From Bacteroidales bacterium (GTDB lineage: Bacteria; Bacteroidota; Bacteroidia; Bacteroidales; UBA3663), in NCBI GenBank assembly GCA_045545875.1, contig JAZQBS010000153.1, positions 6,530 to 70,529 of the forward strand: a stretch of DNA of 64,000 nucleotides. The letters run 5' to 3'. Positions within the stretch are counted from its first letter, which is position 1, and every line of letters begins with the position of its first letter. Positions 1 through 64,000 of this stretch are shown here, piece after piece. The notes under the pieces are model-generated. The model was not told the DNA's origin. It did not search any database and saw nothing but the letters and a program-made list of their open reading frames with translations. The position numbers and the translations under genes were made by a program.

Positions 1-257
1 CCTACTACGCCCGTCCCTACTACTTCAACGGCAACGACTGGCAGCTCCTCGACCCCGACATCTACACCAAGGTGAACATCTACGGCCAGGACGATCCCTC
101 AGCAGGCATCGAAGCCATCACCATCGATGCCCCCGCTCCCGACCTCCGCTCCGCCCAGATCTTCAACATCCTCGGCAAGCCCATCTCCCTCCCCTCCTCC
201 GGCACCCTCTCCCCCGGCCTCTACATCATCAACGGCCGCAAAACCATAATCAAGTAA
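1..257 (+). CDS. C-terminal fragment of a secreted protein with a T9SS (Por) C-terminal sorting domain; 5' part lies outside the window
   Basis: The frame is open from the window edge to TAA at 255-257. The tail ...IFNILGKPISLP...GLYIINGRKTIIK has the short beta-strand pattern of T9SS CTDs. Confidence 0.6.
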   Translation, partial: YYARPYYFNGNDWQLLDPDIYTKVNIYGQDDPSAGIEAITIDAPAPDLRSAQIFNILGKPISLPSSGTLSPGLYIINGRKTIIK

Positions 258-260
258 ATC

Positions 261-423
261 TAAGGGATTCTAAGGGACATTAAGGGATTCTATGAGACAT
301 TAAGGGACGCTTCTCTCGGACGTGACCGAAAGGAAACAATGTTTCTTGGGACCCATTCTCTTGAGGCGGAGGTAACGTCCCCTAATATCCCTTAATATCC
401 CCTAATATCCCTTAATATCCCTT
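261..423. repeat. Inverted pair of phased heptamer arrays around a 70-bp core: 5x TAAGGGA (261,271,281,291,301) and 5x TCCCYTA (378,388,398,408,418), exact 10-bp period
   Basis: Read directly. The arms are reverse complements in the 7-nt core only, and the 3-nt spacers alternate (TTC/CAT; C/T), giving a 20-bp super-period. The innermost pair is GGGACG/CGTCCC. Confidence 0.9.
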
Positions 424-425
424 CA

Positions 426-1577
426 TTGTCCTCCATCTACCTCCACATCCCCTTCTGCGCCTCCCGCTGCATCTATTGCGACTTCTACTCCACCATCCTG
501 CGCAACAAGGCCCCCCAGTACGTCGAGGCCTTGATCCGCGAGATGGACGAGCGGAGGTCCTTCCTCCAAACCCCCGTCCGCACCATCTACTTCGGAGGCG
601 GCACCCCCTCCCAATTAGGCCCCGCCAACATCGCCACCCTCCTCCGCGCCCTCTCCTCCCATTTCGACCTCTCTCATTGCGAAGAAATCACCCTCGAAGC
701 CAACCCCGAGGACTTCATCGACGGCACCTGGCCAATAGCTGGTCCCGCTTCCTCCCCCTATGCAGGGGGATTAGAGGGGGTCCCCATCACCCGCCTCTCC
801 CTCGGCGTCCAGTCCCTCGTCGATAGCGAGCTCCGCCTCCTTCACCGTCGTCACAATGCCGCCCACGTCCGTGAGGCCGTCCGCTTCCTCCGCGATGCCG
901 GCATCACCAACCTCAGCCTCGACCTGATGTACGGCCTCCCCACCCAGACCCTCGCGTCCTGGGAATACAGCATCGACGAAGTCCTGAAGCTCCGACCCCA
1001 GCACATCTCCGCCTACAACCTCAGCGTCGAACCCGGCACCCGCCTCCACAGCCTCGTACAAAAGGGCGAGCTCACCCCTTGCGACGACGAGACCTGCCTC
1101 CAGATGGCAGCTCTCCTCCGCACCAAGCTCAAGGCCGCAGGCTTCGAGCAATACGAAATCTCCAACTACGCCCTCCCCGGTTTCCATTCCCGTCACAACT
1201 CCTCCTATTGGGTTCCCACCCCCTACCTCGGCTTAGGTCCAGGCGCACACAGCTACGACGGCCACAACCGTCGCAGTTGGAATGCTCCCGACGTGGTAGC
1301 ATACTTACGAGGAGACCGTGCCGAAGAATCTGAAACCCTCTCCGACCTCGACCTTTACAACGAACGAGTCATGCTCGGCCTCCGCACCGCCCATGGCATC
1401 GACCTCCACGATCTTGAATCCGCCCTACCCCAATCATGCTCCCTCAACACCCTCCGCCCCACCATCGACTCCCTCCTCCACCGCAATCTTCTCCAGCTCC
1501 GCCACAATCACCTCTCTCTCACCCCCTCCGGCCTCTCTCTCGCCGATGAAGTCATTCGCGAACTTATGTTCGTCTAA
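426..1577 (+). CDS. hemW: Radical SAM family heme chaperone / oxygen-independent coproporphyrinogen-III oxidase-like protein (HemW/HemN family)
   Basis: Motifs HIPFCASRCIYCDF (CxxxCxxC), GGGTPS and LSLGVQS are present. It has a TTG start directly after the repeat array, and the length (383 aa) is typical. Confidence 0.85.
   Translation: MSSIYLHIPFCASRCIYCDFYSTILRNKAPQYVEALIREMDERRSFLQTPVRTIYFGGGTPSQLGPANIATLLRALSSHFDLSHCEEITLEANPEDFIDGTWPIAGPASSPYAGGLEGVPITRLSLGVQSLVDSELRLLHRRHNAAHVREAVRFLRDAGITNLSLDLMYGLPTQTLASWEYSIDEVLKLRPQHISAYNLSVEPGTRLHSLVQKGELTPCDDETCLQMAALLRTKLKAAGFEQYEISNYALPGFHSRHNSSYWVPTPYLGLGPGAHSYDGHNRRSWNAPDVVAYLRGDRAEESETLSDLDLYNERVMLGLRTAHGIDLHDLESALPQSCSLNTLRPTIDSLLHRNLLQLRHNHLSLTPSGLSLADEVIRELMFV
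744..783 (-). repeat. In-frame copy (reverse orientation) of the core of the GACCCCCTC..CCCCCT-GCTT-AGGGGG interspersed element inside hemW
   Basis: CCCGCTTCCTCCCCCTATGCAGGGGGATTAGAGGGGGTCC aligns with the reverse complement of 19763-19805 and 7812-7845 with few mismatches. It encodes ...GPASSPYAGGLEGVP... Confidence 0.75.
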
Positions 1578-1618
1578 CCCTCGCCAACTCATTTTATGGT
1601 CATTAACATCTAAAACTC

Positions 1619-1654
1619 TGCAGAATTCTATGCAGAATTCTATGCAGAATTATA
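1619..1654. repeat. 3 x 12-bp tandem repeat TGCAGAATTCTA (each unit carries GAATTC)
   Basis: Read directly. It lies 40 bp after the hemW stop. Confidence 0.9.
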
Positions 1655-1986
1655 AGATTATCTGTATAGTCGTCATCATATAAAATAATAATCTGTTCAA
1701 TCCTAAGCGCCTCCTCAACTGTTTTTCTCAACGAAACCAAAATTTCCAGTTTATATTTAGCAGGAATAGCTGTTAATAAAATCAATCTGTTTAATCCGCA
1801 GCTCATCTTAAGTCCACCAATGAATCTTTAAGCCTATTTTCACCTTTTCTCTCAAAAAACTCATGTCAATTCGTGATATTTCGTGTTAAATATACCCCTC
1901 GACACGACAGATTCCCGCACTCCCATTCGAGCCTGTCGCATATTCCCTCTCTTGTCGCTACCAAAAACCAAAAATCCCACAAAATA

Positions 1987-2018
1987 TTTGGGACCCACAG
2001 AAAATCCTTCTACCTTTG
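1987..2018 (+). promoter_or_regulatory. Bacteroidota sigma-A type promoter (TTTG-N20-TACCTTTG)
   Basis: TTTG at 1987-1990 and TACCTTTG at 2011-2018, about 68 bp upstream of the ATG at 2086. Confidence 0.6.
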
Positions 2019-2085
2019 CACCGTGAAAATGATTCACACAAAACACAATTCAAGATATTATAAACAATTAAAAAACAAAAACATT

Positions 2086-2802
2086 ATGAAAAAGATTTTA
2101 TTGGTATTGGCATGGTTCTGCTGCCTCGCAGTAATGGCACAAGCCGGAGTAGCAAAGTATTGCATGAGTTATTCAGATTTCGTCAATGGAAACTGGAAGC
2201 CTGTTGAAGAGTTGACACAGGGTCGCACCATTCAAGCGTGCCAACTTAAGAGCTTAGATAACCACTACTATTTCAGGACAGGCGACAAAGCTGCCGACAG
2301 GGTATTGAAGAAGCAAGCCTTTGCCGTGATGTACGGCGACCAATTGTTCGTCAACTGCCGCAATCTGCGCAACAACGGCGTATGCCTCGACGTCTCTGGT
2401 TACACCCAGGCCGTTCGCTACGACCAAGACAAGGTTTGTGTGATGGCATACAAGATCGACGACGCATCCTTCCTGTTAGGCTTAGGTCTCGAGATTGCCA
2501 GCGTGTGTGTTGACAACAAAGCCGCAAAAGTAGGTCTTGGCGCAGCCGCTATTGGCACCATGATAGGCAATGAGTTCTTGAGCAAGACTGTCTGCTACCT
2601 CGTCGACAACGATGCCGATGTGAAGGGCAAGATCCCGGTAACACGAATGAACGACCAATACATGGAAAATCTCCTCAACGACGATGCCCCATTACTTGAA
2701 CAATACATGGCCATCCACAACAAGCGCAGCCGCCAGTCCTCAGCCAACGTGCTCCCCATCCTGATGGAAAAGGGCCTCGTCACCTCATTCGCAACAAATT
2801 AA
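2086..2802 (+). CDS. Hypothetical secreted protein (238 aa)
   Basis: The ATG at 2086 gives the signal peptide MKKILLVLAWFCCLAVMAQA. The track ORF (1873) runs across the promoter, so the shorter start is preferred. Confidence 0.7.
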   Translation: MKKILLVLAWFCCLAVMAQAGVAKYCMSYSDFVNGNWKPVEELTQGRTIQACQLKSLDNHYYFRTGDKAADRVLKKQAFAVMYGDQLFVNCRNLRNNGVCLDVSGYTQAVRYDQDKVCVMAYKIDDASFLLGLGLEIASVCVDNKAAKVGLGAAAIGTMIGNEFLSKTVCYLVDNDADVKGKIPVTRMNDQYMENLLNDDAPLLEQYMAIHNKRSRQSSANVLPILMEKGLVTSFATN

Positions 2803-2828
2803 ATATATTTATTGATCACATAACGACA

Positions 2829-2858
2829 AAGAGCGATCTCTCACGTGGAATCGCTCTT
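2829..2858 (+). terminator. Hairpin terminator AAGAGCGAT-N12-ATCGCTCTT followed by a T-rich tract
   Basis: A 9-bp perfect stem 27 bp after the stop at 2802. Confidence 0.55.
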
Positions 2859-3377
2859 GTTTATTTCATATCAGTCAATTTCCACCATCACCGGCATTCA
2901 TTTACACCACTTTTTTGTGGTTCGCAATAAGCACCTTCAAGTGTTCAGGAATATCCCAATTCGTGAATGAATCGAGCCTCTAGTCTCCATCAATATTTTT
3001 AGTTTGCAAAAAAGAGTCGAAACATTGACCAATACCTACCCAGAGGTCTTTTCGTCAGACATGTTTCTGAAGAATGATGTTCTCTAACGTTCGTTGGGGA
3101 CATGATTAAGATACCCCTATCGGTTATCATGAATTATCGAATTTAAGAATACAACTTATTGCAGGCTCCAAGGCAGAGCAGTTTGTTGTTAGCTTCTAAT
3201 ATCTCAAATGGCGAATAGCTGCCGTCGAAACTTATCACGTAGTGGGCGAAAGCGTTTTGACGAGCTAGGCATTGTCAATCGTTACATTACTCTCGGTCTG
3301 GCTTTTGGCCGAAATGGACGTGACCGATGGGTTCAACTAAGATGCTGAACGTCTAAATAGGCACCTATAATCGTATG

Positions 3378-4547
3378 CTAAATCTTAATGATAATCTTCT
3401 TCCAGTATAGCACCCATTGAATACAGAAAATGGCGAGCGTAAATATTAGTGCCCAAAGTAGCGAGAGGTACTCATTGGCGCCAAACCATCGAGAGGGGTC
3501 GAATCCGATCCTAGGTAATGTAGTGGCAAGAATGGCACACACAACGAAAGCGACAAGGGCATTGGTTCCCATGATTTTGAACGGGAAAAACGGTTTCTCA
3601 TATCCACGAATCTCTATCAAGTACATCAAGAATCCAAACGCGACCATTGCCCATCCGCCGGAGTAGAAGACAAAAGATGCAGTCCAAAGAGGCTTGTTGA
3701 TTGGAATCCACAGTCCAAGTATCATGGCGAGACCGATACTCAAACAACCGTAAACCATGATTCTTGTGATAATACCAACAGAGGAACTTTGGACCAAGGA
3801 AGAATCAGCGGAGTACCGTCGGTCACTTTTTACGATGAGGGCACCAATTAAATAACCCAGCAATGCAGTACAAGCACCAGTGATGCACCCCAGAGGTCCT
3901 TCAGGATCAAAAGCAACTGGATAGCCTACGGCGTTATGGTGTCCATGATAGACGTTGGCATCGCCCAACAACGCAAGATCAATCTTCCTGGAAACATTAC
4001 CCTCAAGTGAGAAAGGTCCCGGTTCGGTTCCGAAAACAAGAAATAAAAAGGTATAGACAGTCATCAGGACACCGATGGCCATCATAATCTTGATGGGTTT
4101 CTTGAGCCAAAGGGTAATTAATCCTGCAATCAGATATGAGATACCAATCCTCTGCAAAACACCGAAAATCCTCCGATGGGATAGCCAATACAAGTAATTA
4201 TCGCCAAATGTGGCTGATGGTTCGTAAAAATAGGTTGGGAAAAAAGGATACAGGTTACACAGCAATCCCACCAAAAAGATCAATATACCCCTTTTAATCA
4301 CCTTCCAGTAGATCAGATTGGAAACCCTCTCCTGCCGAGAGAAAGATAAAGCCATGGCACATCCTGTACAGAACAGGAAAAAGGGGAATACAAGGTCGGT
4401 GGGTGTGCATCCTACCCATGAAGCGTGCCTCAGTGGGGAAAAAATGAAAACCCAAGTGCCAGGATTATCGACTATACACATGAAAGCGACCGAGATCCCG
4501 CGGAGGACATCAAGGGAGACGTATCTTTTTGTTGCCAAACTAGTCAT
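3378..4547 (-). CDS. Polytopic membrane acyltransferase-like protein (DUF1624/DUF5009, heparan-alpha-glucosaminide N-acetyltransferase-like)
   Basis: The N-terminus RYVSLDVLRGISVAFMCIVDNPG is followed by about 10 hydrophobic helices. A TATCTTTG box lies on the minus strand near 4575. Confidence 0.55.
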   Translation of the reverse strand: MTSLATKRYVSLDVLRGISVAFMCIVDNPGTWVFIFSPLRHASWVGCTPTDLVFPFFLFCTGCAMALSFSRQERVSNLIYWKVIKRGILIFLVGLLCNLYPFFPTYFYEPSATFGDNYLYWLSHRRIFGVLQRIGISYLIAGLITLWLKKPIKIMMAIGVLMTVYTFLFLVFGTEPGPFSLEGNVSRKIDLALLGDANVYHGHHNAVGYPVAFDPEGPLGCITGACTALLGYLIGALIVKSDRRYSADSSLVQSSSVGIITRIMVYGCLSIGLAMILGLWIPINKPLWTASFVFYSGGWAMVAFGFLMYLIEIRGYEKPFFPFKIMGTNALVAFVVCAILATTLPRIGFDPSRWFGANEYLSLLWALIFTLAIFCIQWVLYWKKIIIKI

Positions 4548-4680
4548 AGATGTTCAAAAAATCGCGACAAAGATACAAATTAAATCTGAAATAGTTGAAC
4601 TTTAGGGCTGTTTTTTTTCGATAATGGCTGCATTTTCATGATTTCTTGGCGAAATTGTTGATTATGGGCTCGGGGTGAGC

Positions 4681-7581
4681 TTAAAAGCTGATGAGGAAGT
4701 CGACGAGGTTCTGGTCGGCGGAGAGGGAGAACTTGCGACGGAGACGGAGGCGGGCGCTTTCGACACCACGGACGGAGAGGTTGGTGAAGGTGGCAATCTG
4801 CTTGGTGGAGAGATTGAGGCGGAGGAGAGCGCAGAACTTCAGGTCGCTGGAGGTGAGGGAGGGATAGCGCTCCTGGAGGTTGCGGAAGAAGTGCTCGTGG
4901 ATGAGGTCGAAGTTCTTCTGGTAGATGCTCCAGAACTCGAGGTTGCCTTCGGTCTGCTGAATGCGCTTGAGGAGGGCATTCATCTCGCGTACCGAGATGT
5001 TGCCCTTCTTCTGTTCCTCCTGCATCGATTCGCGAAGGTTCTCGATGACCTTTTCCTTCGAGAAGACATCCATGGCCAGGGTGGCGAGATCCTTGGACTT
5101 GGAGGAGAGCTCGGTTTCGAGTATCTGACGCTGCTGCTGTGCGATGCGCTGTTCCTGTTCGAGCATGATGATGCGCTGTTCACGGCTCTCCTGCTCGTGC
5201 TGATGCTTCTGGCGGAGGATGGCGCGGTGTGTGCTCCATCGTCCGTAGATCCAGGCCACGATGCCAATGATGCCGAGGAAAAGGAGGATGGACCACCAAC
5301 GGAGATACCAAGGCTGGAGGACGCGGAAATGCAGCTGGAGCATGTCGAGGGTTTGACCGGTGGGACCAATCACTTCGGCCTGGAGCGTGTAGGTGCCGGG
5401 CTTCAGGTTGTTGAGCGTCAGCTGCTGGTGGGTGGTAGGAATGTCGCGGCGAGTGCCTTTTGGGATGGAATAACGGAACGAAACGCCACGCCCGTTGTAC
5501 TCGGGATAGGAAAAGAGGAGGTTGAGGTTGGGTTCGATGACGGGTTCTCCACTGATGAGCGCCTGGTGCGGGATGTCGTGCCGTTGGCCATTGCTCTCGT
5601 TGAAGTAGGAAAAGGAGATGGCGATGCGAGGTTGGATGAGCGAGTCGAAACGACGGGCAGCGAGATCGTAGCGCACTACCCCACCCGACATGTTGAAGTA
5701 GGCACAGTCGCCGCACTGATAGACGGTGGCGCACCTGTCGCCCGCCAGCATGCCGAGCGATGAGACGGGGATGTACTGGCGCAGACAGAGGCTATCGGCC
5801 TCCTTGTCGATGAGGGCATAGCCCTTCTGACCAGCCAACCAAACGCCGTAGGTGCCGGCATCGGTGGCGTTGAAGATGTCCTGGGTATTGGCGAGGAGGC
5901 GGTTGAGCGGGTCGTAGGGAACGATGCGCTGCGACACGTCGTCGTAGGTGTAGAGCTGCTGTTCATCGCTCAATACGATGCGCCCAAAGAGCTTCATGAC
6001 ATGGCAGGTGGAGGCTCCTCCCTCTTCACTGCTGAGACTTTCGAAGGAGCGGAGGTGATCGACGGAGCGAAGGTTGCGATCGAGCGTGATGCAATAGAGT
6101 CCTTTCTGCATATTGGTGGCCCAGATACGGCCGATGTGATCGACCTCGAAATGACGGATAGGTGACGAGAAACCTTCGACCTCATGGCTGAAGGTCCAAC
6201 TGCCTTGTTGCTGGCGATAGACACGCAGGACGTTGTAGGACGACTCAATCAGGACATCCTGGTCCCAGATGCGGCATTGCTTGAGGCAGGTGCTACTGGC
6301 TTCGGTGTGAGGAACTGGAGTCAACTGGAAGTCGTGATCGGCATCGACCATGAACGTGCTGCGGTTGCAGCCGAGGAACAGCTGACGGCCGATGCGGGTG
6401 ATGTGCCAGTTCTGTCCTTCGGTGTCGGGGATGAGGGAAGCCTCCCCTTTCGCAGGATGAACGGGGTCGGCATCGATAGGAATATGGTAGAAGCCCTCGT
6501 TGGTGGCCATGAGAAGTTCGCCCTGATGGAGCAACAGCCCAAAGACGGTGCCAATGGACTGATGGACGGGCGAAGGCTTGAGGCAGGTGATGGGCAAGCC
6601 GCAATGAATGAGTGCGATGCCGTTGTCGAGGCAAGCCCAAACGTTGTTGTCGGCATCGCAGAAGAGGTTGAGCACGGAGTTGTTGACCAGCCCGTCGGCC
6701 ACATTGTAATGCCAAAGCAGTTTACCGCTGAGGTCGAGGCCGTAGATGCCGTCGCGGAGGGTGCCGATGACGAGTGTGCTGTCGCGGGTGATGACGGCTC
6801 GGTTGATGGAGGCATGGCGAAGCTGCTCGTCGATGGTGGTACGGTAAGGAATGATAAGTCCCGAGGCGGGTCGATACAGGAAGAGGGCTGCATTCTCGGT
6901 GCAGAGCAGCATGTCGCCCGTGGTACGGAGCAGAAAGCCCGCTACGATGCGACTGTTGCCATAGACCGAAGGAGAAATTGACGGCACATAGTCGTGCCCG
7001 TCGAAGCGATAGTAGCCACCTTCGATGAGCTGTGCCCAAAATTGTCCGCCTATCTGATGCAGGTAGAGCGGGTGCTTGTCGGAGAAGTTGATGGGAGTGA
7101 CGCTGCCCTGTCCGTCGTTGGCGGTAGGGTCGTAACGGAAGATGGAGGCAAAGGTCTGGAAGTAGATGTCGTGGCCCTGCTCCAGGATAAACCAGGGCTC
7201 TTCGAGTTCCATCGGGAAGTCGCCGATGAGGGGACGCAGAGAAGTATAGTTGAGTTGGCCGAAGTCGTCGCGTTCGAAGTAACCGAAGTCCTCGTAGGTG
7301 CCGACATAGATGCGGTTGCCTACAGCTTTGACGGAACGCATGATGGTTGTCTCGGGCAAGGAGACGGTTGACCATTGGTAGCCATCGAAGACCAGCAGGC
7401 CTTTCTTGGTGGCGAAATAGACCGTACCATTGGAATCCTGTGTGCAGCTCCATACCTGCGAACCCGTGGAGAATCCGTAGTCGGTGGGCGTAAAGTTGGT
7501 TATGATTGGACGAAAACCAGCAGCCTGGAGGGCCAAAGTAGCTGACAGGAGGGGTAAAAAGAGGAGGTGTCGAAGCTTCAT
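4681..7581 (-). CDS. Transmembrane one-component regulator: periplasmic beta-propeller/Y_Y_Y-type sensor, one TM helix, coiled coil, C-terminal LuxR-type HTH
   Basis: Signal peptide, repetitive propeller-like N-terminal 700 aa, TM segment WWSILLFLGIIGIVAWIY, and C-terminal ...LSTKQIATFTNLSVRGVESARLRLRRKF. I saw no histidine kinase or receiver motifs. Confidence 0.75.
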   Translation of the reverse strand: MKLRHLLFLPLLSATLALQAAGFRPIITNFTPTDYGFSTGSQVWSCTQDSNGTVYFATKKGLLVFDGYQWSTVSLPETTIMRSVKAVGNRIYVGTYEDFGYFERDDFGQLNYTSLRPLIGDFPMELEEPWFILEQGHDIYFQTFASIFRYDPTANDGQGSVTPINFSDKHPLYLHQIGGQFWAQLIEGGYYRFDGHDYVPSISPSVYGNSRIVAGFLLRTTGDMLLCTENAALFLYRPASGLIIPYRTTIDEQLRHASINRAVITRDSTLVIGTLRDGIYGLDLSGKLLWHYNVADGLVNNSVLNLFCDADNNVWACLDNGIALIHCGLPITCLKPSPVHQSIGTVFGLLLHQGELLMATNEGFYHIPIDADPVHPAKGEASLIPDTEGQNWHITRIGRQLFLGCNRSTFMVDADHDFQLTPVPHTEASSTCLKQCRIWDQDVLIESSYNVLRVYRQQQGSWTFSHEVEGFSSPIRHFEVDHIGRIWATNMQKGLYCITLDRNLRSVDHLRSFESLSSEEGGASTCHVMKLFGRIVLSDEQQLYTYDDVSQRIVPYDPLNRLLANTQDIFNATDAGTYGVWLAGQKGYALIDKEADSLCLRQYIPVSSLGMLAGDRCATVYQCGDCAYFNMSGGVVRYDLAARRFDSLIQPRIAISFSYFNESNGQRHDIPHQALISGEPVIEPNLNLLFSYPEYNGRGVSFRYSIPKGTRRDIPTTHQQLTLNNLKPGTYTLQAEVIGPTGQTLDMLQLHFRVLQPWYLRWWSILLFLGIIGIVAWIYGRWSTHRAILRQKHQHEQESREQRIIMLEQEQRIAQQQRQILETELSSKSKDLATLAMDVFSKEKVIENLRESMQEEQKKGNISVREMNALLKRIQQTEGNLEFWSIYQKNFDLIHEHFFRNLQERYPSLTSSDLKFCALLRLNLSTKQIATFTNLSVRGVESARLRLRRKFSLSADQNLVDFLISF

Positions 7582-7714
7582 GGTGGTGGACCGTATTTAT
7601 AAAGATGGTGTTTTTTTGGGGACAAAGATAAGGATAATTATTGAAACAAGAAAATTTTTTGCGTATTTTTTTCGATAATCAAGTCAATAATTAACAATAA
7701 GTTGCAAAAATGAA

Positions 7715-7763
7715 CGTAGTAAAAGCGTAGTGGGCTGAAAATGTAGCGTAGTAGAATCGTAGT
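7715..7763 (+). promoter_or_regulatory. Four direct repeats CGTAGT(A/G)(A/G) at 7715, 7726, 7747, 7758 (spacing 11/21/11 bp); candidate operator
   Basis: Read directly. They lie immediately upstream of the -33 element of the susC-like promoter, in the divergent region shared with the regulator gene. Confidence 0.45.
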
Positions 7764-7769
7764 GGAAAA

Positions 7770-7801
7770 TTTGGATATTATTTCGAAAGGCTTTACCTTT
7801 G
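7770..7801 (+). promoter_or_regulatory. Promoter of the SusC/SusD operon (TTTG-N20-TACCTTTG)
   Basis: TTTG at 7770-7773 and TACCTTTG at 7794-7801. This implies a 5' UTR of about 245 nt. Confidence 0.6.
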
Positions 7802-7811
7802 CGGTGAGAAA

Positions 7812-7893
7812 GACCCCCTCTTATCCCCCTGCTTAGGGGGAAGATCCATCCGGGTTCCGATTTTCTTATCACGAAATAGAGAATTTGAGAATT
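7812..7893 (+). repeat. Interspersed about 80-bp element, copy 1 (GACCCCCTC-TTA-TCCCCCT-GCTT-AGGGGGA ... TTATCACGAA ... TTTGAGAATT)
   Basis: Aligns with 19763-19833 over its whole length, and its core aligns with 744-783 in reverse complement. Confidence 0.8.
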
Positions 7894-8049
7894 TTATTTT
7901 TGGTGACTTGGGATGGAGGGAAGAAGAACACAAATTGAACGAATCTTCACGAATGGCTATTGCGAGTGAAGAAGAGTCAGGACAATTACACGAACAGGAA
8001 ATTCAACCTATACATATATATATTAATTATCAACCAAATCCTATTAAGT

Positions 8050-11000
8050 ATGAAAAAGCAAACGCTTGCATTATTGCTTGTCCTTGCTATGGTCCCGGTG
8101 TCAATGATGGCACAGAGCCTGGGCAAGGTGAAGGGTCGCGTGCTCGATGAGTTCGGCGAACCATTGCTGGGTGCTGTAGTACGCGTGGCAGGTACCGACA
8201 TCGTGACCACCACAGACTACGACGGCAACTACGAACTCGACGGTGTGGCATCGGATGCCACATTGACTTGCTCCTACCTTGGCATGACGACTGAGAACGT
8301 GAAGGTCAAGGGCGGAACGATGAACATCAGCATGTCGCCCGACGTGCAGAACCTTGAGGAGACCGTGGTGATCGGTTACGGCGCAGCCAAGTCGAAGGAC
8401 CTGACCGCACCCATCGAGACGGTGAAGGCATCGGACATCGTCAGCGTGCCAACCTCTTCGCCCATGGCAGCCCTGCAGGGCAAGGTTGCCGGTGTGAACA
8501 TCGTGAACAGCGGTGTACCTGGCGGCGGACCTACGGTGACCATCCGTGGTCTGGGTTCGTTCAGCAACACTACCCCACTCTACGTGGTGGATGGAATGTT
8601 CTACGACAACATCAACTTCCTCAACAACAGTGACATCGAGGAGATGAGCATCATGAAGGATGCCAGCGCTAGTGCCATCTATGGTGTGCGTGCCGCCAAC
8701 GGTGTGGTGATCATCACCACGAAGAAAGGCAAGAACAACGAACGCGCCAAGGTGTCGTACGACGGTTACGTGGGCGTGCAGAAGGCCACCGACGTGCTTG
8801 AGATGAGCAATTCGAGCCAGTATGCACAGATGCTGCGTGAGAGCGAAGTAGCCGACTACCTGCCCATGCTTCAGGCCAGTGTGGCCAAGTACGGCGGCAA
8901 TTTCGAGCAGAACCAGTACAATTCGGACACCGACTGGTACGACGAACTGCTTCGCACAGCCGTGATCACCAACCACAGCCTGAACATCAGCGGCGGTACC
9001 GACAAGGCCAACTACGGCGTGGGCATGAGCTACCTCTATCAGAACGGTATCATGGATACCGACAACAACTATTCGCGCCTAAACTTCCGCGGCAACCTGG
9101 AATACAAGGCCTTCAACTGGCTCACCGTGGGCATGAACGGCGTGTTCAGCCAGAGCACCCAGGTGCTGCCCAACAATGCAGCCTGGCAGCAGGCATTCAA
9201 CATGCCCGGCATCTTCCCCGTGTATGACAAGACAACAGCCGACATCTACACCGACGGATATGCCAGCCCGAACACCATCGGCGTGAGCAACAACTTCTAC
9301 AACCCTGTGGCTACTGCCAAGCTGTTCGATTCGCAGAACAAGAACTACCAGGTGCTGAGCAACTTCTATGCACAGATCAACATCCTGCCCGAGAAGTTGA
9401 ACTTCCGCACCAGCTACAGCTATGACTATTCGACCACACGTGCCACGGCATTCACGCCCCAGTATTACCTGGGCACCGTGCAGCAGACTTCGACCACCAG
9501 CCTGACCAAGAGCGACAGCAACTACAACAACTACGTATGGGACAACACGATGACCTATACCGACCAGTGGGGCGACCATCGCTTGACCGCCATGCTCGGC
9601 ACTTCGCTGCGCCAGGAGCGCTACGACGGCCTTTGGGGCACCGCACAGAACGTGCCCGAGGGACAGGACAGCTGGAAGTACCTCTCGCTGGGCGACACGG
9701 AAGGCATCACCCTGGGTGACGGCGGTTTCCGCAACCGTGCCCTCTCCTACTTCGCACGTTTCAACTACAACTACGCCGACAAGTACCTGCTCATGGTAAC
9801 CCTCCGCGAGGACGGCAGCTCGAAATACAACGAGCCTTGGGGCTTCTTCCCCTCGGTAGGTGCTGCCTGGGTAATCACCAACGAGGACTTCATGAAGGAC
9901 CAGGACCTCTTCCAGTACCTGAAGCTTCGCGCCAGCTGGGGTAAGCTCGGTAACGACAAGATTGCAGCCAGTGCAGGTTATGCAGCCAGCGCTACGGCAC
10001 GTGCCGTGTTCGGCACCAACAACGCCCTCGACGGCTACATCAACGGTTCGACCTTCAGCTGGCTCAGCTGGGAGACCGTCAACGAGACCAACATCGGCTT
10101 GAACTTCACCACCGCCAACAATCACCTCACCGGTGACATCGATTGGTACTATCGCTTGACTAGCGACGCCGTAATCAGCCCCGCACGCCCGATGCAGAAC
10201 ACCACCGTGGCAGGCAACTGGGCCGAGATCCTCAACATGGGTGTGGATATGACCCTGAACTGGAACCAGCGTCTCACCAAGGACTTCAGCTACCAGATTG
10301 GAGCCAACCTCGGCTGGCTGCACAATGAGGTGAAGAGCCTGAAGGACGGCGTACAGCAGGTGCAGACCAACGGAAAGGTCTATCAGATCGTGGGCGAGAA
10401 GATGAACAGCTACTACGGCTACAAGGTGGTGGGCATCTATCAGAATGCCGCCGAAGTGGCAGCCGACCCCGTGGCTGTTGCCAACGGACTTGAGCCCGGT
10501 GACTTCCGCTATGAGGACGTGAACGGCGACAAGGTGATTGACGGCAGCGACAAGCAGACCCTGGGCAGCTACGTGCCCGACATCACCTACGGACTGAATG
10601 CAGCCGTACAGTGGCGCAACCTCGACTTTGCCATCAGCTTCTACGGTCAGGCAGGCGGTGAGCTCTGGAACCGCAAGCGCGCCCTGCGTTATGCAGCCCA
10701 AAACTACAACTTCGACCTTGCACAGTACGAGAACCGCTGGCACGGCGAGGGAACGAGCAACAGCGATCCTTCGGCCAAGGCCCTGATGAAGAGCTGGAAC
10801 GTGGGCGACAGCCAGAATGCCAGCTACTTCGTAGAGAGCGCCAACTACTTCCGTCTGCAGAACGTTTCGCTCGGCTATACGTTCAAGAACATCGAGATGG
10901 GCGGCTACACCCTGCCCAGCGCACGCGTCAGCCTTTCGGCCGACCGTCCATTCACCTGGTTCTCGGCCAATACCTTCTCGCCTGAGGTAAGTGATGCCGA

Positions 11001-11067
11001 CGGCTGGGATTGGCAGGTCTATCCACTCTCCGCAACCTATACCCTGGGTGTGCAGATTAACTTCTAA
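8050..11067 (+). CDS. SusC-like TonB-dependent outer-membrane receptor
   Basis: Signal peptide from the ATG at 8050, a carboxypeptidase-regulatory-like domain (GRVLDEFGEPLLGAVVRVAGT), a plug (VVIGYGAAKSKDLT), and a C-terminal ...YTLGVQINF barrel end. Confidence 0.95.
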   Translation: MKKQTLALLLVLAMVPVSMMAQSLGKVKGRVLDEFGEPLLGAVVRVAGTDIVTTTDYDGNYELDGVASDATLTCSYLGMTTENVKVKGGTMNISMSPDVQNLEETVVIGYGAAKSKDLTAPIETVKASDIVSVPTSSPMAALQGKVAGVNIVNSGVPGGGPTVTIRGLGSFSNTTPLYVVDGMFYDNINFLNNSDIEEMSIMKDASASAIYGVRAANGVVIITTKKGKNNERAKVSYDGYVGVQKATDVLEMSNSSQYAQMLRESEVADYLPMLQASVAKYGGNFEQNQYNSDTDWYDELLRTAVITNHSLNISGGTDKANYGVGMSYLYQNGIMDTDNNYSRLNFRGNLEYKAFNWLTVGMNGVFSQSTQVLPNNAAWQQAFNMPGIFPVYDKTTADIYTDGYASPNTIGVSNNFYNPVATAKLFDSQNKNYQVLSNFYAQINILPEKLNFRTSYSYDYSTTRATAFTPQYYLGTVQQTSTTSLTKSDSNYNNYVWDNTMTYTDQWGDHRLTAMLGTSLRQERYDGLWGTAQNVPEGQDSWKYLSLGDTEGITLGDGGFRNRALSYFARFNYNYADKYLLMVTLREDGSSKYNEPWGFFPSVGAAWVITNEDFMKDQDLFQYLKLRASWGKLGNDKIAASAGYAASATARAVFGTNNALDGYINGSTFSWLSWETVNETNIGLNFTTANNHLTGDIDWYYRLTSDAVISPARPMQNTTVAGNWAEILNMGVDMTLNWNQRLTKDFSYQIGANLGWLHNEVKSLKDGVQQVQTNGKVYQIVGEKMNSYYGYKVVGIYQNAAEVAADPVAVANGLEPGDFRYEDVNGDKVIDGSDKQTLGSYVPDITYGLNAAVQWRNLDFAISFYGQAGGELWNRKRALRYAAQNYNFDLAQYENRWHGEGTSNSDPSAKALMKSWNVGDSQNASYFVESANYFRLQNVSLGYTFKNIEMGGYTLPSARVSLSADRPFTWFSANTFSPEVSDADGWDWQVYPLSATYTLGVQINF

Positions 11068-11104
11068 CCCATAATTCATTACCCATAACCACAATCATCA
11101 AGTT

Positions 11105-12610
11105 ATGAAAAATATGAAGACTTTACTATATGTACTCCCTGCTGCAATGCTGGCACTGACCAGCTGCACCGACTACATCGACATTGATGCGGAGAACACT
11201 ATCGACGTGGATGCCATCGACTACACCGATGCGAGCACTATGCACGAGGCTGCCACGGGTGCCTATGCCACCCTGCGCACACAAGGCATCCACTGGGCCA
11301 ATGCCATGATCTGGATGGGTCGTGACGACGACATGTCGTCGGGCCGTGCCGATGACCAGGGCGATGCCCTCAAGTTCGGCTATCCCGGTGGCTACACCAA
11401 CCCGAATGCCTTCTGGGCAGTAGGCAATATGTGGAGCACGATGTACAACATCATCATCGACTGCAATTCGAACATCGATGCGCTCGACCAGTATGCCGAG
11501 AACCTCAGCACAGGCAGCTCCGACTACCAGAACTACCTGCAGTACAAGGGCGAGGTGCGCGTGGTACGTGCCTGGGCCTATTACCAGCTCGTCACCAACT
11601 TCGGACCCTGCGTCATCTATCGCGACAACACACAGAACTCGTTCCGTCGCAGCACGGTGGAGAAGGTCTATGACTACATCATCACCGAGATGCAGGAGGC
11701 AGCTGCCGGCATGGAGGCCAAGCGCCCCAACCAGATGTCACGTCCAGGTGCATTCACCAAATTCACCGCCGAGGCACTTGCTGCCCGTACAGCGCTGCTT
11801 GCCGGCAACTTTGCACTGGTGGAGAGCCTTACCGATGACATCATCAATGGTGGCGGCTTCGAGCTCTACCCCGACTACTACAACCTCTTCAAGATCCCCG
11901 GCAAGCTATGCAACGAGAACCTCATGGAGGTACAGTGCTCGGACTTCGGCACAGCCAGCGGCGACTATGTAGGCGTTGACCAGTGGTTCAACTTCCGTGG
12001 TGCAGGCCTCACCCTCTATGACGAGGCAGGCAATTGGAGCAACGGCATCGGCGGCTGGACCTTCATGCGCTACAGCCCCAAGTTCCTCGAACTGATGGAG
12101 AACCGTGGCGAGACCATCCGCAAGGAGACTTCGCTGCTCGTAGCTGGCACCACCACCCGTGAAGGCTGGACCATCAATGGTGACCTGGACCGCACTGCCG
12201 AGATCGCTCAGATCTACGACGGCAAGGGCTACGTTCCCTTCGACCAGATGACGGCCGGCAACAGCGAGTGGGGCCGCAACAACAACGTTCGCCTTATCCG
12301 CTACGCCGAAGTGCTGCTGATGAATGCCGAGGCCAAGGTTCGCCAGGGCAAGAACGGTGATGCACCCTTCAACCAGGTGCGTGCACGTGCCCAGATGCCT
12401 TCGGTGAACGGTGTCACGGTGGATCAGATCCTGGAAGAGCGTCGTGTGGAGCTCTGCGCCGAGTGGGGCTTGCGCTACACTGACCTCTGCCGCACAGGTC
12501 AGGCTACCAGCGTGCTTGGCAAGTATGGCTGGAACGAGGGCAGCCGATATATCCCTGTTCCTTCGAACCAGATCATCAATACGCCCGAGCTGGGTGAGGA
12601 TCCCGAATAA
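11105..12610 (+). CDS. SusD/RagB-family outer-membrane lipoprotein
   Basis: Lipoprotein signal (..LTSC), immediately downstream of susC-like. The typical ...RYAEVLLMNAEA... and ERRVELCAEW motifs are present. Confidence 0.95.
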   Translation: MKNMKTLLYVLPAAMLALTSCTDYIDIDAENTIDVDAIDYTDASTMHEAATGAYATLRTQGIHWANAMIWMGRDDDMSSGRADDQGDALKFGYPGGYTNPNAFWAVGNMWSTMYNIIIDCNSNIDALDQYAENLSTGSSDYQNYLQYKGEVRVVRAWAYYQLVTNFGPCVIYRDNTQNSFRRSTVEKVYDYIITEMQEAAAGMEAKRPNQMSRPGAFTKFTAEALAARTALLAGNFALVESLTDDIINGGGFELYPDYYNLFKIPGKLCNENLMEVQCSDFGTASGDYVGVDQWFNFRGAGLTLYDEAGNWSNGIGGWTFMRYSPKFLELMENRGETIRKETSLLVAGTTTREGWTINGDLDRTAEIAQIYDGKGYVPFDQMTAGNSEWGRNNNVRLIRYAEVLLMNAEAKVRQGKNGDAPFNQVRARAQMPSVNGVTVDQILEERRVELCAEWGLRYTDLCRTGQATSVLGKYGWNEGSRYIPVPSNQIINTPELGEDPE

Positions 12611-12636
12611 TTCGAGATAATAAAAGGACACTTAGC

Positions 12637-13992
12637 ATGAAACATTATCACAAATTACTGATAGGACTGGTAAGCCTGGCTCTGATCGTTTGTTCGTGCG
12701 GAGGGACGCACGAGCAAACGAACCAAGGGGAAGGCGAGACCATCAAACTGAGTGCCGACGAACTGCTCGACCTTGTGCAGCAACAGTGCCTGAACTACAT
12801 GTGGGAAGGCGCTGACCCAACTTCGGGACTGGCCTACGAGCGTATCCACCTCGATGGCATCTATCCATCGAACGACAAGACGACAATCACCACGGGTGGT
12901 TCTGGCTTCGGTGTTGCCGGCCTGATTGTAGGCATGGATCGCGGTTGGATCAAACGTGCAGAAGGCGTGGCCCGACTGACCCGCATCGTCGATTATCTGG
13001 CAAAGGCCGACCGCTATCACGGCGTCTGGTCGCACTGGATGGACGGACCATCGGGCAAGACCATTCCCTTCGGCACGAAGGACAATGGCGGTGACCTGGT
13101 GGAGTCGTGCTTCCTGATGCAGTCGCTGCTTTGTGTGCGCCAATATCTGAAGGCCGATGTCGAAGCAGAAGCCTACGTGATCGACAAGATCAACGAGTTG
13201 TGGAAGGCCATGGAGTTTGACTGGTACACCCGTGGAGGACAACACGTGATCTATTGGCATTGGAGTCCTGACTACGGCTGGGAGATGAACTTCCCGCTGG
13301 AGGGCTACAACGAGTGCCTTATCACCTACATCCTCGCTGCAGCAAGCCCGACACACTCGGTGCCTGCCGAATGCTATCACGAGGGTTGGGCACGCAGCGG
13401 CGGCATCAAGAGCGATGCAGCACCCTACGGTTATCCGCTCGACGTGAAGCACAACGGAGCCGAGACGAATGGAGGTCCACTGTTCTGGGCACACTACAGC
13501 TGGATCGGACTTTGTCCGAGGGGCCTCAAGGACCAGTATGCCGACTATTGGCACGTCACAGCCAACCACGCCCTTGCCAACTATGCCTACTGCGTAGATA
13601 ATCCCAAGGGCTACAAGGGGTACGGCAAGGATTGCTGGGGGCTTACCGCCAGCTATTCGCCCGATAGTTATGCAGCCCATGCACCCAACCAGGACCTTGG
13701 CGTAATCACGCCTACTGCTGCCCTTTCGAGCTTCCCCTACACACCCGAACAGAGCATGGCAGCCTTGCGTCACTTCTATTCGATGAAGTCGTTCCTTTGG
13801 GGCAAATATGGCCCGTACGATGCCTTCTCGCTTGATCCTTCGTGGACACTCCCTCGTTATCTGGCCATCGATCAGCTGACCATTGCGCCCATGATTGAGA
13901 ACTATCGCACAGGGTTGCTCTGGATGCTCTTCATGAGCTGTCCGGAGGTGCAGGAAGGATTGAAGAAACTGGGGTTTACGGTAAATAATTAA
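12637..13992 (+). CDS. Lipoprotein of the PF10091 glycoamylase-like family (GH144 endo-beta-1,2-glucanase-like)
   Basis: Lipobox (VCSC). I recognise the sequence stretches ...TTGGSGFGVAGLIVG..., ...YHGVWSHWMDG... and ...GGDLVESCFLMQSL... as this family. Not verified by search. Confidence 0.6.
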   Translation: MKHYHKLLIGLVSLALIVCSCGGTHEQTNQGEGETIKLSADELLDLVQQQCLNYMWEGADPTSGLAYERIHLDGIYPSNDKTTITTGGSGFGVAGLIVGMDRGWIKRAEGVARLTRIVDYLAKADRYHGVWSHWMDGPSGKTIPFGTKDNGGDLVESCFLMQSLLCVRQYLKADVEAEAYVIDKINELWKAMEFDWYTRGGQHVIYWHWSPDYGWEMNFPLEGYNECLITYILAAASPTHSVPAECYHEGWARSGGIKSDAAPYGYPLDVKHNGAETNGGPLFWAHYSWIGLCPRGLKDQYADYWHVTANHALANYAYCVDNPKGYKGYGKDCWGLTASYSPDSYAAHAPNQDLGVITPTAALSSFPYTPEQSMAALRHFYSMKSFLWGKYGPYDAFSLDPSWTLPRYLAIDQLTIAPMIENYRTGLLWMLFMSCPEVQEGLKKLGFTVNN

Positions 13993-14000
13993 GTTGTTTT

Positions 14001-14136
14001 GGAGTTAACGGGAGTTAGCGCTTCGCGCGGGAGTTAACGGACGAATGTGTCTTGTGTCCCGATATTTATAAGGCGAAGGTATCGTCCGTTAACTCCCAAT
14101 AACTTCCAATAACTCCCGATAACTCCCAATAACTCC
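14001..14136. repeat. Inverted pair of phased arrays: GGAGTTA at 14001, 14011, 14030 and 5x TAACT(C/T)C at 14090-14130 (exact 10-bp period), with central hairpin ACGGACGA(14037)/TCGTCCGT(14082)
   Basis: Read directly. The architecture matches 261-423 but uses a different heptamer. Confidence 0.9.
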
Positions 14137-14166
14137 CAATAAATTATAAATAATAATTTTTTTGCT

Positions 14167-16437
14167 ATGAAAAAAACAATATGGGGTTTGGCCCTGTTGC
14201 TGGGCCTTGCTAGTTGTTCGGGCAACAAGTCGGACAACGAGATGGATGCATTCATCAACGACCTGATGGGCAAGATGACCCTTGAAGAGAAGTTGGGCCA
14301 GCTGAATCTGCCGGTGACCGGTGACATCGTGACCGGTGCTGCACAATCGAGCAACGTGGCCGAAAACATCCGTGCAGGACGCGTTGGCGGACTCTTCAAC
14401 CTGAAGGGAGCCGATCGCGTGGCAGAATTGCAGCGCATTGCCGTCGAAGAAAGCCGCCTCGGCATACCTCTGATCTTCGGCATGGACGTAATCCATGGTT
14501 ATGAGACCGTCTTCCCCATTCCTCTGGGCCTTTCGTGCACCTGGGACATGGATGCCATCGAGCGTTCGGCACAGATAGCTGCCCAAGAAGCCACAGCCGA
14601 TGGCATCTGCTGGACGTTCAGCCCGATGGTTGACATCTGCCACGATGCACGCTGGGGACGTATCTCGGAAGGCAATGGCGAGGATCCCTTCCTCGGGAGC
14701 CGCATCGCCGAAGCAATGGTGCGCGGCTATCAGCAGGGCGACCTCACAAGCGCCAACACCATGATGGCATGCGTGAAGCACTTTGCCCTCTATGGAGCAC
14801 CCGAGGCAGGACGTGACTACAATACCGTCGATATGAGCCTTTGGCGCATGTACAACGAATATTTCCCACCCTACAAGGCAGCCTGCGATGCAGGTGCGGG
14901 CAGTTACATGGCCAGCTTCAACATCGTCAACGGTGTGCCTGCAACGGGTAACCGCTGGCTTCTGACCGACGTGCTGCGCAACCAGTGGGGCTTCGACGGC
15001 TTCGTAGTGAGCGACTACACAGGCATTGCCGAGATGGTGAACCACGGCATGGGCGACCTGAAGGAGGTGAGTGCCCTGGCTCTGCATGCAGGACTGGACA
15101 TGGACATGGTGAGCGACGGCCTGGTAGGCACACTTGCCGAGAGCCTCAAGGAGGGACGTACCACGCAGGCCGATATCGACCAGGCTTGTCGCCGCATACT
15201 TGAAGCAAAGTACAAGCTCGGACTCTTCGAAGATCCTTATCGCTACTGCGACACCACTCGCTATGCCAAGGAGGTCTATACCGAAGAGAATCGTCGTGAG
15301 GCACGCAGGATTGCAGGTGAGAGCTTTGTGCTCCTGAAGAACGAGGGCAACATCCTGCCTTTGAAGCGCCAAGGCAAGATTGCACTCATCGGTCCTTTGG
15401 CCAACACCCGTGCCAACATGCCAGGTACCTGGAGCGTAGCTGCCACCAGCGAACGTTACAGCACCGTGGTAGAGGGTCTGAAGCGCGCTGTGGGCGACAA
15501 GGCTCAGGTGCTCTATGCCAAGGGCTGCAACCTGATGTACGACGCTCAGGCAGAGGCTGATGCCACCATGTTCGGACGCGATATGCGCGACAATCGCAGC
15601 GATGCAGCTATGCGTGCCGAGGCACTTGCCATCGCACGTCAGGCCAACGTCATCGTCTTTGCAGGGGGAGAGGCTTCGGAGATGGCAGGCGAATGTTCGA
15701 GCCGTGTAGGCATCGAAATGCCCGATGCACAGCATGACCTACTAGTCGAGCTAGTGAAACTCGGCAAGCCCATCGTGCTGCTCAACTTCTCAGGTCGTCC
15801 GATGATCCTGAATTGGGAAACCGAGCACATCCCCGCCATCCTTGAGGTATGGTTCGGTGGCAGCGAGGCTGCTGATGCCATTGCCGATGTCGTCTTCGGA
15901 GACGTCGTTCCTTCGGGCAAACTCACCACCAGCTTCCCACGGCATATCGGACAACTGCCGATGAGCTACAGCTATTACAACACAGGTCGTCCTGTGCAGG
16001 CTGATGCCTTCGTGAAGTTCCAGAGCTGCTACATGGACGTGAGCAACACGCCGCTTTATCCCTTCGGCTATGGTTTGAGCTACACCACCTTCAGCTATTC
16101 GCCTGTCACCCTAAGCAGCAACGAGCTGACGAAGGATGGCGAGATTGAGGCAAAGGTGACAGTCAGCAACACCGGCAAGTGTGAGGGAACCGAGGTCGTA
16201 CAGCTTTATATCCGCGACCTCGTGGGCAGTGTGACCCGACCTGTGAAGGAACTCAAGGGCTTCAAGCGCGTTACCCTCAAGGAGGGCGAGAGCTGCAACG
16301 TGACATTCACCATCGATGCCAATCTGCTGAAGTTCTACAACGGCGAGCTTGAATATGTGTGCGAGCCGGGTGAGTTCGAGGTGATGATCGGCACGAATAG
16401 TGCGGATGTGCAGAGTGCTAAGTTCGCGCTGAAGTGA
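14167..16437 (+). CDS. bglX: Periplasmic GH3 beta-glucosidase (BglX-like lipoprotein)
   Basis: Lipobox (LASCSG) and GH3 hallmarks ...MTLEEKLGQLN..., ...GRISEGNGEDP..., ...GFVVSDY..., with a C-terminal fibronectin-like domain. Confidence 0.9.
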   Translation: MKKTIWGLALLLGLASCSGNKSDNEMDAFINDLMGKMTLEEKLGQLNLPVTGDIVTGAAQSSNVAENIRAGRVGGLFNLKGADRVAELQRIAVEESRLGIPLIFGMDVIHGYETVFPIPLGLSCTWDMDAIERSAQIAAQEATADGICWTFSPMVDICHDARWGRISEGNGEDPFLGSRIAEAMVRGYQQGDLTSANTMMACVKHFALYGAPEAGRDYNTVDMSLWRMYNEYFPPYKAACDAGAGSYMASFNIVNGVPATGNRWLLTDVLRNQWGFDGFVVSDYTGIAEMVNHGMGDLKEVSALALHAGLDMDMVSDGLVGTLAESLKEGRTTQADIDQACRRILEAKYKLGLFEDPYRYCDTTRYAKEVYTEENRREARRIAGESFVLLKNEGNILPLKRQGKIALIGPLANTRANMPGTWSVAATSERYSTVVEGLKRAVGDKAQVLYAKGCNLMYDAQAEADATMFGRDMRDNRSDAAMRAEALAIARQANVIVFAGGEASEMAGECSSRVGIEMPDAQHDLLVELVKLGKPIVLLNFSGRPMILNWETEHIPAILEVWFGGSEAADAIADVVFGDVVPSGKLTTSFPRHIGQLPMSYSYYNTGRPVQADAFVKFQSCYMDVSNTPLYPFGYGLSYTTFSYSPVTLSSNELTKDGEIEAKVTVSNTGKCEGTEVVQLYIRDLVGSVTRPVKELKGFKRVTLKEGESCNVTFTIDANLLKFYNGELEYVCEPGEFEVMIGTNSADVQSAKFALK

Positions 16438-16466
16438 TGCGGAATCTTTTTAAAAGATGAAAAATG

Positions 16467-16596
16467 GATTTAACGAAGATGGTGCTGCACGATGGCAGCA
16501 CTGATGTATAGGCTGTAAACGCCATCTGAAAGCGAGCTTTCATCTGACGCTTCCATCCCATCCATCACCCTTTCAGGGCAACATCTTCGTTAAATC
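16467..16596. repeat. 15-bp perfect inverted repeat (GATTTAACGAAGATG / CATCTTCGTTAAATC) closing an about 130-nt segment that contains two further local hairpins
   Basis: Arms lie at 16467-16481 and 16582-16596. The inner hairpins are GTGCTGC-N5-GCAGCAC and TGAAAGC-GA-GCTTTCA. Confidence 0.7.
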
Positions 16597-16601
16597 GAAA
16601 A

Positions 16602-16609
16602 TATCTTTG
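16602..16609 (+). promoter_or_regulatory. -7 box TATCTTTG, putative promoter for the 16801 gene (about 185-nt leader)
   Basis: Exact TAnnTTTG match, but no clear -33 TTTG. Confidence 0.4.
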
Positions 16610-16680
16610 AAAAATCCTAAAAAATTATGCCTATCCCCCCCTCTTTTGAGATAAAAATCTGATCGACCTTATTATTTTAA

Positions 16681-16711
16681 CGTTAATGACCGTATAATGA
16701 GCCGTTAATGA
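16681..16711 (+). promoter_or_regulatory. Three direct repeats CGT(T/A)TAATGA at 16681, 16691, 16703 in the leader of the 16801 gene
   Basis: Read directly. Confidence 0.35.
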
Positions 16712-16800
16712 TCATTAATACAGTTGAAACGCGGCTTTGTGAGGTTATTGTTATGGTTTGATTAAACCTGAGGGCGAAAAGAGAGTCTAAAGGGGCGGAT

Positions 16801-19761
16801 ATGAAGATTTATCAATCGTTCCCGTTGGGACGCAGATTGTTACTCCTCTGCTTCATCCTGGTTGGGTGGAGCAGTTGCGTTGTGTCGTATGCGTTCAACA
16901 TCACAGGACGCGTAGCTTCGGCGACTGACGACACACCTTTGGCTGGGGCTACCATTCGACTGCTGACACTTCCTGACTCGACCTTTGTGGTGGGCACTTT
17001 TGCTGACCACAACGGCAATTTCAGCCTACATTCCTCGCGACTGGACGGACTGCTGAAGCCTAGAAGGGCGCAGCAGAAGGTGCTGGTGCATTTTACGTAC
17101 GTGGGATTCCAGGAGACCATGAAGACATTTACGCTGCATCACAGACAGAAGTCGTTCTCGTTGGGTGACGTGTTTATGCAGGAAGAACATCGCCTGCTGG
17201 GCGAGACCGTCATTTCGGCCACCCCTCCCCCAATGGTGATTCGCGAGGACACCATCGAATATTATGCGAGCAGTTACCAGCTGGAGCCTGATGCTACCGC
17301 CGAGGACCTGCTGAAACGCCTGGCGGGCGTAGAGGTGGATGCTGACGGAAGCATCACCGCACAGGGCGAGACGGTGACAAAGGTGTATGTGGACGGGAAG
17401 GAATTCTTCGGTTCGAACATCCAGGCCACGACGAAAAACCTCACCGCCGACATGTTCGAGTCGGTGCAGGTGGTGGACATGAAGACCGAAGAGAGCCGTC
17501 TGACGGGCATCGACAACGGTGAACGCGAGAAGGTGATCAACTTCAAGCTGAAGCCAAGGATGCGACGCGGATACTTCGGCAATGCCGCAGGCGCATGGGG
17601 TGACGGCAGCGGCATCGACGACCGCTTCGAGACAAAAGGCATGCTGGGATACTTCCGTGGCGACAACCAGAACGCGCTGGTGGTGAATGCAAACAACACC
17701 AACAACACGGGCTTCGGCGACATGGGCGAGAAGGTGATGCGCAACTCGTCGATGCGCGGCAACCGAAACAGCGGACGACGCGGCGACGGACTGAACACCT
17801 CGTGGAGCGTAGGCCTGAACCTCAACTACGACAAGGGCAACCGACTGCGTGACGAGAACACACCTTTCGCCATGGGCGGTGACGTGCTCTACGGCGGAGA
17901 GAAACAGAGCGAGAAGTCGTCGTCGCACCGCATCAACTACCTGAAGTCGGGCAACACCGGCACAGACACCGAGCAGACGGGCGACAACAAGGGGCAGAAC
18001 CTGCAACTCGACTTCAAATATGAGAAGACCTGGGGCAAGGTGGCCGACGGCGAACACCGTCTGCAAATCAATCCCGAACTGGCCTTCAACAGGACAGAGA
18101 CCGACGAACATTCGACTAGCCGAAATTATCACCTCGATCCCGATGCCGAGGATGAGATCACGGCAGATCCTTCGACCTACATCAGCCAGACACAGCGTGC
18201 AAGTCACATGAAGCAGCAGGGTGCCAACTACGAACTGTCGCTCACCTACTCGTATGCCAAGAAGACAGAACGTGGCCGCCGACGCAGCAGCATACGCGTC
18301 AGTCTGAACGGAAGACACAACGACGGCGACCATTATACGCAGTCGTTCACCAGCTACGACAGCCTGCTTGTGGGTGACCTGAGCCTCCTGAACGACACCA
18401 CCATCAACCAGTGGCAGGAGGAGCGACAGAACTCGCTGACCTATCGCGTTCGACTCACCCATGTGGAACCCATCGCCGAACATCATATGATCGAGTTGGG
18501 TGCGACGGGCAGTTTCACACGCAACACGCATCGCCAGCTCTACCACTTCTGGGATGAAGAGCTTGGGCGATATGCCGACTCGGTGGACGGACGTTCGAAC
18601 ATCGACTACAGCACCGATTCGCGCACACAGCAGAACAGTTACACGCTGTCGGCCAGCTATCGCTACGTCACCGAACGTGTCAATGCATCACTGGGCATGG
18701 ACCTGCTGCCCAACACGCAGAACTACACCGACCTCTACGACCACAGGCGTGACTACAAGCGTTCGTACATGAACCTTGCTCCACGTGTGGAATACCGCTA
18801 CAACTGGGACCGCAGGAAGAACCTGCGCATCACCCTGAACGGAAGGACGACACAGCCATCGATCAACCAACTGCAGGCACGCAAGAACCAGACGTCGGCC
18901 ACCCATGTGACCTTGGGCAACCAGGACCTGGAACCCTCCTACCAGACCAATATGCAGATACGTTACCGTGCCAACAGCAAGGAGACGGGACGCACGATGG
19001 AGGCTTCGATCAACGCCAGTGCACAGTTCAACACCTTGGCCACCAAACGCTGGTACAGTGCTGACCTTCGCACCGACACGACGATGACGGTGAACCTCGA
19101 CGGACTGGGCGCATGGAACGTGCAGAGCGAATTCAGAGGGTCGTTCCCCTTTGCCGACAACCACTGGTACGTGACCACTCAGACCACCCTTGGCTACCGC
19201 GAGAGCGTGGGATATGCCAACCTGAAAAGCACTGATACGCAGGTGAACCATATACACAACATTACGGCAAGCGAAATGGCGGGTATCGCTTACCGTAACG
19301 AATGGCTCAACGTGGAACTGCACGGGAACTATCAACTGAGTCACAGCGAGGCGACGATCGTCACCTCGGGAAATCTGGGAACGACACACCAGTTCGGTGT
19401 GCGAAGCAACCTCAGCGCCCGTCTGCCCTGGAACCTGAGTTGTTCGACGAGCATTGCATACACAGGACGACGCGGCTATTCGGCAGGCCTGACACGCAAC
19501 CAGACCATCTGGGACGCACAGCTTTCGCGCGCGTTCCTGAAACGCAAGAACCTGTCGGCCTTCGTGAAGGTGTTCGACATCCTGCATCAGAAGACGAGCA
19601 TCTGGCGCTCTATCTCGGCCACGTCGATCACCGACCGTGAGAGCACCATCCTCAAACAATACTTCCTTGTGGGATGCAGCGTGAAGTTCAATCAGCGGGG
19701 CGGTCGTGGAGGTCATGGAGGTGGAGAAGGAAGAGAAGGTAGGGGAAGGCGCGAACGTTAA
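16801..19761 (+). CDS. TonB-dependent-receptor-like outer-membrane beta-barrel protein (carboxypeptidase-regulatory domain + plug-like + OMP_b-brl_3-type barrel) with Gly/Arg-rich C-terminal tail
   Basis: N-terminal ...ITGRVASATDDTPLAGATIRL..., then ...VYVDGKEFFG..., and a long beta-rich C-terminal part. The tail is ...QRGGRGGHGGGEGREGRGRRER. Confidence 0.8.
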   Translation: MKIYQSFPLGRRLLLLCFILVGWSSCVVSYAFNITGRVASATDDTPLAGATIRLLTLPDSTFVVGTFADHNGNFSLHSSRLDGLLKPRRAQQKVLVHFTYVGFQETMKTFTLHHRQKSFSLGDVFMQEEHRLLGETVISATPPPMVIREDTIEYYASSYQLEPDATAEDLLKRLAGVEVDADGSITAQGETVTKVYVDGKEFFGSNIQATTKNLTADMFESVQVVDMKTEESRLTGIDNGEREKVINFKLKPRMRRGYFGNAAGAWGDGSGIDDRFETKGMLGYFRGDNQNALVVNANNTNNTGFGDMGEKVMRNSSMRGNRNSGRRGDGLNTSWSVGLNLNYDKGNRLRDENTPFAMGGDVLYGGEKQSEKSSSHRINYLKSGNTGTDTEQTGDNKGQNLQLDFKYEKTWGKVADGEHRLQINPELAFNRTETDEHSTSRNYHLDPDAEDEITADPSTYISQTQRASHMKQQGANYELSLTYSYAKKTERGRRRSSIRVSLNGRHNDGDHYTQSFTSYDSLLVGDLSLLNDTTINQWQEERQNSLTYRVRLTHVEPIAEHHMIELGATGSFTRNTHRQLYHFWDEELGRYADSVDGRSNIDYSTDSRTQQNSYTLSASYRYVTERVNASLGMDLLPNTQNYTDLYDHRRDYKRSYMNLAPRVEYRYNWDRRKNLRITLNGRTTQPSINQLQARKNQTSATHVTLGNQDLEPSYQTNMQIRYRANSKETGRTMEASINASAQFNTLATKRWYSADLRTDTTMTVNLDGLGAWNVQSEFRGSFPFADNHWYVTTQTTLGYRESVGYANLKSTDTQVNHIHNITASEMAGIAYRNEWLNVELHGNYQLSHSEATIVTSGNLGTTHQFGVRSNLSARLPWNLSCSTSIAYTGRRGYSAGLTRNQTIWDAQLSRAFLKRKNLSAFVKVFDILHQKTSIWRSISATSITDRESTILKQYFLVGCSVKFNQRGGRGGHGGGEGREGRGRRER

Positions 19762-19762
19762 G

Positions 19763-19833
19763 GACCCCCTCAATCCCCCTGCTTAGGGGGAGGACTGGCG
19801 GGTCACGTTTTTTTTATCACGAATTTGAGAATT
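19763..19833 (+). repeat. Interspersed element, copy 2 (GACCCCCTC-AA-TCCCCCT-GCTT-AGGGGGA ... T8-ATCACGAATTTGAGAATT)
   Basis: Begins 1 nt after the stop codon of the 16801 gene and aligns with 7812-7893. Confidence 0.8.
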
Positions 19834-19989
19834 GATAAGTAAGAAAAAAAAACTTTCTGAAAGGTATAGGTGCGAAGCACCATATGCATAGAGTTAGTGC
19901 CAGTCTTCTATGAGAGCAAGATCTCCTAGCTGACTGGCACTAAGTCTATGCGCACATTTACGATGTGTTACACCTTTCAAAAAGAGAGA

Positions 19990-20733
19990 TTATTCTTCGA
20001 GAACCGAAATCTGCATGGTGATGTCGTCGACGGGACGATCACCAGGCTGGGTTTGGACAAGCTGAATCTTATCGACCACATCGAGACCCTCTTCTACTTC
20101 ACCAAAGACGGTGTAGTTCTGATCGAGGAAGGGTGTGCCACCAACGGTGGTATAGACCTCACGCTGCTCGGGAGTGTACTTGGGTTCGCCCTTCTCCTTG
20201 GCCAGGGCCATAGTCTTTTTCTGCAGTTCGTCCTGCAAGGCCATCAGGCCTGCGTTGTCGAGGTTCTTGCGCAACTGGATGATGCGACTGCGATTCTCGA
20301 CCACGAGGTCGTTGAAGATGTTCTGCAACTGCTGCTGAGCCATCTGACGCTCGAGCTGGGTGAGTTTGCCGGCACTGTAGATCTCGCCAGTGACGATGTA
20401 GAACTGGCTACCACTGGAACGCTTCTCGGGATTGACCTCGTCGCCCTGACGGGCAGCAGCGAGGGCTCCCTTCTTATGTATCAGCGACTTGTTGAACTCG
20501 GCAGGGATGGTGTAGTCGGGGCCTCCGGCACCGAGATGTGCAGTGGGAGAAGCTCCACGCGAATCGGGATCGCCACCCTGAACCATAAAGTTCTTGATGA
20601 CACGGTGGAAGAGAGTGCCGTCGTAATAGCCCTCGTGGGCCAACTTGAGGAAATTATCACGATGAAGGGGGGTCTCGTCATAGAGACGAACGGTGATGTC
20701 ACCGAGGGAGGTCTTGATCAGGACTTTGGACAT
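19990..20733 (-). CDS. Cyclophilin-type peptidyl-prolyl cis-trans isomerase with a helical insertion
   Basis: Motifs ...FHRVIKNFMVQGGDP... and ...YTVFGEVEEGLDVVDKI..., with an about 70-aa insert as in the paralogue at 55904-56716. Confidence 0.9.
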   Translation of the reverse strand: MSKVLIKTSLGDITVRLYDETPLHRDNFLKLAHEGYYDGTLFHRVIKNFMVQGGDPDSRGASPTAHLGAGGPDYTIPAEFNKSLIHKKGALAAARQGDEVNPEKRSSGSQFYIVTGEIYSAGKLTQLERQMAQQQLQNIFNDLVVENRSRIIQLRKNLDNAGLMALQDELQKKTMALAKEKGEPKYTPEQREVYTTVGGTPFLDQNYTVFGEVEEGLDVVDKIQLVQTQPGDRPVDDITMQISVLEE

Positions 20734-20964
20734 GGGTTATTTTTTGGGGGAAAGAGGATGAAGAGCAGCCATACACGGCTGCTGACGGGGACAAAGGAGG
20801 GGACAAGGCAGCCAAGGATGGCTGCTGACAAGGACAAAAGGGATGAGGGGGACGGAACGGGGTCAAGAATGGTTGTGCAAACCATTGCATTTGCAACAGT
20901 CAGATGACAAACATATGTTTTTCAACATATTTTTGAGGGAAATATGCAGTTTTTTATGGAAATA

Positions 20965-20996
20965 TTTGCTATAAGGGCAAAAATCGCATATCTTTG
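20965..20996 (+). promoter_or_regulatory. Orphan consensus promoter TTTG-N20-TATCTTTG
   Basis: TTTG at 20965-20968 and TATCTTTG at 20989-20996. There is no plus-strand CDS downstream. Confidence 0.5.
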
Positions 20997-21002
20997 CATC
21001 GT

Positions 21003-21070
21003 GTTTTTCATGGTATTAGATTTTAAGGTTAATGCAAAGGGTCGTTGTGAAACGCCCCTTTCGCATTTTT
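21003..21070 (+). ncRNA. Candidate small RNA (about 68 nt) bounded by the orphan promoter and a hairpin plus T5
   Basis: The hairpin AATGCAAAGGGTCG-N8-CGCCCCTTTCGCATT (21031-21067) runs into a T tract (21066-21070) on the plus strand only. Ends are approximate. Confidence 0.3.
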
Positions 21071-21077
21071 AAACCCT

Positions 21078-22283
21078 TTATTCGTACTCGAAAATACCGT
21101 TCTCGGTGTGGAGAGTGACCTTGGCACCTTCGGGACGAGCTTCGACGTGACCGATGACCTGTGCATCGATATTGAAACTGCGCGCGATGTCGATAACCTC
21201 CTGGGCAAACTGGGCAGGAAGATAGACTTCGAGGCGATGGCCCATATTGAACACCTTGTACATCTCGGACCAGTCGGTAGCCGACTGCTCGTGGATGGTG
21301 CGGAACAATGGAGGAATGGGGAAGAGATTATACTTGATGACATGCAGGTCCTTGATGAAGTGGAGCACCTTGGTCTGTGCGCCACCTGAGCAGTGTACCA
21401 TGCCGTGGAGGATGGAGTTCAAAGAGTTTGAGGGGTTTGAGAGGTGAGAGCGGAAGGCGTCGAGCATCTTCTTGACGACAGGGGCATAGGTGCGCGTGGG
21501 ACTGAGGACTAGCTTGCCGGCATCGAGGGGACTGCCCTCAACGGGGTCGGTGAGATGGAGCCCACCGCTGTAAACGAGGTCCTCGGGCACTGCATGATCG
21601 TAGGACTCGGGATATTTCTGCGCCAGATACTTGGCGAAAACATCATGACGAGCAGAAGTTAGACCGTTGGAGCCCATACCACCGTTGTATTCCTTCTCGT
21701 AGGTGGCTTGACCGAAACTGGCAAGTCCAACGATGACATCGCCTGCTGCGATGTTGGCATTGTTGATGACATCGGAGCGCTTCATACGGCAAGTGACCGT
21801 GGAATCGACGATGATGGTGCGTGCCAAATCGCCGATATCGGCCGTCTCGCCACCTGTTCCATAGACACCGATACCCATCTGACGCAGTTCGGCCATCAGT
21901 TCGTCGTTGCCATTGATGATGGCACTAATGACTTCGCCCGGGATGAGCATCTTGTTGCGACCGATGGTAGAAGAGACGAGGATATTATCGACAGCACCCA
22001 CACAGATGAGGTCGTCGATGTTCATGATGAGAGAGTCCTGAGCGATGCCCTTCCAAACAGAGAGGTCGCCGGTCTCCTTCCAATACATGTAAGCCAATGA
22101 CGTCTTGGTGCCTGCACCATCGGCATGCATGATGTTGCAGTATTCGGGATCGCCTCCGAGGATGTCGGGAATGATTTTGCAGAAAGCCTGAGGATAGAGG
22201 CCCTTGTCGATGTTCTTGATGGCGTTGTGCACATCTTCCTTGCTGGCACTTACGCCACGCATCATATATCTTTGGTCAGCCAT
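21078..22283 (-). CDS. purM: Phosphoribosylformylglycinamidine cyclo-ligase (AIR synthase, PurM family)
   Basis: Motifs ...HADGAGTK... and ...GGETA..., and a PurM-like C-terminal domain. The ATG at 22283 is preferred because the TTG at 22307 lies inside the TATCTTTG -7 box. Confidence 0.8.
   Translation of the reverse strand: MADQRYMMRGVSASKEDVHNAIKNIDKGLYPQAFCKIIPDILGGDPEYCNIMHADGAGTKTSLAYMYWKETGDLSVWKGIAQDSLIMNIDDLICVGAVDNILVSSTIGRNKMLIPGEVISAIINGNDELMAELRQMGIGVYGTGGETADIGDLARTIIVDSTVTCRMKRSDVINNANIAAGDVIVGLASFGQATYEKEYNGGMGSNGLTSARHDVFAKYLAQKYPESYDHAVPEDLVYSGGLHLTDPVEGSPLDAGKLVLSPTRTYAPVVKKMLDAFRSHLSNPSNSLNSILHGMVHCSGGAQTKVLHFIKDLHVIKYNLFPIPPLFRTIHEQSATDWSEMYKVFNMGHRLEVYLPAQFAQEVIDIARSFNIDAQVIGHVEARPEGAKVTLHTENGIFEYE
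21415..21450. repeat. Degenerate 4 x 9-bp array (GAGTTCAAA GAGTTTGAG GGGTTTGAG AGGTGAGAG) in-frame inside purM
   Basis: Same 9-bp unit family as 58470-58530. It encodes ...SHLSNPSNSLNS... on the minus strand. Confidence 0.65.
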
Positions 22284-22365
22284 AGAATTACGTTTTAGCG
22301 GGTGCAAAGATAGTGATAAAAAATGAACTCACCAAATTTTGCCCCCTTTTTCTTACTATTTCCAC

Positions 22366-23949
22366 TTAAAAGCACTGGGCGACGAGGGCATCGGCGCAGT
22401 GACAGCCATCCATAGCCGACGAAACGATGCCGCCTGCATAACCTGCACCTTCGCCACAGGGATAGAGACCGCGCACGGTGGGATGGCAGAACGAAAGCCT
22501 GTCGCGCGGGATGCGGACGGGTGACGAGGTGCGCGTCTCGGTGCCCACAAGCAAAGCTTCGGAAGTGAGGAAACCATGCGCACGACGACCGAAGTAGCGG
22601 AGGCCCTCCTGCATACGTGCACTGATGAACCTAGGCAGCCAGAAGTGCAACGGACTAGCCACGACACCCGGAGTGTAGGACGAAGCAGGGAGGTCGGCCG
22701 ACAAGCGACCATTGACGAAATCGGTCATACGTTGGGCAGGTGCTACCTGTGTGCGTCCACCATTGAGCCAACACTGATGCTCGATGGCCTCCTGAATAGC
22801 CATCATCGCCAAGGGACTACCGGGGTCGATGTCGAGATGGAGCTGGCTGGCGAGAAGCGGGATGTCGTCGACACGAATCTCGGTGACCATAGCCGCATTG
22901 GCCCAACGACCACCACGAGAACTGGCGCTCATACCATTGACGACAACCTGGTTTGAACTCGTAGCCGAAGGAACGATGACTCCACCGGGACACATACAGA
23001 AGCTATAGACACCACGATCGTCGGCCTGCGTGACGAAACTGTATTCGGCAGGAGGCAGGTACTGACCCCTACCCTCCTTGGAATGATACTGGATCTGGTC
23101 GATGAGGGTCTGAGGGTGTTCCAAGCGACAACCGATGGCCAGACCCTTGGCTTCGATGAGAATGCCTTCGTCGTGAAGCATCGTGTAGATATCGCGTGCA
23201 GAATGACCTGTGGCGAGGATGACGGGGCCCAAGAACTCACGTCCATCGAGGGTGGTGACACCAACCACCTTATCGTCGGAAAGGATCAAACGAGATACAA
23301 TGGTCTCGAAATGAATTTCGCCGCCACAAGCTAGAATGGTCTCGCGAATATTCGAGATGATGGAGGGAAGCTTGTCGGTGCCTATATGAGGATGAGAAGC
23401 ATCGAGGATGCCCGTGTCGGCTCCGAACTGGCACAAGCCTTCGAGCACACCCTGCACATTGCCACGCTTTCTGGAACGCGTGAAGAGCTTGCCATCGGAG
23501 AATGCCCCTGCCCCACCTTCGCCAAAGCAATAGTTGGAGTTGGGGTCAACGCGTTGCTCGCGGGTGATGAGGGCGACATCGCGACGACGATCGCTAACAG
23601 GGCGACCACGCTCGATAAGGATGGGACGAACGCCCAGTTCGATGAGCCGAAGGGCCGCGAACAGTCCACCGGGACCCGAGCCGACAACGATGGCCTGATG
23701 GGCATGGGAAGGCAATTCTTTATAAGCGACCTTGTGGAAAGTCTGCTGTGGAGGCTCCTCGTTGATATACAGATCGACGTCGAGCTGCACCATCACCTGA
23801 CGCTGACGTGCGTCGATGCTGGTGTGCTTCATACGCAGGCCGCGCAATGCCTTTCGACTGATGGCAAACTCGCGGCAGATCTGCGCCTCGAGTTGCTCAG
23901 CATCGCGCCATACCTGCGGGAGTACACGTATTTTGATATTCTTGATCAT
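22366..23949 (-). CDS. FAD-dependent oxidoreductase (COG2509-like uncharacterised dehydrogenase)
   Basis: Dinucleotide-binding motif ...IVVGSGPGGLFAAL... The ATG at 23949 overlaps the radA TGA (ATGA). Confidence 0.75.
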   Translation of the reverse strand: MIKNIKIRVLPQVWRDAEQLEAQICREFAISRKALRGLRMKHTSIDARQRQVMVQLDVDLYINEEPPQQTFHKVAYKELPSHAHQAIVVGSGPGGLFAALRLIELGVRPILIERGRPVSDRRRDVALITREQRVDPNSNYCFGEGGAGAFSDGKLFTRSRKRGNVQGVLEGLCQFGADTGILDASHPHIGTDKLPSIISNIRETILACGGEIHFETIVSRLILSDDKVVGVTTLDGREFLGPVILATGHSARDIYTMLHDEGILIEAKGLAIGCRLEHPQTLIDQIQYHSKEGRGQYLPPAEYSFVTQADDRGVYSFCMCPGGVIVPSATSSNQVVVNGMSASSRGGRWANAAMVTEIRVDDIPLLASQLHLDIDPGSPLAMMAIQEAIEHQCWLNGGRTQVAPAQRMTDFVNGRLSADLPASSYTPGVVASPLHFWLPRFISARMQEGLRYFGRRAHGFLTSEALLVGTETRTSSPVRIPRDRLSFCHPTVRGLYPCGEGAGYAGGIVSSAMDGCHCADALVAQCF

Positions 23950-25433
23950 TTGAACAAAAGACGGAAAGCCTCGTCGACACGCGCGACGGGACAAACCTGG
24001 ATCTTGAGCGTCTTTACATCGATGCTCTTGAGTGCAATATTTGGAATGAGAATACGTTCGAAACCAAGTTTCTCGGCCTCACGGATACGTTGCTCCAGGC
24101 GAGCCACAGGGCGTATCTCGCCCGACAGACCCACTTCGCCCGTCATACACGTAAGCGGAGGAAGCGGCATATCCAGGTTGGAAGAAAGGATGGCAGCCAT
24201 CACCGCCAGGTCCATGGCAGGGTCGGACACACGCAGACCGCCGGCAATGTTGAGGAAGACATCCTTCTGCGCCAATTTGAAGCCTACACGCTTCTCGAGG
24301 ACGGCGAGCAGCATGTTGAGACGACGCTGGTCGAAGCCCGTGGTGGAACGCATGGCGGTGGCATAGACGCTGGTGCTGACGAGAGCCTGCGTCTCGATGA
24401 GGAAGGGACGCATACCCTCGATGGCAGCGGCAATGGCGACGCCTGAGAGGTCCTTGTGATCGGAGTTGAGCAGGAGTTCGGAGGGGTTGGTCACCTGTCG
24501 GAGACCCGTGCCGAGCATCTCGTAGATGCCGAGTTCGGAGGTTGATCCGAAACGATTTTTGATGGCACGGAGGATGCGATACATGTAATGCTGGTCGCCT
24601 TCGAACTGGAGGACGGTATCGACGATGTGTTCGAGTACCTTCGGGCCTGCCAAGGAGCCTTCTTTGGTGATGTGACCGATGAGGATGACGGGCGTGCCCG
24701 ACTCCTTGGCAAACTTGAGGATACGGGCGGCACATTCGCGCACCTGACCAACGCTGCCTGCACTCGACTCGAGGTCATCGGTGGCGATGGTCTGGATGGA
24801 GTCGATGACGAGGATGTCGGGCTCGACATTGGCGACGTGGGTGAAGATGGCGTCGAGATTGGTTTCGCAGGCGATGTAGACGGAGTCGAGGGAAGGGGCA
24901 GCCAAAGACGGCTGCGGTGAAAGGTTCGAAAGGTTCGAGGGGTTCGAAAGGTTCGAGGGAAGTGAGGGGTTTGAAGCAAGGCGGGTGGCTCGGAGCTTGA
25001 GCTGGTAGGCGGATTCTTCGCCTGAACAATAGAGGACCTTATGGTCGTGAATGTTCATCACCGTCTGGAGGACGAGGGTGGATTTGCCGATGCCTGGGTC
25101 ACCACCCAGCAGAACCAAGGAACCGGGTACAAGACCACCGCCCAACACACGGTTGAGTTCGTCGTCGTGCATATCGATGCGTTGCTCTTCGCGCGCCTCG
25201 ATTTCGGAGAGACGGCGAGGACGCTCGTTCTGCCCAGGAAGTCCTAATGTTCCCCCATGACTCCACTGCACGCCACCCGACTTGCGGGAAGCCTTGCCAA
25301 TGGCACCCGTTTGGGTATCGACAATCTCTTCGACACAGGTGCCCCATTCGCCACACGACGGACATTTGCCGAACCACTTGGGCTCTTCGCAGCCACAGGA
25401 ACTGCAGAAATAGGCTGTCTTCTTCTTTGCCAT
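23946..25433 (-). CDS. radA: DNA repair protein RadA/Sms
   Basis: N-terminal zinc finger CSSCG...CPSCGEW, Walker A GGDPGIGKST, KNRFG motif, and a Lon-like C-terminal domain. Confidence 0.95.
   Translation of the reverse strand: MAKKKTAYFCSSCGCEEPKWFGKCPSCGEWGTCVEEIVDTQTGAIGKASRKSGGVQWSHGGTLGLPGQNERPRRLSEIEAREEQRIDMHDDELNRVLGGGLVPGSLVLLGGDPGIGKSTLVLQTVMNIHDHKVLYCSGEESAYQLKLRATRLASNPSLPSNLSNPSNLSNLSPQPSLAAPSLDSVYIACETNLDAIFTHVANVEPDILVIDSIQTIATDDLESSAGSVGQVRECAARILKFAKESGTPVILIGHITKEGSLAGPKVLEHIVDTVLQFEGDQHYMYRILRAIKNRFGSTSELGIYEMLGTGLRQVTNPSELLLNSDHKDLSGVAIAAAIEGMRPFLIETQALVSTSVYATAMRSTTGFDQRRLNMLLAVLEKRVGFKLAQKDVFLNIAGGLRVSDPAMDLAVMAAILSSNLDMPLPPLTCMTGEVGLSGEIRPVARLEQRIREAEKLGFERILIPNIALKSIDVKTLKIQVCPVARVDEAFRLLFK
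24923..24976. repeat. 6 x 9-bp array GGTTCGARR (24923, 24932, 24941, 24950, degenerate 24959, 24968) in-frame inside radA
   Basis: Read directly. It encodes ...SNPSLPSNLSNPSNLSNLS..., a segment absent from the E. coli RadA sequence as I remember it. Confidence 0.85.
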
Positions 25434-25541
25434 ATCGACGGAAAAACTATTTACGGTGCAAATATAACGTTTTTTTCAATAACTTGTATCAAAATATGAC
25501 CAAATAACCGCAAAAACCTTGGTCACCTCAGGAAAATAACT

Positions 25542-25549
25542 TATCTTTG
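25542..25549 (+). promoter_or_regulatory. -7 box TATCTTTG upstream of the SDR gene
   Basis: Lies 30 bp upstream of the ATG at 25579. Confidence 0.5.
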
Positions 25550-25578
25550 CAGCGTACATTTCAACAATTTGAAAGCAA

Positions 25579-26334
25579 ATGGAACAAAAACGAGCAATCA
25601 TCATGGGAGCCACTTCGGGTATCGGACTTGCCGTGGCCAAGCGACTCAGTGCGGAAGGATGGCAACTGGGCATTGCCGGACGAAGGATGGATCGGCTCAT
25701 CGAGATGCAACGCAAGGACCTCAACATCGTTGCCATTCAGCAGATCGACGTGACGCGCGAAGAAGCATCGCAGCAACTGCTGACACTCGTCGGCAAGATG
25801 GGCGGAGACATCGACCTCTATTTCCACAGTTCAGGCATCGGTTACCAGAATCCCGAACTCGACCTTGACAAGGAACTCAGGACCGTAGAGACCAATGCTC
25901 TCGGCTTCACCCGCATGGTAGCAACGATGTTCAATTATTATGCCGAAAGGCCTGAGCAGGCAGCTCAGATTGCCGTCATCAGCAGCATCGCAGGCACGAA
26001 AGGACTGGGTGCAGCCCCCTCCTATTCGGCCACCAAGCGCTACGTCAACCACTACCTGGAATGCCTCACCCAACTGAAGCACATCAAAGAGCTCAAGCAT
26101 CTGACCATCACAGATATTCGCCCTGGCTTTGTCAAAACACCACTGCTGAGTGACGGAGGAAATTATCCCCTGCAACTCGAAGTGGACAAGGTAGCCGCAG
26201 AGATTGTGGAGAAAGTCAAGAAGAGGAAACAGATTATCACCGTGGATTGGAAATACAGAATCCTCGTCTTCTTCTGGAAGATGGTGCCTAGGTGGATTTG
26301 GGTGAGGATGCCTGTGGTTTCGAAGAAGGGATAG
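25579..26334 (+). CDS. Short-chain dehydrogenase/reductase (SDR) family oxidoreductase
   Basis: Motifs GATSGIGLA (TGxxxGxG) and YSATK (YxxxK). Confidence 0.9.
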   Translation: MEQKRAIIMGATSGIGLAVAKRLSAEGWQLGIAGRRMDRLIEMQRKDLNIVAIQQIDVTREEASQQLLTLVGKMGGDIDLYFHSSGIGYQNPELDLDKELRTVETNALGFTRMVATMFNYYAERPEQAAQIAVISSIAGTKGLGAAPSYSATKRYVNHYLECLTQLKHIKELKHLTITDIRPGFVKTPLLSDGGNYPLQLEVDKVAAEIVEKVKKRKQIITVDWKYRILVFFWKMVPRWIWVRMPVVSKKG

Positions 26335-26380
26335 TAGCTATAGTGGCAATTGTAACTATATTTACTATAGTGAATATAAA

Positions 26381-26419
26381 ATAATCCCCTCCATTTCCTC
26401 AAAAAATGGAGGGGATTAT
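26381..26419. terminator. Bidirectional terminator hairpin (14-bp stem ATAATCCCCTCCAT / ATGGAGGGGATTAT)
   Basis: Lies between convergent genes and is flanked by A/T runs. Confidence 0.7.
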
Positions 26420-26434
26420 TTTGTGAAAAGGGTA

Positions 26435-28213
26435 TTAATGCCACTCCTTAGTGACCTTATCGCCACGAATAACGACGTTCAGGCCATGAACGGGTGATTC
26501 GGAAAGGCGACCTGAAGCATCGTAATAGCGGGGAGCTACACCATCGGACGAAATAGAGCGAATGCCTTCGTCGCCATTGCCAAACTGAGCAGCCGTGATG
26601 GCCATGGCATTGGCAACTTCGCACTTTGTCTTGTCGTTGGGATCGTAGTCGTGAACGAAGGCAATAATGCCGAGATTCTCAAAGACGTAGTTCTGGTTAT
26701 AGGGGATGACGCACTCATAAGTATAGTCGTCACCCTCCCACTCCAACACATCACCCCAGGTGCTATTGACACGACGACCCACATTGATGTGGATATACTC
26801 GCCAGCAGCTCCAGCCTGATTGATGGCAGCGAGATTGGTCTCATAGAGGATGACCGTGATGCGAGCAGGATTGATGGTGAAATCCTCCTTGGCACGTTGA
26901 CCGGTGACACGCACCTTGAGCTGTAGATTCTCCTCGTCGGTCTCTGCAGTGATCTTGAGGCTGACGAAAGCCGTCTCGTGTAAACGCTCACGGATGAGGG
27001 AATACATCTCCTGCTTACTGCCAGGATTGCTGACTGGTGTGATTTCGCCAGGCTGTGCATGACGATTGTACATCACGGCAGGGGCATACTGATTGTCGTA
27101 GAACCAACACCAATCGTTATCGAAGCGAGTGGTGAAATTGTCGGTATAGTATCCGGCATGATGCTCGGTAGTAATCAGTCGGCCTGCAAACTCCGGTTCG
27201 TTAAGCGCATCATGGATGTAACTGGCCACGCGTGGACAATTGACACACTTCTCGGTGGTGAACTCTTCGAGCAGGACATTGCGGACGAAGCTGTGAAGTG
27301 TCACGCCAAAGGTACCTGTCATCGAGTTGTCGCTCATATTCTCGTCCTGACCCTCAACGAGGTTGTCGATGGTAAGCGTGAGCGTACGCTGAGCAGGCTC
27401 CATGCTTTGAATGCCAGGGAAATTGGCCGCGAGTTTCACTGTCTTGACTTCACCGTATGCGATGACCGAATCACAGTGAACAGAGTAGGTGTCGGCAATG
27501 CCTTCGATAGCACAAAGCACGTCGAAGCCTGTGATTGTCACCGTAGCATTGTTGCGCACCTGCAAAGTGAAGTTGAACGTTCCTTCATCGACCACGAAGT
27601 TCTTTTGAAGCGTTGCAGCTTCAAGTGTGAGGTCGTACTTGGGAAGATTGTCACCGTAGAAGACGGCTTCGACACAGGTGGTATAGTTGTCACTGTGGTC
27701 GGTCCACTCATCACTGCCAGACTGCACGAAGCACGAGAGACCTGGCACACCTTGTTCCAAGGCACTCATGGCCTTGCTGGTGCTCTTCTGATGATAGGAA
27801 TAGCCGATATAGAGCGCACCTGTCTCAGCCGTGATGGCAAGAGGCTTATCGAGCGTGACATCGTTCCAATTCTTCGAGACACTCTCGGCAGTACCTTCTG
27901 CAAGGTTTTCACCATTGAGGTCACTACGCACCCAAACGCGAAGTTCATCGACATTGAGTTTGGAAGCAAGTGCTGCACTGACTTCACGCAGTTCATTGCC
28001 CTCGAACATCTTCACCTTTTCGGCGGAAAGAAGGATAGCTGTACTTGTCCAAGTGTCCTTCTGCGTGGAGACATTGGCGAAATACTCGTCAGCCGTCGAG
28101 GGGAAAGGACCCATCTCACCCTGGCAATAACCTACATGGAAGCCCGATGTCTGAGCATTGCCCACCCCGATAAGGGTGAGCAATGAAGTTAGGATTAACG
28201 TAATACGTTTCAT
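26435..28213 (-). CDS. T9SS-secreted protein with Omp28-related/thioredoxin-like region and C-terminal sorting domain
   Basis: Signal peptide, ...LLEEFTTEKCVNCPRVA... and the tail ...YYDASGRLSESPVHGLNVVIRGDKVTKEWH. Confidence 0.6.
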   Translation of the reverse strand: MKRITLILTSLLTLIGVGNAQTSGFHVGYCQGEMGPFPSTADEYFANVSTQKDTWTSTAILLSAEKVKMFEGNELREVSAALASKLNVDELRVWVRSDLNGENLAEGTAESVSKNWNDVTLDKPLAITAETGALYIGYSYHQKSTSKAMSALEQGVPGLSCFVQSGSDEWTDHSDNYTTCVEAVFYGDNLPKYDLTLEAATLQKNFVVDEGTFNFTLQVRNNATVTITGFDVLCAIEGIADTYSVHCDSVIAYGEVKTVKLAANFPGIQSMEPAQRTLTLTIDNLVEGQDENMSDNSMTGTFGVTLHSFVRNVLLEEFTTEKCVNCPRVASYIHDALNEPEFAGRLITTEHHAGYYTDNFTTRFDNDWCWFYDNQYAPAVMYNRHAQPGEITPVSNPGSKQEMYSLIRERLHETAFVSLKITAETDEENLQLKVRVTGQRAKEDFTINPARITVILYETNLAAINQAGAAGEYIHINVGRRVNSTWGDVLEWEGDDYTYECVIPYNQNYVFENLGIIAFVHDYDPNDKTKCEVANAMAITAAQFGNGDEGIRSISSDGVAPRYYDASGRLSESPVHGLNVVIRGDKVTKEWH

Positions 28214-28223
28214 TACTCAAAGA

Positions 28224-31200
28224 TTACTTCATAACCTTCTGAACGCTGACACTGCCATCAACATTGTTCTTGCGAACGATGTTGATGCCATTGATCATAC
28301 CGTTCACCTTGCGACCATCAACAGTGTAGATCTGTACGGCCTTAGGAGCCTCGACAGCATCGATGCTGCGGATGGCATCGGGCTGCTGAACGTGAACTAT
28401 GTTAACGTCGTCAAGACGAATGATATACTGACCGTTGCAGTCATGGTGACGGAACAAGAGCACGATATCCTTACCCATGTAGTCAGCCATGTCGAATTCG
28501 CGATACTGCCAGCCGTCCATAGCGCCAGCCTCTTCGGTGAGAGTCTCGCTGCAAACAGGATCGGTGAGAGCCACCTGCTGGATGTCGAGGCCAGCCTCGG
28601 CGTCGTACTCGGCAATGTAGAGGCTGTAATGCTCTGCCCAACGGCTTGGGCTAAAGGCAGCTATGTAGTAAGAAAGTGTTGCACTACCGTCAGCGGGCAT
28701 AGAGATAATTGGTGAAAGGGTCCAGTTGTCGGGCTCGATAGCACCAAGATAGTTGCTGTAAGAAATGGAAGCAAGGCACTGTCCGCCGCTGTGGCAGTAC
28801 TCGGGACGATCGCCCCAGAGGTTAGAGCCAAGGTTCCAGGTCTCGCCGTCGCCATCAGGATCGGCAGCGGTCCAACCTGTTGCATCGTCCTCGAAGTCAC
28901 CAAGCAAGATGAAGCCTTCTGCAGCAGGGTCAAGAGCTGTGCCGTGGCAGATAACTTCTACATCACCAGCGCTGGTGGTGATAGTTACCTTGCCATCATA
29001 AGTACCAGCCTCCTCGGGATAGAACCAGAGGGTGACATCAACGGTCTTGTTGAACTGAGCAGTATTAGTGGTTTCAATGCCATAGAAGGGAGCTTCACCA
29101 GTGATTTCACCTACGCTGAGGACGTTCGAACCCGTATTATGGAGGGTTACGGTGGCTGTCTTATAACGGTTAGGACCTACATAGGTGTCCTCGAAGGTTA
29201 CTTCAGGATTGAGCACCTCAACACCATACTCGTTGAAGTCCTGGACCTTGATGCGGATGTTGGAAATCTCCACCTTATCACCCTCGGGCACAGTGCCATC
29301 ACCATTGTGGTACCAGCCCCACTGATAATAGTGGTTGCCTGGGATACATGCGAGGTAGTCGGCCCAGAACGGATCGTTGGCAAAGACATCGGAGCTGGCA
29401 TCCGCACCATCGGAACCATAAGCCATCTTCGAACCAGAAGTCATGGGGTGAGAGATGTTGTAAGTAGCATAGCTGCTGTACTGGTATTCGTACGAACCCT
29501 CGACGATTGTGCGTCCCCACATCTTACCATCCCAAGAAACATAGGCAAGCTTACCCTCGGGGATGGTGAGGTTCATCTGGAAGTAGGCAGTGGAGTAAAC
29601 ACTGTTGTCGCCAGCATTCTTGTTGGTGGCCTTTCCATCGACGATGACGAATGGATCGGATTCGTTCATTGTCCATGAAGTAATATACTCAGCACCCTCA
29701 ACCACTAGGCTTGCAAAGTCGGGCATATCCATCACACTGGCTGTTACCTGAGCAGTGAACGTACCTGCAGAAGTTACGATGGTGTAAGTAGCAGCCTTTT
29801 CGCCAGAAGTCTTTGCCTCCATTGCGATCGGGATGTTGACCTCCTGCATCGTAGCAGCTTCGGTAAGGCCACTGATGTCGGCTGTGAACTCTTCATTGTC
29901 GGAAGTGACGCTGGAGATGGTAAGGGCATTAGCGCCGAGGTTCTTGATAGTAATGACGCCATTCTTCGTCACAGTGCCATCCACGGGAAGGATAGCGTTA
30001 CCAAGAGATACCTCAGGAGTGAGGACTGCAGCAGAGTCGGCATTGAGCGTAGCCTCAGTATATTCAATGTCATAGACATAGAGACGGTTCTCAGCGAGGC
30101 CAGAGAAATAATTTCCATCGTACTGGAAACGGATGAAGTGCTCGCCGGGAGCGAACTCCCAATTACCTGACATGTCTTCGTCTGCACCAGTGAAGGAAGC
30201 CTTGGCCCCATTGAGGGTATCGATAAAGTAACCGCCGGCGTTATAGTACCAGTAGCTGACATTGTTTGAAACACCCTTCCAGGCTACTGTAGCGAGCTTG
30301 CCCTCGGGAACGGAGAAAGCAAGGTTGAGCCATGACGAGCCGTAAGCACCATAGGTGGTAGAAGTGGCGACAGTGGTACCATCCTCGAGGGTCACGATCT
30401 CAAACGGATATTCAATGCCTGTAGTAGCGGTGAAGTTGCCGCTCTTGATGACAGCGCTGTAGTCGGGATAATCCTTGGCAGAACCAGCGAGATCAACAAC
30501 GAGGGTAGATTCGCCTGTACCATTATCATAAGTAATGGTAACAATGCCTTCATAAGAGCCGGCCTTGTTAGCAAGGAAATCGAACGAGAGGTCGAGTGTA
30601 CCCTGAGCAGGAACTGTGCCTCCAGTCACAGTAGAGGTGAATGCATCGTCCTCAGCCTCGAGTTCAATGACGAAGTCAGCATCCTTACCACCAGTGTTGA
30701 TGAGCTGGAAGCCCTTGGTAGAAGATGTGCCGACGAAGCACTCGCCAAAGTCAATCGACTCGGTGAAGGTGATGACATTGGCCACCTCAGGATTAGGCAG
30801 CACAGCTGCGAACGACTTATAAACGCGGATGTTGCCGTAGTCGTATTTTGCGAGGAAAGAAGTACGGCTGGTAATCGATGAGATGGTGCCGTCCTCGTTG
30901 ACCGTAAGGTCGAAGACGAGTTCCTCGGCAGGAGTCAATGTGCCAGTTTCGCTCACCGTGCCAGCGAGCAACATAGCGGTGTAGTAGCCGCCCATGTAGT
31001 TGCCACAAGCCACACCAGTGGTGCCGGTAGCGATGGTGATGGTCTTTGCATCGGCATCATAAACACCATCGACAGGATAGTCGTACGACTGATAGTAAGA
31101 ACCGGCCGAAGCAGCCAGCATGTCGAAGAGGTTGGAGAACGTAGCCTTGGTGCCATCGAGCGCAAGGCCGACGTTATAGGTGAAGATGTCTCCACCCTCG

Positions 31201-31499
31201 TAGTTGAAAGTGTAGCCGTTATGGAAGGACTGTGCTACGGCAAAGTAGGACACAGTATCTACATCGGCGGCTTCGAGACGAGCCAAAGGAGCACGACGGG
31301 CGGGACGAGCAGCTGCAGGAGCAGCGCCATCGAACAAGCCATCGACAGTGTTTGGAGTGGCCAGGAAGGTCACATCACTGGGGTTGAGAGTTGCTTTCAA
31401 CTCTGCAGCATTAACTTTCTGCTGGGGGACGAGCTTCTGCGCATCAGCAGTAGCTGTCAGACAGAGAACGGTTGCCAAAGGGAGTAAGATTCTCTTCAT
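28224..31499 (-). CDS. Large multidomain T9SS cargo protein (Ig-like choice-of-anchor-type repeats, DGDGETW region, C-terminal sorting domain)
   Basis: The ATG at 31499 gives the signal peptide MKRILLPLATVLCLTATADAQ. There are three similar Ig-like modules and the tail ...IYTVDGRKVNGMINGINIVRKNNVDGSVSVQKVMK. Confidence 0.75.
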   Translation of the reverse strand: MKRILLPLATVLCLTATADAQKLVPQQKVNAAELKATLNPSDVTFLATPNTVDGLFDGAAPAAARPARRAPLARLEAADVDTVSYFAVAQSFHNGYTFNYEGGDIFTYNVGLALDGTKATFSNLFDMLAASAGSYYQSYDYPVDGVYDADAKTITIATGTTGVACGNYMGGYYTAMLLAGTVSETGTLTPAEELVFDLTVNEDGTISSITSRTSFLAKYDYGNIRVYKSFAAVLPNPEVANVITFTESIDFGECFVGTSSTKGFQLINTGGKDADFVIELEAEDDAFTSTVTGGTVPAQGTLDLSFDFLANKAGSYEGIVTITYDNGTGESTLVVDLAGSAKDYPDYSAVIKSGNFTATTGIEYPFEIVTLEDGTTVATSTTYGAYGSSWLNLAFSVPEGKLATVAWKGVSNNVSYWYYNAGGYFIDTLNGAKASFTGADEDMSGNWEFAPGEHFIRFQYDGNYFSGLAENRLYVYDIEYTEATLNADSAAVLTPEVSLGNAILPVDGTVTKNGVITIKNLGANALTISSVTSDNEEFTADISGLTEAATMQEVNIPIAMEAKTSGEKAATYTIVTSAGTFTAQVTASVMDMPDFASLVVEGAEYITSWTMNESDPFVIVDGKATNKNAGDNSVYSTAYFQMNLTIPEGKLAYVSWDGKMWGRTIVEGSYEYQYSSYATYNISHPMTSGSKMAYGSDGADASSDVFANDPFWADYLACIPGNHYYQWGWYHNGDGTVPEGDKVEISNIRIKVQDFNEYGVEVLNPEVTFEDTYVGPNRYKTATVTLHNTGSNVLSVGEITGEAPFYGIETTNTAQFNKTVDVTLWFYPEEAGTYDGKVTITTSAGDVEVICHGTALDPAAEGFILLGDFEDDATGWTAADPDGDGETWNLGSNLWGDRPEYCHSGGQCLASISYSNYLGAIEPDNWTLSPIISMPADGSATLSYYIAAFSPSRWAEHYSLYIAEYDAEAGLDIQQVALTDPVCSETLTEEAGAMDGWQYREFDMADYMGKDIVLLFRHHDCNGQYIIRLDDVNIVHVQQPDAIRSIDAVEAPKAVQIYTVDGRKVNGMINGINIVRKNNVDGSVSVQKVMK

Positions 31500-31729
31500 G
31501 TTGTGTAAGAATAAAAATGTGAATAAAAAGATGAATTCAATGCTGCAAAAGTAGTCAATTTGGACGATTAATGCAAAAAAAGTGGCTTTTGGATTCGACA
31601 TTTTCAAGAAATTGAATAAAAAAAGATGGATTTCGGTTGATTTTTGCGTACTTTGCTTACAGAATATGGAAAAAATGTGTAACTTTGCCAAAGATTCAGG
31701 GACTAAAACTGCCCCTCGTAAGCTAAATA

Positions 31730-33271
31730 ATGAAGAAAGCGCTCCTTGCACTATTGACTTGCATCTGTCTTTTGCCTCCGTTGTGTGCCATGACGCACAG
31801 CGAAGATGCTGACAGTCTCGTCAATGCTGCCCATCATTATTATAGCGAATACCGTTATATGGATGCGCTGGACGCGCTGGCCAAGGCTGTAGAAAGGGCC
31901 GATGCCACCAGCAATGAGATTGCCATGGAGAAAGCGCTTCTTTCGATCGGCAACATCCATTCGATGTTCAACGACTACGAGCAGGCTTTGCACTACTATA
32001 CGCAATGCTACAACAAGGCCCAAAACGCGGGCAATGAATTGATGCGCTCACGTGCGGGTGCCAATATGCTGATGTGCTACTGCATGATGGGCGATGCCAA
32101 CGAGGCACAAAAGTGCTACGACAAATTAGGATCATTAGATATGGAGGATCCTAATCTGACACGCTTCTACAATTATCTTAATCAAGGATTACTCGCACGT
32201 GTGCGCAAAGATCTTCATGCAGCCATCTTTATGCACACACAGGCACTCGACTATGCCCGCAACCATGAGATGGACGGGCATTTTGCAGTTTCACAAATGG
32301 GGCAACTGGGCACACTCGAAGAGGAACTTGGCAACGAAAAGCAGGCCATTGACTGGTATCTGCAATGCGAGAAGCTTTCGAAGGAAGGTGGCTATATGAG
32401 CCCACTCGTTACCGCCTATGAGAAACTATCAAACCTCTATCGCAAGCAGCACAACGACAGCGCATCGATGCGCTACCAGCGACTATTCGTCAGCCTTTCC
32501 GACTCGCTCTTCAACGAACGCGAATTCAATAGCAAGCGAGGGCGCATCGTCGATTATGAGACGCAGCACAATATCCTTGAGATAAGTTCGCTCAATAGCC
32601 GCAACCGCACGCTCATAGCCGTCATCGTCCTTTTCGCACTTATGCTGGTAGCGCTCATCGTTTTGATCAGCTATATCTTCCGACAGAATCGAGAACTTGT
32701 ATCTACACAACGACTGCTCATCGAGAAGCACAACGAACTGAACAAGCAACTTGAGATGCAGAACAGGTTGAGCGATGAATACTTCAAGGCTCCTGCCCCA
32801 TCAGATTCCCAAGCCAATCCACTAACGGAAGCTGCCAACGACAGAGACAAGAATGAATTGAGTGACAACGCCATGGACGAGGAGAGCTACGAAAGCGCAG
32901 CGCCACTGCTTAGCAAGCAACAGTCAGACATGCTGCTCATTGCCATCGCCAAGGTCATGGAGGACAGTCACACCATCAGTGACCCCGACTTCGGGCTGCA
33001 GACGCTGGCCAATCTGGTAGGTTCGAATACGAAATATGTGTCATGGGCCATCAATGCGACCTATGGCAAGAACTTCAAGACCTACTTGAACGAATACCGC
33101 ATTAGAGAAGCCTCACGCCGACTGGCAGACACCGAGAAATATGGCAATCCCACCATGGCTGTGCTTGCCGAACAACTTGGCTACAAATCGCCCACCAGCT
33201 TCAACCAGGCGTTCAAGCGCATACTGGGCATGACTCCTGCTGCCTATCAAAAACTCATCCGTCAACAATAA
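31730..33271 (+). CDS. Membrane-anchored TPR-repeat regulator with C-terminal AraC-type HTH
   Basis: Signal/anchor, TPR-like repeats, TM segment LIAVIVLFALMLVALIVLISYIF, and C-terminal ...EQLGYKSPTSFNQAFKRILGMTPAAYQ. A TAACTTTG box lies near 31680. Confidence 0.8.
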   Translation: MKKALLALLTCICLLPPLCAMTHSEDADSLVNAAHHYYSEYRYMDALDALAKAVERADATSNEIAMEKALLSIGNIHSMFNDYEQALHYYTQCYNKAQNAGNELMRSRAGANMLMCYCMMGDANEAQKCYDKLGSLDMEDPNLTRFYNYLNQGLLARVRKDLHAAIFMHTQALDYARNHEMDGHFAVSQMGQLGTLEEELGNEKQAIDWYLQCEKLSKEGGYMSPLVTAYEKLSNLYRKQHNDSASMRYQRLFVSLSDSLFNEREFNSKRGRIVDYETQHNILEISSLNSRNRTLIAVIVLFALMLVALIVLISYIFRQNRELVSTQRLLIEKHNELNKQLEMQNRLSDEYFKAPAPSDSQANPLTEAANDRDKNELSDNAMDEESYESAAPLLSKQQSDMLLIAIAKVMEDSHTISDPDFGLQTLANLVGSNTKYVSWAINATYGKNFKTYLNEYRIREASRRLADTEKYGNPTMAVLAEQLGYKSPTSFNQAFKRILGMTPAAYQKLIRQQ

Positions 33272-33301
33272 ACACACTATTTTTCAATACAGTTAAACGA
33301 C

Positions 33302-35053
33302 ATGAACAGAACTATCACATCACTTGTGGGCGCCATTGCCTTGACACTTGGCATGACTGCGACCATGCAAGCCCAGGCACCTTCGAAGACCTGGAACCCT
33401 AACATCAAGAACGGTATGTACAAGAATCCGGTGATCGATGCCGACTACTCAGACCCCGATGTATGCCGTGTGGGCAATGACTACTACATGACATCGTCGT
33501 CGTTTGCCTGCTTCCCTGGCCTGCAAATCCTCCACAGCACCGACCTGGTGAACTGGGAGCTCATCGGACATGCTTTGACCGAAGATTATCCCGTTCTCCC
33601 GGAATATGAAGGCACCGACCTCGACTGGCACAAGAAGATCCAGCACGGCAACTATGTGTGGGCTCCCGCCATTCGTTATCACGACGGGTGGTTCTACATC
33701 TATTGTGGCGACCCCGACCAAGGTCTTTTCATGACCAAGACACAAGACCCTGCAGGTACATGGGAGCCTATCGTCTGGGTGAAGAAGGGCAAGGGACTGA
33801 TTGACTGCTGCCCCCTGTGGGACGAAGACGGCAAGGCCTACCTATCGCATGGTTGTGCCGGTTCGCGTGCAGGCGTGAAATCCATCCTGTTTGTAGCGCC
33901 TATGTCGCCCGATGGAACCAAGGTAATCGGGCCTTCGCGTGTAGTTTATGACGGACACGAGGACCAGCCCACCATCGAGGGCACGAAATTCTACAAGCGC
34001 AACGGTTACTACTACATCTTCAGCCCCGCTGGTGGCGTGAAGTACGGATGGCAAGTGGAACTCCGCAGCCGCAGTCCCTTCGGTCCCTATGAGGAGTATG
34101 TGGGCCTGGCTCAAGGCAAGTCGAAGGTCAATGGCCCTCACCAGGGCGCTTGGGTCGACACGCAGAACGGCGAAGACTGGTTCCTCCACTTCCAGGACAA
34201 GCATGCCTACGGACGCGTGGTACATCTGCAGCCTGCACGCTGGGTAAACGACTGGCTCGTGATCGGCGAGGACAAGGATGGTGACGGATGCGGCGATGCC
34301 GTGGCACAATGGAAGAAACCCAACCTTCCCTCTTCGGGCGAGTTCCAACCTGTTGAGGACGACGAGTTCGACGCTCCCGAACTAGGACTGCAATGGCAAT
34401 TTGAAGGCCCTTACAGCCACTATTGGTACTTCTGCGATGCCAACAAGAGCAAACTACGCCTCTACGGAGTACAGCGTCCTGACGGCTTCAAGAACCTCTC
34501 AGACCTGCAGAACGCCCTACTCCAGAAGTTCCCCACCGAGAACTTCACGGCCACGGCCAAGATGCAGTTCATCCCCAATCCCGAATACAAGGACAAGGGT
34601 GAAGAGGGCGGCTTCATCATCAAGGGACAGGACTACGCAGCGCTCAAGATTGTCAGCATCAGCGACGGCTGCGAACTACGCTACGTCACCTGCGCGGATG
34701 CGATGAAAGGCAAGGCCGAGAATATCGAGAAACGCGTGGAATTGAAGATGTCGAAGATGAAAGCGCCCTACACGCAGAAGTATGCCGTCGATGACATCCC
34801 ACAGCCCCGTATGGCTACGCAGGACGTCTATGTACGCGTCACAGTGAAGAGCGAAGGCACCGGCAATGCCATCAAGTCGAAGGCACAATTCTACTACAGC
34901 TTCGACGGCAAGAAATACAAGAAAATCGGTGACGAATTCACCGTGAAGGAAGGCCGCTGGATCGGTGCGAAACTCGGTTTCTACAATTCCCGTCCCGGCG
35001 TGAAGAACGACGGTGCCTTCCTTGACATTGACTGGATCAGATTCGAAAAGTAA
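33302..35053 (+). CDS. GH43 family glycoside hydrolase (beta-xylosidase/alpha-L-arabinofuranosidase type) with C-terminal beta-sandwich domain
   Basis: Motif ...NPVIDADYSDPDVCRVGNDYYMTSSSF... and the propeller pattern. Confidence 0.85.
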   Translation: MNRTITSLVGAIALTLGMTATMQAQAPSKTWNPNIKNGMYKNPVIDADYSDPDVCRVGNDYYMTSSSFACFPGLQILHSTDLVNWELIGHALTEDYPVLPEYEGTDLDWHKKIQHGNYVWAPAIRYHDGWFYIYCGDPDQGLFMTKTQDPAGTWEPIVWVKKGKGLIDCCPLWDEDGKAYLSHGCAGSRAGVKSILFVAPMSPDGTKVIGPSRVVYDGHEDQPTIEGTKFYKRNGYYYIFSPAGGVKYGWQVELRSRSPFGPYEEYVGLAQGKSKVNGPHQGAWVDTQNGEDWFLHFQDKHAYGRVVHLQPARWVNDWLVIGEDKDGDGCGDAVAQWKKPNLPSSGEFQPVEDDEFDAPELGLQWQFEGPYSHYWYFCDANKSKLRLYGVQRPDGFKNLSDLQNALLQKFPTENFTATAKMQFIPNPEYKDKGEEGGFIIKGQDYAALKIVSISDGCELRYVTCADAMKGKAENIEKRVELKMSKMKAPYTQKYAVDDIPQPRMATQDVYVRVTVKSEGTGNAIKSKAQFYYSFDGKKYKKIGDEFTVKEGRWIGAKLGFYNSRPGVKNDGAFLDIDWIRFEK

Positions 35054-36544
35054 ATGAACGCAACACTGGTACTGGGCGTCATCGTCCTTTACTTCCTGAT
35101 GGTGTTCGGCGTCAGCTGGTGGACTACCCGCCGACGTGACCGCGACACCGAAACCTTCTATCGTGGCGATCGCAAGAGCCCCTGGTGGGTGGTGGCGATT
35201 GCCATGATTGGTACATCTATCTCGGGCGTGACCTATGTGAGTGTGCCCGGCATGGTCGAGGCGAAGCAGATGAGCTACATCCAAATGGTGATCGGTTTCG
35301 TCTGCGGCTATTTTGCCGTGGCATATATCCTTCTGCCCCTCTACTATCGCCTTGGTCTTTCGAGCATCTACGTCTATCTGGAACAGCGCTACGGGCGCTA
35401 TGCCCACAAGACGGGTGCTGCCTTCTTCCTCCTGAGCAAATATCTCGGCTGCGCGGTCAGGATGTACCTCACAGCTGTCGTACTGCAACTTGTGCTCTTT
35501 GACCAACTGGGCGTACCCTTCGGCCTATCGGTGGCCTGCATCATGCTCATCGTCTGGTTGTACTCGTTCCGTGGCGGTGTGAAAACACTCGTCTGGACCG
35601 ACCTGCTTCAAACCCTCTGCCTACTGGCAGCTATGATTGGCTTTGTGATTTGCATCAGTTCGGCCATGGGATTGGACTTCAAGGGACTGTGTGGCACTAT
35701 AGCCGAAAGCCCGATGTCGAGGGTGTGGTTCTTCGACGATGCCAACGACACGCGCTACTTCTGGAAGCAGTTCCTGGGCGGCATGTTCACGACCATCGCC
35801 ATGACGGGTCTGGACCAGGACATGATGCAGAAGAACCTCTCGTGCAAATCGCTGAAAGAGGCTCAGAAGAACATGGTCTCGTACGGCTTCGGATTCCTAC
35901 CCGTCAACATCATCTTCCTTTCGCTGGGTATATTATTATATATGTACGCGCGAGAAGTGGGCGTTGACAAGAGCGGAGACGAGCTCTTCCCATATCTTGC
36001 GACAGGCATCAATCCAACCACGGGACAGCCCTTCCTACCCCTCATCGTGAGTGTGCTCTTCGTCCTGGGACTGGTTGCCGCCGCCTTCTCGTCGGCAGGA
36101 TCGGCAGTGACAGCGCTGACGACAGCCATCATGGTGGACTTCCTGCGCAAAGCGCCCAGTGGGGAAGGTTCGAATGGTTTGAGGGGTTCGATAGAAGGCA
36201 AACGTTTCTGGGTGCACATCATCAACTCCATCATGATGGGATTCATGATCTACCTTTTCCATCTGCTGGCATCGGGCTCGGTCATCAACGCCGTCTATGT
36301 TGTGGCATCCTACACCTATGGTCCGCTCATCGGACTCTTCTTCTTCGGTATGTTCACGAAGTGCAAGGTGAAGGACGGATGGTGGATACCGATGATCTGC
36401 ATCGCTTCGCCCCTACTCTGCTGGATTCTCGACCAAAACTCCGAAGCGTGGTTCAATGGTTATAAAATCGGCTACGAGATGCTGCTGATCAATGGAGCAC
36501 TGACAGCGTTAGGACTGCTGGTTGCTTCGATGAGAAAGAACTGA
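35054..36544 (+). CDS. Sodium:solute symporter (SSS) family transporter
   Basis: About 13 TM segments with SSS-type N-terminal region. The ATG follows the GH43 stop directly. Confidence 0.8.
   Translation: MNATLVLGVIVLYFLMVFGVSWWTTRRRDRDTETFYRGDRKSPWWVVAIAMIGTSISGVTYVSVPGMVEAKQMSYIQMVIGFVCGYFAVAYILLPLYYRLGLSSIYVYLEQRYGRYAHKTGAAFFLLSKYLGCAVRMYLTAVVLQLVLFDQLGVPFGLSVACIMLIVWLYSFRGGVKTLVWTDLLQTLCLLAAMIGFVICISSAMGLDFKGLCGTIAESPMSRVWFFDDANDTRYFWKQFLGGMFTTIAMTGLDQDMMQKNLSCKSLKEAQKNMVSYGFGFLPVNIIFLSLGILLYMYAREVGVDKSGDELFPYLATGINPTTGQPFLPLIVSVLFVLGLVAAAFSSAGSAVTALTTAIMVDFLRKAPSGEGSNGLRGSIEGKRFWVHIINSIMMGFMIYLFHLLASGSVINAVYVVASYTYGPLIGLFFFGMFTKCKVKDGWWIPMICIASPLLCWILDQNSEAWFNGYKIGYEMLLINGALTALGLLVASMRKN
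36167..36193. repeat. 3 x 9-bp GGTT(C/T)GANN units in-frame inside the SSS transporter gene
   Basis: GGTTCGAAT GGTTTGAGG GGTTCGATA encodes ...GSNGLRGSI... in a predicted loop. Confidence 0.6.
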
Positions 36545-36569
36545 AAAAACATTTCATACAGATAAAATG

Positions 36570-36599
36570 AACGACCTTACTTTCGCAAGCAAGGTCGTT
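36570..36599 (+). terminator. Terminator hairpin AACGACCTT-ACTTTCGCAAGC-AAGGTCGTT followed by T-rich sequence
   Basis: A 9-bp stem 26 bp after the stop at 36544. Confidence 0.65.
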
Positions 36600-36636
36600 T
36601 TCGTGATTTACCATTAAATCCCTTTTATATTATGGG

Positions 36637-36709
<73 letters not shown>

Positions 36710-36731
36710 AATATTCGCTCAAAAGCGGGTG

Positions 36732-36763
36732 CAAAGATAGCGTATTTTTATTATATCTCCAAA
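36732..36763 (-). promoter_or_regulatory. Promoter of tRNA-Thr (TTTG-N20-TATCTTTG on minus strand)
   Basis: CAAAGATA at 36732-36739 and CAAA at 36760-36763 on the plus strand. Confidence 0.6.
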
Positions 36764-36811
36764 TTTTTTGAAAAGAATTTGTCTTTTGAAGCGAAAATTC
36801 AACGTTTTTGC

Positions 36812-37816
36812 CTAGAAATAGACATCGAAATCGAGCAAAATAGGCAGGTGATCGCTATATCCTCCCTCATACTGGTACCCATAATAGCTTCGTGCGGGGC
36901 GATGTCCCAAATGGCTGGTGTCTTCGGCAAGCATAAACGGGAGGTAGAAGACACGGGCATTGGAGACGGAGAAAGAGGGCGAAGATGTTGTGTTGACGAT
37001 AAACTGGTCGAGGAATCCCCATTCGCCCTGATACTTGTGACTACCGTAGGACGAAGGATGAGTCTTCAGGGACTTTTGCAACGGTGCCATCAGATTCACA
37101 TAATCCTTGCCCCACCAAGCCCTGGACTTACGAGCATAGTCGTTCATATCACCCATAATGACGATGGCGGGATGCAGGCGACAGTGACGTATGCTGTCGG
37201 CAAGATGCATCACCGTATGATGTGCAGCATCGCGAGCGGACTGCGACTGCTTGGACCCACCCAGGCGACTTGGCAGATGACAGACGATGACATCGAGGGT
37301 ATCACCATTCACTATACGCCCAGCGGCATGAAGCACATCGCGCGTAGGACGGACACCATCGGGCAACAGGACACGATGGAAGTCGGCATGGAGCAGCTTG
37401 AAATCGGTAGGCTGATAGAGCAAAGCCGTCTGGATGCCTCGAACATCTGGACCGTTGCTGACGATGTAGTTGTAATGCAAATCCCAAAGGGGCGTGGAGT
37501 GTGTCCAATAGTGCATCACACTATCACCCTCTATTTCGGCCAGCCCTACAATCATGGGCGCCTTGCCATCGCCAGCAGCAAGGATGACACGCGACAACTG
37601 CAATAACTTCTGACGCAGACGTGAGCGCGTCCAACGACGGATTCCCTCAGGCGTGAACTCGTCGTCCTGATGGAGTGAATCATCGGAAGGCCAGAAGGCA
37701 TTCTCAACATTCCAGAACATGATGCGCTGTTGCTGCACATTCTGCCTGTCCTGAGCCACGGAAGAGGCAAAGGATGCAAAGAGAAAGAATAACGAGAAAA
37801 AGATTGCAGAACGCAT
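36812..37816 (-). CDS. Endonuclease/exonuclease/phosphatase (EEP) family protein, secreted
   Basis: Signal peptide, ...IMFWNVENAF... and the C-terminal ...SDHLPI... motif. Confidence 0.75.
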   Translation of the reverse strand: MRSAIFFSLFFLFASFASSVAQDRQNVQQQRIMFWNVENAFWPSDDSLHQDDEFTPEGIRRWTRSRLRQKLLQLSRVILAAGDGKAPMIVGLAEIEGDSVMHYWTHSTPLWDLHYNYIVSNGPDVRGIQTALLYQPTDFKLLHADFHRVLLPDGVRPTRDVLHAAGRIVNGDTLDVIVCHLPSRLGGSKQSQSARDAAHHTVMHLADSIRHCRLHPAIVIMGDMNDYARKSRAWWGKDYVNLMAPLQKSLKTHPSSYGSHKYQGEWGFLDQFIVNTTSSPSFSVSNARVFYLPFMLAEDTSHLGHRPARSYYGYQYEGGYSDHLPILLDFDVYF

Positions 37817-37888
37817 GTGGAAAAGAAAAGATGCTAAAAAAACCGGACCATCGGGACGATGATCCGGTGTGCCTTTATCGAAACTCGA

Positions 37889-38431
37889 TTAAGCTTCGGC
37901 AGAGGTTTCAGCGGCAGCAGCCTCAGCAGCAGCGGCAGCCTCAGCAGCAGCGGCAGCAGCCTTAGCAGCAGCCTCAGCCTTCTTGGCAGCCAGAGCCTCA
38001 GCCTTGGCGTTCTTCACTGCAACCTCAGCATTGGCAGCCTCCTTCACCTTCTTGGCAGCTTCGGCAGCAAGGCCAGAGATCTTAGAAGTGATCTTAGCCT
38101 CCTTGGCTTTCATCCAAGCGTCGAACTTAGCCTGAGCCTGCTCGGCGGTGAGGGCACCCTTCTTCACACCTCCGTTGAGGTGCTTCATCATGAGAACACC
38201 CTTGTAGGAGAGAATACGACCAGCGGTGAGAGTGGGCTGTGCACCAGTCTCAACCCAGTAGAGGGCGCGATTGAAATCGAGTTGAATAGTAGCAGGGTTG
38301 GTGTTGGGATTGTAAGTACCGATCTTCTCAATATACTTACCATCACGTGGCGCTCTGCTATCTGCGACTACGATGCTGTATACAGCGTAGTCCTTGTGAC
38401 CATGTCGTGCAAGACGGATCTTTGTAGCCAT
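37889..38431 (-). CDS. rpsP: 30S ribosomal protein S16 with Ala/Lys-rich C-terminal extension
   Basis: N-terminus [42 protein letters not shown]... Confidence 0.95.
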
Positions 38432-38515
38432 TTCGCAAATTGATTTAAAGATGTTAATACTTGTGCAATCCTAGGCGGGAGTGGTGACACGTCACGTTCC
38501 TCGGTTTTGCGGACG

Positions 38516-38546
38516 CAAAGATAAACATTTTATTCTAACAAACAAA
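38516..38546 (-). promoter_or_regulatory. rpsP promoter (TTTG-N19-TATCTTTG on minus strand)
   Basis: CAAAGATA at 38516-38523 and CAAA at 38543-38546 on the plus strand. Confidence 0.55.
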
Positions 38547-38685
38547 ATATTTGTGCTGAAAAATTCGCGATTCGTCGAAATTTACGTTCCCTACCAATAA
38601 ACTTTTCAGATTTTGCAAGGTCAAAAAGGCAAAGTTGGTAATTATCAATAAATAAAATCTATTAACAAAACAAACAAACTACAAA

Positions 38686-39186
38686 ATGAAAAAGATTCTT
38701 TTGGCAGCCATTTGCTGCATGACAATGGTGACAAGCAGTGTATTGGCACAAGACCAGCCCCAGAGACGAGGCATGCGTGACGGCTTCCGTCAGCAGATGT
38801 TCCAGTTGGCCGACACAGCCATCACCAACCAGCTCAACCTCACCACAGCCCAGCAAGTCGAGATAGCCAAACTCAATGAGAGTTACCTCGAACAGATGAA
38901 GGCAGACGGTGAAAAGGGAAAGAAAGTCGACAAGGAAACACGTGAGGCACGACGCGCACAGATGGAAGCAAAGCGCGCTGAAGGTCGCAAGCAACTACGC
39001 GCCATCCTTGGCACCGAGCTCTACATCGAATATCTTGAGAAGGCCCTTGATCGCCGCCCGATGATGGGTGGCCAGCGTGGACCTCGCCCCGACGGACAGA
39101 ATATGCAGCGTGGACGTGGTCAGCGCCCCAACGAATTTGGCGGCCGAGCCTTCAGAGGTGACGGCTTCGACGAAGGTGGATTCTAG
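38686..39186 (+). CDS. Small periplasmic protein, Spy/CpxP-like (LTxxQ-type motif), Gly/Arg-rich tail
   Basis: Signal peptide, ...LNLTTAQQVEIAKLNE..., and highly charged helices. Confidence 0.55.
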   Translation: MKKILLAAICCMTMVTSSVLAQDQPQRRGMRDGFRQQMFQLADTAITNQLNLTTAQQVEIAKLNESYLEQMKADGEKGKKVDKETREARRAQMEAKRAEGRKQLRAILGTELYIEYLEKALDRRPMMGGQRGPRPDGQNMQRGRGQRPNEFGGRAFRGDGFDEGGF

Positions 39187-39258
39187 CAACTCCATCTATA
39201 ACGCAAGATTGTCGCGAAATGGAATAAGCGGGATACAAGATTCCCTTTCTATAATCGA

Positions 39259-39712
39259 GGCATAGCCATTTTGCGCCAAGGTTGGGTATTCTACTATAGA
39301 AGCATACCCTTTCTTGGCCAAAATTGGTTATGCCTCTTTCGAATAAAGCACTCTGACGGCCGACAGAGTGCTTTATCCAGTCGAAGTATACCCTTTCTTA
39401 GCCGAAATTGGTTATGCTACTATCTGCGAAAGCACTCTGACAGCCGCCAGAGTGCTTTATCCAACCGAGGTATACCCTTTCTTGGCCGAAATTGGTTATG
39501 CTACTATCGCCGCATACCCTTTCTTGGCCAACTTTGGTTATGCTCCAATCGGCGAAAGCACTCTCACGGCCGACAGGATACTTGCTTCCATCGGAGAATG
39601 ACCATTCTTAGCCAAAAAAGGTTATGCCTCATTCGAAAAAAGCACTCTGACGGCCGACAGAGTGCTTTATTCGTTCGCGGCATAACCAATCTTGGCGCAG
39701 ATTGGTTATACG
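39259..39712. repeat. Mosaic tandem array with 84-bp period of two alternating hairpin modules (A: GCATACCCTTTCTTGGCCRAAATTGGTTATGC; B: AAAGCACTCTG-ACGGCCGA-CAGAGTGCTTT)
   Basis: A copies at 39302, 39386, 39470, 39512 and about 39598. B copies at 39345, 39429, 39555 (degenerate) and 39639. A terminal perfect palindrome lies at 39682-39709. Confidence 0.9.
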
Positions 39713-39722
39713 CAAGTTGAGA

Positions 39723-41981
39723 TTAAAGATTCTTCTTGAAGTAAGAGCAGACCTTCTTGTAGATATGGACATTGCTATTGCCACCCTGGATGAAGTGATT
39801 GCGGTTGGTATAGACCATCATATCGAAATCGAGGTCGTTCTGCACAAAGGCCTCAGCCACTTCGTAGGTGTTCTGCGGATGCACGTTGTCGTCGGCAGTA
39901 CCTGTGACGATGAGGAGCTGGCCCTTGAGGTTCTTGGCACGGCTCAAGACAGAACTTTTTCTGTAACCCTCGGCATTCTGCTGCGGTGTGCGCATGAAGC
40001 GTTCGGTGTAGATGGTGTCGTAGAACTTGAAGTCGGTGACAGGGGCCACAGCCACACCAGCCTTGAATACATCGTTACCGCCACACATCGTCATCAGCGT
40101 GTTGTATCCGCCGAAACTCCAACCCCAGATACCGATACGATCGGCATCGACATAGGGCAGCGAGGCTGCATAGCGACCAGCCGACAACTGGTCCTCGGCC
40201 TCACGAACACCCAATTCGCAATAAATCTGTCGCTCCCACTGGGCACCACGGCATGCTGTGCCACGACCATCGACCGTCAAGGCTACGAAGCCCTCCTGTG
40301 CAAGATACATGGGGAAACCGAATTCCCAACGGTCGAGCACCTCCTGGGAGCCAGGACCTCCATACTGCTCGAGCACGCAAGGAGCCTTACCGCTGACGTT
40401 GTTGGGACGGATAACGTAACCATTGAGCTTGTCACCACGTTCGGTGGTCATCTGGAAGAACTCACGCTTGGGTTGACCCGCCACCTCCTGACGTAGCGCA
40501 GCATTGTCCTCGAGGGTCTTGATGACCTTGAGGCCCTGTACGCTTTCGAGGGTGACGCGTGTGGGCGTCTCGGCATCGCTGTAATAGTGCTGCATGTAGA
40601 TGAAACCACGGCTGAAAGCAGCGCTATGCGTACCACGGCAGCCAGCGCCATCGCGTCCTCCATTGAAGAGAGGTATCATTGCCCCCTTGGCATCAATCTT
40701 ATAGATACCACGAGTCAGTTCGGAAGGAACGGCCGAATTCTTACCGACGTAAGCCACCTGGACGTAGGCACAACGCGAAACAGGATCGTAGCCATAGACA
40801 TTGGTCAAATCGAAGTTACCCTTGGTGAGTTGGCGTTGCTGCTGACCCAACATATTATAATAATATAGGTGTCGCCAGCCCGAACGCTCACTTGCGAAGG
40901 TAAAGCCATTCTCGTCGAACTGGATGGCGTCGAGATTTGCCTCGGCTATATACTGGTCGTTGGTATCCTCGAGAATCAGTTTGGCCACGCCACTGCGAGG
41001 ATTGACGAAGTAGAGCGACAACTTGTTCTGCAGACGATTCATCGTCAGCACAGCGAGCTTATCCTCGGCCTTGGTGAACTGGATGCGCGGGATATAGCCA
41101 TCGGCATCGACGGGAACCTTGAGCTGATTGAGTTTCTTGGTATAAACATCGTACGACCAGGCAGAGATCTTTGAATTCACTTCGCCAGCCACAGGATATT
41201 TATAGACATATTGCCCAGGATAGAGCTCATATTCGGGATATTCGGGGAACTGTCCCTTATAGGTGGGCAACCAATATTCCTTCACGTCGCTCTCGTCCCA
41301 CTTGAGGAAGCAGAAGGTCTTGGAGTCGGGGCTCCATGCTATGGCACGGTCCATCGAGAACTCCTCCTCATAGACCCAGTCGGGCACACCGTTGATGATC
41401 TTATTGCGGGCGCCATCGTCGGTCACCTGACGCTCCGCAAGGTCGATACCTGCCGACATCACACGCACATAGAAAAGATTGTTGTCGCGCATAAAGACAA
41501 GCTGACGACCATCGGGAGCCATGGTCACGGCCTGCACCTTGCCTTCGGTGAGACGCTTGAAGGCCTGACGACGCACGCCACCGGCTTCGATGACATAGTA
41601 GAAATAGTCGGCCTTGTAACTACGACGATAGATCGACTCGCGGTTGCTCCACACGAGGAGACGTTCCTCGTCCTGCGAGAGTTCATAACCCGAAAGCCTG
41701 AGCTGGCTAACATCGAGACCCTCTTCGGGCTTCACCTTGTTGAGGTTGAGCAACGTATCCACTGCGTGACCATTGCTGTATTGATACTTGACGATGGCAC
41801 GACCATCGGTGGTGATGGCCGTATAATGCTTGCCATCGGCTGTGCTTCGGAAAGCAGGCACACTCTTGCCGCGATAATGACCACCACGGACAGCTTCCAC
41901 CGTGATAGGTTCGGCAGCATCGAGTGCGACCGAAATGGTCATGACTGCCAGGCAGATGAGTAAAGAAAAATGCTTATTCAT
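39723..41981 (-). CDS. Dipeptidyl-peptidase IV (S9B family serine peptidase)
   Basis: Signal peptide from the ATG at 41981, DPP-IV N-terminal propeller, and the GWSFGGY nucleophile motif. Confidence 0.9.
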   Translation of the reverse strand: MNKHFSLLICLAVMTISVALDAAEPITVEAVRGGHYRGKSVPAFRSTADGKHYTAITTDGRAIVKYQYSNGHAVDTLLNLNKVKPEEGLDVSQLRLSGYELSQDEERLLVWSNRESIYRRSYKADYFYYVIEAGGVRRQAFKRLTEGKVQAVTMAPDGRQLVFMRDNNLFYVRVMSAGIDLAERQVTDDGARNKIINGVPDWVYEEEFSMDRAIAWSPDSKTFCFLKWDESDVKEYWLPTYKGQFPEYPEYELYPGQYVYKYPVAGEVNSKISAWSYDVYTKKLNQLKVPVDADGYIPRIQFTKAEDKLAVLTMNRLQNKLSLYFVNPRSGVAKLILEDTNDQYIAEANLDAIQFDENGFTFASERSGWRHLYYYNMLGQQQRQLTKGNFDLTNVYGYDPVSRCAYVQVAYVGKNSAVPSELTRGIYKIDAKGAMIPLFNGGRDGAGCRGTHSAAFSRGFIYMQHYYSDAETPTRVTLESVQGLKVIKTLEDNAALRQEVAGQPKREFFQMTTERGDKLNGYVIRPNNVSGKAPCVLEQYGGPGSQEVLDRWEFGFPMYLAQEGFVALTVDGRGTACRGAQWERQIYCELGVREAEDQLSAGRYAASLPYVDADRIGIWGWSFGGYNTLMTMCGGNDVFKAGVAVAPVTDFKFYDTIYTERFMRTPQQNAEGYRKSSVLSRAKNLKGQLLIVTGTADDNVHPQNTYEVAEAFVQNDLDFDMMVYTNRNHFIQGGNSNVHIYKKVCSYFKKNL

Positions 41982-41982
41982 A

Positions 41983-43200
41983 TTAATCCATTCGATTTTT
42001 ATAATCCTCGTAAGCGTATTCACGCAAAATATCTATTGAACCATCCTCACGGAAGAAAGCGATGGCAGGATGGGCAACGCCATTGAACGTATGCGTCTTG
42101 ACCGTTGTATAGTGAATCATATCCTCGAAGAGAATATATTCACCCACCTGCAACTGGTGGTCGAAACGCCAGGAACCCAGGAAATCGCCGCTCAGGCAAC
42201 TGTTGCCACCCAAACGATAGATGTATCCACGTCCATCGGCATCGTCAACCACACCATGAGCGGCTGCTGCATCGTCAGCAGCAGACAAAGGCAGGGATTG
42301 AGCACCACGCACAGCCGGCTGATAGGGCATCTCGAGGCAGTCGGGCATATGGCAGGCGAAAGAGACGTTGAGAATGGCCGTACGCATGCCATGATTCTCG
42401 ACAACATCGACCACCTGGCTCAGCAATGGACCGGTTTGCCAAGCAAAGGCACTACCAGGTTCGAGGATAACCTTGAGCCAAGGATAGCGCTGACGCAAGG
42501 CACGGAGCAGACCGATGAGATGACGAGTATCGTAATCACGGCGCGTCATCAGATGCCCTCCACCAAGATTGAGCCATTTGATCTGCGTGAACCACTTGGA
42601 GAACTTGTCTTCAAGATGTGCCAAGGTTCTTTCCAACGTATAGGAATCATCCTCGCAATGGCAATGGCAATGGAAGCCCTCTATGCCTTCGGGAAGTTTG
42701 GCAGGGAGGTCGTCGGCCAAGACACCGAACCTTGACCCAGGGGCACAAGGATTATAGATTGCAGTCTCAATCTCGCTGTATTCCGGATTGACCCTTATAC
42801 CACACGAAGCCTTTCCTTTGGCCATCGGGTAGAAACGTTCAAATTGGCAAAGGGAATTGAAGGTGATGTGGCCTGAGCAACGGAGTATCTCGGGGAAGTT
42901 CTCATCCGTATAGGCGGGGCTGTAAGTGTGAGCAGGCGATCCGAACTCCTCGAAGGCAAGACGTGCCTCCCACACGGACGAGGCCGTGGTATGACGGATA
43001 TATTCGCGGAAGATGGGGAACGTCTTCCAAAGCGCATAGGCCTTGAAGGCAAGGATAATCTCCACTCCCGCTTCGGTAGCGACATCCCGTATCAGCGAAA
43101 GGTTGCGACGCAGCAACTTCTCTTCAAGGATATAGCAAGGCGAAGGAAAGCGACAATAGTCTGTCTCCTGAATATATGATTCGATGGAATTATACATCAT
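41983..43200 (-). CDS. nspC: Carboxynorspermidine/carboxyspermidine decarboxylase
   Basis: Orn/DAP/Arg decarboxylase fold with the NspC-type N-terminus (...PSPCYILEEKLLRRNL...), ...GGGH..., ...GNSCLSGD... Confidence 0.8.
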   Translation of the reverse strand: MMYNSIESYIQETDYCRFPSPCYILEEKLLRRNLSLIRDVATEAGVEIILAFKAYALWKTFPIFREYIRHTTASSVWEARLAFEEFGSPAHTYSPAYTDENFPEILRCSGHITFNSLCQFERFYPMAKGKASCGIRVNPEYSEIETAIYNPCAPGSRFGVLADDLPAKLPEGIEGFHCHCHCEDDSYTLERTLAHLEDKFSKWFTQIKWLNLGGGHLMTRRDYDTRHLIGLLRALRQRYPWLKVILEPGSAFAWQTGPLLSQVVDVVENHGMRTAILNVSFACHMPDCLEMPYQPAVRGAQSLPLSAADDAAAAHGVVDDADGRGYIYRLGGNSCLSGDFLGSWRFDHQLQVGEYILFEDMIHYTTVKTHTFNGVAHPAIAFFREDGSIDILREYAYEDYKNRMD

Positions 43201-43395
43201 CTTGGGTCATATAGATTGTATTTCGGCCGCAAAGTTAAGAATTTATTCCCACATTTTAAAATATTTGTCCAAATATTTCGCCATCTTGCAAAAAAAACCT
43301 ATCTTTGCACCCGCAAAATTCTTTGATATTTGCATCTCCCTGCTAAAGGTTGCAGGGTTTATGTTGAACGGTTAATTGTAAAATTGTAAAATCAG

Positions 43396-45294
43396 ATGAA
43401 GAAATGGCATATTGAGGACTCTGCGGAGCTCTACAATATTCATGGATGGGGTGTCAGTTATTTTGACATCAACGAGAAGGGCCATGTAGTGGTTACCCCC
43501 AAGAAGGATGGTGTGCAGGTTGACCTGCGCGAAGTGATGGACGAACTGGCGCTGCGTGACATCCAGGCTCCCGTACTATTGCGTTTCCCCGACATTCTCG
43601 ACAATCGTATCGAGCGCATGTCGCAATGTTTCCAGAAAGCAGCCGAAGAATACGGCTACAAAGGAGAGTGTTACACTGTCTATCCCATCAAGGTGAATCA
43701 GATGCAGCCTGTCGTCACCGAAATGGTGAGCCACGGCAAGAAGTTCAACCTGGGATTGGAAGCTGGTTCGAAACCAGAACTGCATGCCGTCATTGCCGCC
43801 TGCACTGACTACGACTCCATCATCATCTGTAACGGGTACAAGGACGAATCGTTTGTCGAACTTGCCCTGCTCGCCCAAAAGATGGGCAAACGAATCTATA
43901 TTGTTGCCGAGAAGCTCAACGAACTAGAAATCATCGACCACATTGCCAAGCGCCTGAATGTGCGTCCCAACATCGGAATCCGCATCAAACTGGCCTCATC
44001 GGGCTCGGGCAAATGGGAGGAATCGGGCGGTGACGCCTCGAAATTCGGTCTCACCAGTTCCGAACTGCTCGAAGCCGTGGAATACCTTGAGTCGCATGAC
44101 CTAAAAGACTGCCTTAAGCTCATTCACTTCCACATCGGTTCACAAGTCACCAATATCCGCTACGTCAAAACTGCCATACGCGAAGCTTCACAATTCTACG
44201 TACAGCTCCGCAAGATGGGCTATGGCGTAGAGTTTGTAGATGCCGGTGGCGGCCTGGGTGTGGACTACGACGGCACACGTAGCGCCTCGAACTGTTCATC
44301 GGTCAACTATTCCATCCAAGAGTACATCAACGACATCATGTACCAAATCATGGATGCTGCCGACAAGAACGAACTACCCCACCCCAACATCATCACCGAG
44401 TCGGGACGTTCACTTTCGGCCCACCACTCACTACTTGTCATGGAGGTGCTCGAGACCGCTACGCTTCCCGAGATGCCTGAGGAATGGGAAGTCGGTCCTG
44501 ACGATCACGACCTGGTGAAGGAGCTCTATGAGATATGGGATACCCTGACACAGCGTTCTGCCCTCGAGTCATGGCACGATGCACAGCAGATACGTGACGA
44601 AGTGCTCCAACTCTTCAGCCACGGCATCATCGACCTAAAGACACGTGCTCAGATAGAGAAACTGTTCTGGAGCGTCACCCGAGAAATCAACAATCTCATC
44701 TCGAGCATGAAGCGTGTTCCAGAGGAATTGCATAACATTCCGAAGCTTCTTGCCGACAAGTACTATTGCAACTTCTCGCTTTTCCAATCGCTGCCCGACA
44801 TGTGGTCGATTGACCAGATCTTCCCCATCATGCCTCTCCAGCGCCTCAACGAACGGCCTGACCGCAAAGCGACACTGCAAGATATGACCTGCGACTCGGA
44901 TGGAAAGGTGCAAAGCTACATTGCCGAAAACCAGATTGTCAATGCCATGCCGATCCATTCGCTCAAGAAGAACGAGAAGTATTACCTCGGCGTTTTCCTG
45001 GTGGGTGCATACCAGGAAATCCTGGGAGACCTCCACAACCTCTTCGGCGACACCAATGCCGTGCATATCACGGTCAACAAGAATGGCTACGAGATTGACC
45101 AGACTATCGATGGCGAGACCGTTCAAGACGTGCTGAGATGGGTGGAATATGACACCAAGAAAATGGTTCGCACCCTTGAAACATGGGTAACTAAATCGGT
45201 CAAGACGGGACGCATCTCGCTCGAAGAAGGAAAGGAGTTCCTCAACAACTACCGCAACGGACTCTACGGATACACCTATCTCGAAAGGGATTGA
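43396..45294 (+). CDS. speA: Biosynthetic arginine decarboxylase
   Basis: 632 aa with N-terminus ...YNIHGWGVSYFDINEKGHVVV... and ...YPIKVNQ... Confidence 0.9.
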   Translation: MKKWHIEDSAELYNIHGWGVSYFDINEKGHVVVTPKKDGVQVDLREVMDELALRDIQAPVLLRFPDILDNRIERMSQCFQKAAEEYGYKGECYTVYPIKVNQMQPVVTEMVSHGKKFNLGLEAGSKPELHAVIAACTDYDSIIICNGYKDESFVELALLAQKMGKRIYIVAEKLNELEIIDHIAKRLNVRPNIGIRIKLASSGSGKWEESGGDASKFGLTSSELLEAVEYLESHDLKDCLKLIHFHIGSQVTNIRYVKTAIREASQFYVQLRKMGYGVEFVDAGGGLGVDYDGTRSASNCSSVNYSIQEYINDIMYQIMDAADKNELPHPNIITESGRSLSAHHSLLVMEVLETATLPEMPEEWEVGPDDHDLVKELYEIWDTLTQRSALESWHDAQQIRDEVLQLFSHGIIDLKTRAQIEKLFWSVTREINNLISSMKRVPEELHNIPKLLADKYYCNFSLFQSLPDMWSIDQIFPIMPLQRLNERPDRKATLQDMTCDSDGKVQSYIAENQIVNAMPIHSLKKNEKYYLGVFLVGAYQEILGDLHNLFGDTNAVHITVNKNGYEIDQTIDGETVQDVLRWVEYDTKKMVRTLETWVTKSVKTGRISLEEGKEFLNNYRNGLYGYTYLERD

Positions 45295-45313
45295 ACTGGC
45301 AATAACAACCTAT

Positions 45314-45450
45314 AAAAAATTTGAAAGGCAACCGTCATCACGACGACTGCCTTTCCTTTTGCCTTAATAATTAATTACACATACAATTTGCTATTCACTA
45401 ATTAAGAGTAATAACCTTTATAAAGATTTATAAAGAATTGCTTCGAAATC
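45314..45450 (-). ncRNA. Candidate AT-rich small RNA (about 135 nt) from the orphan promoter to the 45323-45355 hairpin
   Basis: Promoter plus terminator geometry only. It contains a tandem TTTATAAAGA x2 (45416-45435). Ends are approximate. Confidence 0.3.
45323..45355. terminator. Bidirectional terminator hairpin GAAAGGCA-N17-TGCCTTTC
   Basis: T-rich on the plus side (speA) and AAATTTTTT on the minus side. Confidence 0.65.
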
Positions 45451-45456
45451 TCGCTG

Positions 45457-45488
45457 CAAAGATAGGGGAATTTTCAAAAGTTACCAAA
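45457..45488 (-). promoter_or_regulatory. Orphan consensus promoter TTTG-N20-TATCTTTG (minus strand)
   Basis: CAAAGATA at 45457-45464 and CAAA at 45485-45488 on the plus strand. No minus-strand CDS lies downstream before speA. Confidence 0.5.
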
Positions 45489-45611
45489 CGATTTTGTAAC
45501 AACAATCTTTTGTAATGTTCCATCACCCCAAAAAAACCATTTTTTGGGCATTTTCCCCTGAAAAATCCTCTATTTTGAACAAAATTAGACCTAAAAAAGC
45601 ATGTTGACAAA

Positions 45612-47012
45612 TCATTTTTCGATGTCGAAAGTCATGACATCAGGTAGTCCATTTGTACAAGCACGCCATTCTGGAAGCCCCGATCCATTGGGATTTCCAG
45701 CCTTCATAAAGTTCGTCCAGTAGTCAACCATTCGTTCACTAAGCCTCTCGTCAGCCTCGCCAAGGGGACGCCAACAACGCTTGACTGTATTGAAAACATA
45801 CCATAGCTCGGAGGAATGGAAGGCTCCTGAACCATTGCCGGGAAGACGACGACGGAACTCATAGACGTAAGGAGCCTTGCCTTTTTCGGCCAGTCGGGAG
45901 GCAAGATATGCATAAGGTTCGCCCATACGCGTGAACATCATGTCGTCGAGCGTGCATCCCATCATGATGGGGATATGCGGAACGAAGTCATTTTCGATGC
46001 AATCGGCAAGACCTCCTGCGAGCACCTTGCCATCGACATTGGGCTGGAGCATGAGGAACGGCATATTGTGAGCGGTAGTAAAGCGACTGATGACCTCCTG
46101 CAACTGCTGGTAGTTCATACGACGCATCTCGTCGAGGCTCAAGTCTCCCATGAGCGTCTTGCCCAACTGTTCGTAATCGCTGAGGGAAGCCGCACCCATA
46201 CCATCGTTGCCATCGGGACTTATGGCGCCACCACTCTGGATGATAGCCTTGGCAATCTTTCCCTTGGTCAGCGGTGAGCAAAGAAGATTGCGGACACTCA
46301 TGGCACCAGCACTCTGTCCGAAGACAGTGATGTTGTCGGGGTCTCCTCCAAAGTTTGCAATGTTGTCGCGTGTCCAGTCGAGAGCCTTGATCTGGTCGAG
46401 CATGCCGTAATTGCCGGAGATATGGTCGGGATTTTCGGCTGAAAGTTCAGGATGAGCCAAGAAGCCAAAAGCACCCAAACGGTAATTGATGGTAACAAGT
46501 ATGACACCACGCTTGGCATAGGCATCGCCATCAAACTCCTTTTCATAACCAAAGCCTGCGATGAAGGCACCACCATGGATCCAAAGTGCGACAGGCAATT
46601 TGTCGCCTTTCTTTGCTTCAGCAGGCTTCCAAATATTCAGATAAAGACAATCCTCGCTCATCTCGGGGTCGCCTTCCGAGAAGAATTCCTTCACGTAATC
46701 GACATCGCCATAATTGTTGATGACAACGGAATCGGGGCCTGCAACATGAGGTGGCTGGAACGAGATAGGGCCAAAATGATCGGCAATCAGTACAGTATCC
46801 CATGGGATAACTGGCTGTGGTGCCTTCCAACGCAATTCGCCCACAGGAGGAGCGGCATAAGGGATGCCCTTGAAGACGACAACATTGGGATTCTCAGAAG
46901 GCATACCTTGTACTTTGCCTCCTGTCACTTCTTTAACCAAAGGATTCTCTGGTGCGGTGGTGCATGCAGTCAGGCAAAACACCATCATCGTCATTGCAAT
47001 AAAGTTTTTCAT
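45612..47012 (-). CDS. Type-B carboxylesterase/lipase family protein (lipoprotein)
   Basis: Motifs ...DCLYLNIW..., ...HGGAF... and nucleophile ...FGQSAGA... Confidence 0.9.
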   Translation of the reverse strand: MKNFIAMTMMVFCLTACTTAPENPLVKEVTGGKVQGMPSENPNVVVFKGIPYAAPPVGELRWKAPQPVIPWDTVLIADHFGPISFQPPHVAGPDSVVINNYGDVDYVKEFFSEGDPEMSEDCLYLNIWKPAEAKKGDKLPVALWIHGGAFIAGFGYEKEFDGDAYAKRGVILVTINYRLGAFGFLAHPELSAENPDHISGNYGMLDQIKALDWTRDNIANFGGDPDNITVFGQSAGAMSVRNLLCSPLTKGKIAKAIIQSGGAISPDGNDGMGAASLSDYEQLGKTLMGDLSLDEMRRMNYQQLQEVISRFTTAHNMPFLMLQPNVDGKVLAGGLADCIENDFVPHIPIMMGCTLDDMMFTRMGEPYAYLASRLAEKGKAPYVYEFRRRLPGNGSGAFHSSELWYVFNTVKRCWRPLGEADERLSERMVDYWTNFMKAGNPNGSGLPEWRACTNGLPDVMTFDIEK

Positions 47013-47123
47013 ATTATATTATATAATAAGTAATGTGAGATTGTTTGCAGCAGCAAATATCGTAATAATTCAGATATTATCCAAATAATTCATAGTATTT
47101 CTTCCCCAAAAGGCAAAAATATG

Positions 47124-47230
47124 AAAAAAAGCCCAGACTTTCGCAAGCCCGGGCTTATGATATACACACACTAAATAAGAACTAACCAATAATCTTAAAT
47201 TTCCAATGTTCTGTCCATATTACTTTTTTT
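47124..47230 (-). ncRNA. Candidate small RNA (about 105 nt) with intrinsic terminator
   Basis: TAACTTTG -7 box (47237-47244, minus strand). The hairpin at 47130-47155 has a G-U pair only when read on the minus strand and is followed by U7. Ends are approximate. Confidence 0.3.
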
Positions 47231-47236
47231 CGACTG

Positions 47237-47244
47237 CAAAGTTA
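47237..47244 (-). promoter_or_regulatory. -7 box TAACTTTG (minus strand), orphan
   Basis: CAAAGTTA on the plus strand. The -33 position has CTTG rather than TTTG. Confidence 0.4.
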
Positions 47245-47476
47245 CTACATATTTTATAAATAAACAAGTGCAGGTAAATAACAAGGAGCTAAGGCGCGGG
47301 AAAACCATATTGATTTTCAATTGTTTGTACAATTTTCCTCCTACATAAATGTAGATTTATGAGGAAACCTGATTATCTCGACTCCACTCGTCAGATAAAG
47401 AATTCAGGAGTCAAACGTCACATGATAAACGTTCGATACACACCTCTGGCGAGGCGAAGGAATAGTGGCATAGAAT

Positions 47477-47550
47477 AAAAAAACCGTAGGCTGTCTCACG
47501 ACAGCCCACGATCACAAAATCATTCACTTATTGTTACCATTTATTGCCTT
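47477..47550 (-). ncRNA. Candidate small RNA (about 75 nt) with intrinsic terminator
   Basis: A full consensus promoter lies upstream. The hairpin GGCTGTC-GTGA-GACAGCC (47489-47506) is followed by U7 on the minus strand. Ends are approximate. Confidence 0.35.
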
Positions 47551-47556
47551 ATGGTG

Positions 47557-47588
47557 CAAAGATATAGTATTATACAATATACTCCAAA
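47557..47588 (-). promoter_or_regulatory. Orphan consensus promoter TTTG-N20-TATCTTTG (minus strand)
   Basis: CAAAGATA at 47557-47564 and CAAA at 47585-47588 on the plus strand. Confidence 0.5.
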
Positions 47589-47934
47589 TCCTATCGGCAG
47601 TTTTTTTCCTATTTCATAACGAATCGCCCATTTTTCCCCACTAAAATTTTCAGCAGAGGGCGAATATCTTTGCAAAAATACATTTTGATGCCATCCACAG
47701 TCCTTATTTACGTATAAGACTACCAATCAGCGGGAACGCCTAATAAAAAACACCTCTCCGGTTCTCCTTTTGATGTATAGATTGGATACTATGCATGACA
47801 AACTTGGCAAATAAGACAATTGTTTACTAGAAAATCGGACAAATAAGACCATCATTTGAAAAAAACACACTATATTTGTAAACTTTTAATAAATAAAAGT
47901 TTTATCCGAAAACAATTATCCGGTTACATACGCT

Positions 47935-48972
47935 ATGATTTTTTTAGATCGCAACGAATTCAATTTCAAACCTTCGCAGAAGGTGATTGATGCTGTAAAA
48001 AACTTCAACCCCGAGGATCTCTGCTTCTACACCCGCATCTACGACCAAGGCAAGAAGAGCGTTGTGTCTGTTCGCCTCAGCGAGATATATGGTGTGCCTG
48101 AGTCTCAGGTACTGTTGGGTTATGGTGGCGAGGACATTCTCAAGAATGCCGTCCACTACTATCTCACCAAGGGTGACAACCGTTCCATACTGATTCCCGA
48201 ATTCTCGTGGTGGTACTATAACCGCATTGCTAGCGAATGTGGCGGCGAGACACACATGTACCCCCTTCACGAACTGGAAGACACCTTTGCCTACGATATA
48301 GATGAAGTCATTCGATATACATGCGACGTACATCCACGCATGCTCCTCATCGCTTCTCCCAACAATCCTACCGGCAACAGCCTTACTCCCGATGAGGTCA
48401 CACGCATCATGGAAAATATTCCCTCCGACACCATGGTGCTCATCGACGAGGCATATGCTTCGTTCATTTCGGCTGACACGCATTATATTGCTCCTTTGGT
48501 CGAAAAGCACAGCAACCTCATCATCTCACGCACCCTCTCAAAGTTCTATGGACTTCCCGGACTGCGCATGGGCTTCGGATTCATGGGCAAGGGACACGAC
48601 GGGTTCCTCAATTATGCCAATAAATATCTTGGATACAACCGCTTCTCGGAGGCAGTAGCCCTTGCAGCGCTTGAAAGTGACGAACATTATCGCAACGTGG
48701 CCAATCAGATGCAGTGGGACCGCGACCTCTTCAAGAAGGAGTTGGGCAATCTCCCAGGATTCAAGGTTTATAAGTCGGTGGCCAACTTCATCCTAATCAA
48801 GTATCCCATCGAGATCAAGGAAGCCCTTCAAGAAGCCCTTCGCGTACAGGAGTACAAGATCAAGTTCATGTCGGACAAAGGTCTTGAATCCTGCCTACGC
48901 ATCACCCTGGGCCGTCCTGAACAGATTCAGGTGGTTGTCGATACGATCAAAAAAGTATATCTTTCACGATGA
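47935..48972 (+). CDS. Class-II PLP-dependent enzyme of the HisC/CobD fold (aminotransferase or phospho-amino-acid decarboxylase)
   Basis: Motifs ...SPNNPTGN..., ...DEAY... and PLP-lysine motif ...SRTLSKFYGLPGLRMGF... The substrate cannot be assigned from sequence alone. Confidence 0.75.
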   Translation: MIFLDRNEFNFKPSQKVIDAVKNFNPEDLCFYTRIYDQGKKSVVSVRLSEIYGVPESQVLLGYGGEDILKNAVHYYLTKGDNRSILIPEFSWWYYNRIASECGGETHMYPLHELEDTFAYDIDEVIRYTCDVHPRMLLIASPNNPTGNSLTPDEVTRIMENIPSDTMVLIDEAYASFISADTHYIAPLVEKHSNLIISRTLSKFYGLPGLRMGFGFMGKGHDGFLNYANKYLGYNRFSEAVALAALESDEHYRNVANQMQWDRDLFKKELGNLPGFKVYKSVANFILIKYPIEIKEALQEALRVQEYKIKFMSDKGLESCLRITLGRPEQIQVVVDTIKKVYLSR

Positions 48973-49727
48973 AAGCGCTCATCCTTGCTGCCGGTACGGC
49001 TTCACGTCTGCGTCCACTGACCAACGACACCCCCAAGTGCCTGCTTCATGTGGGAAAACGAACCTTGCTCCAACGCTCGATGGATGCATTGATACAGAAT
49101 GGCATCCGCCAGTTTGTCATTGTCACCGGCTACCTGCATAAGAAGATTGAGCAATTCGTGAGTCAGCAATATGGCGACAGCATACAAGTAACCTTCATCC
49201 ACAACGACATTTACGCTTCGACCAACAATATCTACTCCCTTTGGCTGGCACGTCCCGCAGTCGAAGGTACAGAGTTTCTACTGCTCGACAGCGACTTGCT
49301 CTACGATCCACAAATCATCACCTGCGTGCTTGCCAACGACGCGCCCAATGTGTTGACGCTAATTCGTCACACGCTGGGCGAAGAAGAGATGAAAGTGGTC
49401 ACTGTCTCCAGTCGCAACCATACCGGAGATACCGACGGAACCATCGTTGAAATCAGCAAGACCTGTCGGCCAGAAGATGCAGCAGGCGAAAGCCTTGGCA
49501 TTGAGAAGATGGATTCAGCCTACAGTCGTGCCCTCTACGGCGAACTTGACAAGATGATGAATCAAGAACATCTCGAAAACAAGTTCTACGAACTCGCCTT
49601 CATGCGCCTCATTCCACAAGGTCAAACATTCAGTGTTCTCGATGTCACAGACCTTTTCAGTTGCGAACTCGACACTGTCGAGGACTTCGAGAATGCCAAG
49701 CAGAAGATTCCCGCATCGCTCTATTGA
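48969..49727 (+). CDS. LicC-like nucleotidyltransferase (sugar-/alcohol-phosphate cytidylyl/nucleotidyl transferase)
   Basis: N-terminus MKALILAAGTASRLRPLTNDTPKCLL..., with a 4-bp overlap with the upstream gene. Confidence 0.8.
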   Translation: MKALILAAGTASRLRPLTNDTPKCLLHVGKRTLLQRSMDALIQNGIRQFVIVTGYLHKKIEQFVSQQYGDSIQVTFIHNDIYASTNNIYSLWLARPAVEGTEFLLLDSDLLYDPQIITCVLANDAPNVLTLIRHTLGEEEMKVVTVSSRNHTGDTDGTIVEISKTCRPEDAAGESLGIEKMDSAYSRALYGELDKMMNQEHLENKFYELAFMRLIPQGQTFSVLDVTDLFSCELDTVEDFENAKQKIPASLY

Positions 49728-49728
49728 T

Positions 49729-50550
49729 ATGGCCACCTACGACATACGTCCTCTTCAACTGCGTATTCTGCGCATTCTCCTCGCCGTCCAAAAGGTCTGC
49801 GAAGAACATAACCTGCGTTATTTCATCATTGCAGGCACACTCCTCGGTGCAGTGCGCCACAAGGGCTTTATCCCTTGGGATGACGATCTTGACATCGCCA
49901 TGCCACGCCGCGACTATGACCTGCTGTGTCAACATGCCAGCGAGTGGCTTCCTGCACCCTATGAGATGGTGAGTTTCGAAACTGATCCCGAGAACTATCC
50001 CCTCCCCTTCGCGAAGATACAGGATGCCAGCACTACGCTCATCGAACGCATGCACCTCAAATACCTTGGCGGAATCTACATTGATCTATTTCCGCTCGAT
50101 GGTATACCCAAGAGCACGATATTACGCCGCCTGCATTTCATGCGCTACGAATGGTACAAGCGCGCCCTCTACCTTGTTCATCGTGACCCCTACAAGCACG
50201 GACACGGTCCATCGAGCTGGATACCTCTGCTCTGCCGAAAGCTCTATACGATGCAGGAGATACAGGAGAAGATGCGATGCCTGCAGCGGCGCTGGGACTA
50301 CGATGCCAGCGACTACGTGGTTGATCATGACGACGGGTTGAAAGGTGTGATGGCCAAGTCAATCCTGGGCAAGCCCACACCGATTGCCTTCGAGGATGCA
50401 GTGGTCTGGGGTGCTGAACACCCACACGAATATCTTTCGCAGAAATACGGTGAATATATGGTGATACCCGATGGCGACCACCAGCGCCAGCACAACTTCC
50501 ACCTTCTCGACCTTGAACGTCCTTATCGGGACTACTCAGAAAAGGCATAG
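49729..50550 (+). CDS. LicD-family phosphotransferase
   Basis: Motif ...YFIIAGTLLGAVRHKGFIPWDDDLDIAMPR... The ATG at 49729 lies 1 nt after the upstream stop. Confidence 0.85.
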   Translation: MATYDIRPLQLRILRILLAVQKVCEEHNLRYFIIAGTLLGAVRHKGFIPWDDDLDIAMPRRDYDLLCQHASEWLPAPYEMVSFETDPENYPLPFAKIQDASTTLIERMHLKYLGGIYIDLFPLDGIPKSTILRRLHFMRYEWYKRALYLVHRDPYKHGHGPSSWIPLLCRKLYTMQEIQEKMRCLQRRWDYDASDYVVDHDDGLKGVMAKSILGKPTPIAFEDAVVWGAEHPHEYLSQKYGEYMVIPDGDHQRQHNFHLLDLERPYRDYSEKA

Positions 50551-50608
50551 CCTTATCGAGTTAACAAATCGCTAACCCTAATTGATTAACATTTAATACC
50601 GAAACATC

Positions 50609-50983
50609 ATGAGCAACGTAAATGAAATCTACAAGTGCAAGGAATGCGGCTTGATGGTGGAAGTTGTCATTGCCGGCGACTGCACTCCAGAATGCTGCGG
50701 CAAACCCATGCAGCTACTAAAAGAGAACACCACCGATGGCGCCAAGGAAAAGCATGTCCCTGTGGTCGAAAAGACTGCTGATGGCTATCGTGTCAGGGTA
50801 GGTTCTGTAGATCACCCGATGACCGAGGCCCACTACATCCAGTGGATCGAACTCGTCACCGAAAATGGTGTGCTTCGCCAGCATCTCACCCCACAAGATC
50901 AACCCTGTGCAGAATTCAAAACCGATGCCAAGGAAGTCTATGCTCGTGAGTTCTGCAATCTTCATGGACTTTGGAAATCCTGA
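50609..50983 (+). CDS. dfx: Desulfoferrodoxin (class I superoxide reductase)
   Basis: N-terminal desulforedoxin-like CKECG...CCG and C-terminal ...KHVP...H...CNLHGLW. Confidence 0.9.
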   Translation: MSNVNEIYKCKECGLMVEVVIAGDCTPECCGKPMQLLKENTTDGAKEKHVPVVEKTADGYRVRVGSVDHPMTEAHYIQWIELVTENGVLRQHLTPQDQPCAEFKTDAKEVYAREFCNLHGLWKS

Positions 50984-51053
50984 TTCCCTTGTATTTTTCT
51001 CTATCACTTCGACAAAGAATATTCGGGCAGTTGCCTGAATAAAAACCTAAACA

Positions 51054-51088
51054 GATGAAGCCCAGACGTTGTTGGTCTGGGCTTCATC
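51054..51088. terminator. Bidirectional terminator hairpin (14-bp stem GATGAAGCCCAGAC / GTCTGGGCTTCATC)
   Basis: Lies between convergent dfx and the GH9-like gene. Confidence 0.7.
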
Positions 51089-51107
51089 ATTATGAGGGAT
51101 GTTGCAT

Positions 51108-53459
51108 TTATCGTATTCCGTAGAGGTAAGCGAGGAGCATCATCTTGCCACGCATCGTCTCTCGTGGTGTGAACTCGCCATTTACCCACATGTAACGCTG
51201 ATTGAAATAGGATTCCTGACGTGGCCAATTTTCTGTCCATGAGGGATAGCATCGATTGAGCAGAATACGTGCATCGCCGCCATTATCGGGCGACCACACT
51301 TCGGTGCCGTTGAAAGGAGTTTGGCCAGGATGACTCTCGGGAGTTCCATCGTTTCGTCCGGTAGTATAAACGTCGGTAAGGTGACGCTGGCCCAAGCCGG
51401 TCATTTCAACGATATTTCCTGGATTACGTCCCAATGCCCAACCAGCCTCGAGATATAGAGCACGTTCAAGTTGCTGGCGACGTGCCTTGGTATCGGCGAT
51501 GTAATGTGCCAGGACCACAAGATGCAGATTCTGTGACGTCTGCCACCGCGCATCGTTGGCGGCGCGACGCGAAGGACGCTGATCGACAAAGTTGACGTTG
51601 TAGGCATCGGCATGCTTATTGACGCTCGACTTTATATTGACATAGAGTTCGGGATAATGGCGTTCGCGTGGGCAGCAGAGATAAGCAGCAGTTGCATAGA
51701 ACTGGAAGTAACCTACCTCGCCCGCCTGGAAGACATTGGTGACATTGGCGGTAAAGAATCCCTGGCGTCCCTTATTGAAGAGCGGTGTATCGCCGGTCGT
51801 GATCATGCTTTCGGCTGCAAGGATATCTTCCCATTCCCTTTCGCCCGTGACATTATATAGGAAGGCAGCAGCCATCTGACGGAAGTCACGGCCTCGCATA
51901 CTGATGCTTCCGATATCCTGCTTGTCGTCAAGTTGAGAGTTTTCCTGCCGCGAAGCATATCGAAATGCACGTATTGCCTCTTGCGTGTAATAGTTGCATA
52001 GCGAGTCATTGCCCTGGATGCGAAGTGCCTCAGCCGTGATGGCGCAGTTGGCGGCATTGGCCCAAGCGGCCATCGTAGTGCAACCCGCCTGAAACATAAT
52101 GGTCCATTCGGACGAAGGATTGGTGACACCCTGCGAGTAACCTTCGCCATCGCGTATGCTCAAGAAGAAATCCACCTCATTGCGAGCCTCGTCGATGAGG
52201 TCGGGCAAACCATTCCCACTCTCACGAATGCCAAGGTTATCCTCTGCCAAACGTCCACCCGTAAGAATATAGGGCAGCAACTGATCGTAGATGTTGGAGA
52301 CATGGGCAAGGTGACGGTCCCAGTCAAAGGCATCGGAATGCCCACCCTTTACATCGACAGCCACAGGGTTGCCAGACAGACGATGTTGCCAGAAGATAGA
52401 CGTGAGAGCCGGCTTGAAGTGAGGTTCATCCCAAACGTCGGTACGCAATGCCCTCCATTCGGGATCCCATGGCTGGAAATCGGTCTTGTAGATGGTAAAG
52501 CCCTTCGGATCGACCTCGGGGATAAACTGAGGCTGACGTGGCACGGGAGTGACGTGCTCCGGGTCGATGGGTTCACCTAAACGCATGTAATAATAGCCGC
52601 GAAGTGAATAACGGTAAGGTTGATAATATATTTCGGAGTTGACATCGAAGTCCATACTGCAACCTACATCCTCAACAACAAGACGATAACGACCAGGTGC
52701 AGATACCTTGAAATCGACATTCCACACATCACTACCGACAAGATTCTTCTGACCTGCCTCATTGGCTGAAGCCGAAGCTGGTAACCAGAAGCGCACAGTT
52801 CCCACAGCCTGTTTACGACGTGTATTCACATTATAGAGCCATACCTTTTTGCCTTCATAAACCTTGTAGTCACGTTGCCCACCATCACCAAGCCACATAT
52901 AAAGATCGGCAGCCTTCACTGTTTCGGCAGGACTATATCCCAAGATATTGACATGCACGGCCTCGGACTGCGAGGTCCAGATATCGTACTTCACAGAAGC
53001 GGTGCTATGGTCACTGCCAAGACCTTCTGGAATATTGACCTTATAGGTGCAACCCTGTCGCATGGATTGAGGCAACTGCAGGAAGAGCCAATGGTCGAGT
53101 TCGGAGGCAAGAGTGTGATCCGTGTTCATAGGTTTGCTCTTCCGATGGATGGCCTTTGGTGAAGACAAAGCGAAAGACTTATCATCGGGAGAAGAGACTT
53201 GCCATAATGCCGCTTGGGAAGCTAATGCAGCATCGAGACGAGGTCCAAAGACGAGGAGAGTGTCATCGCCATCAGCAAAACTATGTCCCAAATATGCACT
53301 GGGGCCAGTGGCATCATCGCGATAACGAACTTCGCCATCGCGGAAATGAAGCATCAGATAATCCTTGTCAACCACCTGAATGCCAATGAGCCGATTGGCA
53401 AAAGTACTGGAAGATACAAGGAAAGAAAGGAATGTAATTAGGATTAATGAACGTCTCAT
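51108..53459 (-). CDS. GH9-like glycoside hydrolase (Ig-like CelD_N-type domain + alpha/alpha-6 barrel)
   Basis: Signal peptide from the ATG at 53459. ...YRYSLRGYYYMRLG... and ...GGHSDAFDW... resemble the GH9 FYxxQRxG and GGWxDAGD motifs. The family call is from memory. Confidence 0.5.
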   Translation of the reverse strand: MRRSLILITFLSFLVSSSTFANRLIGIQVVDKDYLMLHFRDGEVRYRDDATGPSAYLGHSFADGDDTLLVFGPRLDAALASQAALWQVSSPDDKSFALSSPKAIHRKSKPMNTDHTLASELDHWLFLQLPQSMRQGCTYKVNIPEGLGSDHSTASVKYDIWTSQSEAVHVNILGYSPAETVKAADLYMWLGDGGQRDYKVYEGKKVWLYNVNTRRKQAVGTVRFWLPASASANEAGQKNLVGSDVWNVDFKVSAPGRYRLVVEDVGCSMDFDVNSEIYYQPYRYSLRGYYYMRLGEPIDPEHVTPVPRQPQFIPEVDPKGFTIYKTDFQPWDPEWRALRTDVWDEPHFKPALTSIFWQHRLSGNPVAVDVKGGHSDAFDWDRHLAHVSNIYDQLLPYILTGGRLAEDNLGIRESGNGLPDLIDEARNEVDFFLSIRDGEGYSQGVTNPSSEWTIMFQAGCTTMAAWANAANCAITAEALRIQGNDSLCNYYTQEAIRAFRYASRQENSQLDDKQDIGSISMRGRDFRQMAAAFLYNVTGEREWEDILAAESMITTGDTPLFNKGRQGFFTANVTNVFQAGEVGYFQFYATAAYLCCPRERHYPELYVNIKSSVNKHADAYNVNFVDQRPSRRAANDARWQTSQNLHLVVLAHYIADTKARRQQLERALYLEAGWALGRNPGNIVEMTGLGQRHLTDVYTTGRNDGTPESHPGQTPFNGTEVWSPDNGGDARILLNRCYPSWTENWPRQESYFNQRYMWVNGEFTPRETMRGKMMLLAYLYGIR

Positions 53460-53497
53460 GATGATTTTAAGTGGAATAATTAACAGTAACATTATCT

Positions 53498-53577
53498 TCT
53501 AGAGTATCTAGATGATCTAGAGCTTCTAGAGTATCTAGATTTTCTAGATTTTCTAGAGCTTCCAGAGAGCATCTAGA
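53498..53577. repeat. 9 x about 9-bp tandem array with palindromic core TCTAGA (53498, 507, 516, 525, 534, 543, 552, degenerate 561, 572)
   Basis: Read directly. It fills the 137-bp gap between the GH43 stop and the GH9-like start. Confidence 0.9.
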
Positions 53578-53596
53578 CCTCATGATCTATTAGCCA

Positions 53597-54586
53597 TCAG
53601 AAGGGATCAGAGATAACGACGAGCTTATCGCCACTCAAATCAACTTCGAAAAGATGAGGAACGCGGATATAACGACCATTCTGATTGTAGTGACTGTGAC
53701 AGCTCAAAAGCAGACGTCCCTCAAAGTCGCGGAACAACATACCATGTCCGAAATTTGGAGGTGTGATGGGCTTCTCTTCCTGAATCCACGGCCCAGCAAG
53801 TGTCCCTGACTCGGAATAAGCGACACCCTGCGTATAAACATCATAGACCCACGACGTCCAGATCATGCCCAGGCGTCCCGTACCTGTTCGGAAGAGATAT
53901 GGGCCATCGGTAACCTTGTTGGGATGTTCTCCATCCATATCCTTCTCCTTGCTCCAAGGACTTTCCTTCGCACGGAAGAGGATTCGTGGCTCACCTATTG
54001 TTCCACTGAGGTCATCCTTCAGTCGAATGGCTTCCATCGTACCATTCCAGTTCTGCAGCCATTCGCCACAATAGATCATATAGGGATAGCTATCGGTATC
54101 AACCCAAAACGTGCCATCAAGCGTGGGTTGATCGGCTCTTAAATAAGCAGGATCGCCAAAGAGTCGATAGGGACCATCGGGATAATCGCTGACAAGAACC
54201 TGAGAAGCTCGACGTGGAATAACGTTACCACGCACAGAATCAATGCGAACAGCATTGTTGGTGAAGGTGGCAAAGTAATAGTATTTGCCCTGATACGGAT
54301 GGAGTTCGGCAGCCCAAATCATTGGACGTGGGCCCATCCACGACGTCGAGTCAATATCTACCACATTGTAGGGGCCAGTCCACATTTCCAGGTCACGACT
54401 TTTCCAAAGCATACCACCTGTGCCCGTCATATAATAAATATGAGAGGCCGTATCAGGCAAGATGCAAGGGTCGCTTAGTATAATGGAGTCACGAGGCACG
54501 GTACGCACCTGGAAGGGACGACGCTGACGCTGTGCCACAGCAGTAAACGTCAGTAACGAAAGGAGCAGAATAATAAAGTGTTTCAT
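53597..54586 (-). CDS. GH43 family glycoside hydrolase (single propeller domain)
   Basis: Signal peptide, ...LSDPCILPD...YYMTGT... and ...WAAELH... Confidence 0.8.
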   Translation of the reverse strand: MKHFIILLLSLLTFTAVAQRQRRPFQVRTVPRDSIILSDPCILPDTASHIYYMTGTGGMLWKSRDLEMWTGPYNVVDIDSTSWMGPRPMIWAAELHPYQGKYYYFATFTNNAVRIDSVRGNVIPRRASQVLVSDYPDGPYRLFGDPAYLRADQPTLDGTFWVDTDSYPYMIYCGEWLQNWNGTMEAIRLKDDLSGTIGEPRILFRAKESPWSKEKDMDGEHPNKVTDGPYLFRTGTGRLGMIWTSWVYDVYTQGVAYSESGTLAGPWIQEEKPITPPNFGHGMLFRDFEGRLLLSCHSHYNQNGRYIRVPHLFEVDLSGDKLVVISDPF

Positions 54587-54653
54587 GAAGGTAATGAGTT
54601 ATGATTAATAGAAGGAAACATCGGTAGTTCCACGATTCGAATTCCGCAAAGTC

Positions 54654-55553
54654 CTATTGATAAAGCAAAGCCATCTGGGCCGTAAGATCGCGCATCTGTT
54701 CTCGCAGTGACATTGGAGCAAGGACCTCGATGCTCGAGCCATACTCAAGGAACTTATTGGTCAAGTCGGGAGTGATAGCAAGTTCATATTCGAAGACACT
54801 ATAGTCGGAATGAGTCTCAATTTCATGCTGGGAAGGATGAAGTGGAAGAGTACGGAAATAACTGCGCCAAAAGAGATTAACCTTGATCTGGATGGTCTCG
54901 ATAACCGGACTGATAGTGGTATAAACGCCGAAATAATGGGCAAAATAGTCCTTCGATGAGAAATACTCGGGAACCTGGAAATCCACATTCTCAAGGATAC
55001 GCAACTGCTGCATCCTATCAAGGGCAAACAACTGCAAGTGCGAACTGTGGTTCTTGCGTGCCAGCAGATACCATCGCTGCTGGGATAATTTCACACAGTA
55101 GGGTTCGATAAAGCAAGTATAGGGTTCACTATCGGAAAACTTCTTGTAGTCGAGTTCCATTGCCTTGCCCTTTGACATTGCTTCGATGATAGTAGGTAGA
55201 AAAAACTGGCCGGAAGGAATCTCTTCGAGCAAGATTCTTTCACGCAGGTTCCCACCTTCGGTCATCAGCTGGTTGATGGAGAAAGACGACAACATCAATT
55301 CCGTCGCCTTCAGGCTATTGTCACCCGAAATATAATAACGATAACGATCCTTCACATCGCATTCTATCGAGACGCCTAGGACATCAAGGGCCGAGCTGAT
55401 GGCTCGGTTCAGCTGATTGCGAGTCAACTCTTCACCTCCACTCAAATCCACATTATTCACCCATAGCTTGTTCAACTCTTCCCGATTGAGTTTTTTGTAG
55501 TTCAAAAGAGTATTCACAAGCCACATTCCATGCCGAAAACGCAGATTTTCCAT
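54654..55553 (-). CDS. WYL-domain-like putative transcriptional regulator
   Basis: N-terminal HTH-like region, and a central ...IEPYCVKLSQQRWYLLARKN...LFALDRMQQLRIL... pattern typical of WYL domains. Confidence 0.5.
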   Translation of the reverse strand: MENLRFRHGMWLVNTLLNYKKLNREELNKLWVNNVDLSGGEELTRNQLNRAISSALDVLGVSIECDVKDRYRYYISGDNSLKATELMLSSFSINQLMTEGGNLRERILLEEIPSGQFFLPTIIEAMSKGKAMELDYKKFSDSEPYTCFIEPYCVKLSQQRWYLLARKNHSSHLQLFALDRMQQLRILENVDFQVPEYFSSKDYFAHYFGVYTTISPVIETIQIKVNLFWRSYFRTLPLHPSQHEIETHSDYSVFEYELAITPDLTNKFLEYGSSIEVLAPMSLREQMRDLTAQMALLYQ

Positions 55554-55666
55554 AAAAATTCGTCGAATTAACTAAATTTAACAGAGGTGTATCAATGTAG
55601 GCAACACCCTGCCCCGATCTTTGCGGTGTGAAAAACAAGAATAATCACACTTAAAAGAATAAGACA

Positions 55667-55903
55667 ATGAAAAAGGCTGCAATCATTATCGTCATCGCCG
55701 GCATAGTAGTTCTGGACCTTATCCTTTCAGGAATGAACGTTATCCTTGGCCTACTGCTCATCATCGGAGCAGGACTGTTCGCTTATCTGATGGACTCGAT
55801 GAACCACGAGCCACGACGCACCACGAGCATCACACGGGCTGCTCGTCAGAACCGCGAGTTGCAGGAGGCCGCGACAAAGGCCGAACTCAGCATTGCCGTC
55901 TGA
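55667..55903 (+). CDS. Small membrane protein (two TM helices), hypothetical
   Basis: 78 aa with a hydrophobic N-terminal 45 aa and a charged tail. Confidence 0.5.
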   Translation: MKKAAIIIVIAGIVVLDLILSGMNVILGLLLIIGAGLFAYLMDSMNHEPRRTTSITRAARQNRELQEAATKAELSIAV

Positions 55904-56716
55904 TCACTTGATGACGCGAATCTTCATGCGCACGTCGGTCTTTGGGCGATTCACAGCATTGCTTTCGAGGGCTGCGATCTTTGAAATGACATCAAGGCCC
56001 TCGACGACCTCACCGTAGCATGTGTATTCGCCATAGATGTGATAGGCTCCACCTATCGTACTGTATGCTTCACGCTCAGCAGGAGTGAAGAAACGTGTGC
56101 CGGGCATAGTGCGGGCAATGCTGTCGATGTCGTGGTTGATGCGACGTGCCAACTGATTGTATTCGGCAATACTTGTGGTCTTAAGCATAGCCAGTGAATC
56201 TTTCACAGCCTGGGTCATTACCTTACGTTGGGCTGCCTTGCGAGCTGTAGCATTGTGCGTCTTTTCCCAATTGTTGAGCGTGGCTTCGCTCATCACGTAA
56301 CCATCGACGATGAAGAACATCGACATATCGGAGTTGACCACACCTTCACGATGGGGAGCACAGAGCGCACCCTTTTTCGGAACGTGATTCTTGCGAATCT
56401 CCGCCGGTATCTCTTCGCTGAGGTCTCCCCAGCCGATACTTTGTCCAGGCAATGCAGTCTTCGAATCAGGAGCACCACCTTGAATCATAAACGTGGGCAT
56501 GACACGCCCGAAGAGCGAGTCGTCGTAGTATCCTGAACGAACCTTACTCAAGAAATTAGCTACCGTACGGGGACAGTCGTCGTAAAGCATCACTCGCATG
56601 TTGCCCATATTGGTGGTGATGAGCACCTCGTGAGTTTGGGCCTTGACAGTTTGACCTGTCACATTGGGCAAAAGAACCAAAGCGAGCAGCGAAAGAAGAA
56701 CTGATAGTTTTTTCAT
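55904..56716 (-). CDS. Secreted cyclophilin-type peptidyl-prolyl isomerase with helical insertion
   Basis: Signal peptide from the ATG at 56716, ...FGRVMPTFMIQGGAPD... and ...YTCYGEVVEGLDVISKI... Confidence 0.9.
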   Translation of the reverse strand: MKKLSVLLSLLALVLLPNVTGQTVKAQTHEVLITTNMGNMRVMLYDDCPRTVANFLSKVRSGYYDDSLFGRVMPTFMIQGGAPDSKTALPGQSIGWGDLSEEIPAEIRKNHVPKKGALCAPHREGVVNSDMSMFFIVDGYVMSEATLNNWEKTHNATARKAAQRKVMTQAVKDSLAMLKTTSIAEYNQLARRINHDIDSIARTMPGTRFFTPAEREAYSTIGGAYHIYGEYTCYGEVVEGLDVISKIAALESNAVNRPKTDVRMKIRVIK

Positions 56717-56814
56717 GAACAAAAATTGAAAGGTAAAAGCCCTTCCCTCCATATAGAGAGAAGGGCGTATTGTTAGAATTATAGACCTTAGAGGTCGAAC
56801 GTCATTTTCGACAA

Positions 56815-58299
<1,485 letters not shown>

Positions 58300-58469
58300 T
58301 TAATCCTTTTAAAATTACAATCAGTGAATCGTAACGTTTGAATTTTATTGCCTGCAAAGATAGTTGTATTTTTCGAAATAAACAAATTATTAGTGGGAAA
58401 TTTTCGTTTTCAGGCGAAATTTCCCACTTTATGCGAACGATTGAAATCTGTGATATGAGATTAAGAGGG

Positions 58470-58530
58470 GGTTCGAAGGGTTCGAAAGGTTCAAAGGGTT
58501 CGAAAGGTTCGAGGGGATGAAGGGTTCAAT
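58470..58530. repeat. About 7 x 9-bp tandem array GGTTCGARR (58470, 479, 488, 497, 506, then degenerate), palindromic core TTCGAA
   Basis: Read directly. It is intergenic except that its last degenerate unit contains the stop codon of the 58526-59290 gene. Confidence 0.9.
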
Positions 58531-59290
58531 CTCTCTTCTTCACCTGCGGGAGGAATTCAGCCTCAAGCTTGGCATAGTTCTCGACAAACCACTTGTGCCA
58601 ATAGCGTGTCATCTCACCATGGGTCTGGCCCATGATACCTTCGTCGTACGACACACGCTTGCCAATCTCGATGCACTCTGGTCCTGGATTCAGGCAGAAA
58701 TCCTTCTTGGGCAGCAGATAGCCGGTGCCGAAGATAGTGACGGGAACAATGTCGCACTTCAGCTGTTCGGCCAGATGAAAAGCGCCACGACGGAACTTAT
58801 GTACCTGGCAATCTTCCGAGCGGGTGCCTTCGGGGAAGATGAGCACCGAATATCCACGTTTCATACACTTGCTGATGTGTGCCAGCATCTCTTCCATCGA
58901 CATCGTGGCCGGGAAGAAATCGGCAAACCTTACCACATGGCCGTAGATCTTGCTATCCCACACCCATTGTCCCGTCATCACAATAAGACGATTGGTGAGC
59001 ATCAGCGTTGCAGGAAGGTCGAGCAGCGACTGATGGTTGGCAATGATAAGTGCAGGCTTCTTGAAGGTCTCTTCATGCGGGTTGCGCAAGATCGGGTTCA
59101 CCTTGGTCACGCAGTGATAGGAGAAGAAGCGGCAGAACCTGCGTATATGTCGATGCAGACGATAACGCACACGTTCATTATCGCCAAACCAGGCATAGAT
59201 CCTGGCCAGGGGGGCAATGATGAAGAAAATGTATCCGAGCAGGATGCCAAATTCAAGATATGTTATTATAAGTCTGAACCAACGTGGCAT
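58526..59290 (-). CDS. Lysophospholipid (1-acyl-sn-glycerol-3-phosphate) acyltransferase family protein
   Basis: HX4D motif NHQSLLD and ...FPEGTRS... Confidence 0.8.
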   Translation of the reverse strand: MPRWFRLIITYLEFGILLGYIFFIIAPLARIYAWFGDNERVRYRLHRHIRRFCRFFSYHCVTKVNPILRNPHEETFKKPALIIANHQSLLDLPATLMLTNRLIVMTGQWVWDSKIYGHVVRFADFFPATMSMEEMLAHISKCMKRGYSVLIFPEGTRSEDCQVHKFRRGAFHLAEQLKCDIVPVTIFGTGYLLPKKDFCLNPGPECIEIGKRVSYDEGIMGQTHGEMTRYWHKWFVENYAKLEAEFLPQVKKRD

Positions 59291-59316
59291 AGTGGACTGA
59301 GGATTATGAGGGGTTT

Positions 59317-60402
59317 TTAGAATCTGACGCCGAAGAAGAAACGCGATGACCAGTCGAAGGTGTAAAGCGAAAACTTATTCTCACCGGGAAAAGAATCAAG
59401 ATTAGCCATGGCCATTACTCCTGTGACATAACGACTGAAGTTATATACAAAACTGGAATGTACCGTCCCATTGAACGTCAGTCTTTGACTGATGGCAGAA
59501 GCATATAACTCGTTGTGCTGCAGTTGGCCATTGCTATCCCAAAGGCGCACGTCGTCGTAACGGCGATCGCGATGCCATACTGAAATCATCGGCATAGCCG
59601 AAAAGTGAAGCAGGCAATGAGCATCGCCAAAGATGAAGTTGTAGGCATATCCGCCACCCACACTAATCTGTGATTGTGACAGCTTGCGAAACTTGGCAAT
59701 GCCCGTCATCCCTTCAACAAGCAGGTCTTTGACGATGGGAAAACTCAACATCTCGTCATTAATCATTGAAGCCGAATGCCAATAATTCAGAATTGCCAGC
59801 CACGAGCCGCTGCTTCGCTTCTGGATGATGGTATGCGACATGGCTGCAGGCAACGAGAACCGCTTTCGGCCAAAGACATAATAGAAGTTAGCCAGTATCA
59901 TACGCTGATGAAAGTCATTCGTCTCCATGTCGAGCTCCTTTTCGACACTCCCTTCATCGACTTCCATCACACCGCTGAGCGAATAGGAATTGTGCAGACG
60001 CAACTCCAAGCCGTATCCTTGCCCATAGGAGCAGAACGACCACTCCGAATCGCCATGACTGGAGAAGTCCTTCGAATAACTTAAGCCCCATCCACGATAC
60101 GAGATGCCTGCCGACAGGAGCGTTGCCACACGTGTGGTAAGGTGACTCTTGACATTTACCGTACCGAGCTGCGTAAAAGCCTGGTCATAATCCAGATAGG
60201 CCTTCGTACCAGCCAGATAGACATTGCCGTATCCTATAAACCCTTCCTTGGGCAAACGCAGATAGGTCGTATCGCATCCCTTGATGTCGGCACTGTCGAC
60301 CCAGTTCTTGAGTGCATGCCAAAAACCCCTGGCCTCCACCTGACCAGTGGCGGCCGACAGCGCGACAATGAGGAATAGACGGGTGATTGTGGAATACGAC
60401 AT
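59317..60402 (-). CDS. Hypothetical outer-membrane beta-barrel protein
   Basis: The ATG at 60402 gives a signal peptide (...ALSAATGQVEA). Alternating beta pattern and a C-terminal ...FFFGVRF aromatic terminus. Confidence 0.55.
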   Translation of the reverse strand: MSYSTITRLFLIVALSAATGQVEARGFWHALKNWVDSADIKGCDTTYLRLPKEGFIGYGNVYLAGTKAYLDYDQAFTQLGTVNVKSHLTTRVATLLSAGISYRGWGLSYSKDFSSHGDSEWSFCSYGQGYGLELRLHNSYSLSGVMEVDEGSVEKELDMETNDFHQRMILANFYYVFGRKRFSLPAAMSHTIIQKRSSGSWLAILNYWHSASMINDEMLSFPIVKDLLVEGMTGIAKFRKLSQSQISVGGGYAYNFIFGDAHCLLHFSAMPMISVWHRDRRYDDVRLWDSNGQLQHNELYASAISQRLTFNGTVHSSFVYNFSRYVTGVMAMANLDSFPGENKFSLYTFDWSSRFFFGVRF

Positions 60403-60445
60403 TGTCTTCTTTGGTGCTAAATGAATCAGGCTCTCGCTACGGGAA

Positions 60446-63040
60446 CTACCGCGAACTGATATCCTCAAGTATTGAACGAAGTTCCGAATCGCTTGTGACC
60501 AGCACGGCACGGGCTTTCGAACCACTGTAGGGACCCACAATACCTGCAGCCTCCAGCTGGTCCATAATGCGGCCTGCCCTGTTGTAGCCGATCTGGAACT
60601 TACGCTGTATCATCGACGTGGAACCCTGGCCAGTAGCCACGACGAGCTCTGCACATTCGTTGAACAGCGGGTCGAGCTGATGCAGGTCAACGGCTTCGCC
60701 ATTGCCATCGGCGGCCTCACCCTCCTGGATCTTCGGCTCAGGCAGGATGAGGGCAGTAGGATAACCTTGCTGATCGGCAATGAAACGATTGATGCGATCC
60801 ACCTCGGGCGTATCGACGAAGGCACACTGCACACGCGTGGGCACACTGCCCGTCGAGAACAGCAGGTCGCCACGACCAATGAGGTTCTGGGCACCTGGCT
60901 GGTCGAGGATGATGCCCGAATCGATGCCCGATGCCACACGGAACGCCATCCTGGCAGGGAAGTTGGCCTTGATGATACCGGTCACGATCTTTGCCGAAGG
61001 ACGCTGCGTAGCGATGATCATATGGATACCCACGGCACGAGCCTTCTGGGCGATACGCGCGATGGGAAGCTCCACTTCCTTACCTGCTGTCATGATGAGG
61101 TCACCATACTCGTCGATGATGGCAACGATGTAGGGCAGGTAGCGGTGGTTGGTGCCCTCGCGACTGCCGATGGGTGCCGAGATGTGCTTGCGGGGATTCA
61201 GCTGGCGATGGATGAACTTCTCGTTGTACTCCTTGATGTTGCGCACACCTGCATCCTCCACCAATGCGTAGCGGTCCTCCATCTCTGCACAGAGCGACTT
61301 GAGGATATCCACCGTCTTGGTGACATCGGTGATGATGGGGTTCTCCTGGTCGGGCAGCTTTGCCAGATAGTGCTTCTCGATGCGCTTGTAGATGCTGAAC
61401 TCCACCATCTTGGGATCGACGAGCACGATCTTGAGCTGTGAAGGATGCTTCTTGTAGAGCAGCGAGGTGATGATGGCATTCAAGCCTACCGACTTGCCCT
61501 GGCCGGTAGCACCAGCCACGAGGAGGTGGGGTGCCTTGGTAAGGTCGAAGGTGAACACTTCGTTCATGATCGTCTTGCCAAGCGCAATAGGCAGTTCGTA
61601 CTTCGACTCCTGGAAGGCGCGCGAAGAGATGCAGTCGCGCATCGACACGGTCTGCGGGTCATTGTTGGGCACCTCGATACCGATGGCCGACTTGCCGGGA
61701 ATCGGGGCAATGATGCGGATACCCGACTTCGAGGCAATCGACATGGCAATCTCGTCGCTCAGGTTCTTCACGCGGCTGATCTTGGTGCCGCTCTCCAATA
61801 CTATCTCGAAAAGCGTGATCGTAGGACCCACGGTGGCCGAGATTGACTGTATCTCGATGCCGTAGTCCGACAAGGTCTGACGTATCTTCTCCTTGTTGGC
61901 AGTCTGTTCGTCCATGTCGATGGGCGAATGGTTCGGATAGGATTTCAGCAGGTCAAAAGTCGGGAACTTGTAGTGACTGAGATCTGCCGTGGGATCGTAA
62001 TCGGTCTTAGGGAGGTCATTGGTTGATTCTGCGACGGGAGCCTTCACAACGTCAGTCTTGCCCGTCTTGACCACAAAAACCGGGTCGTCGGCGGCATTGT
62101 CCTTTTTAGTCTCTACAGGTTTATTAGCATCCTTTGTCTCAGCGCCAAAAGCGATGGCAACCTGTCCCGTTTCGTCCTTGGTGGTCGGAACAGGCTCGTC
62201 GGGAACGACGGGTTCGGGTGCGGAGATATCCCCGGTATCGATGGTGCCGATGGTTTCATCGTCAGACGTTTCCTCATTCAAATGTGCCAGGCGTTCGGCC
62301 TCCAGTTGTGCCTGACGTTCGGCTTCACGTTCAGCCTTCTCCTCCCTGCGCTTGTCCAGTCGAGCCTGGAGCCAGGGTATCAGGCCGAACAGCGTACGCG
62401 TCTTTTCGATGGTGCTGTCAAACATGAAGGTGGCCAGTATCAGTCCCGAAGCAATCAGGAACAGCACAAGGCCAGGCACATGGAGGTTGGCAACGAGCAG
62501 CTGGGTTAGTTCATAGCCATGCTTGCCGCCCAGATAGATGAAGTTTGACTGCAATTCAGTGCCGAACATCGTGTCGAGGATGTAGCTCATCGCACTGAAG
62601 AACAGCGACAGCCAGATCACCATGAACGATGTGCGCACGAACGAGCCCAGCAGACGAGGGACAGGTCCCGAGGTCATCAACCCTTGTCCGAATCGGAACA
62701 ACAGGACGACGAAGAGCAGCACCGGCAGGCCGAGCCAGCGGTTGACGCACCATTCCGACGTGAAGGCGCCAAATGTTCCGACCCAGTTGTGCACGTCGTT
62801 GTTCGGAAGGAATATCTGGTACCAGCTCAGGTTCTCCAGGATGGCCTGGTCATCTTTGCCGGTGACGACGAACGACAGGAATCCGATGCCCAGCAGTGCA
62901 GCGAGCAACATGACAAGTAATCCTGCGGTGAACCTTGCCTGTTCACCGCGCAGGAAGGCCAGCAGGCGCGATGGCTGCTTCGGCCCCTTTCCCTTTGCAT
63001 TTTTCTCCTTGGGAGCAGTAGTGTTCTTTTCTTTGCCCAT
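60446..63040 (-). CDS. ftsK: DNA translocase FtsK
   Basis: N-terminal TM helices, acidic/Pro-rich linker, motor domain with Walker A GATGQGKS, and C-terminal gamma wHTH (...SMIQRKFQIGYNRAGRIMDQLE...). Confidence 0.95.
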   Translation of the reverse strand: MGKEKNTTAPKEKNAKGKGPKQPSRLLAFLRGEQARFTAGLLVMLLAALLGIGFLSFVVTGKDDQAILENLSWYQIFLPNNDVHNWVGTFGAFTSEWCVNRWLGLPVLLFVVLLFRFGQGLMTSGPVPRLLGSFVRTSFMVIWLSLFFSAMSYILDTMFGTELQSNFIYLGGKHGYELTQLLVANLHVPGLVLFLIASGLILATFMFDSTIEKTRTLFGLIPWLQARLDKRREEKAEREAERQAQLEAERLAHLNEETSDDETIGTIDTGDISAPEPVVPDEPVPTTKDETGQVAIAFGAETKDANKPVETKKDNAADDPVFVVKTGKTDVVKAPVAESTNDLPKTDYDPTADLSHYKFPTFDLLKSYPNHSPIDMDEQTANKEKIRQTLSDYGIEIQSISATVGPTITLFEIVLESGTKISRVKNLSDEIAMSIASKSGIRIIAPIPGKSAIGIEVPNNDPQTVSMRDCISSRAFQESKYELPIALGKTIMNEVFTFDLTKAPHLLVAGATGQGKSVGLNAIITSLLYKKHPSQLKIVLVDPKMVEFSIYKRIEKHYLAKLPDQENPIITDVTKTVDILKSLCAEMEDRYALVEDAGVRNIKEYNEKFIHRQLNPRKHISAPIGSREGTNHRYLPYIVAIIDEYGDLIMTAGKEVELPIARIAQKARAVGIHMIIATQRPSAKIVTGIIKANFPARMAFRVASGIDSGIILDQPGAQNLIGRGDLLFSTGSVPTRVQCAFVDTPEVDRINRFIADQQGYPTALILPEPKIQEGEAADGNGEAVDLHQLDPLFNECAELVVATGQGSTSMIQRKFQIGYNRAGRIMDQLEAAGIVGPYSGSKARAVLVTSDSELRSILEDISSR

Positions 63041-63046
63041 TCTAAA

Positions 63047-64000
63047 CTAGTTTTTCCAAAACATTGGTGTAAATATAACCATAACAGTGAATATCTCAAG
63101 ACGTCCCACCAGCATCAAGAAGCTGAGGTACCATTTGGCAGCGGCAGGCAGCCATGCCCAGGTGAAGGCCGGACCCGTGTCTCCAAGTGCCGGTCCGGTG
63201 TTGCCCAAGGCAGAGATGGCTGTGCCGATGGATGTTTCAAAATTGAGGCCGAAACATTGCAGGATGAAGATCGACACGACCAGCAGCATCAGGTAGATCG
63301 ACAGCATGGCCAGGATCTTGAAGACTGCATTGTCGGACAATGCCTGTCCATTGAGTCGCACGTTGCTGTACGAACGCGGCATCAGGGCGTGCAGAAACTG
63401 GTTGCGTCCGTTCTTGATCAGAACCACGAAACGGACCACCTTCAGTCCACCTGCCGTACTCGACGAGCAACCGCCCATCACCATCATCAGCAATGTCGGC
63501 AGCCAGAAGATCGAGCCCCACAGGTTGTAATCGAAGTACTCGGCCTGGTATCCAGCACTCGAAATGATGGTCAGCGTGTGGAACATCGAAGCTCTTAACG
63601 TGCACTCCAGCGTGCCGTCACCCAGCGTAGCCATATCTTCGGCCGGTATCAGCCCGTTCAGGCGCGTCAGATAATTGAGCAGCATGAACAGCACCGTGAA
63701 TCCTGCTACCGCACCGGCGAACCATCGCAGCTCCTCGTTCTTCCACATCAGACCGACATGTCCCCTCGACAGCATGTAGAACAGATTGAAGTTGATCGAC
63801 GTAAGGAAGAGGAACACAATGCAGACGTATTCTATATAGGCCGAATGGAAATGGCCGATGGAGTCGGAATGTGTCGAGAATCCTCCCGACGCCATAGTCG
63901 AGAACGAATGGCAGACAGCATCAAACCATCCCATGTCGCCCAGTCCGTAGAGCACGGCACAAGCCACTGTCAGCAGCATATAGATGCCCCAGAGGCGACG
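63047..64000 (-). CDS. trkH: TrkH-family potassium uptake protein, C-terminal part (N-terminus beyond window end)
   Basis: The frame is open to the window edge, with polytopic membrane repeats including ...ALGNTGPALG... selectivity-type motifs. Confidence 0.8.
   Translation of the reverse strand, partial: RRLWGIYMLLTVACAVLYGLGDMGWFDAVCHSFSTMASGGFSTHSDSIGHFHSAYIEYVCIVFLFLTSINFNLFYMLSRGHVGLMWKNEELRWFAGAVAGFTVLFMLLNYLTRLNGLIPAEDMATLGDGTLECTLRASMFHTLTIISSAGYQAEYFDYNLWGSIFWLPTLLMMVMGGCSSSTAGGLKVVRFVVLIKNGRNQFLHALMPRSYSNVRLNGQALSDNAVFKILAMLSIYLMLLVVSIFILQCFGLNFETSIGTAISALGNTGPALGDTGPAFTWAWLPAAAKWYLSFLMLVGRLEIFTVMVIFTPMFWKN

Follow-up and report, generated by a model that had tools for sequence, protein, structure and literature searches.

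Short palindromic repeats of the REP and RPE kinds are found in frame within genes of several species (PMC3733652). Di Nocera et al. (2013) assigned two of the Rickettsia palindromic elements, RPE-4 and RPE-6, to the REPs carrying a CGTC tag, and REPs of the CGTC type have no known transposase (PMC3733652). In Bacteroidetes, genes of TnpA_REP subclass 2.6 are accompanied by atypical flanking hairpins, which recur in the genome (PMC6006769).

The present analysis concerns 64,000 nucleotides from a Bacteroidales bacterium, below called the window, in which one unit of a hairpin repeat lies in frame in the gene hemW. The unit is 33-36 nt long, contains two runs of five C and one run of five G, and will be called the C5/G5 unit. 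It is like the RPEs in being a short palindromic repeat that occurs both between genes and in frame in functional genes, where it is read in several frames and contributes short peptides at tolerated sites, while the host genes remain under selection. It is unlike them in its length and its arrangement of runs, in that the hemW copy is single, and in its host phylum, which is Bacteroidota for C5/G5 and Alphaproteobacteria for the RPEs, and membership of the RPEs is not claimed. The analogy with Rickettsia, proposed when the sequence was first annotated, is supported as an analogy in the way of working.

The unit also falls within the 20-40 nt range of REPs and has their form, a stem-loop (7-bp stem, 4-nt loop) accompanied by an unpaired but conserved 5' part. 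As is the case for REPs, BIMEs and REPINs, it occurs singly, in inverted dimers and in clusters, mostly between genes with occasional in-frame copies, and it lacks a consistent target-site duplication. The GTAG tag is absent. CCTC, a variant of CGTC, is present within CCCCCTC, where it forms part of the second C5 run 1-3 nt away from the stem, whereas in REPs of the CGTC type the tag stands directly at the foot of a stem of 8-9 bp that starts with A-T pairs, and is combined with a loop of 4-5 nt and a 3-nt tail. The stem of the C5/G5 unit, ATCCCCCT/AGGGGGAT, has 8 bp in some copies (loci L078, L097 and L083) and 7 bp in the hemW copy and most others; the loop has 3-5 nt, and RGA forms the tail. 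An 8-bp stem that begins with AT is combined with a 4-nt loop in some copies. Descriptions of REPs present them as species-specific, whereas the core of the C5/G5 unit is near-constant across many phyla. Finally, REPs of the GTAG type flank the gene of their cognate RAYT (TnpA_REP), whereas no RAYT was found beside any C5/G5 copy here.

We consider it probable that a REP/RPE-like unit joined hemW in an ancestor of the present organism, and that, in a loop of the protein that tolerates it, it is still carried along as a translated passenger.

Copies of the repeat in the window

The initial annotation described a 40-nt string in hemW as the near-exact reverse complement of the core of two intergenic elements. 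The string is found at 744-783 on the forward strand with 0 mismatches, and its reverse complement matches both elements: the repeat finder reports 750-791 as complementary to 7803-7844 (42 nt, 83%) and 750-779 as complementary to 19765-19794 (30 nt, 87%). A covariance model of the unit, R1, was built from 49 Bacteroidales units and run over the window with filters off. The host gene and the copies are as follows.

426 to 1577, forward strand: hemW, encoding a radical-SAM heme chaperone of 383 aa (TIGR00539, 261 bits against a cut-off of 205.4).
748 to 783, reverse strand: single C5/G5 unit, in frame in hemW, coding for residues about 109-119, SSPYAGGLEGV (R1 score 48.1 bits, E = 5e-11; repeat pairs to the other two copies).
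753 to 770, forward strand: hairpin proper of the hemW copy, with a 7-bp stem, T753-T759/A764-A770, and a 4-nt loop, ATGC, at 760-763 (CCCCCT-N4-AGGGGG at 754-769; MFE fold of 735-795).
7811 to 7846, forward strand: intergenic single unit with divergent ORFs on its sides, 4681-7581 on the reverse and 7960-11067 on the forward strand (R1 score 46.5 bits).
19761 to 19796, forward strand: intergenic single unit, which begins with the third base of the stop codon (19759-19761) that ends ORF 16801-19761 (R1 score 50.4 bits).

These are the only three copies in the 64-kb window and all of them are single units; the rest of the 64 kb scores at most 11 bits. The three copies are part of the training set of R1, while the hemW copy at locus L001, which is identical to that of the window and lies outside the training set, also scores 48.1 bits. 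When the copies are read in one orientation, a 33-nt core, GACCCCCTC(T)WATCCCCCTGCWTAGGGGGARGA, is common to them, over which the hemW copy differs from the 7812 copy by 3 mismatches and from the 19763 copy by 1 mismatch and 1 indel. The similarity had been offered on the understanding that it should survive comparison with shuffled controls, and it does: a degenerate pattern of the core matches exactly the three sites, and 0.00 matches are expected from 100 dinucleotide-preserving shuffles. The similarity of the window copies is far beyond chance.

It could be argued that the likeness is a by-product of composition, with C-rich codons for Ser and Pro next to G-rich codons for Gly, or else that the intergenic copies were derived from hemW, the sense strand of which contains 42% C, and 68% C at third positions. 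Such an origin has virtually no probability: the shuffles gave 0 matches, there is a gap between 48 and 11 bits, and the unit is found in other genera and phyla outside any hemW context, while HemW outgroups lack it. The shuffles, the bit-score gap and the cross-phylum matches together refute chance or composition as the source of the similarity.

The C-rich orientation of the hemW copy is on the reverse strand, and the mRNA carries the G-rich orientation, with a further G5 run 3' of the hairpin at 776-780. The mRNA fold of this copy is no more stable than those of shuffled sequences (z = -0.89 and +0.23), and there is no T-run as in an intrinsic terminator. The 19761 copy has an outer stem followed by a T8 run, and the fold of 19750-19820 has -29.3 kcal/mol (z = -3.06); a scan for intrinsic terminators returned none at the 7811 or the 19761 copy. 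An ortholog of the 19761 copy exists at L002 (19874-19908, 40.3 bits). For the 7811 copy no empty site was found in L003, where the orthologous spacer, with the same conserved flanks, holds a different hairpin, GTCCTCCTCTGGAGGAAG.

The unit codes for a predicted disordered loop of HemW

The protein P0001, which is 100% identical to HemW of the window, carries precomputed PF04055 and PF06969 domains, and the cysteines of the CxxxCxxC motif, C11, C15 and C18, are invariant among 78 homologues. Against six relatives, dN/dS of hemW is 0.17-0.31, from which follows that the gene is under purifying selection.

The reading frame is the one originally assigned, in which the peptide ...GPASSPYAGGLEGVP... 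is placed between the conserved motifs EANP and RLSLGVQS. The codons CCC GCT TCC TCC CCC TAT GCA GGG GGA TTA GAG GGG GTC CCC encode PASSPYAGGLEGVP, between EANPED and ITRLSLGVQS. By comparison with E. coli HemN (1olt) and NocN (9p2u), the spacer from EANP to RLSLGVQS has 11 additional residues, and the repeat explains about 9-11 of the extra residues, not every one.

An AlphaFold2 model of HemW, built on the 78 homologues, has a mean pLDDT of 88.9 and a pTM of 0.87. The loop position that had been anticipated for the segment is borne out in this model: a coil at residues 99-122 connects a strand at 87-92 with a strand at 123-129, and pLDDT falls below 50 at residues 108-116. The residues coded by the repeat are thus modelled as a disordered connection just before beta4, and to judge from the topology of the barrel this loop should lie far from the Fe-S/SAM site. 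An intact hemW under purifying selection, with the segment in a coil of low pLDDT, agrees with the proposal that an in-frame insertion is tolerated here.

In the frame used by hemW, the consensus loop of the repeat would read SSP*AGG, since GCTTA gives TAA, and both other window copies contain stops. The loop of the hemW copy is GCATA, which gives TAT (Tyr), and among the window copies only the hemW variant is open in this frame, which suggests that selection has filtered which variant survived in hemW.

Gain and loss among HemW relatives

For this comparison 120 HemW homologues were aligned and a rough neighbour-joining tree was made with the loop columns excluded. In many relatives from Bacteroidales an extra loop is missing altogether (EANPDDIREGQDWGRVNRISMGVQS), and in others there are loops of 5-20 residues that are unrelated. 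SPYAGGLEG is limited to the closest set of proteins, of 67-91% identity; the segment is present among P0001-P0025, and a decayed version, LPFAGGTEG, is found in P0028, the deepest member of the clade (72% identity). On the rough tree the carriers of SPYAGGLEG make up a single clade. The segment is absent from the sister clade (P0029-33, P0038 and P0043-47) and from the outgroups beyond it, and it is also absent from the nested members P0015, P0019, P0023 and P0026/27. The length of the segment does therefore vary among HemW relatives, as had been suspected, with presence in one clade only, absence from some of its nested members and many relatives lacking any loop. The suggestion that it may be specific to a lineage or to a strain stands in its first part: the segment is old and belongs to a clade, and it is not specific to a strain. 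Variation at the strain level in the hemW loop is due to later loss of the unit and to a further family of repeats.

The DNA of hemW was compared for seven relatives. The window, L001 and L002 share an identical hairpin, although dS between these genes is 0.19-0.24. L003 is exactly 27 nt shorter than L002, 3' of a shared GCTGCC, and in L003, L122 and L124 exactly the loop and the G-arm part are missing. The copy at L121, which is the DNA of P0028, matches at 23/33 nt by hand count; this is near the gene-wide nucleotide identity of 74% and fits old orthologous descent. The simplest reading, which leans on the rough neighbour-joining tree, would be a single old gain, followed by in-frame loss on at least three occasions, but an exchange of alleles through recombination would produce the same pattern of presence and absence. 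Among the hemW relatives no recent and clean pair of a filled and an empty site was found.

One may ask whether the segment has been domesticated, so that it is kept for a role of the peptide or of the mRNA hairpin, e.g., in contact with a HemW client or in a translational pause. SPYAGGLEG is about as conserved as the enzyme on average (0.92 against 0.89 for an average 9-residue window of the protein), while the residues that follow vary more (0.68-0.75), and the hairpin has stayed perfect in the window, L001 and L002 over the synonymous divergence given above. Such conservation exceeds what is expected for a purely neutral disordered loop and leaves room for homogenisation or weak constraint. 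Yet the segment has been lost while the gene was kept in P0015, P0019, P0023 and P0026/27, it has decayed in P0028, and the C5/G5 unit occurs in several frames in unrelated proteins. In addition, the mRNA fold is ordinary for its composition (z = -0.89) and the segment is disordered in the model. A retained function is for these reasons improbable, and the peptide itself would be functionless.

A second repeat family in the same loop

In relatives, the hemW loop contains 0-5 in-frame units of a second hairpin repeat, in which the tag CGTC or TGTC stands directly before the stem. The DNA unit is CGTC-GCAGCCAT-CC-ATGGCTGC-C, with a variant GCAGCCAA-GT-TTGGCTGC, and it codes, just 5' of the C5/G5 unit, for SPSQPSMAA and in some relatives also for SSSPLFAPFVPVAAKFGCQASPSQPSM, once or twice. 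Three such units are found in hemW of L002 (10566-10672). The family is also present between genes, in arrays at L002 20900-21060 (four units) and at L001 9870-10070, just upstream of hemW, and in the window at the following position.

20760 to 20860, reverse strand: peptidyl-prolyl isomerase gene whose leader contains two CGTC/TGTC-tagged units of the GCAGCCAT..ATGGCTGC type (fuzzy match at 20807-20830).

The hemW gene of the window has no units of the second family; its architecture, IAGPA followed by the C5/G5 unit, resembles that of the distant P0028, LAGTA followed by the decayed unit. Units of the second family are gained and lost in the hemW loop in steps of 42 or 84 nt. The hemW loop is a permissive site with turnover.

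A transposase-free arrival of the C5/G5 unit should be weighed at this point. A C-rich stretch is present at the position of the left arm also in 'empty' alleles and in an outgroup (CCTCTCCCTCC in L003, TTCTCCCCCC in L124 and CCTCTCCCCC in the outgroup L123), so that part of the hairpin may pre-date the event and templated copying is possible. In that case template switching during replication, or gene conversion, from another genomic copy, seeded by microhomology of the C-run, would have copied only the loop and the G-rich part, about 24-27 nt. That the hemW copy is a single unit with no target-site duplication fits this, as do the slippage-like steps of the second family in the same loop, and a hemW copy that stays near the consensus while its L121 ortholog has decayed to 70% would fit repeated homogenisation. 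On the other hand, the alignment of the outgroup loop is ambiguous, the C-run may be coincidental, given that C/T-rich codons for Ser and Pro are common in a gene with so many C at third positions, and neither a donor copy nor a conversion tract was found. We regard this route as a serious alternative for the arrival of the unit, but not as the probable one.

The repeat outside the window

Bacteroidales copies of the unit follow the consensus (A/G)GA-CCCCCTC-(T)WAT-CCCCCT-[3-5 nt loop]-AGGGGGA-RGA. A scan of one genome per species with the pattern CCCCCTC-N1-2-ATCCCCCT-N3-4-AGGGGGA found the core in at least 117 stretches, where the random expectation is estimated to be well below one; the invariance of the core among them is partly due to the search pattern itself. 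The matches listed span at least a dozen phyla and include Nitrospirota, Nitrospinota, Hydrogenedentota, Bacteroidota (Bacteroidales, Flavobacteriales and others), Desulfobacterota and Pseudomonadota; Planctomycetota, Patescibacteria, Calditrichota, Poribacteria, Binatia, Zixibacteria and more are further groups among them. Loops differ by lineage, being of the TTATCA type in Nitrospirales and Nitrospinota, CCAAA in Flavobacteriales and TCAAA in Hydrogenedentota, while Prevotellaceae and other Bacteroidales have loops GCTTA or GTTTA and AGA flanks. These lineage-specific loops and flanks argue against contamination.

The units are arranged singly, in head-to-tail arrays (L044, and L036 with a period of 36 nt) and, very often, as inverted pairs. 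In Bacteroidales the inverted pairs, of which there are 10 in the loci from this order, are 80-190 nt long, with outer ends AGA-CCCCC...GGGGG-TCT and variable centres. The initial annotation, which took the hemW segment for an inserted element, is supported as regards an RPE-like in-frame insert, but the insert is a single unit, while in other places the full element frequently takes the form of an inverted pair.

Such pairs invite comparison with MITEs, as exemplified by Correia/NEMIS, ERIC, Nezha and Chunjie (PMC10969869), which are small, non-coding, dispersed and sometimes intragenic, and with the terminal inverted repeats of which the inverted units could be equated. Were the repeat a complete or fragmentary MITE of the classical kind, dependent on a DDE transposase, its terminal inverted repeat would correspond to the 33-nt unit; the conserved outer ends and variable centres of many pairs in Bacteroidales agree with this, and the pairs at L042 and L057 have direct repeats of 5-6 nt beside their ends. 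But a consistent target-site duplication, such as marks a MITE, is missing. A flanking direct repeat of at least 3 nt is lacking in 44 of the 50 inverted pairs, and direct repeats of at least 4 nt are seen in four, where about 1.2 are expected. Single 33-nt units and head-to-tail arrays with the 36-nt period are frequent, and no parent insertion sequence with the ends of the unit was seen. This makes a MITE origin unlikely.

No transposase could be linked to the unit. A regular-expression search for the HUH...Y motif of RAYTs found none in the ORFs of 1.05 Mb of fetched loci and the window, which is a weak test as RAYTs are single-copy, and a scan of viral contigs, 6 in number, gave no sign of a phage vehicle. 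No Rfam family matches the unit at gathering score. The closest approach is whalefall-1 (RF01762), which has been described only from a whale-fall metagenome and has an unknown function (Weinberg et al. 2010, PMC2864571). A Flavobacteria-type copy at L048 (4565-4599) aligns with the full model, as a C/U-rich hairpin followed by AGGGuGAGGAC, with a score of 30.3 bits, below the gathering score of 37, and positions 700-830 of the window give no match at E values up to 10. Matches of L048 to microRNAs were rejected, since they merely reflect a long hairpin. The core strings of the unit are absent from the searchable literature, searches for MITEs or intragenic repeats in Prevotella returned nothing relevant, and the supplements of PMC6006769 contain no matching hairpin.

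Recurrence inside other genes

At loci from the scan with long ORFs and clear Pfam domains, the C5/G5 unit is in frame in eight other gene families of other Bacteroidales, which bears out the Rickettsia analogy.

PriA, L025 and L094: TPSIPLQGG in the 3' DNA-binding domain.
NRPS linker, L058: unit within the ORF.
HsdR, L059: unit within the ORF.
GH20 hydrolase, L096: unit within the ORF.
Ketoacyl synthase, L072: unit within the ORF.
Pyridine-nucleotide oxidoreductase, L097: unit close to the N-terminus and perhaps ahead of the true start.
Galactokinase, L044, Prevotella sp. UBA2755: two copies.
Nucleotidyl transferase, L044, Prevotella sp. UBA2755: inverted pair, spanning 66 residues.

Both copies in galactokinase code for segments that have no counterpart in the solved galactokinase 1s4e, and host genes other than hemW retain their Pfam domains around the insert. 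The intragenic units lie in either orientation and are read in several frames. Of the six frames of the unit, two to five lack stops, according to the variant, with two or three such frames in the GCTTA and GTTTA types.

Origin and implications

Taken together with the clade-restricted presence in HemW, the reading that we prefer, a REP/RPE-like unit that became a translated passenger, can be given the following form. The sequence 748-783 is one unit of a REP-like small palindromic repeat, which would have entered hemW in the common ancestor of a single sub-clade that probably belongs to Prevotella. It lies at the beta3-beta4 connection, with its G-rich strand as sense, and would have added about 27 nt, or 9 codons. 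Its persistence would be due to a length that is a multiple of three, to the lack of a stop in the frame used, and to a flexible peptide rich in Ser, Pro and Gly in a disordered loop. Later the unit would have been lost in frame in some lineages, while CGTC/TGTC hairpins expanded in frame in the loop of relatives. As to the mode of arrival, we infer that the unit was inserted in the way of REPs and RAYTs, through a single-strand mechanism that depends on the hairpin, and not through cut-and-paste movement by a DDE transposase; the recurring atypical hairpins at the TnpA_REP subclass 2.6 genes of Bacteroidetes make a Y1/HUH enzyme a candidate.

More tentatively, the C5/G5 double-run hairpin may be a coherent and hitherto undescribed class of repeat, with a 22-base core, CCCCCTC-N1-2-ATCCCCCT-loop-AGGGGGA, that is near-constant in at least a dozen phyla. 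It would colonise genes of Bacteroidales in the manner of RPEs, and the hemW loop would be a hot spot in which two repeat families have been gained, homogenised and lost. If this were true, it would imply a conserved trans-acting partner, either an HUH-type enzyme or a host protein, or else frequent horizontal spread. The conservation of the core across phyla could prove to be the more novel part and, if it reflects a shared partner, bears on how REPs of the CGTC type and atypical REPs mobilise.

There are practical consequences as well. The units inflate or split gene calls, as seen in HemW of relatives, which is called with 383-500 aa, and they may mislead annotation based on homology, while the length polymorphisms that they cause at the strain level could be used for typing. 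With hemW, a testable case is at hand, since this is an enzyme of the essential type with natural alleles that have or lack the insert and that carry 0-5 units of the second repeat. Selfish DNA inside proteins would in this way be extended from Rickettsia and some Proteobacteria to the abundant Bacteroidales of gut and rumen.

Repeats Upstream of and within hemW

The spacer directly 5′ of the hemW start, window 248-427, is made up of 10/20-nt tandem repeats, among them two stretches that jointly form a 55-nt inverted repeat (pairs I5 and I7 of the repeat finder):

261-307, spacer upstream of hemW: TAAGGGATTC-type tandem repeat
378-423, spacer upstream of hemW: TCCCTTAATA, complement of the TAAGGGATTC-type repeat

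In the counterpart of this spacer in L001, a hemW locus of a relative, about five CGTC-type hairpins (9870-10070) stand in place of the tandem repeats, and the longer HemW called there reflects that the gene caller took in these hairpins. The hemW gene itself (window 426-1577, plus strand) has a strong codon and strand bias, with C making up 42% of the sense strand and occupying 260 of the 384 third codon positions (68%).

CGTC/TGTC-tagged hairpins (GCAGCCAT..ATGGCTGC), of the same family as the in-frame units in the hemW loops of relatives, also occur in the leader of the peptidyl-prolyl isomerase gene, both in the window and in the relative's locus L002:

Window 20760-20860, minus strand: two units, peptidyl-prolyl isomerase gene leader
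L002 20900-21060, minus strand: four units, peptidyl-prolyl isomerase gene leader

Other Repeats in the Window

A 460-nt array at 39250-39710 consists of two 42-nt hairpin units in alternation, GCATAACCAAT..ATTGGTTATGC and AAGCACTCTG..CAGAGTGCTT; it has periods of 42, 84, and 210 by TRF, is covered by repeat pairs I1-I3, and shows no sequence relationship to the C5/G5 unit. The window also has numerous short tandem repeats, with a period of 9-12 nt, that apparently lie in intergenic spacers (1619-1651, 14090-14142, 24919-24959, 53497-53567, and 58469-58527). Examples are TGCAGAATTCTA, TAACTCCCAA, GAAAGGTTC, and TTCTAGAGT, of which the GAAAGGTTC type is seen at four places. Similar tandem repeats flank a copy of the C5/G5 element in locus L054.

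C5/G5 Units in Other Genomes

In Prevotella sp. UBA2755 (L044, 700-3410), about 2.1 kb holds six C5/G5 units, and a TPP riboswitch lies at 3618-3713. The six units are placed as follows:

Two units: inside the galactokinase gene
Two units: in tandem after the galactokinase gene
Two units: inverted pair inside the nucleotidyl transferase gene

Prevotella pectinovora (L036) has two head-to-tail arrays, at 5763-5870 and 6464-6590, in each of which three units follow one another at intervals of about 36 nt; both arrays are outside long ORFs, and a 5S rRNA gene lies a few kb away. Two IMG/VR contigs classed as viral, L125 and L127, carry five and three core copies, respectively, on one strand and spaced by about 1.7-2 kb, with one gap of about 4 kb in L125.

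In Nitrospirales (L017, L022, L029, L073, and others), the C5/G5 unit is preceded by a longer left flank common to these copies, ..TTGACAATT..TTTCCTTCC.CG.CTTTG..AGACAA, and C6/G6 runs appear consistently in the second half, so that the element is here both longer and asymmetric. Classical CGTC-1-like repeats (GTCATTCCCGCGAAAGCGGGAATCCAGT) directly adjoin the copies in L092 (Zixibacteria) and L063 (Nitrospirales).

Intergenic Copies in the Window

About 90 nt downstream of the copy at 19761 lies inverted repeat I12 (19886-19951), with 30-nt arms that are 87% complementary and separated by 6 nt; its end adjoins the start of ORF 19948-20907. The place orthologous to that of the copy at 7811 (window 7800-7850) is found at 14720-14790 in the relative's locus L003, where a different hairpin, GTCCTCCTCTGGAGGAAG, stands between conserved flanks, ..CCTTTGC.G..AGAAA and CCATCCGG. 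The hairpin that the spacer of the 7811 copy carries is exchangeable.

Follow-up and report, generated by a model that had tools for sequence, protein, structure and literature searches.

What kind of object occupies the gap between two glycosidase genes of a Bacteroidales PUL, and what it might do there, is the question raised by this locus. The 64-kb window (the whole stretch of DNA analyzed here) carries in that gap two inverted arrays of short repeats around a unique core, referred to here as E2, and a comparable arrangement, E1, at another intergenic position. The internal layout of E2, its relationship to E1, the distribution of related copies, the state of the orthologous gap in relatives, and the predicted fold and orientation of the copies are considered below, followed by the explanations that these observations favor or disfavor.

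Layout of the element between the GH144 and GH3 genes

E2 is an element of ~140 bases at positions 14001 to 14139 of the window, with a fuller extent of ~13997 to 14154. As the sequence-only reading had stated, it fills the 174-nt gap between the stop codon of the GH144 gene (13992) and the ATG of the GH3 gene (14167). The upstream gene (12637 to 13992, plus strand) encodes a protein of the GH144-like endo-beta-1,2-glucanase family (Pfam Glycoamylase, PF10091), and its stop lies 8 nt before the first heptamer. The downstream gene (14167 to 16437, plus strand) encodes a GH3 beta-glucosidase with a lipoprotein-type signal peptide and starts 27 nt past the last repeat unit. Both genes are part of a chromosomal PUL, with genes for a hybrid two-component regulator, SusC, and SusD upstream.

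The left arm (plus strand, 14001 to 14044) is composed of the units GGAGTTAACG (14001) and GGAGTTAGCG (14011), a degenerate unit, and GGAGTTAACGGACGA (14030 to 14044). The three left heptamers reported earlier at 14001, 14011, and 14030 are all of the GGAGTTA occurrences in the window, and the 10- and 19-bp spacing that follows from these positions is right. The irregular 19-bp interval is filled by the degenerate unit, a mini-hairpin of the sequence GCGCTTCGCGCG (plus strand, 14018 to 14029), whose GCGCT..CGCGCG form is common to two other copies, L049 and L024. The right arm (plus strand, 14082 to 14139) begins with TCGTCCGT and continues with five 10-bp units, TAACTCCCAA, TAACTTCCAA, TAACTCCCGA, TAACTCCCAA, and TAACTCCCAA. 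Five right copies at an exact 10-bp period had been claimed; the period holds, but TAACTCC itself occurs only four times (14090, 14110, 14120, and 14130), and the unit at 14100 is TAACTTC, with one mismatch. Every GGAGTTA and every TAACTCC in the 64-kb window falls inside E2. Tandem Repeats Finder describes positions 14090 to 14142 as an array with a period of 10, 5.3 copies, and 90% matches, and a phased three-unit pattern has four overlapping matches at E2 versus none in 100 dinucleotide-preserving shuffles.

The 8-bp inner stem described earlier exists, but it is actually a perfect 16-bp inverted repeat, with GGGAGTTAACGGACGA (plus strand, 14029 to 14044) being 100% complementary to TCGTCCGTTAACTCCC (14082 to 14097). 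The 37 nt between these inner repeats (plus strand, 14045 to 14081) form an asymmetric core, with homologous counterparts in E1 and in all family members, that follows the family pattern ATGT.TCTTG.G.CCC N9-10 AGGCGAAGGTA. The 17-mer AGGCGAAGGTATCGTCC (plus strand, 14071 to 14087) spans the junction of the core and the right arm. Read from 13993 to 14166, the gap consists of GTTGTTTT GGAGTTAACG GGAGTTAGCG CTTCGCGCG GGAGTTAACGGACGA up to the end of the left arm, ATGTGTCTTGTGTCCCGATATTTATAAGGCGAAGGTA in the core, and, after the right arm, TAAATTATAAATAATAATTTTTTTGCT, which is followed by the ATG of the GH3 gene.

The outer limits of E2 are suggested by comparison with the non-orthologous copy L024. 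A TTTT run (plus strand, 13997 to 14000) lies outside the left arm and probably belongs to the element because it recurs at the left edge of L024; in the predicted fold, it pairs with a right-hand AAUAAC. The tail AAATTATAAATAAT (plus strand, 14141 to 14154) is likewise counted as element sequence, not local spacer, because L024 has the same tail.

A sister element with a homologous core

E1 (plus strand, 261 to 423) consists of five TAAGGGA units, a core with an extra 29-nt module, and five TCCC-type units, with the 17-mer at 364 to 380, and it sits between a gene stop at 256 and a HemW-like start at 426. Tandem Repeats Finder detects both 10- and 20-bp periods in it. Alignment of the two elements shows a homologous asymmetric core, which reads AATGTTTCTTGGGA-CCCATTCTCTTGAGGCGGAGGTAACGTCC in E1 and AATGTGTCTTGTGTCCCGATATTTATAAGGCGAAGGTATCGTCC in E2. 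The earlier proposal that the two elements are related is therefore upheld, and the informative feature common to them is the homologous core of ~45 nt with its 17-mer. The GGACG/CGTCC junction that had been pointed out in both is indeed present but is not informative by itself, given 84 occurrences of GGACG in the window. By comparison, the 17-mer AGGCGRAGGTAWCGTCC has two exact matches in the window, one in E1 and one in E2, and chance matches at up to three mismatches average 1.4. A core profile search detected no further core copy in the window beyond E1 and E2. An extra core module of ~30 nt, CTTCTCTYGGACGTGACCGARAG..AACA, is common to E1 and L024.

A modular repeat family of rumen Bacteroidales

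The core alone was used as the query in a search of one genome per species, covering ~185,000 species. Family members were found in five rumen-type Bacteroidales metagenome-assembled genomes (MAGs), namely, RUG418, RUG465, RUG11585, RGIG6006 (sheep omasum), and one reindeer MAG, and the other 17 core-pattern matches in the genome collection are chance matches without arrays. Metagenome contigs added L023/35/39, L024, L030/46, L031/38, L036 (with two elements), L037, L040, and L048. Together, the rumen-type Bacteroidales MAGs and metagenomes contain ~13 independent loci with the family core, so that the further elements with the junction envisaged from the sequence alone were indeed found. A profile of the core recovers all members with E values of 1e-12 to 1e-19, and an nhmmer search with this profile (--max) detected no more diverged copies in the window and all 925 kb of fetched loci. 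The copy density looks low, with 2 copies per 64 kb here and one strict-core match per genome in the five Bacteroidales representative genomes, and no family copies were present in the 21-kb syntenic loci.

The 17-mer is the most constant part of the family. Its consensus is AGGCG[A/G]A[G/T]GTA[A/T][C/T]GTCC; in the form AGGCG[A/G]AGGTA[A/T]CGTCC, it is invariant in the seven copies first aligned and near-invariant in the rest, with one-base variants in L036a, in the second half-units of L037/L002, and in the second half-unit of L036b. In all copies, including E2, it adjoins the G-poor array of TCCC-type 10-bp units. The core outside the 17-mer is only ~75% conserved.

The arms around this core are of at least three kinds. 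The commonest type, TAAGGGAnnn / nnnTCCCTTA, includes E1; GGAGTTAnnn / nnnTAACTCC is found in E2, L049, and L024; and a left array of 7-bp TTAACAA units is combined with right-hand TAACTCC-type units in L035 and in a unit nested inside L040. A GGGA/TCCC motif and an AT-rich stretch at a 10-bp period are common to all arm types, and the two arms are complementary. The suggestion that E1 and E2 belong to a family with a common design and a varying heptamer is thus supported, since the same core lies between TAAGGGA/TCCCTTA, GGAGTTA/TAACTCC, or TTAACAA with TAACTCC arms. The accompanying proposal, that the heptamer would determine specificity, presumably for a binding protein, is hypothetical. 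Among the TAAGGGA-type copies, neighboring units are 10 bp apart in 36 of 38 cases in the left arm and in 33 of 37 in the right arm. The heptamers are conserved, in contrast to the freely varying 3-nt spacers, and G makes up 0.9% of the right-arm units. This far better conservation of heptamers than of spacers fits protein recognition better than pure hairpin selection and is an observation that sits uneasily with a mobile repeat.

The arms differ quickly between copies in both length and sequence, and the number and arrangement of modules also vary. Unit number differs even between orthologues, with five versus eight in L004/L019 and five versus four in E2/L049, and the two arms are unequal in E2, L019, and L030. 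L037/L002/L036b have a tandem second copy of the 17-mer plus right arm. Copies without an inverted left arm also exist, namely, L048, which has the core and right arm only, and L035. The elements are ~140 to 250 nt long and have G-poor/C-poor repeat arms and no plausible ORF, which agrees with the size and non-coding nature of MITEs.

E2 is a real feature and one copy of this dispersed, intergenic, modular repeat family of uncultured, rumen-type Bacteroidales. The design, in which a conserved core is flanked by co-varying arms of tandem arrays and the repeat unit differs from one subfamily to another, is previously uncatalogued and is not described in the searched literature, in which no Prevotella or rumen repeat of this design was found.

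Copies at unrelated loci and filled and empty sites

Copies at unrelated loci are 82 to 98% identical; dispersed copies are a characteristic of MITEs. L030 and L038 match at 97.8% over 134 nt of element sequence but have unrelated flanks; one lies between two protein genes, and the other, judged by eye, follows the 3' end of an apparent tRNA gene. The right halves of L010 and L040 are 97.6% identical over 82 nt and have different flanking genes. E2 itself is 81.7% identical to L024 over 115 nt, including the odd GCGCT(N2-3)CGCGCG unit and the tail, and the gene neighbors differ; those of L024 are a 126-amino-acid gene (RidA/YjgF-like by its C-terminal sequence) and a 349-amino-acid lipoprotein gene.

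Comparison of the orthologous GH144-GH3 gaps, an idea already contained in the sequence-only reading, revealed presence or absence of the element, not an unrelated spacer of similar length. In L049, whose GH144 protein is 96% identical and whose flanks are 94 to 95% identical at the nucleotide level, the 174-nt gap contains an E2-type element that is 73% identical to E2, with four right units and a core closer than that of E2 to the family consensus. L056 is syntenic over 20 kb with 90 to 96% nucleotide identity (93 to 96% in the flanks), and its gap is a 30-nt spacer, TTAACAA TTAATAA TTAATAG TTAACAA, with no element. The gaps of L052 to L055 (84 to 92% nucleotide identity, with 88 to 92% in the flanks) hold a 63-nt spacer of approximately nine TTAAYAA units, and those of L050 (80% amino acid identity) and L051 (75%) are 48 and 6 nt long, respectively, all without an element. 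The site is therefore filled in the window and L049 and empty in L050 to L056, another characteristic of MITEs. Some strains of the species-level cluster thus have the copy and others lack it, and sequence comparison indicates that E2 is a derived, strain-variable insertion in the window/L049 lineage that is changing faster than its flanks. The E1 site behaves similarly; in relatives with a 90 to 91% identical HemW, the interval between the corresponding stop and start codons is occupied by ~200 nt of unrelated, GC-rich spacer.

No consistent direct repeat occurs in the flanks of the 13 loci, which are repetitive and rich in A and T, and the difference between filled and empty sites extends over the whole spacer. 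An 8-bp TAAATAAT repeat that flanks E2 was considered as a target-site duplication and rejected because its right-hand copy belongs to the tail common to L024. No solitary arm arrays or transposase genes were found in the fetched loci. The lack of a recognized target-site duplication, the lack of a visible transposase partner, and the low copy density are features that a mobile repeat would not lead one to expect.

Predicted fold, strand, and orientation

E2 RNA is predicted to form a long imperfect hairpin, with -69.1 kcal/mol (z = -10.6) for the plus strand and -60.2 kcal/mol (z = -7.3) for the minus strand. Compensatory changes occur in the inner stem across ten copies; at one pair, seven copies have GC, two have CG, and one has AU, and two outer inner-stem pairs in the E2 type change from AU to GC and from UA to AU. 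Covariation lends almost no support to structure within the core. The two arms are complementary in inverted orientation, at 16 of 16 positions in the E2 inner stem and at 65 to 85% of positions over 45 nt in most copies, in keeping with the inverted repeats of MITEs. Their pairing consists of 7-bp blocks broken by mismatched 3-nt spacers, in which the two arms do not co-vary.

Arm mismatches are mostly A-C on the plus strand, which corresponds to G-U on the minus strand. The bias of G-U-compatible mismatches toward the minus strand is ~45 versus ~12 in the 11 copies with a correctly placed left junction (E1 and L004 excluded). Because the A-C mismatches become G-U pairs, the minus-strand fold is more stable than the plus-strand fold, by 3 to 23 kcal/mol, in eight of nine TAAGGGA-type copies; E2 and L049 are about neutral. 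The weaker sense fold in these eight copies speaks against a sense-mRNA hairpin being under selection in the family as a whole. Arm complementarity is maintained, but it does not establish a sense-strand mRNA hairpin as the selected form; it could equally come from a requirement of a mobilizing enzyme or from template switching within quasi-palindromes.

The elements are also oriented with respect to genes. The right arm faces the downstream start codon at a distance of 2 to 60 nt in nine of ten independent co-directional loci (E1, E2, L024, L037, L010, L035, L030, L038, and L048), and the orientation is reversed in L021; the genes on either side of L004/L019 and of L036a are convergent. No more than ~10 nt usually separates the start of the left arm from the upstream stop. 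The 9:1 split has a two-sided binomial p value of ~0.02, a suggestive bias but not a compelling one. A purely selfish element does not explain why the right arm faces the start codon in these nine of ten pairs.

Comparison with known signals and repeats

Database searches assigned E2 to no known family. Nothing in the whole window reached the gathering threshold of Rfam, and Rfam E-value searches with E2 and L004 returned only weak, generic hairpin (miRNA-precursor) matches with E values of 0.003 to 0.03, far below threshold. In a distant-mode blastn search of a plasmid collection, neither E2 nor a TAAGGGA-type copy had a match. Viral relatives were rejected as well; a 15-base core pattern has 39 matches in viral contigs, none of which is flanked by TCCC arrays, and a pattern of three TAAGGGA units has eight matches in viral contigs, all of which are unrelated arrays without the core.

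Transcription signals gave a similar outcome. An intrinsic (Rho-independent) terminator was rejected, with no terminator-like site at E2 and an A-rich sequence after the right arm; on the other strand, no U-tract is provided by the left flank of E2. The Bacteroidetes -7 promoter box has the consensus TAnnTTTG. No exact match to it occurs inside any of the 15 copies on either strand; exact matches are limited to two, in L024 and L036a, which are located ~150 nt upstream of the 17-mer at the left edge or outside it, and only seven-of-eight matches, such as TATGTTTC in the core, are present within copies. A sigma-70 scan was not above shuffles. A Bacteroidales inverton was rejected because every copy has the core in one and the same orientation relative to the two arms, even where orthologous copies from different samples are compared, and because the inter-repeat segment is only 37 nt long and has no exact TAnnTTTG box. 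CsrA-type GGA arrays, DnaA boxes, and integron attC sites were also set aside, as by eye their motifs do not fit and the units of E2 differ from those of E1.

Among known systems, the nearest parallel to the arm architecture of the E2 family is the foldback element, and the nearest parallels in behavior are BOX, BrickBuilt, Correia/NEMIS, and REP/BIME elements. Foldback (FB) elements of Drosophila and other eukaryotes have long inverted arms of short tandem repeats with 10- and 20-bp periods and are of kilobase scale and sometimes coding. The likeness is architectural only and lies in tandem-repeat arms that vary between copies and ends, as in the 10- and 20-bp periods of E1 and the unequal arms of E2, L019, and L030; foldback elements are eukaryotic and kilobase-scale, and there is no evidence of an evolutionary link to the E2 family. 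BOX elements of Streptococcus pneumoniae, with the structure boxA-(boxB)n-boxC, are small, non-coding, dispersed intergenic repeats that often lie inside operons and are not known to have a dedicated transposase. They resemble the E2 family architecturally in being modular and strain-variable, with a variable number of tandem modules and partly complementary ends and predicted hairpins, but they belong to another phylum, have no known sequence relationship to it, and have a 45-bp repeated module in the middle, whereas 10-bp units build both arms here.

Correia/NEMIS elements of Neisseria have 26-bp terminal inverted repeats and a TA duplication, and REP sequences of enterobacteria are 20- to 40-bp palindromes handled by RAYT transposases. 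Correia/NEMIS and REP/BIME elements share with the E2 family an architecture of short inverted repeats between operon genes that are co-transcribed, form hairpins, and are present or absent between strains. However, neither has arms of phased tandem repeats, and no target duplication was found for the E2 family. Plasmid iterons and R1 parC-type centromeres are repeats beside rep or par genes that are read by one dedicated protein. They are similar to the E2 family in that clusters of short repeats, spaced by roughly one helical turn, flank a core, but the E2 family is dispersed, lies in a chromosomal operon, varies in repeat sequence between copies, and has no partner gene. Within the Bacteroidales, the BrickBuilt MITE of Porphyromonas gingivalis contains a tandem array, has multiple copies per genome, and is always intergenic (PMC4596501). 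It has a single central array of 23-nt units, small inverted-repeat ends, and demonstrated promoter activity (PMC4596501). Like the E2 family, it is thus an intergenic Bacteroidales repeat with a tandem array, whereas in the E2 family a unique core is enclosed by two inverted arrays of 10-nt units and an exact TAnnTTTG box is absent from every copy.

Proposed explanation and its rivals

We favor, with a probability of roughly 60%, the explanation that E2 is a copy of a non-autonomous, modular, MITE/BOX-like mobile repeat family that is co-transcribed and tolerated in the PUL operon. The family would spread as a non-autonomous element of the MITE/BOX type, with mobilization in trans by a putative enzyme whose recognition site would be the core, the phased arm repeats, or the two together. 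Slippage may lengthen and shorten the arms in steps of 10 or 20 bp, and Tandem Repeats Finder reports both periods in E1. E2 would be transcribed within the susC-susD-GH144-GH3 mRNA, in which it could fold into the long imperfect hairpin (-69 kcal/mol), and it is presumably tolerated in the PUL because it carries neither a U-tract terminator nor a canonical promoter box. Its most likely effect would be to alter, at most modestly and in a strain-specific way, how the mRNA is processed or how stable it is between GH144 and GH3.

E2 might instead be a functional RNA, either an intercistronic hairpin that sets the GH144:GH3 ratio through RNase processing or 3'-end protection, a role likened to that of REP/BIME and Correia elements, or a minus-strand antisense small RNA. 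The very stable predicted hairpin (z = -10.6), the compensatory base changes in the inner stem across subfamilies, and the position of E2 within an operon with no terminator or promoter signal are consistent with the hairpin, and the antisense version is favored by the mismatch bias (~45 versus ~12) together with the more stable minus-strand folds in eight of nine TAAGGGA-type copies. Against both, there is no match to an Rfam family, and the internal structure of the core has almost no covariation support. The hairpin appears to be dispensable because copies without a left arm exist (L048 and L035), and template switching or the requirements of a transposase can keep arms complementary without selection at the RNA level. 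Moreover, E2 is not needed for operon function because it is absent from close relatives with the same operon. We therefore regard a functional RNA as unlikely. Far less probable still, and effectively excluded, are an iteron cluster or origin of the replication type and a microsatellite that expanded in place, unrelated to other loci. Short direct repeats, helical periodicity, and two inverted clusters superficially resemble origin iterons, and relatives carry a simple 7-bp array at the site. However, the element lies in a chromosomal PUL with GH144 and GH3 genes on its two sides, it has no match among plasmids and no family member among viral contigs, it recurs with its peculiar degenerate unit and tail at another locus (L024), and a conserved core is common to ~13 loci. 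The earlier label "iteron," in the sense of replicon initiator-binding repeats, is accordingly not supported, as neither a rep gene nor an origin context accompanies the chromosomal PUL operon.

A protein-binding regulatory cassette would account for other features. The 10-bp-phased heptamers would be binding sites on one face of the DNA, the two inverted arrays would surround an operator, promoter, or recombination-site core, and the downstream gene would be controlled. The plasmid R1 parC centromere has two clusters of phased repeats around a core promoter, and pSM19035 carries arrays of omega-repressor heptads; the layout of the cassette would be analogous to either. This reading is consistent with the exact 10-bp spacing (36 of 38 left and 33 of 37 right pairs), with conserved heptamers separated by free 3-nt spacers in which the arms do not co-vary, with a 17-mer that is near-invariant while the rest of the core is ~75% conserved, and with a right arm 2 to 60 nt from the downstream start codon in nine of ten co-directional contexts. 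Yet the arms differ between subfamilies (TAAGGGA, GGAGTTA, and 7-bp TTAACAA) around the same core, so a single sequence-specific protein is unlikely to read all of them. The unit number is free to vary even between orthologues (5 versus 8 and 5 versus 4), there is no exact Bacteroidetes -7 box and no linked gene for a candidate binding protein, and the downstream genes (GH3, HemW, TrkA-like, and lipoproteins) are functionally unrelated; such a cassette therefore seems rather improbable. A composite of these ideas, which we consider doubtful, is a foldback-like mobile or recombining DNA module in which the 17-mer (AGGCGAAGGTAWCGTCC) would be acted on by a putative dedicated enzyme, the phased arms would serve as a protein-loading or DNA-bending platform or as a mobile operator array, and the orientation bias would reflect regulation delivered to the faced gene.

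Significance

As a kind of object, a MITE/BOX-like repeat is ordinary, because Bacteroidota are already known to be MITE-rich (PMC11602168). The consequence for this rumen lineage is that strains 93 to 96% identical to one another differ in the intergenic spacers of PUL operons through the turnover of small structured repeats. Such turnover might cause differences in glycosidase expression between strains, provides a practical strain marker, and poses an assembly hazard. The combination of a near-invariant 17-nt core with arms that change yet stay complementary offers a clean natural system for the origin and homogenization of inverted tandem arrays, in which slippage with template switching can be set against selection on protein or RNA. 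If the arms or core are bound by a specific protein, it would represent a new DNA-handling activity in the Bacteroidales. If the foldback-like reading is true, the half-units that start exactly at the 17-mer in L037 and L040 would be the products of site-specific events there.

Repeats at and around copies of the E1/E2 family

E1 (positions 261 to 423), the sister of the element E2 in the GH144-GH3 gap, consists of five copies of TAAGGGA, a core with an additional 29-nt module, and five copies of a TCCC-type repeat, and it occupies the entire spacer from the stop of the upstream gene (position 256) to the TTG start of the HemW-like gene (position 426). At this site, two relatives (L104 and L105) carry a spacer of approximately 200 nt that is GC rich, internally repeated, and unrelated to E1. 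Small ACTCAAS-TTTCGCATGTGC / AAGTTGAGCACATGCGAAACTTGAG-type hairpins bracket several copies of the E1/E2 family, namely, those of the loci L010 (5575 to 5600 and 5722 to 5760, oriented), L040, L038, and L021. In L010 and L040, these hairpins make an outer inverted repeat matching at 19 of 20 positions, and the flanks outside it differ. The bracketing hairpins may be terminator-like palindromes, or they may mark where a longer composite element truly ends.

The gene ends in these genomes also show the repeated occurrence of 7-bp (TTAAYAA)n arrays, which are found in the GH144-GH3 gap of the five relatives with the syntenic operon (L052 to L056), where the array overlaps the GH144 stop codon, and in L024 (13749 to 13769) and L035 (193 to 213). 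In some E1/E2-family members (L035 and the unit nested in L040), the left side is made up of this same array, which may be either an insertion target or a part of the element.

Other repeats in the operon and the window

The SusD-GH144 gap of two close relatives contains another inverted-repeat element of approximately 150 nt (L053, 9825 to 10000; L056, 9923 to 10090), the arms of which are TATCACGAATT / AATTCGTGATA motifs flanking TGATGGCTTYGGTCAAGAC. The corresponding gap in the window is just 26 nt long (12611 to 12636) and is therefore an empty site for this element, which is a second hairpin-repeat family, unrelated to E1/E2 and likewise strain variable within the same operon. Farther downstream, the spacer at 16438 to 16800, between GH3 and the next gene, which encodes an outer membrane beta-barrel protein, is unusually long (approximately 360 nt) and includes a short 11-bp array (CGTTAATGAGC; 16681 to 16711). 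The alignment with the relatives is interrupted across 16455 to 16675, which shows this to be another variable spacer.

A 9-bp tandem array (GAAAGGTTC / GGGGTTCGA; 24919 to 24960) lies in frame within the minus-strand ORF 23946 to 25433, a RadA/Sms-like gene, and encodes SNPSLPSNLSNPSNLSNLSPQ at approximately residues 158 to 172. The product has 495 amino acids, compared with 470 to 484 for its orthologues in relatives, suggesting that the array copy number varies within this coding linker. The same 9-mer family forms an intergenic array (GGGTTCGAA, approximately 6.7 copies; 58469 to 58527) immediately beyond the stop codon of the gene 58526 to 59290, which is on the minus strand; thus, one repeat unit is present in both a coding region and a spacer.

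The complex nested repeat region at 39256 to 39709, with periods of 42, 84, 126, and 210 bp, is 71 to 76% similar to positions 6844 to 7215 of an unrelated metagenome locus (L039) and therefore probably belongs to another dispersed repeat family. The palindromic hexamer TCTAGA recurs with a 9-bp period (TTCTAGAGT, approximately 8 copies; 53496 to 53567) in the spacer separating the minus-strand genes 53597 to 54586 and 51108 to 53492, and the spacer that follows the HemW-like gene contains a perfect 12-bp tandem array (TGCAGAATTCTA, 2.8 copies; 1612 to 1657), which includes PstI- and EcoRI-like palindromes.

Follow-up and report, generated by a model that had tools for sequence, protein, structure and literature searches.

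An in-frame nonamer array and hairpin in radA, best read as one copy of a repeat family dispersed in rumen Prevotellaceae

Among the described repeat systems closest to the one analyzed here, cyanobacteria reportedly carry heptamer arrays (STRRs) with nested small dispersed repeats (SDRs), said to have been set out by Mazel et al. in 1990 and Elhai et al. in 2008, and in the intergenic mosaic elements of Neisseria (NIMEs), dRS3 sequences (ATTCCC-N8-GGGAAT) flank RS units. Rickettsia palindromic elements (RPEs) are short palindromic repeats located in frame in protein-coding genes, where the added peptide is compatible with the fold of the host protein (PMC10969869). REPs are characterized as short, abundant, and dispersed imperfect palindromes that often stand in mosaics with other short motifs (PMC3116915). 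Here we describe tandem arrays of a 9-bp unit, GGTTCGARR, in a 64-kb stretch of Bacteroidales DNA (the window) from a rumen Prevotellaceae relative that shares 95.7% DNA identity with RUG465. Our search of the full-text literature, for the repeat string and for in-frame 9-bp repeats in Prevotella, returned no published description of this family.

One of these arrays lies in radA, which encodes the DNA repair helicase RadA/Sms (23946..25433, minus strand). The open reading frame of 495 codons is intact, and the array is indeed in frame within it, as a preliminary description of this DNA had stated. The product has the Pfam domains Zn_ribbon_LapB, AAA_25, ATPase/KaiC, ChlI, and Lon_C, aligns with Streptococcus pneumoniae RadA (PDB 5lkm; E = 6e-125), is 42% identical to Escherichia coli RadA, and retains all RadA motifs despite the insert. 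The same description had called the gene essential, which does not agree with the literature: radA is described as dispensable in bacteria (PMC9129000), and studies of null mutants are on record (PMC6755099).

The site of entry is in the ATPase core, in the loop that leads from the helix after the Walker A strand to the strand beyond it. A hypervariable linker of 33 residues (codons A153 to V185; 24879..24977, minus strand) separates the helix ending in LRATRL from the strand YIACETN, and the peptide encoded at the array, ASNPSLPSNLSNPSNLSNLSPQPSLAAPSLDSV, is flanked by LKLRATRL and YIACETN. When the sense-strand DNA of seven alleles was compared, about 78 nt (N155 to P180; 24894..24971, minus strand) proved to be extra relative to an "empty" allele (P0027/L114) with the 8-residue loop GSDSLDSV. 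The same loop has 7 residues in E. coli K-12 (GLPTDNL), in agreement with the "about 8" of the preliminary description, and about 4 in S. pneumoniae. The segment varies, and distant relatives lack it, the loops of distant Bacteroidales being nonrepetitive and 7 to 10 residues long, an outcome that leaves the earlier reading of a local expansion standing. In close relatives the insert length ranges from 0 to 79 residues, and other Prevotella-type relatives have variable, nonrepeat sequence at this position. An AlphaFold2 (AF2) model built from a 50-sequence alignment was poor overall (mean pLDDT 58.5, pTM 0.43) and served solely to compare the insert with its immediate surroundings: residues 142 to 154 form a helix, residues 156 to 179 have pLDDT values below 50 and no secondary structure, and residues 185 to 188 form a strand. 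The structural check proposed earlier therefore yields a low-confidence coil between confident elements, in a model too poor to place the segment on the hexamer surface. These observations point to a permissive loop that tolerates changes in length, and the insert is probably neutral or nearly so, since the 9-bp period keeps the frame, no stop codon arises, and the loop appears to be length tolerant. On this reading, the insert implies no new RadA function.

The insert is composite, consisting of a nonamer array and an 18-nt hairpin of the form GCAGCC-N6-GGCTGC. Pattern matching and TRF (period 18, 2.1 copies, 100% match, score 74) identify four exact units, GGTTCGAAA GGTTCGAGG GGTTCGAAA GGTTCGAGG (24923..24958, plus strand), which on the sense strand read CCTCGAACC or TTTCGAACC and encode SNL or SNP. 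They are followed by two degenerate units (24959..24976, plus strand), namely, GAAGTGAGG (24959-24967, four mismatches) and GGTTTGAAG (24968-24976, one mismatch, a C-to-T change at the CpG of the sense strand). The preliminary description had counted six units at 24923-24976; these coordinates are exact, but only four of the six are clean. Its view of the insert as an array alone is incomplete, for the segment also holds the dispersed hairpin, and the supposed fifth unit, GAAGTGAGG, is on the sense strand part of an 11-nt sequence, CACTTCCCTCG, that also opens a second type of module in a purM allele (L126). The hairpin, which reads GCAGCC-AAAGAC-GGCTGC (24898..24915) and encodes part of QPSLAA, is present at the same position in every filled radA allele, with a constant stem and a variable loop, and is predicted to fold as DNA with z scores of -3.7 and -4.7 on the two strands. 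Mini-hairpins of the form TTCGAA-NNN-TTCGAA are likewise predicted, with z scores of -2.7 to -4.7 relative to shuffles. There are no terminal inverted repeats, only this internal hairpin. A 9-nt direct repeat, TCGAGGGAA (24886..24894 and 24953-24961, plus strand), brackets the hairpin and the exact units and may represent microhomology or a target duplication, but it is weak evidence because it overlaps the repeat unit itself.

Within one 90% cluster plus RUG465 and RUG11585, near-identical radA genes carry one exact unit (P0122), four (the window and RUG11585), or five (RUG465 and the P0001 cluster), which indicates that the array slips in 9-bp steps. All radA alleles are full-length, the 9-bp unit keeping the frame whatever its copy number, and a phase-variable contingency locus is ruled out on exactly these grounds. 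Among radA genes that are 94 to 98% identical outside the linker, we found three linker states (a nonamer array, four 51-bp hairpin modules, and nothing), and the empty allele, which represents a 47-member cluster, is nested among filled ones. The filled and empty pairs of radA, like those of purM, capture no seeding event: the codons beside the insert have been replaced, and neither gene shows a clean insertion with a target-site duplication. Together, these comparisons establish that a hairpin-plus-array block was already in the RadA loop when two radA clades, today about 13% diverged, parted and that 9-bp units have since been gained and lost, with the CpG often changed to TG or CA. Some lineages have exchanged the entire linker content, and at least one has deleted it. 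The earlier idea that the array can expand inside a gene with its frame preserved thus holds for the 9-bp copy changes and leaves out the replacement and loss of linker contents. An assembly artifact is ruled out by the presence of the radA array in three independent assemblies and of the family in isolate genomes, such as that of Prevotella sp. P3-122.

Nor is radA a special case, as the preliminary description had implied, for purM, a symporter gene, and many genes of related genomes carry the unit in frame. The window holds three clear nonamer arrays and one decayed array, versus none expected. The two-unit pattern GGTTCGARRGGTTCRARR has 10 matches in the window with up to 2 mismatches, versus 0.04 expected (none of 100 shuffles reaches that number), and three-unit runs occur at three sites, versus none in 20 block shuffles. 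A noncoding array of about 6.7 copies (58469..58527, plus strand) has the same unit and period as the radA array, as had been noted before. It starts at the stop codon of an acyltransferase gene (58526..59290, minus strand) and lies upstream of an IMP dehydrogenase gene (56815..58296, minus strand); a strict terminator scan of 58250-58600 called nothing, and we therefore do not name this array a 3'-untranslated-region element. Three copies lie in frame in a sodium:solute symporter gene (36161..36199, plus strand; gene 35054..36544, plus strand), where the sense strand is the G-rich one (GEGSNGLRGSIEG); in relatives the number of units at this site runs from 3 to about 12, or the loop is nonrepeat sequence. 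The decayed array lies in frame in purM (21414..21446, minus strand; gene 21078..22307, minus strand) as an insertion of 11 residues, HLSNPSNSLNS, seen in the alignment to PDB 3mdo; at this site relatives have 2 residues (empty) or 13 to 28, in 3-residue steps (13, 16, 19, 22, and 28). Neither the purM nor the symporter array of the window has a hairpin. The hairpin recurs in a composite (20734..20866, plus strand) of two GCAGCC-N6-GGCTGC copies (20765-20782 and 20808-20825) with GGGGACAARG-type repeats. This composite immediately precedes the start codon of a peptidyl-prolyl isomerase-like gene (19990..20733, minus strand; named from its translation), and the corresponding site of RUG465 has a short GGTTCGARR array instead. 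In all single arrays of the window, the G-rich strand is on the plus strand. Leading- and lagging-strand positions cannot be assigned because the window has no usable GC skew (0.0001 overall; -0.04 to +0.06 in 8-kb blocks). An Rfam scan of the whole window returned only a tRNA (36637-36709), and no repeat module matched a curated RNA family.

Beyond the window, GGTTCGARR arrays were found in genome contigs at more than 113 loci among the matches listed, with several loci per genome in RUG465, RUG11585, RGIG6006, and RGIG7607 among those same matches. In related rumen metagenome-assembled genomes the unit recurs at dozens of loci. It is a palindromic hexamer, TTCGAA, plus RRG, and variants with TG or CA in place of the CpG are frequent. 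In related loci 22 arrays lie within long open reading frames, and the unit occurs on either strand, in noncoding DNA, and in coding DNA in three different frames, its DNA being read as SNL/SNP, EPF/EPL, RT(F/L), or GS(K/R), which rules out selection for one peptide. A selected repetitive protein linker of the collagen-like G-X-Y or PT type was rejected for the same reason, the peptide repeat not being conserved and the unit DNA being read in several ways. The window holds 3 copies of the GCAGCC-N6-GGCTGC hairpin where none is expected, and 378 kb of Bacteroidales loci hold 14, usually beside arrays. The second module, of about 31 nt, CTTCCCTCGGACGCGACCAACGGGAGCAACC (CTTCCCTCGGACGCGACC...), is nearly identical at four unrelated loci, one of them an in-frame purM copy, and is followed by an array each time. 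Arrays within genes are mostly C-rich on the sense strand, in 22 of 22 unambiguous cases (after a filter that dropped ambiguous ones) and in 20 versus 6 cases when flanks were classified as coding by codon usage. This bias is real but not absolute, the symporter of the window being a counterexample. Possible causes are peptide tolerance, instability linked to transcription, and a mechanism that works in one direction. Two further nonamer families in the same genomes also consist of a palindromic hexamer plus 3 nt (TCTAGA+3 and CTATAG+3), so that 3 of the 64 possible palindromic hexamers are seen as array cores. Multilocus GGTTCGARR families were also found in unrelated phyla, including Acidobacteriota and a Bifidobacterium metagenome-assembled genome. 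A three-unit query had no matches in 2.9 million viral contigs, which gives no sign of a phage vector, and the sole metagenome match to a radA-specific 20-mer (the 3' half of the hairpin plus the start of the array) lay in an unrelated, GC-rich contig and was due to chance.

The radA segment is best read as one copy of a dispersed repeat family and not as something that RadA evolved for itself. We consider it likely that this family, made up of nonamer satellites prone to slippage and of small hairpin modules, extends through the whole lineage and survives where protein loops are permissive or the DNA is untranslated. The family would have two kinds of components, tandem nonamers and hairpin modules (GCAGCC-N6-GGCTGC and the 31-nt type) in or beside the arrays. 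Units would be gained and lost by slipped-strand mispairing, which should be promoted by mini-hairpins formed by TTCGAA palindromes 3 nt apart. For an array to persist in coding DNA, its period would have to be 9 nt, its frame free of stop codons, and its peptide, which is mostly Ser-Asn-Pro/Leu, placed in a length-tolerant loop. Copies elsewhere in the genome would serve as the source both for new loci and for the rewriting of existing linkers, possibly through template switching or gene conversion at hairpins or short homologies. Two observations fit this account less well: neutral slippage alone does not predict the C-rich bias of the sense strand, and a lineage-specific selfish family does not explain the unit families in Acidobacteriota and Bifidobacterium.

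An alternative that we regard as unlikely is that the hairpin modules and their attached arrays are active, nonautonomous miniature mobile elements. The enzyme that moves them, for instance, a reverse transcriptase or a REP-associated Y1 transposase, would be encoded at another place in the genome. Transposition would then have produced the inserts of radA, purM, and the symporter gene, and the replacement of linkers would be repeated insertion at the hairpin. Such movement would account for the near identity of the 31-nt module and its array at four unrelated loci, for a hairpin scattered over several sites with its stem conserved and its loop variable, for unrelated linker contents in radA genes that are otherwise 94 to 98% identical, for the fact that the orthologous sites before the isomerase gene hold different repeats in the window and in RUG465, for the strand bias of arrays relative to transcription, and for the direct repeat that brackets the radA block. 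However, the inserts have neither a fixed length nor terminal inverted repeats, the filled and empty pairs of radA and purM show no clean target-site duplication, the purM and symporter arrays of the window have no hairpin, and the viral contigs contain no match. Dedicated transposition thus seems less likely than copying from other genomic copies.

More doubtful still is the idea that rumen Prevotellaceae possess an active system by which short tandem arrays are written, and written anew, beside tiny hairpin modules. Such a system could be enzyme driven or templated from RNA or from a hairpin, and it would place one nonamer in dozens of genes in a fixed orientation to transcription. The recurrence in Acidobacteriota and Bifidobacterium could then reflect a widespread mechanism that prefers GGTTCGA, which is the sequence of the tRNA T-arm.

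We find it very improbable that each array slipped independently from a chance seed in its own gene, with nothing copied between loci and with the common unit reflecting only the intrinsic expandability of nonamers made of a palindromic hexamer plus 3 nt. The TCTAGA and CTATAG families, the amplification of GGTTCGARR in unrelated phyla, the predicted mini-hairpins, and a native radA flank, TCCCTCGAC, that resembles a unit are all consistent with such an origin. Against it, dozens of loci per lineage share, besides TTCGAA, the GG, the purine spacer, neighboring GGGGTTAAGA-type units, and the hairpin modules, only 3 of 64 palindromic hexamers are seen as array cores, and in radA the hairpin separates the array from the putative native seed. 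Finally, a Ser/Asn/Pro-rich linker selected to tune RadA (for example, its hexamer dynamics or partner binding), with copy-number change as functional tuning, is hardly credible: the insert has stayed in frame in genes whose DNA has diverged by about 13% and the SNP/SNL frame predominates in coding arrays, but the insert-less allele of the 47-member cluster sits among filled ones, linkers are replaced wholesale between close relatives, the same DNA is noncoding elsewhere, read from the other strand in the symporter, and present in unrelated enzymes, and most bacteria have only 4 to 10 residues at this loop.

If a dispersed family of satellites and hairpin modules is the right reading, abundant rumen bacteria tolerate and keep reshuffling one short repeat in core enzymes, and alignments, trees, and pangenomes would wrongly count the resulting segments as divergence or as "low-complexity linkers." The arrays would mark, gene by gene, the protein loops that tolerate insertion, and they are ready-made strain markers because their copy number differs between genomes that are at least 95% identical. 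Filled, differently filled, and empty states coexist in public data, which offers a tractable case for how short repeats colonize new bacterial loci, a question that also concerns REP, STRR, and RPE sequences. Should an active writing system exist after all, few mobile units known in Bacteroidota would be as small as its products, which would also keep supplying housekeeping proteins such as RadA, PurM, and transporters with loops of varied length.

How the family relates to described systems can be judged from its parts. As in NIMEs, where a short inverted repeat with a variable center punctuates variable repeat segments, GCAGCC-N6-GGCTGC punctuates G-rich arrays in the composite at 20734-20866 and at two further loci (L001 and L037), but NIMEs are intergenic, with segments of 50 to 150 bp that are not tandem nonamers, and the GGTTCGARR family shows no link to phage integration. 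The same hairpin resembles REP, REPIN, and BIME sequences in being a short palindrome in many dispersed copies; REPs, however, are extragenic and 20 to 40 nt long, whereas the radA hairpin has 18 nt, is translated, and is tied to tandem nonamers. Coding VNTRs or minisatellites share the head-to-tail units in a multiple of three, the polymorphism in unit number, and the intact frame and protein, yet ordinary VNTRs are locus specific, whereas GGTTCGARR occurs at dozens of unrelated loci where arrays are swapped or lost. STRR/SDR repeats are similar in that one short unit stands in tandem at many loci, with hairpin elements of 20 to 30 nt embedded, in a coherent group of genomes. They differ in that the STRR unit has 7 bp, is mainly intergenic and cyanobacterial, and cannot preserve a reading frame because of its length, whereas the nonamer has 9 bp, lies often in genes, and has no sequence similarity to it. 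With RPEs, the family shares dispersal in frame, many times over, in unrelated housekeeping genes, and the radA block has a palindromic hairpin. Judged as MITE- or RPE-like elements, its members are dispersed in-frame copies in unrelated genes and have neither a defined length nor terminal inverted repeats. RPEs are defined elements of about 100 to 150 bp with a conserved encoded peptide, whereas the nonamer insert is variable in length and polymorphic in copy number, has optional hairpin modules of 18 to 31 nt, and resides in Bacteroidota. On our best reading, the repeat family of the radA insert is most like the Rickettsia palindromic elements and the cyanobacterial STRR/SDR repeats.

The radA gene (23946..25433, minus strand) hosts an in-frame array of the 9-bp unit GGTTCGARR. 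Its ORF encodes the full RadA/Sms domain set, with all catalytic motifs and domains intact, and matches S. pneumoniae RadA (5lkm) at E=6e-125 and E. coli RadA at 42% identity. On the plus strand, 24923-24958 reads GGTTCGAAA GGTTCGAGG GGTTCGAAA GGTTCGAGG, followed by GAAGTGAGG, with four mismatches to the unit, and GGTTTGAAG, with one; the sense strand carries CCTCGAACC/TTTCGAACC, coding for SNL/SNP. The preliminary description had counted six units here, and while the array and its in-frame position are borne out, only four of the six are exact. TRF assigns the array period 9 and also period 18 with a 100% match, the two-unit pattern turns up 10 times in the window where chance predicts 0.04, and three-unit runs occur at three sites in the window and at 0 in 20 shuffles. 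The array lies in the RadA linker between LKLRATRL and YIACETN, which as a whole reads ASNPSLPSNLSNPSNLSNLSPQPSLAAPSLDSV (residues 153-185, window 24879-24977); the same place holds 7 residues in E. coli (GLPTDNL) and about 4 in S. pneumoniae. The AF2 model of RadA is poor overall (pLDDT 58.5), and locally it predicts a confident helix (142-154), an unstructured stretch (156-179, pLDDT below 50), and a confident strand (185-188), so the insert sits in a loop that naturally tolerates any length. The gene had also been called essential, which is wrong because radA is described as dispensable in bacteria (PMC9129000) and its null mutants are viable (PMC6755099).

Linker length was compared in 120 RadA homologues: more distant Bacteroidales have 7-10 aa, homologues at 83-90% identity have 7-42 aa without repeats, and those at 89-99% identity reach 79 aa. 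Two rumen MAGs come closest as genomes, RUG465 (95.7% DNA identity over 4.6 kb) and RUG11585 (90.8%); their radA genes hold five and four exact units, respectively, and a member of the same 90% protein cluster holds one. Such related genes with one, four, and five exact units are direct evidence that the array gains and loses copies in 9-bp steps, so the earlier claim of a frame-preserving expansion was right: the array is genuine, stays in frame, and is polymorphic.

In all array-bearing radA alleles, the sense strand continues directly 3' of the array with an 18-nt hairpin, GCAGCC-N6-GGCTGC, that codes for part of QPS(L/M)AA; its stem is invariant, and its loop is GTCTTT, ATCTTT, ATCTAT, or GTGTAT depending on the allele. 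In other alleles, CCTCAAACC units or CCYTCGYCC units stand beside the same hairpin, or a 51-bp module of 33 pyrimidine-rich bases plus the hairpin is present in one to four copies, and the empty allele P0027 (a 47-member cluster), which has no repeat insert, has GSDSLDSV only as its linker. The window, RUG465, RUG11585, four-copy 51-bp, and empty radA genes are 94-98% identical outside the linker, a second clade at 86-87% identity also has hairpin and array, and a linker-masked tree nests the empty allele among filled ones. Thus, the hairpin insertion is old, the gene changes far more slowly than the array content beside the hairpin, and secondary loss is the simplest account of the empty state.

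The window contains three copies of the same hairpin (20765, 20808, and 24898), where none is expected, and 378 kb of related loci contain 14, usually beside G-rich 9-10-bp arrays. At 20734-20866, upstream of an isomerase-like gene, two copies alternate with GGGGACAARG repeats, whereas a short GGTTCGARR array takes their place at the orthologous site in RUG465. Four unrelated loci share a second module in near-identical form, CTTCCCTCGGACGCGACC(A/G)A(C/A)GGGAGCAACC; the nonamer array always comes after it, and it lies in frame in one purM allele (27 bp, LPSDATNGS). The start of this module overlaps CACTTCCCTCG, the 11-nt string ahead of the exact units in radA, and because this 11-mer is common to radA and the module start, what had been taken for a fifth unit in radA looks like a remnant of the module, a likeness that is only suggestive, with a chance expectation of about 0.5 matches to the 11-mer in the 2 Mb searched.

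Two inverted-array elements of the window, 248-427 and 13998-14142, also contain sequence related to the second module in their cores. In the former, tandem arrays with 10-bp units, one of TCTAAGGGAT type (about 4-5 copies) and the other of TCCCTTAATA (4.6 copies), stand in inverted orientation around a 73-nt core with CGCTTCTCTCGGACGTGACCGAAAGG, which resembles the second module of purM alleles, and AGGCGGAGGTAACGTCC; its TAAGGGAT/TCCCTTAA arrays are also found at loci L001, L019, L028, L030, L043, and L044 of other genomes, and Rfam gave no match for the element. The latter has the same design with another unit: its left arm consists of GGGAGTTAAC copies, its right arm of TAACTCCCAA (5.3 copies), and its core ends in AGGCGAAGGTATCGTCC. 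Arm sequence differs between the two elements, and pairing is kept because the arms are complementary.

As the preliminary description had stated, a non-coding array (58469-58527), which starts at the acyltransferase stop codon, has the same unit as radA. Three GGTTCGARR-type units also lie in frame (36161-36199) in a sodium:solute symporter gene (35054..36544, plus strand), with the G-rich strand as sense strand and GSN-GLR-GSI as the peptide; the number of G-S/L-R/K triplets, encoded by GGTTCGARR/GGTTTGAGR, ranges from 3 to about 12 in relatives at 89-96% identity, and others at 91% identity have the loop without repeat. The in-frame 11-aa insert HLSNPSNSLNS (21414-21446) of purM (21078..22307, minus strand) is missing in the 3mdo structure sequence, and purM relatives have at this site either 2 aa (QE/HE/HD) or SNP/SNL units of 13, 16, 19, 22, or 28 aa. 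In the five single-orientation arrays of the window (24923, 36167, 58470, 21414, and 20734), the G-rich strand is always the plus strand, whatever the direction of the host gene; no GC skew usable for replication direction was found within the window.

When one genome per species was scanned for three exact units, at least 113 loci were found; among the matches listed, many belong to Prevotellaceae and Bacteroidales of the rumen or gut, where genomes have several loci each and arrays reach 22 units. The sense strand is C-rich in 22 of 22 arrays unambiguously within long ORFs, and their frames are mostly SNP/SNL, some EPF/EPL, and few RT(F/L); because classifying array strand by codon usage of the flanks gives 20 versus 6, this bias is strong without being absolute. 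In the same orientation, several non-coding arrays lie about 2-33 nt from a putative start codon. At related loci, many (L001, L029, L037, L053, L054, L064, L067, L089, L100, and L103) end at that distance from a CAT, a reverse-strand ATG, and such candidate start codons could place the C-rich array directly upstream of the start codon in the mRNA. Since the unit is read in several frames, on both strands, and also outside genes, the repeats are a DNA-level phenomenon and not a selected peptide. GGTTCGARR also forms multi-locus families in MAGs of an unrelated phylum, Acidobacteriota, and in one Bifidobacterium MAG, which may reflect convergence or a shared mechanism, and in Acidobacteriota plus and minus arrays pair into long hairpins. 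There, (GGTTCGARR)n, a short loop, and (YYTCGAACC)n (L024 7290-7481, L027 5517-5842, and L098 4277-4470) occupy apparent intergenic positions at many loci per genome.

The unit combines a palindromic hexamer, TTCGAA, with three further bases; neighboring units are predicted to pair as 5-6-bp mini-hairpins with 3-nt loops, and on either strand none of 200 shuffles folds as well as the radA block (z -3.7 and -4.7). The same genomes contain other nonamers built in this way, TCTAGA+3 (window 53497-53567 among them) and CTATAG+3. In the tandem repeats of these loci, the leading period is 9, together with its multiples 18 and 27, and period 10 comes next. Because palindromic units are predicted to pair, the design recurs in other nonamers, and period 9 dominates, hairpin-assisted slippage is a plausible engine of array change. 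Among variant units, GGTTTGARR and GGTTCAARR are the most frequent; they are the two CpG transition products of TTCGAA, and whole arrays of CCTCAAACC exist, which suggests methylated-CpG deamination; such variants are seen in the window arrays at 24968, 36176, and 58488 and at L012 and L116.

The array at 53497-53567 has about 7.9 nonamer copies of TTCTAGAGT type, in which the TCTAGA palindrome is joined to three variable bases, and is strongly self-pairing (z -4.3); its family is also present at L010 (two sites), L048, L064, and L100. In relatives, a TATAG(T/C)CAC array, that is, a CTATAG palindrome plus three bases (L045 1208-1255, L114 664-729, and L115 691-729), lies on the side of a short-chain dehydrogenase gene away from radA; at the possible counterpart of this site in the window, on that side of a dehydrogenase-like ORF, stands a perfect hairpin with 19-nt arms (26378-26422) instead. 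A mosaic of roughly 450 bp (39256-39711) resembles a BIME-type cluster: ATACCCTTTCTTGGCCAAAATTGGTTATGC-type modules alternate with the hairpin AAAGCACTCTGACGGCCGACAGAGTGCTTTAT in about five repeats, the periods are 84, 126, and 210 bp, and the whole has inverted symmetry. At 37909-37980 lies an imperfect repeat of CAGCAGCAGCCT type (TRF periods 6, 9, 12, 18, and 21).

Our findings are better described by radA hosting one copy of a dispersed, modular repeat family, made of nonamer arrays and small hairpins, that colonizes permissive loops and untranslated regions across rumen Prevotellaceae. Loci might be seeded and rewritten by copying from other genomic copies through template switching or gene conversion, which we tentatively favor over dedicated transposition. 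No description of this family was found in the literature searched, and systems alike in behavior are known. Cyanobacterial STRR/SDR repeats are one such system, and the nonamer family lacks their heptamer unit. Rickettsia palindromic elements likewise insert in frame in housekeeping genes (PMC10969869), but the nonamer family is without their fixed length, and it also resembles REP/BIME mosaics (PMC3116915), except that it is not restricted to extragenic DNA, as those are.
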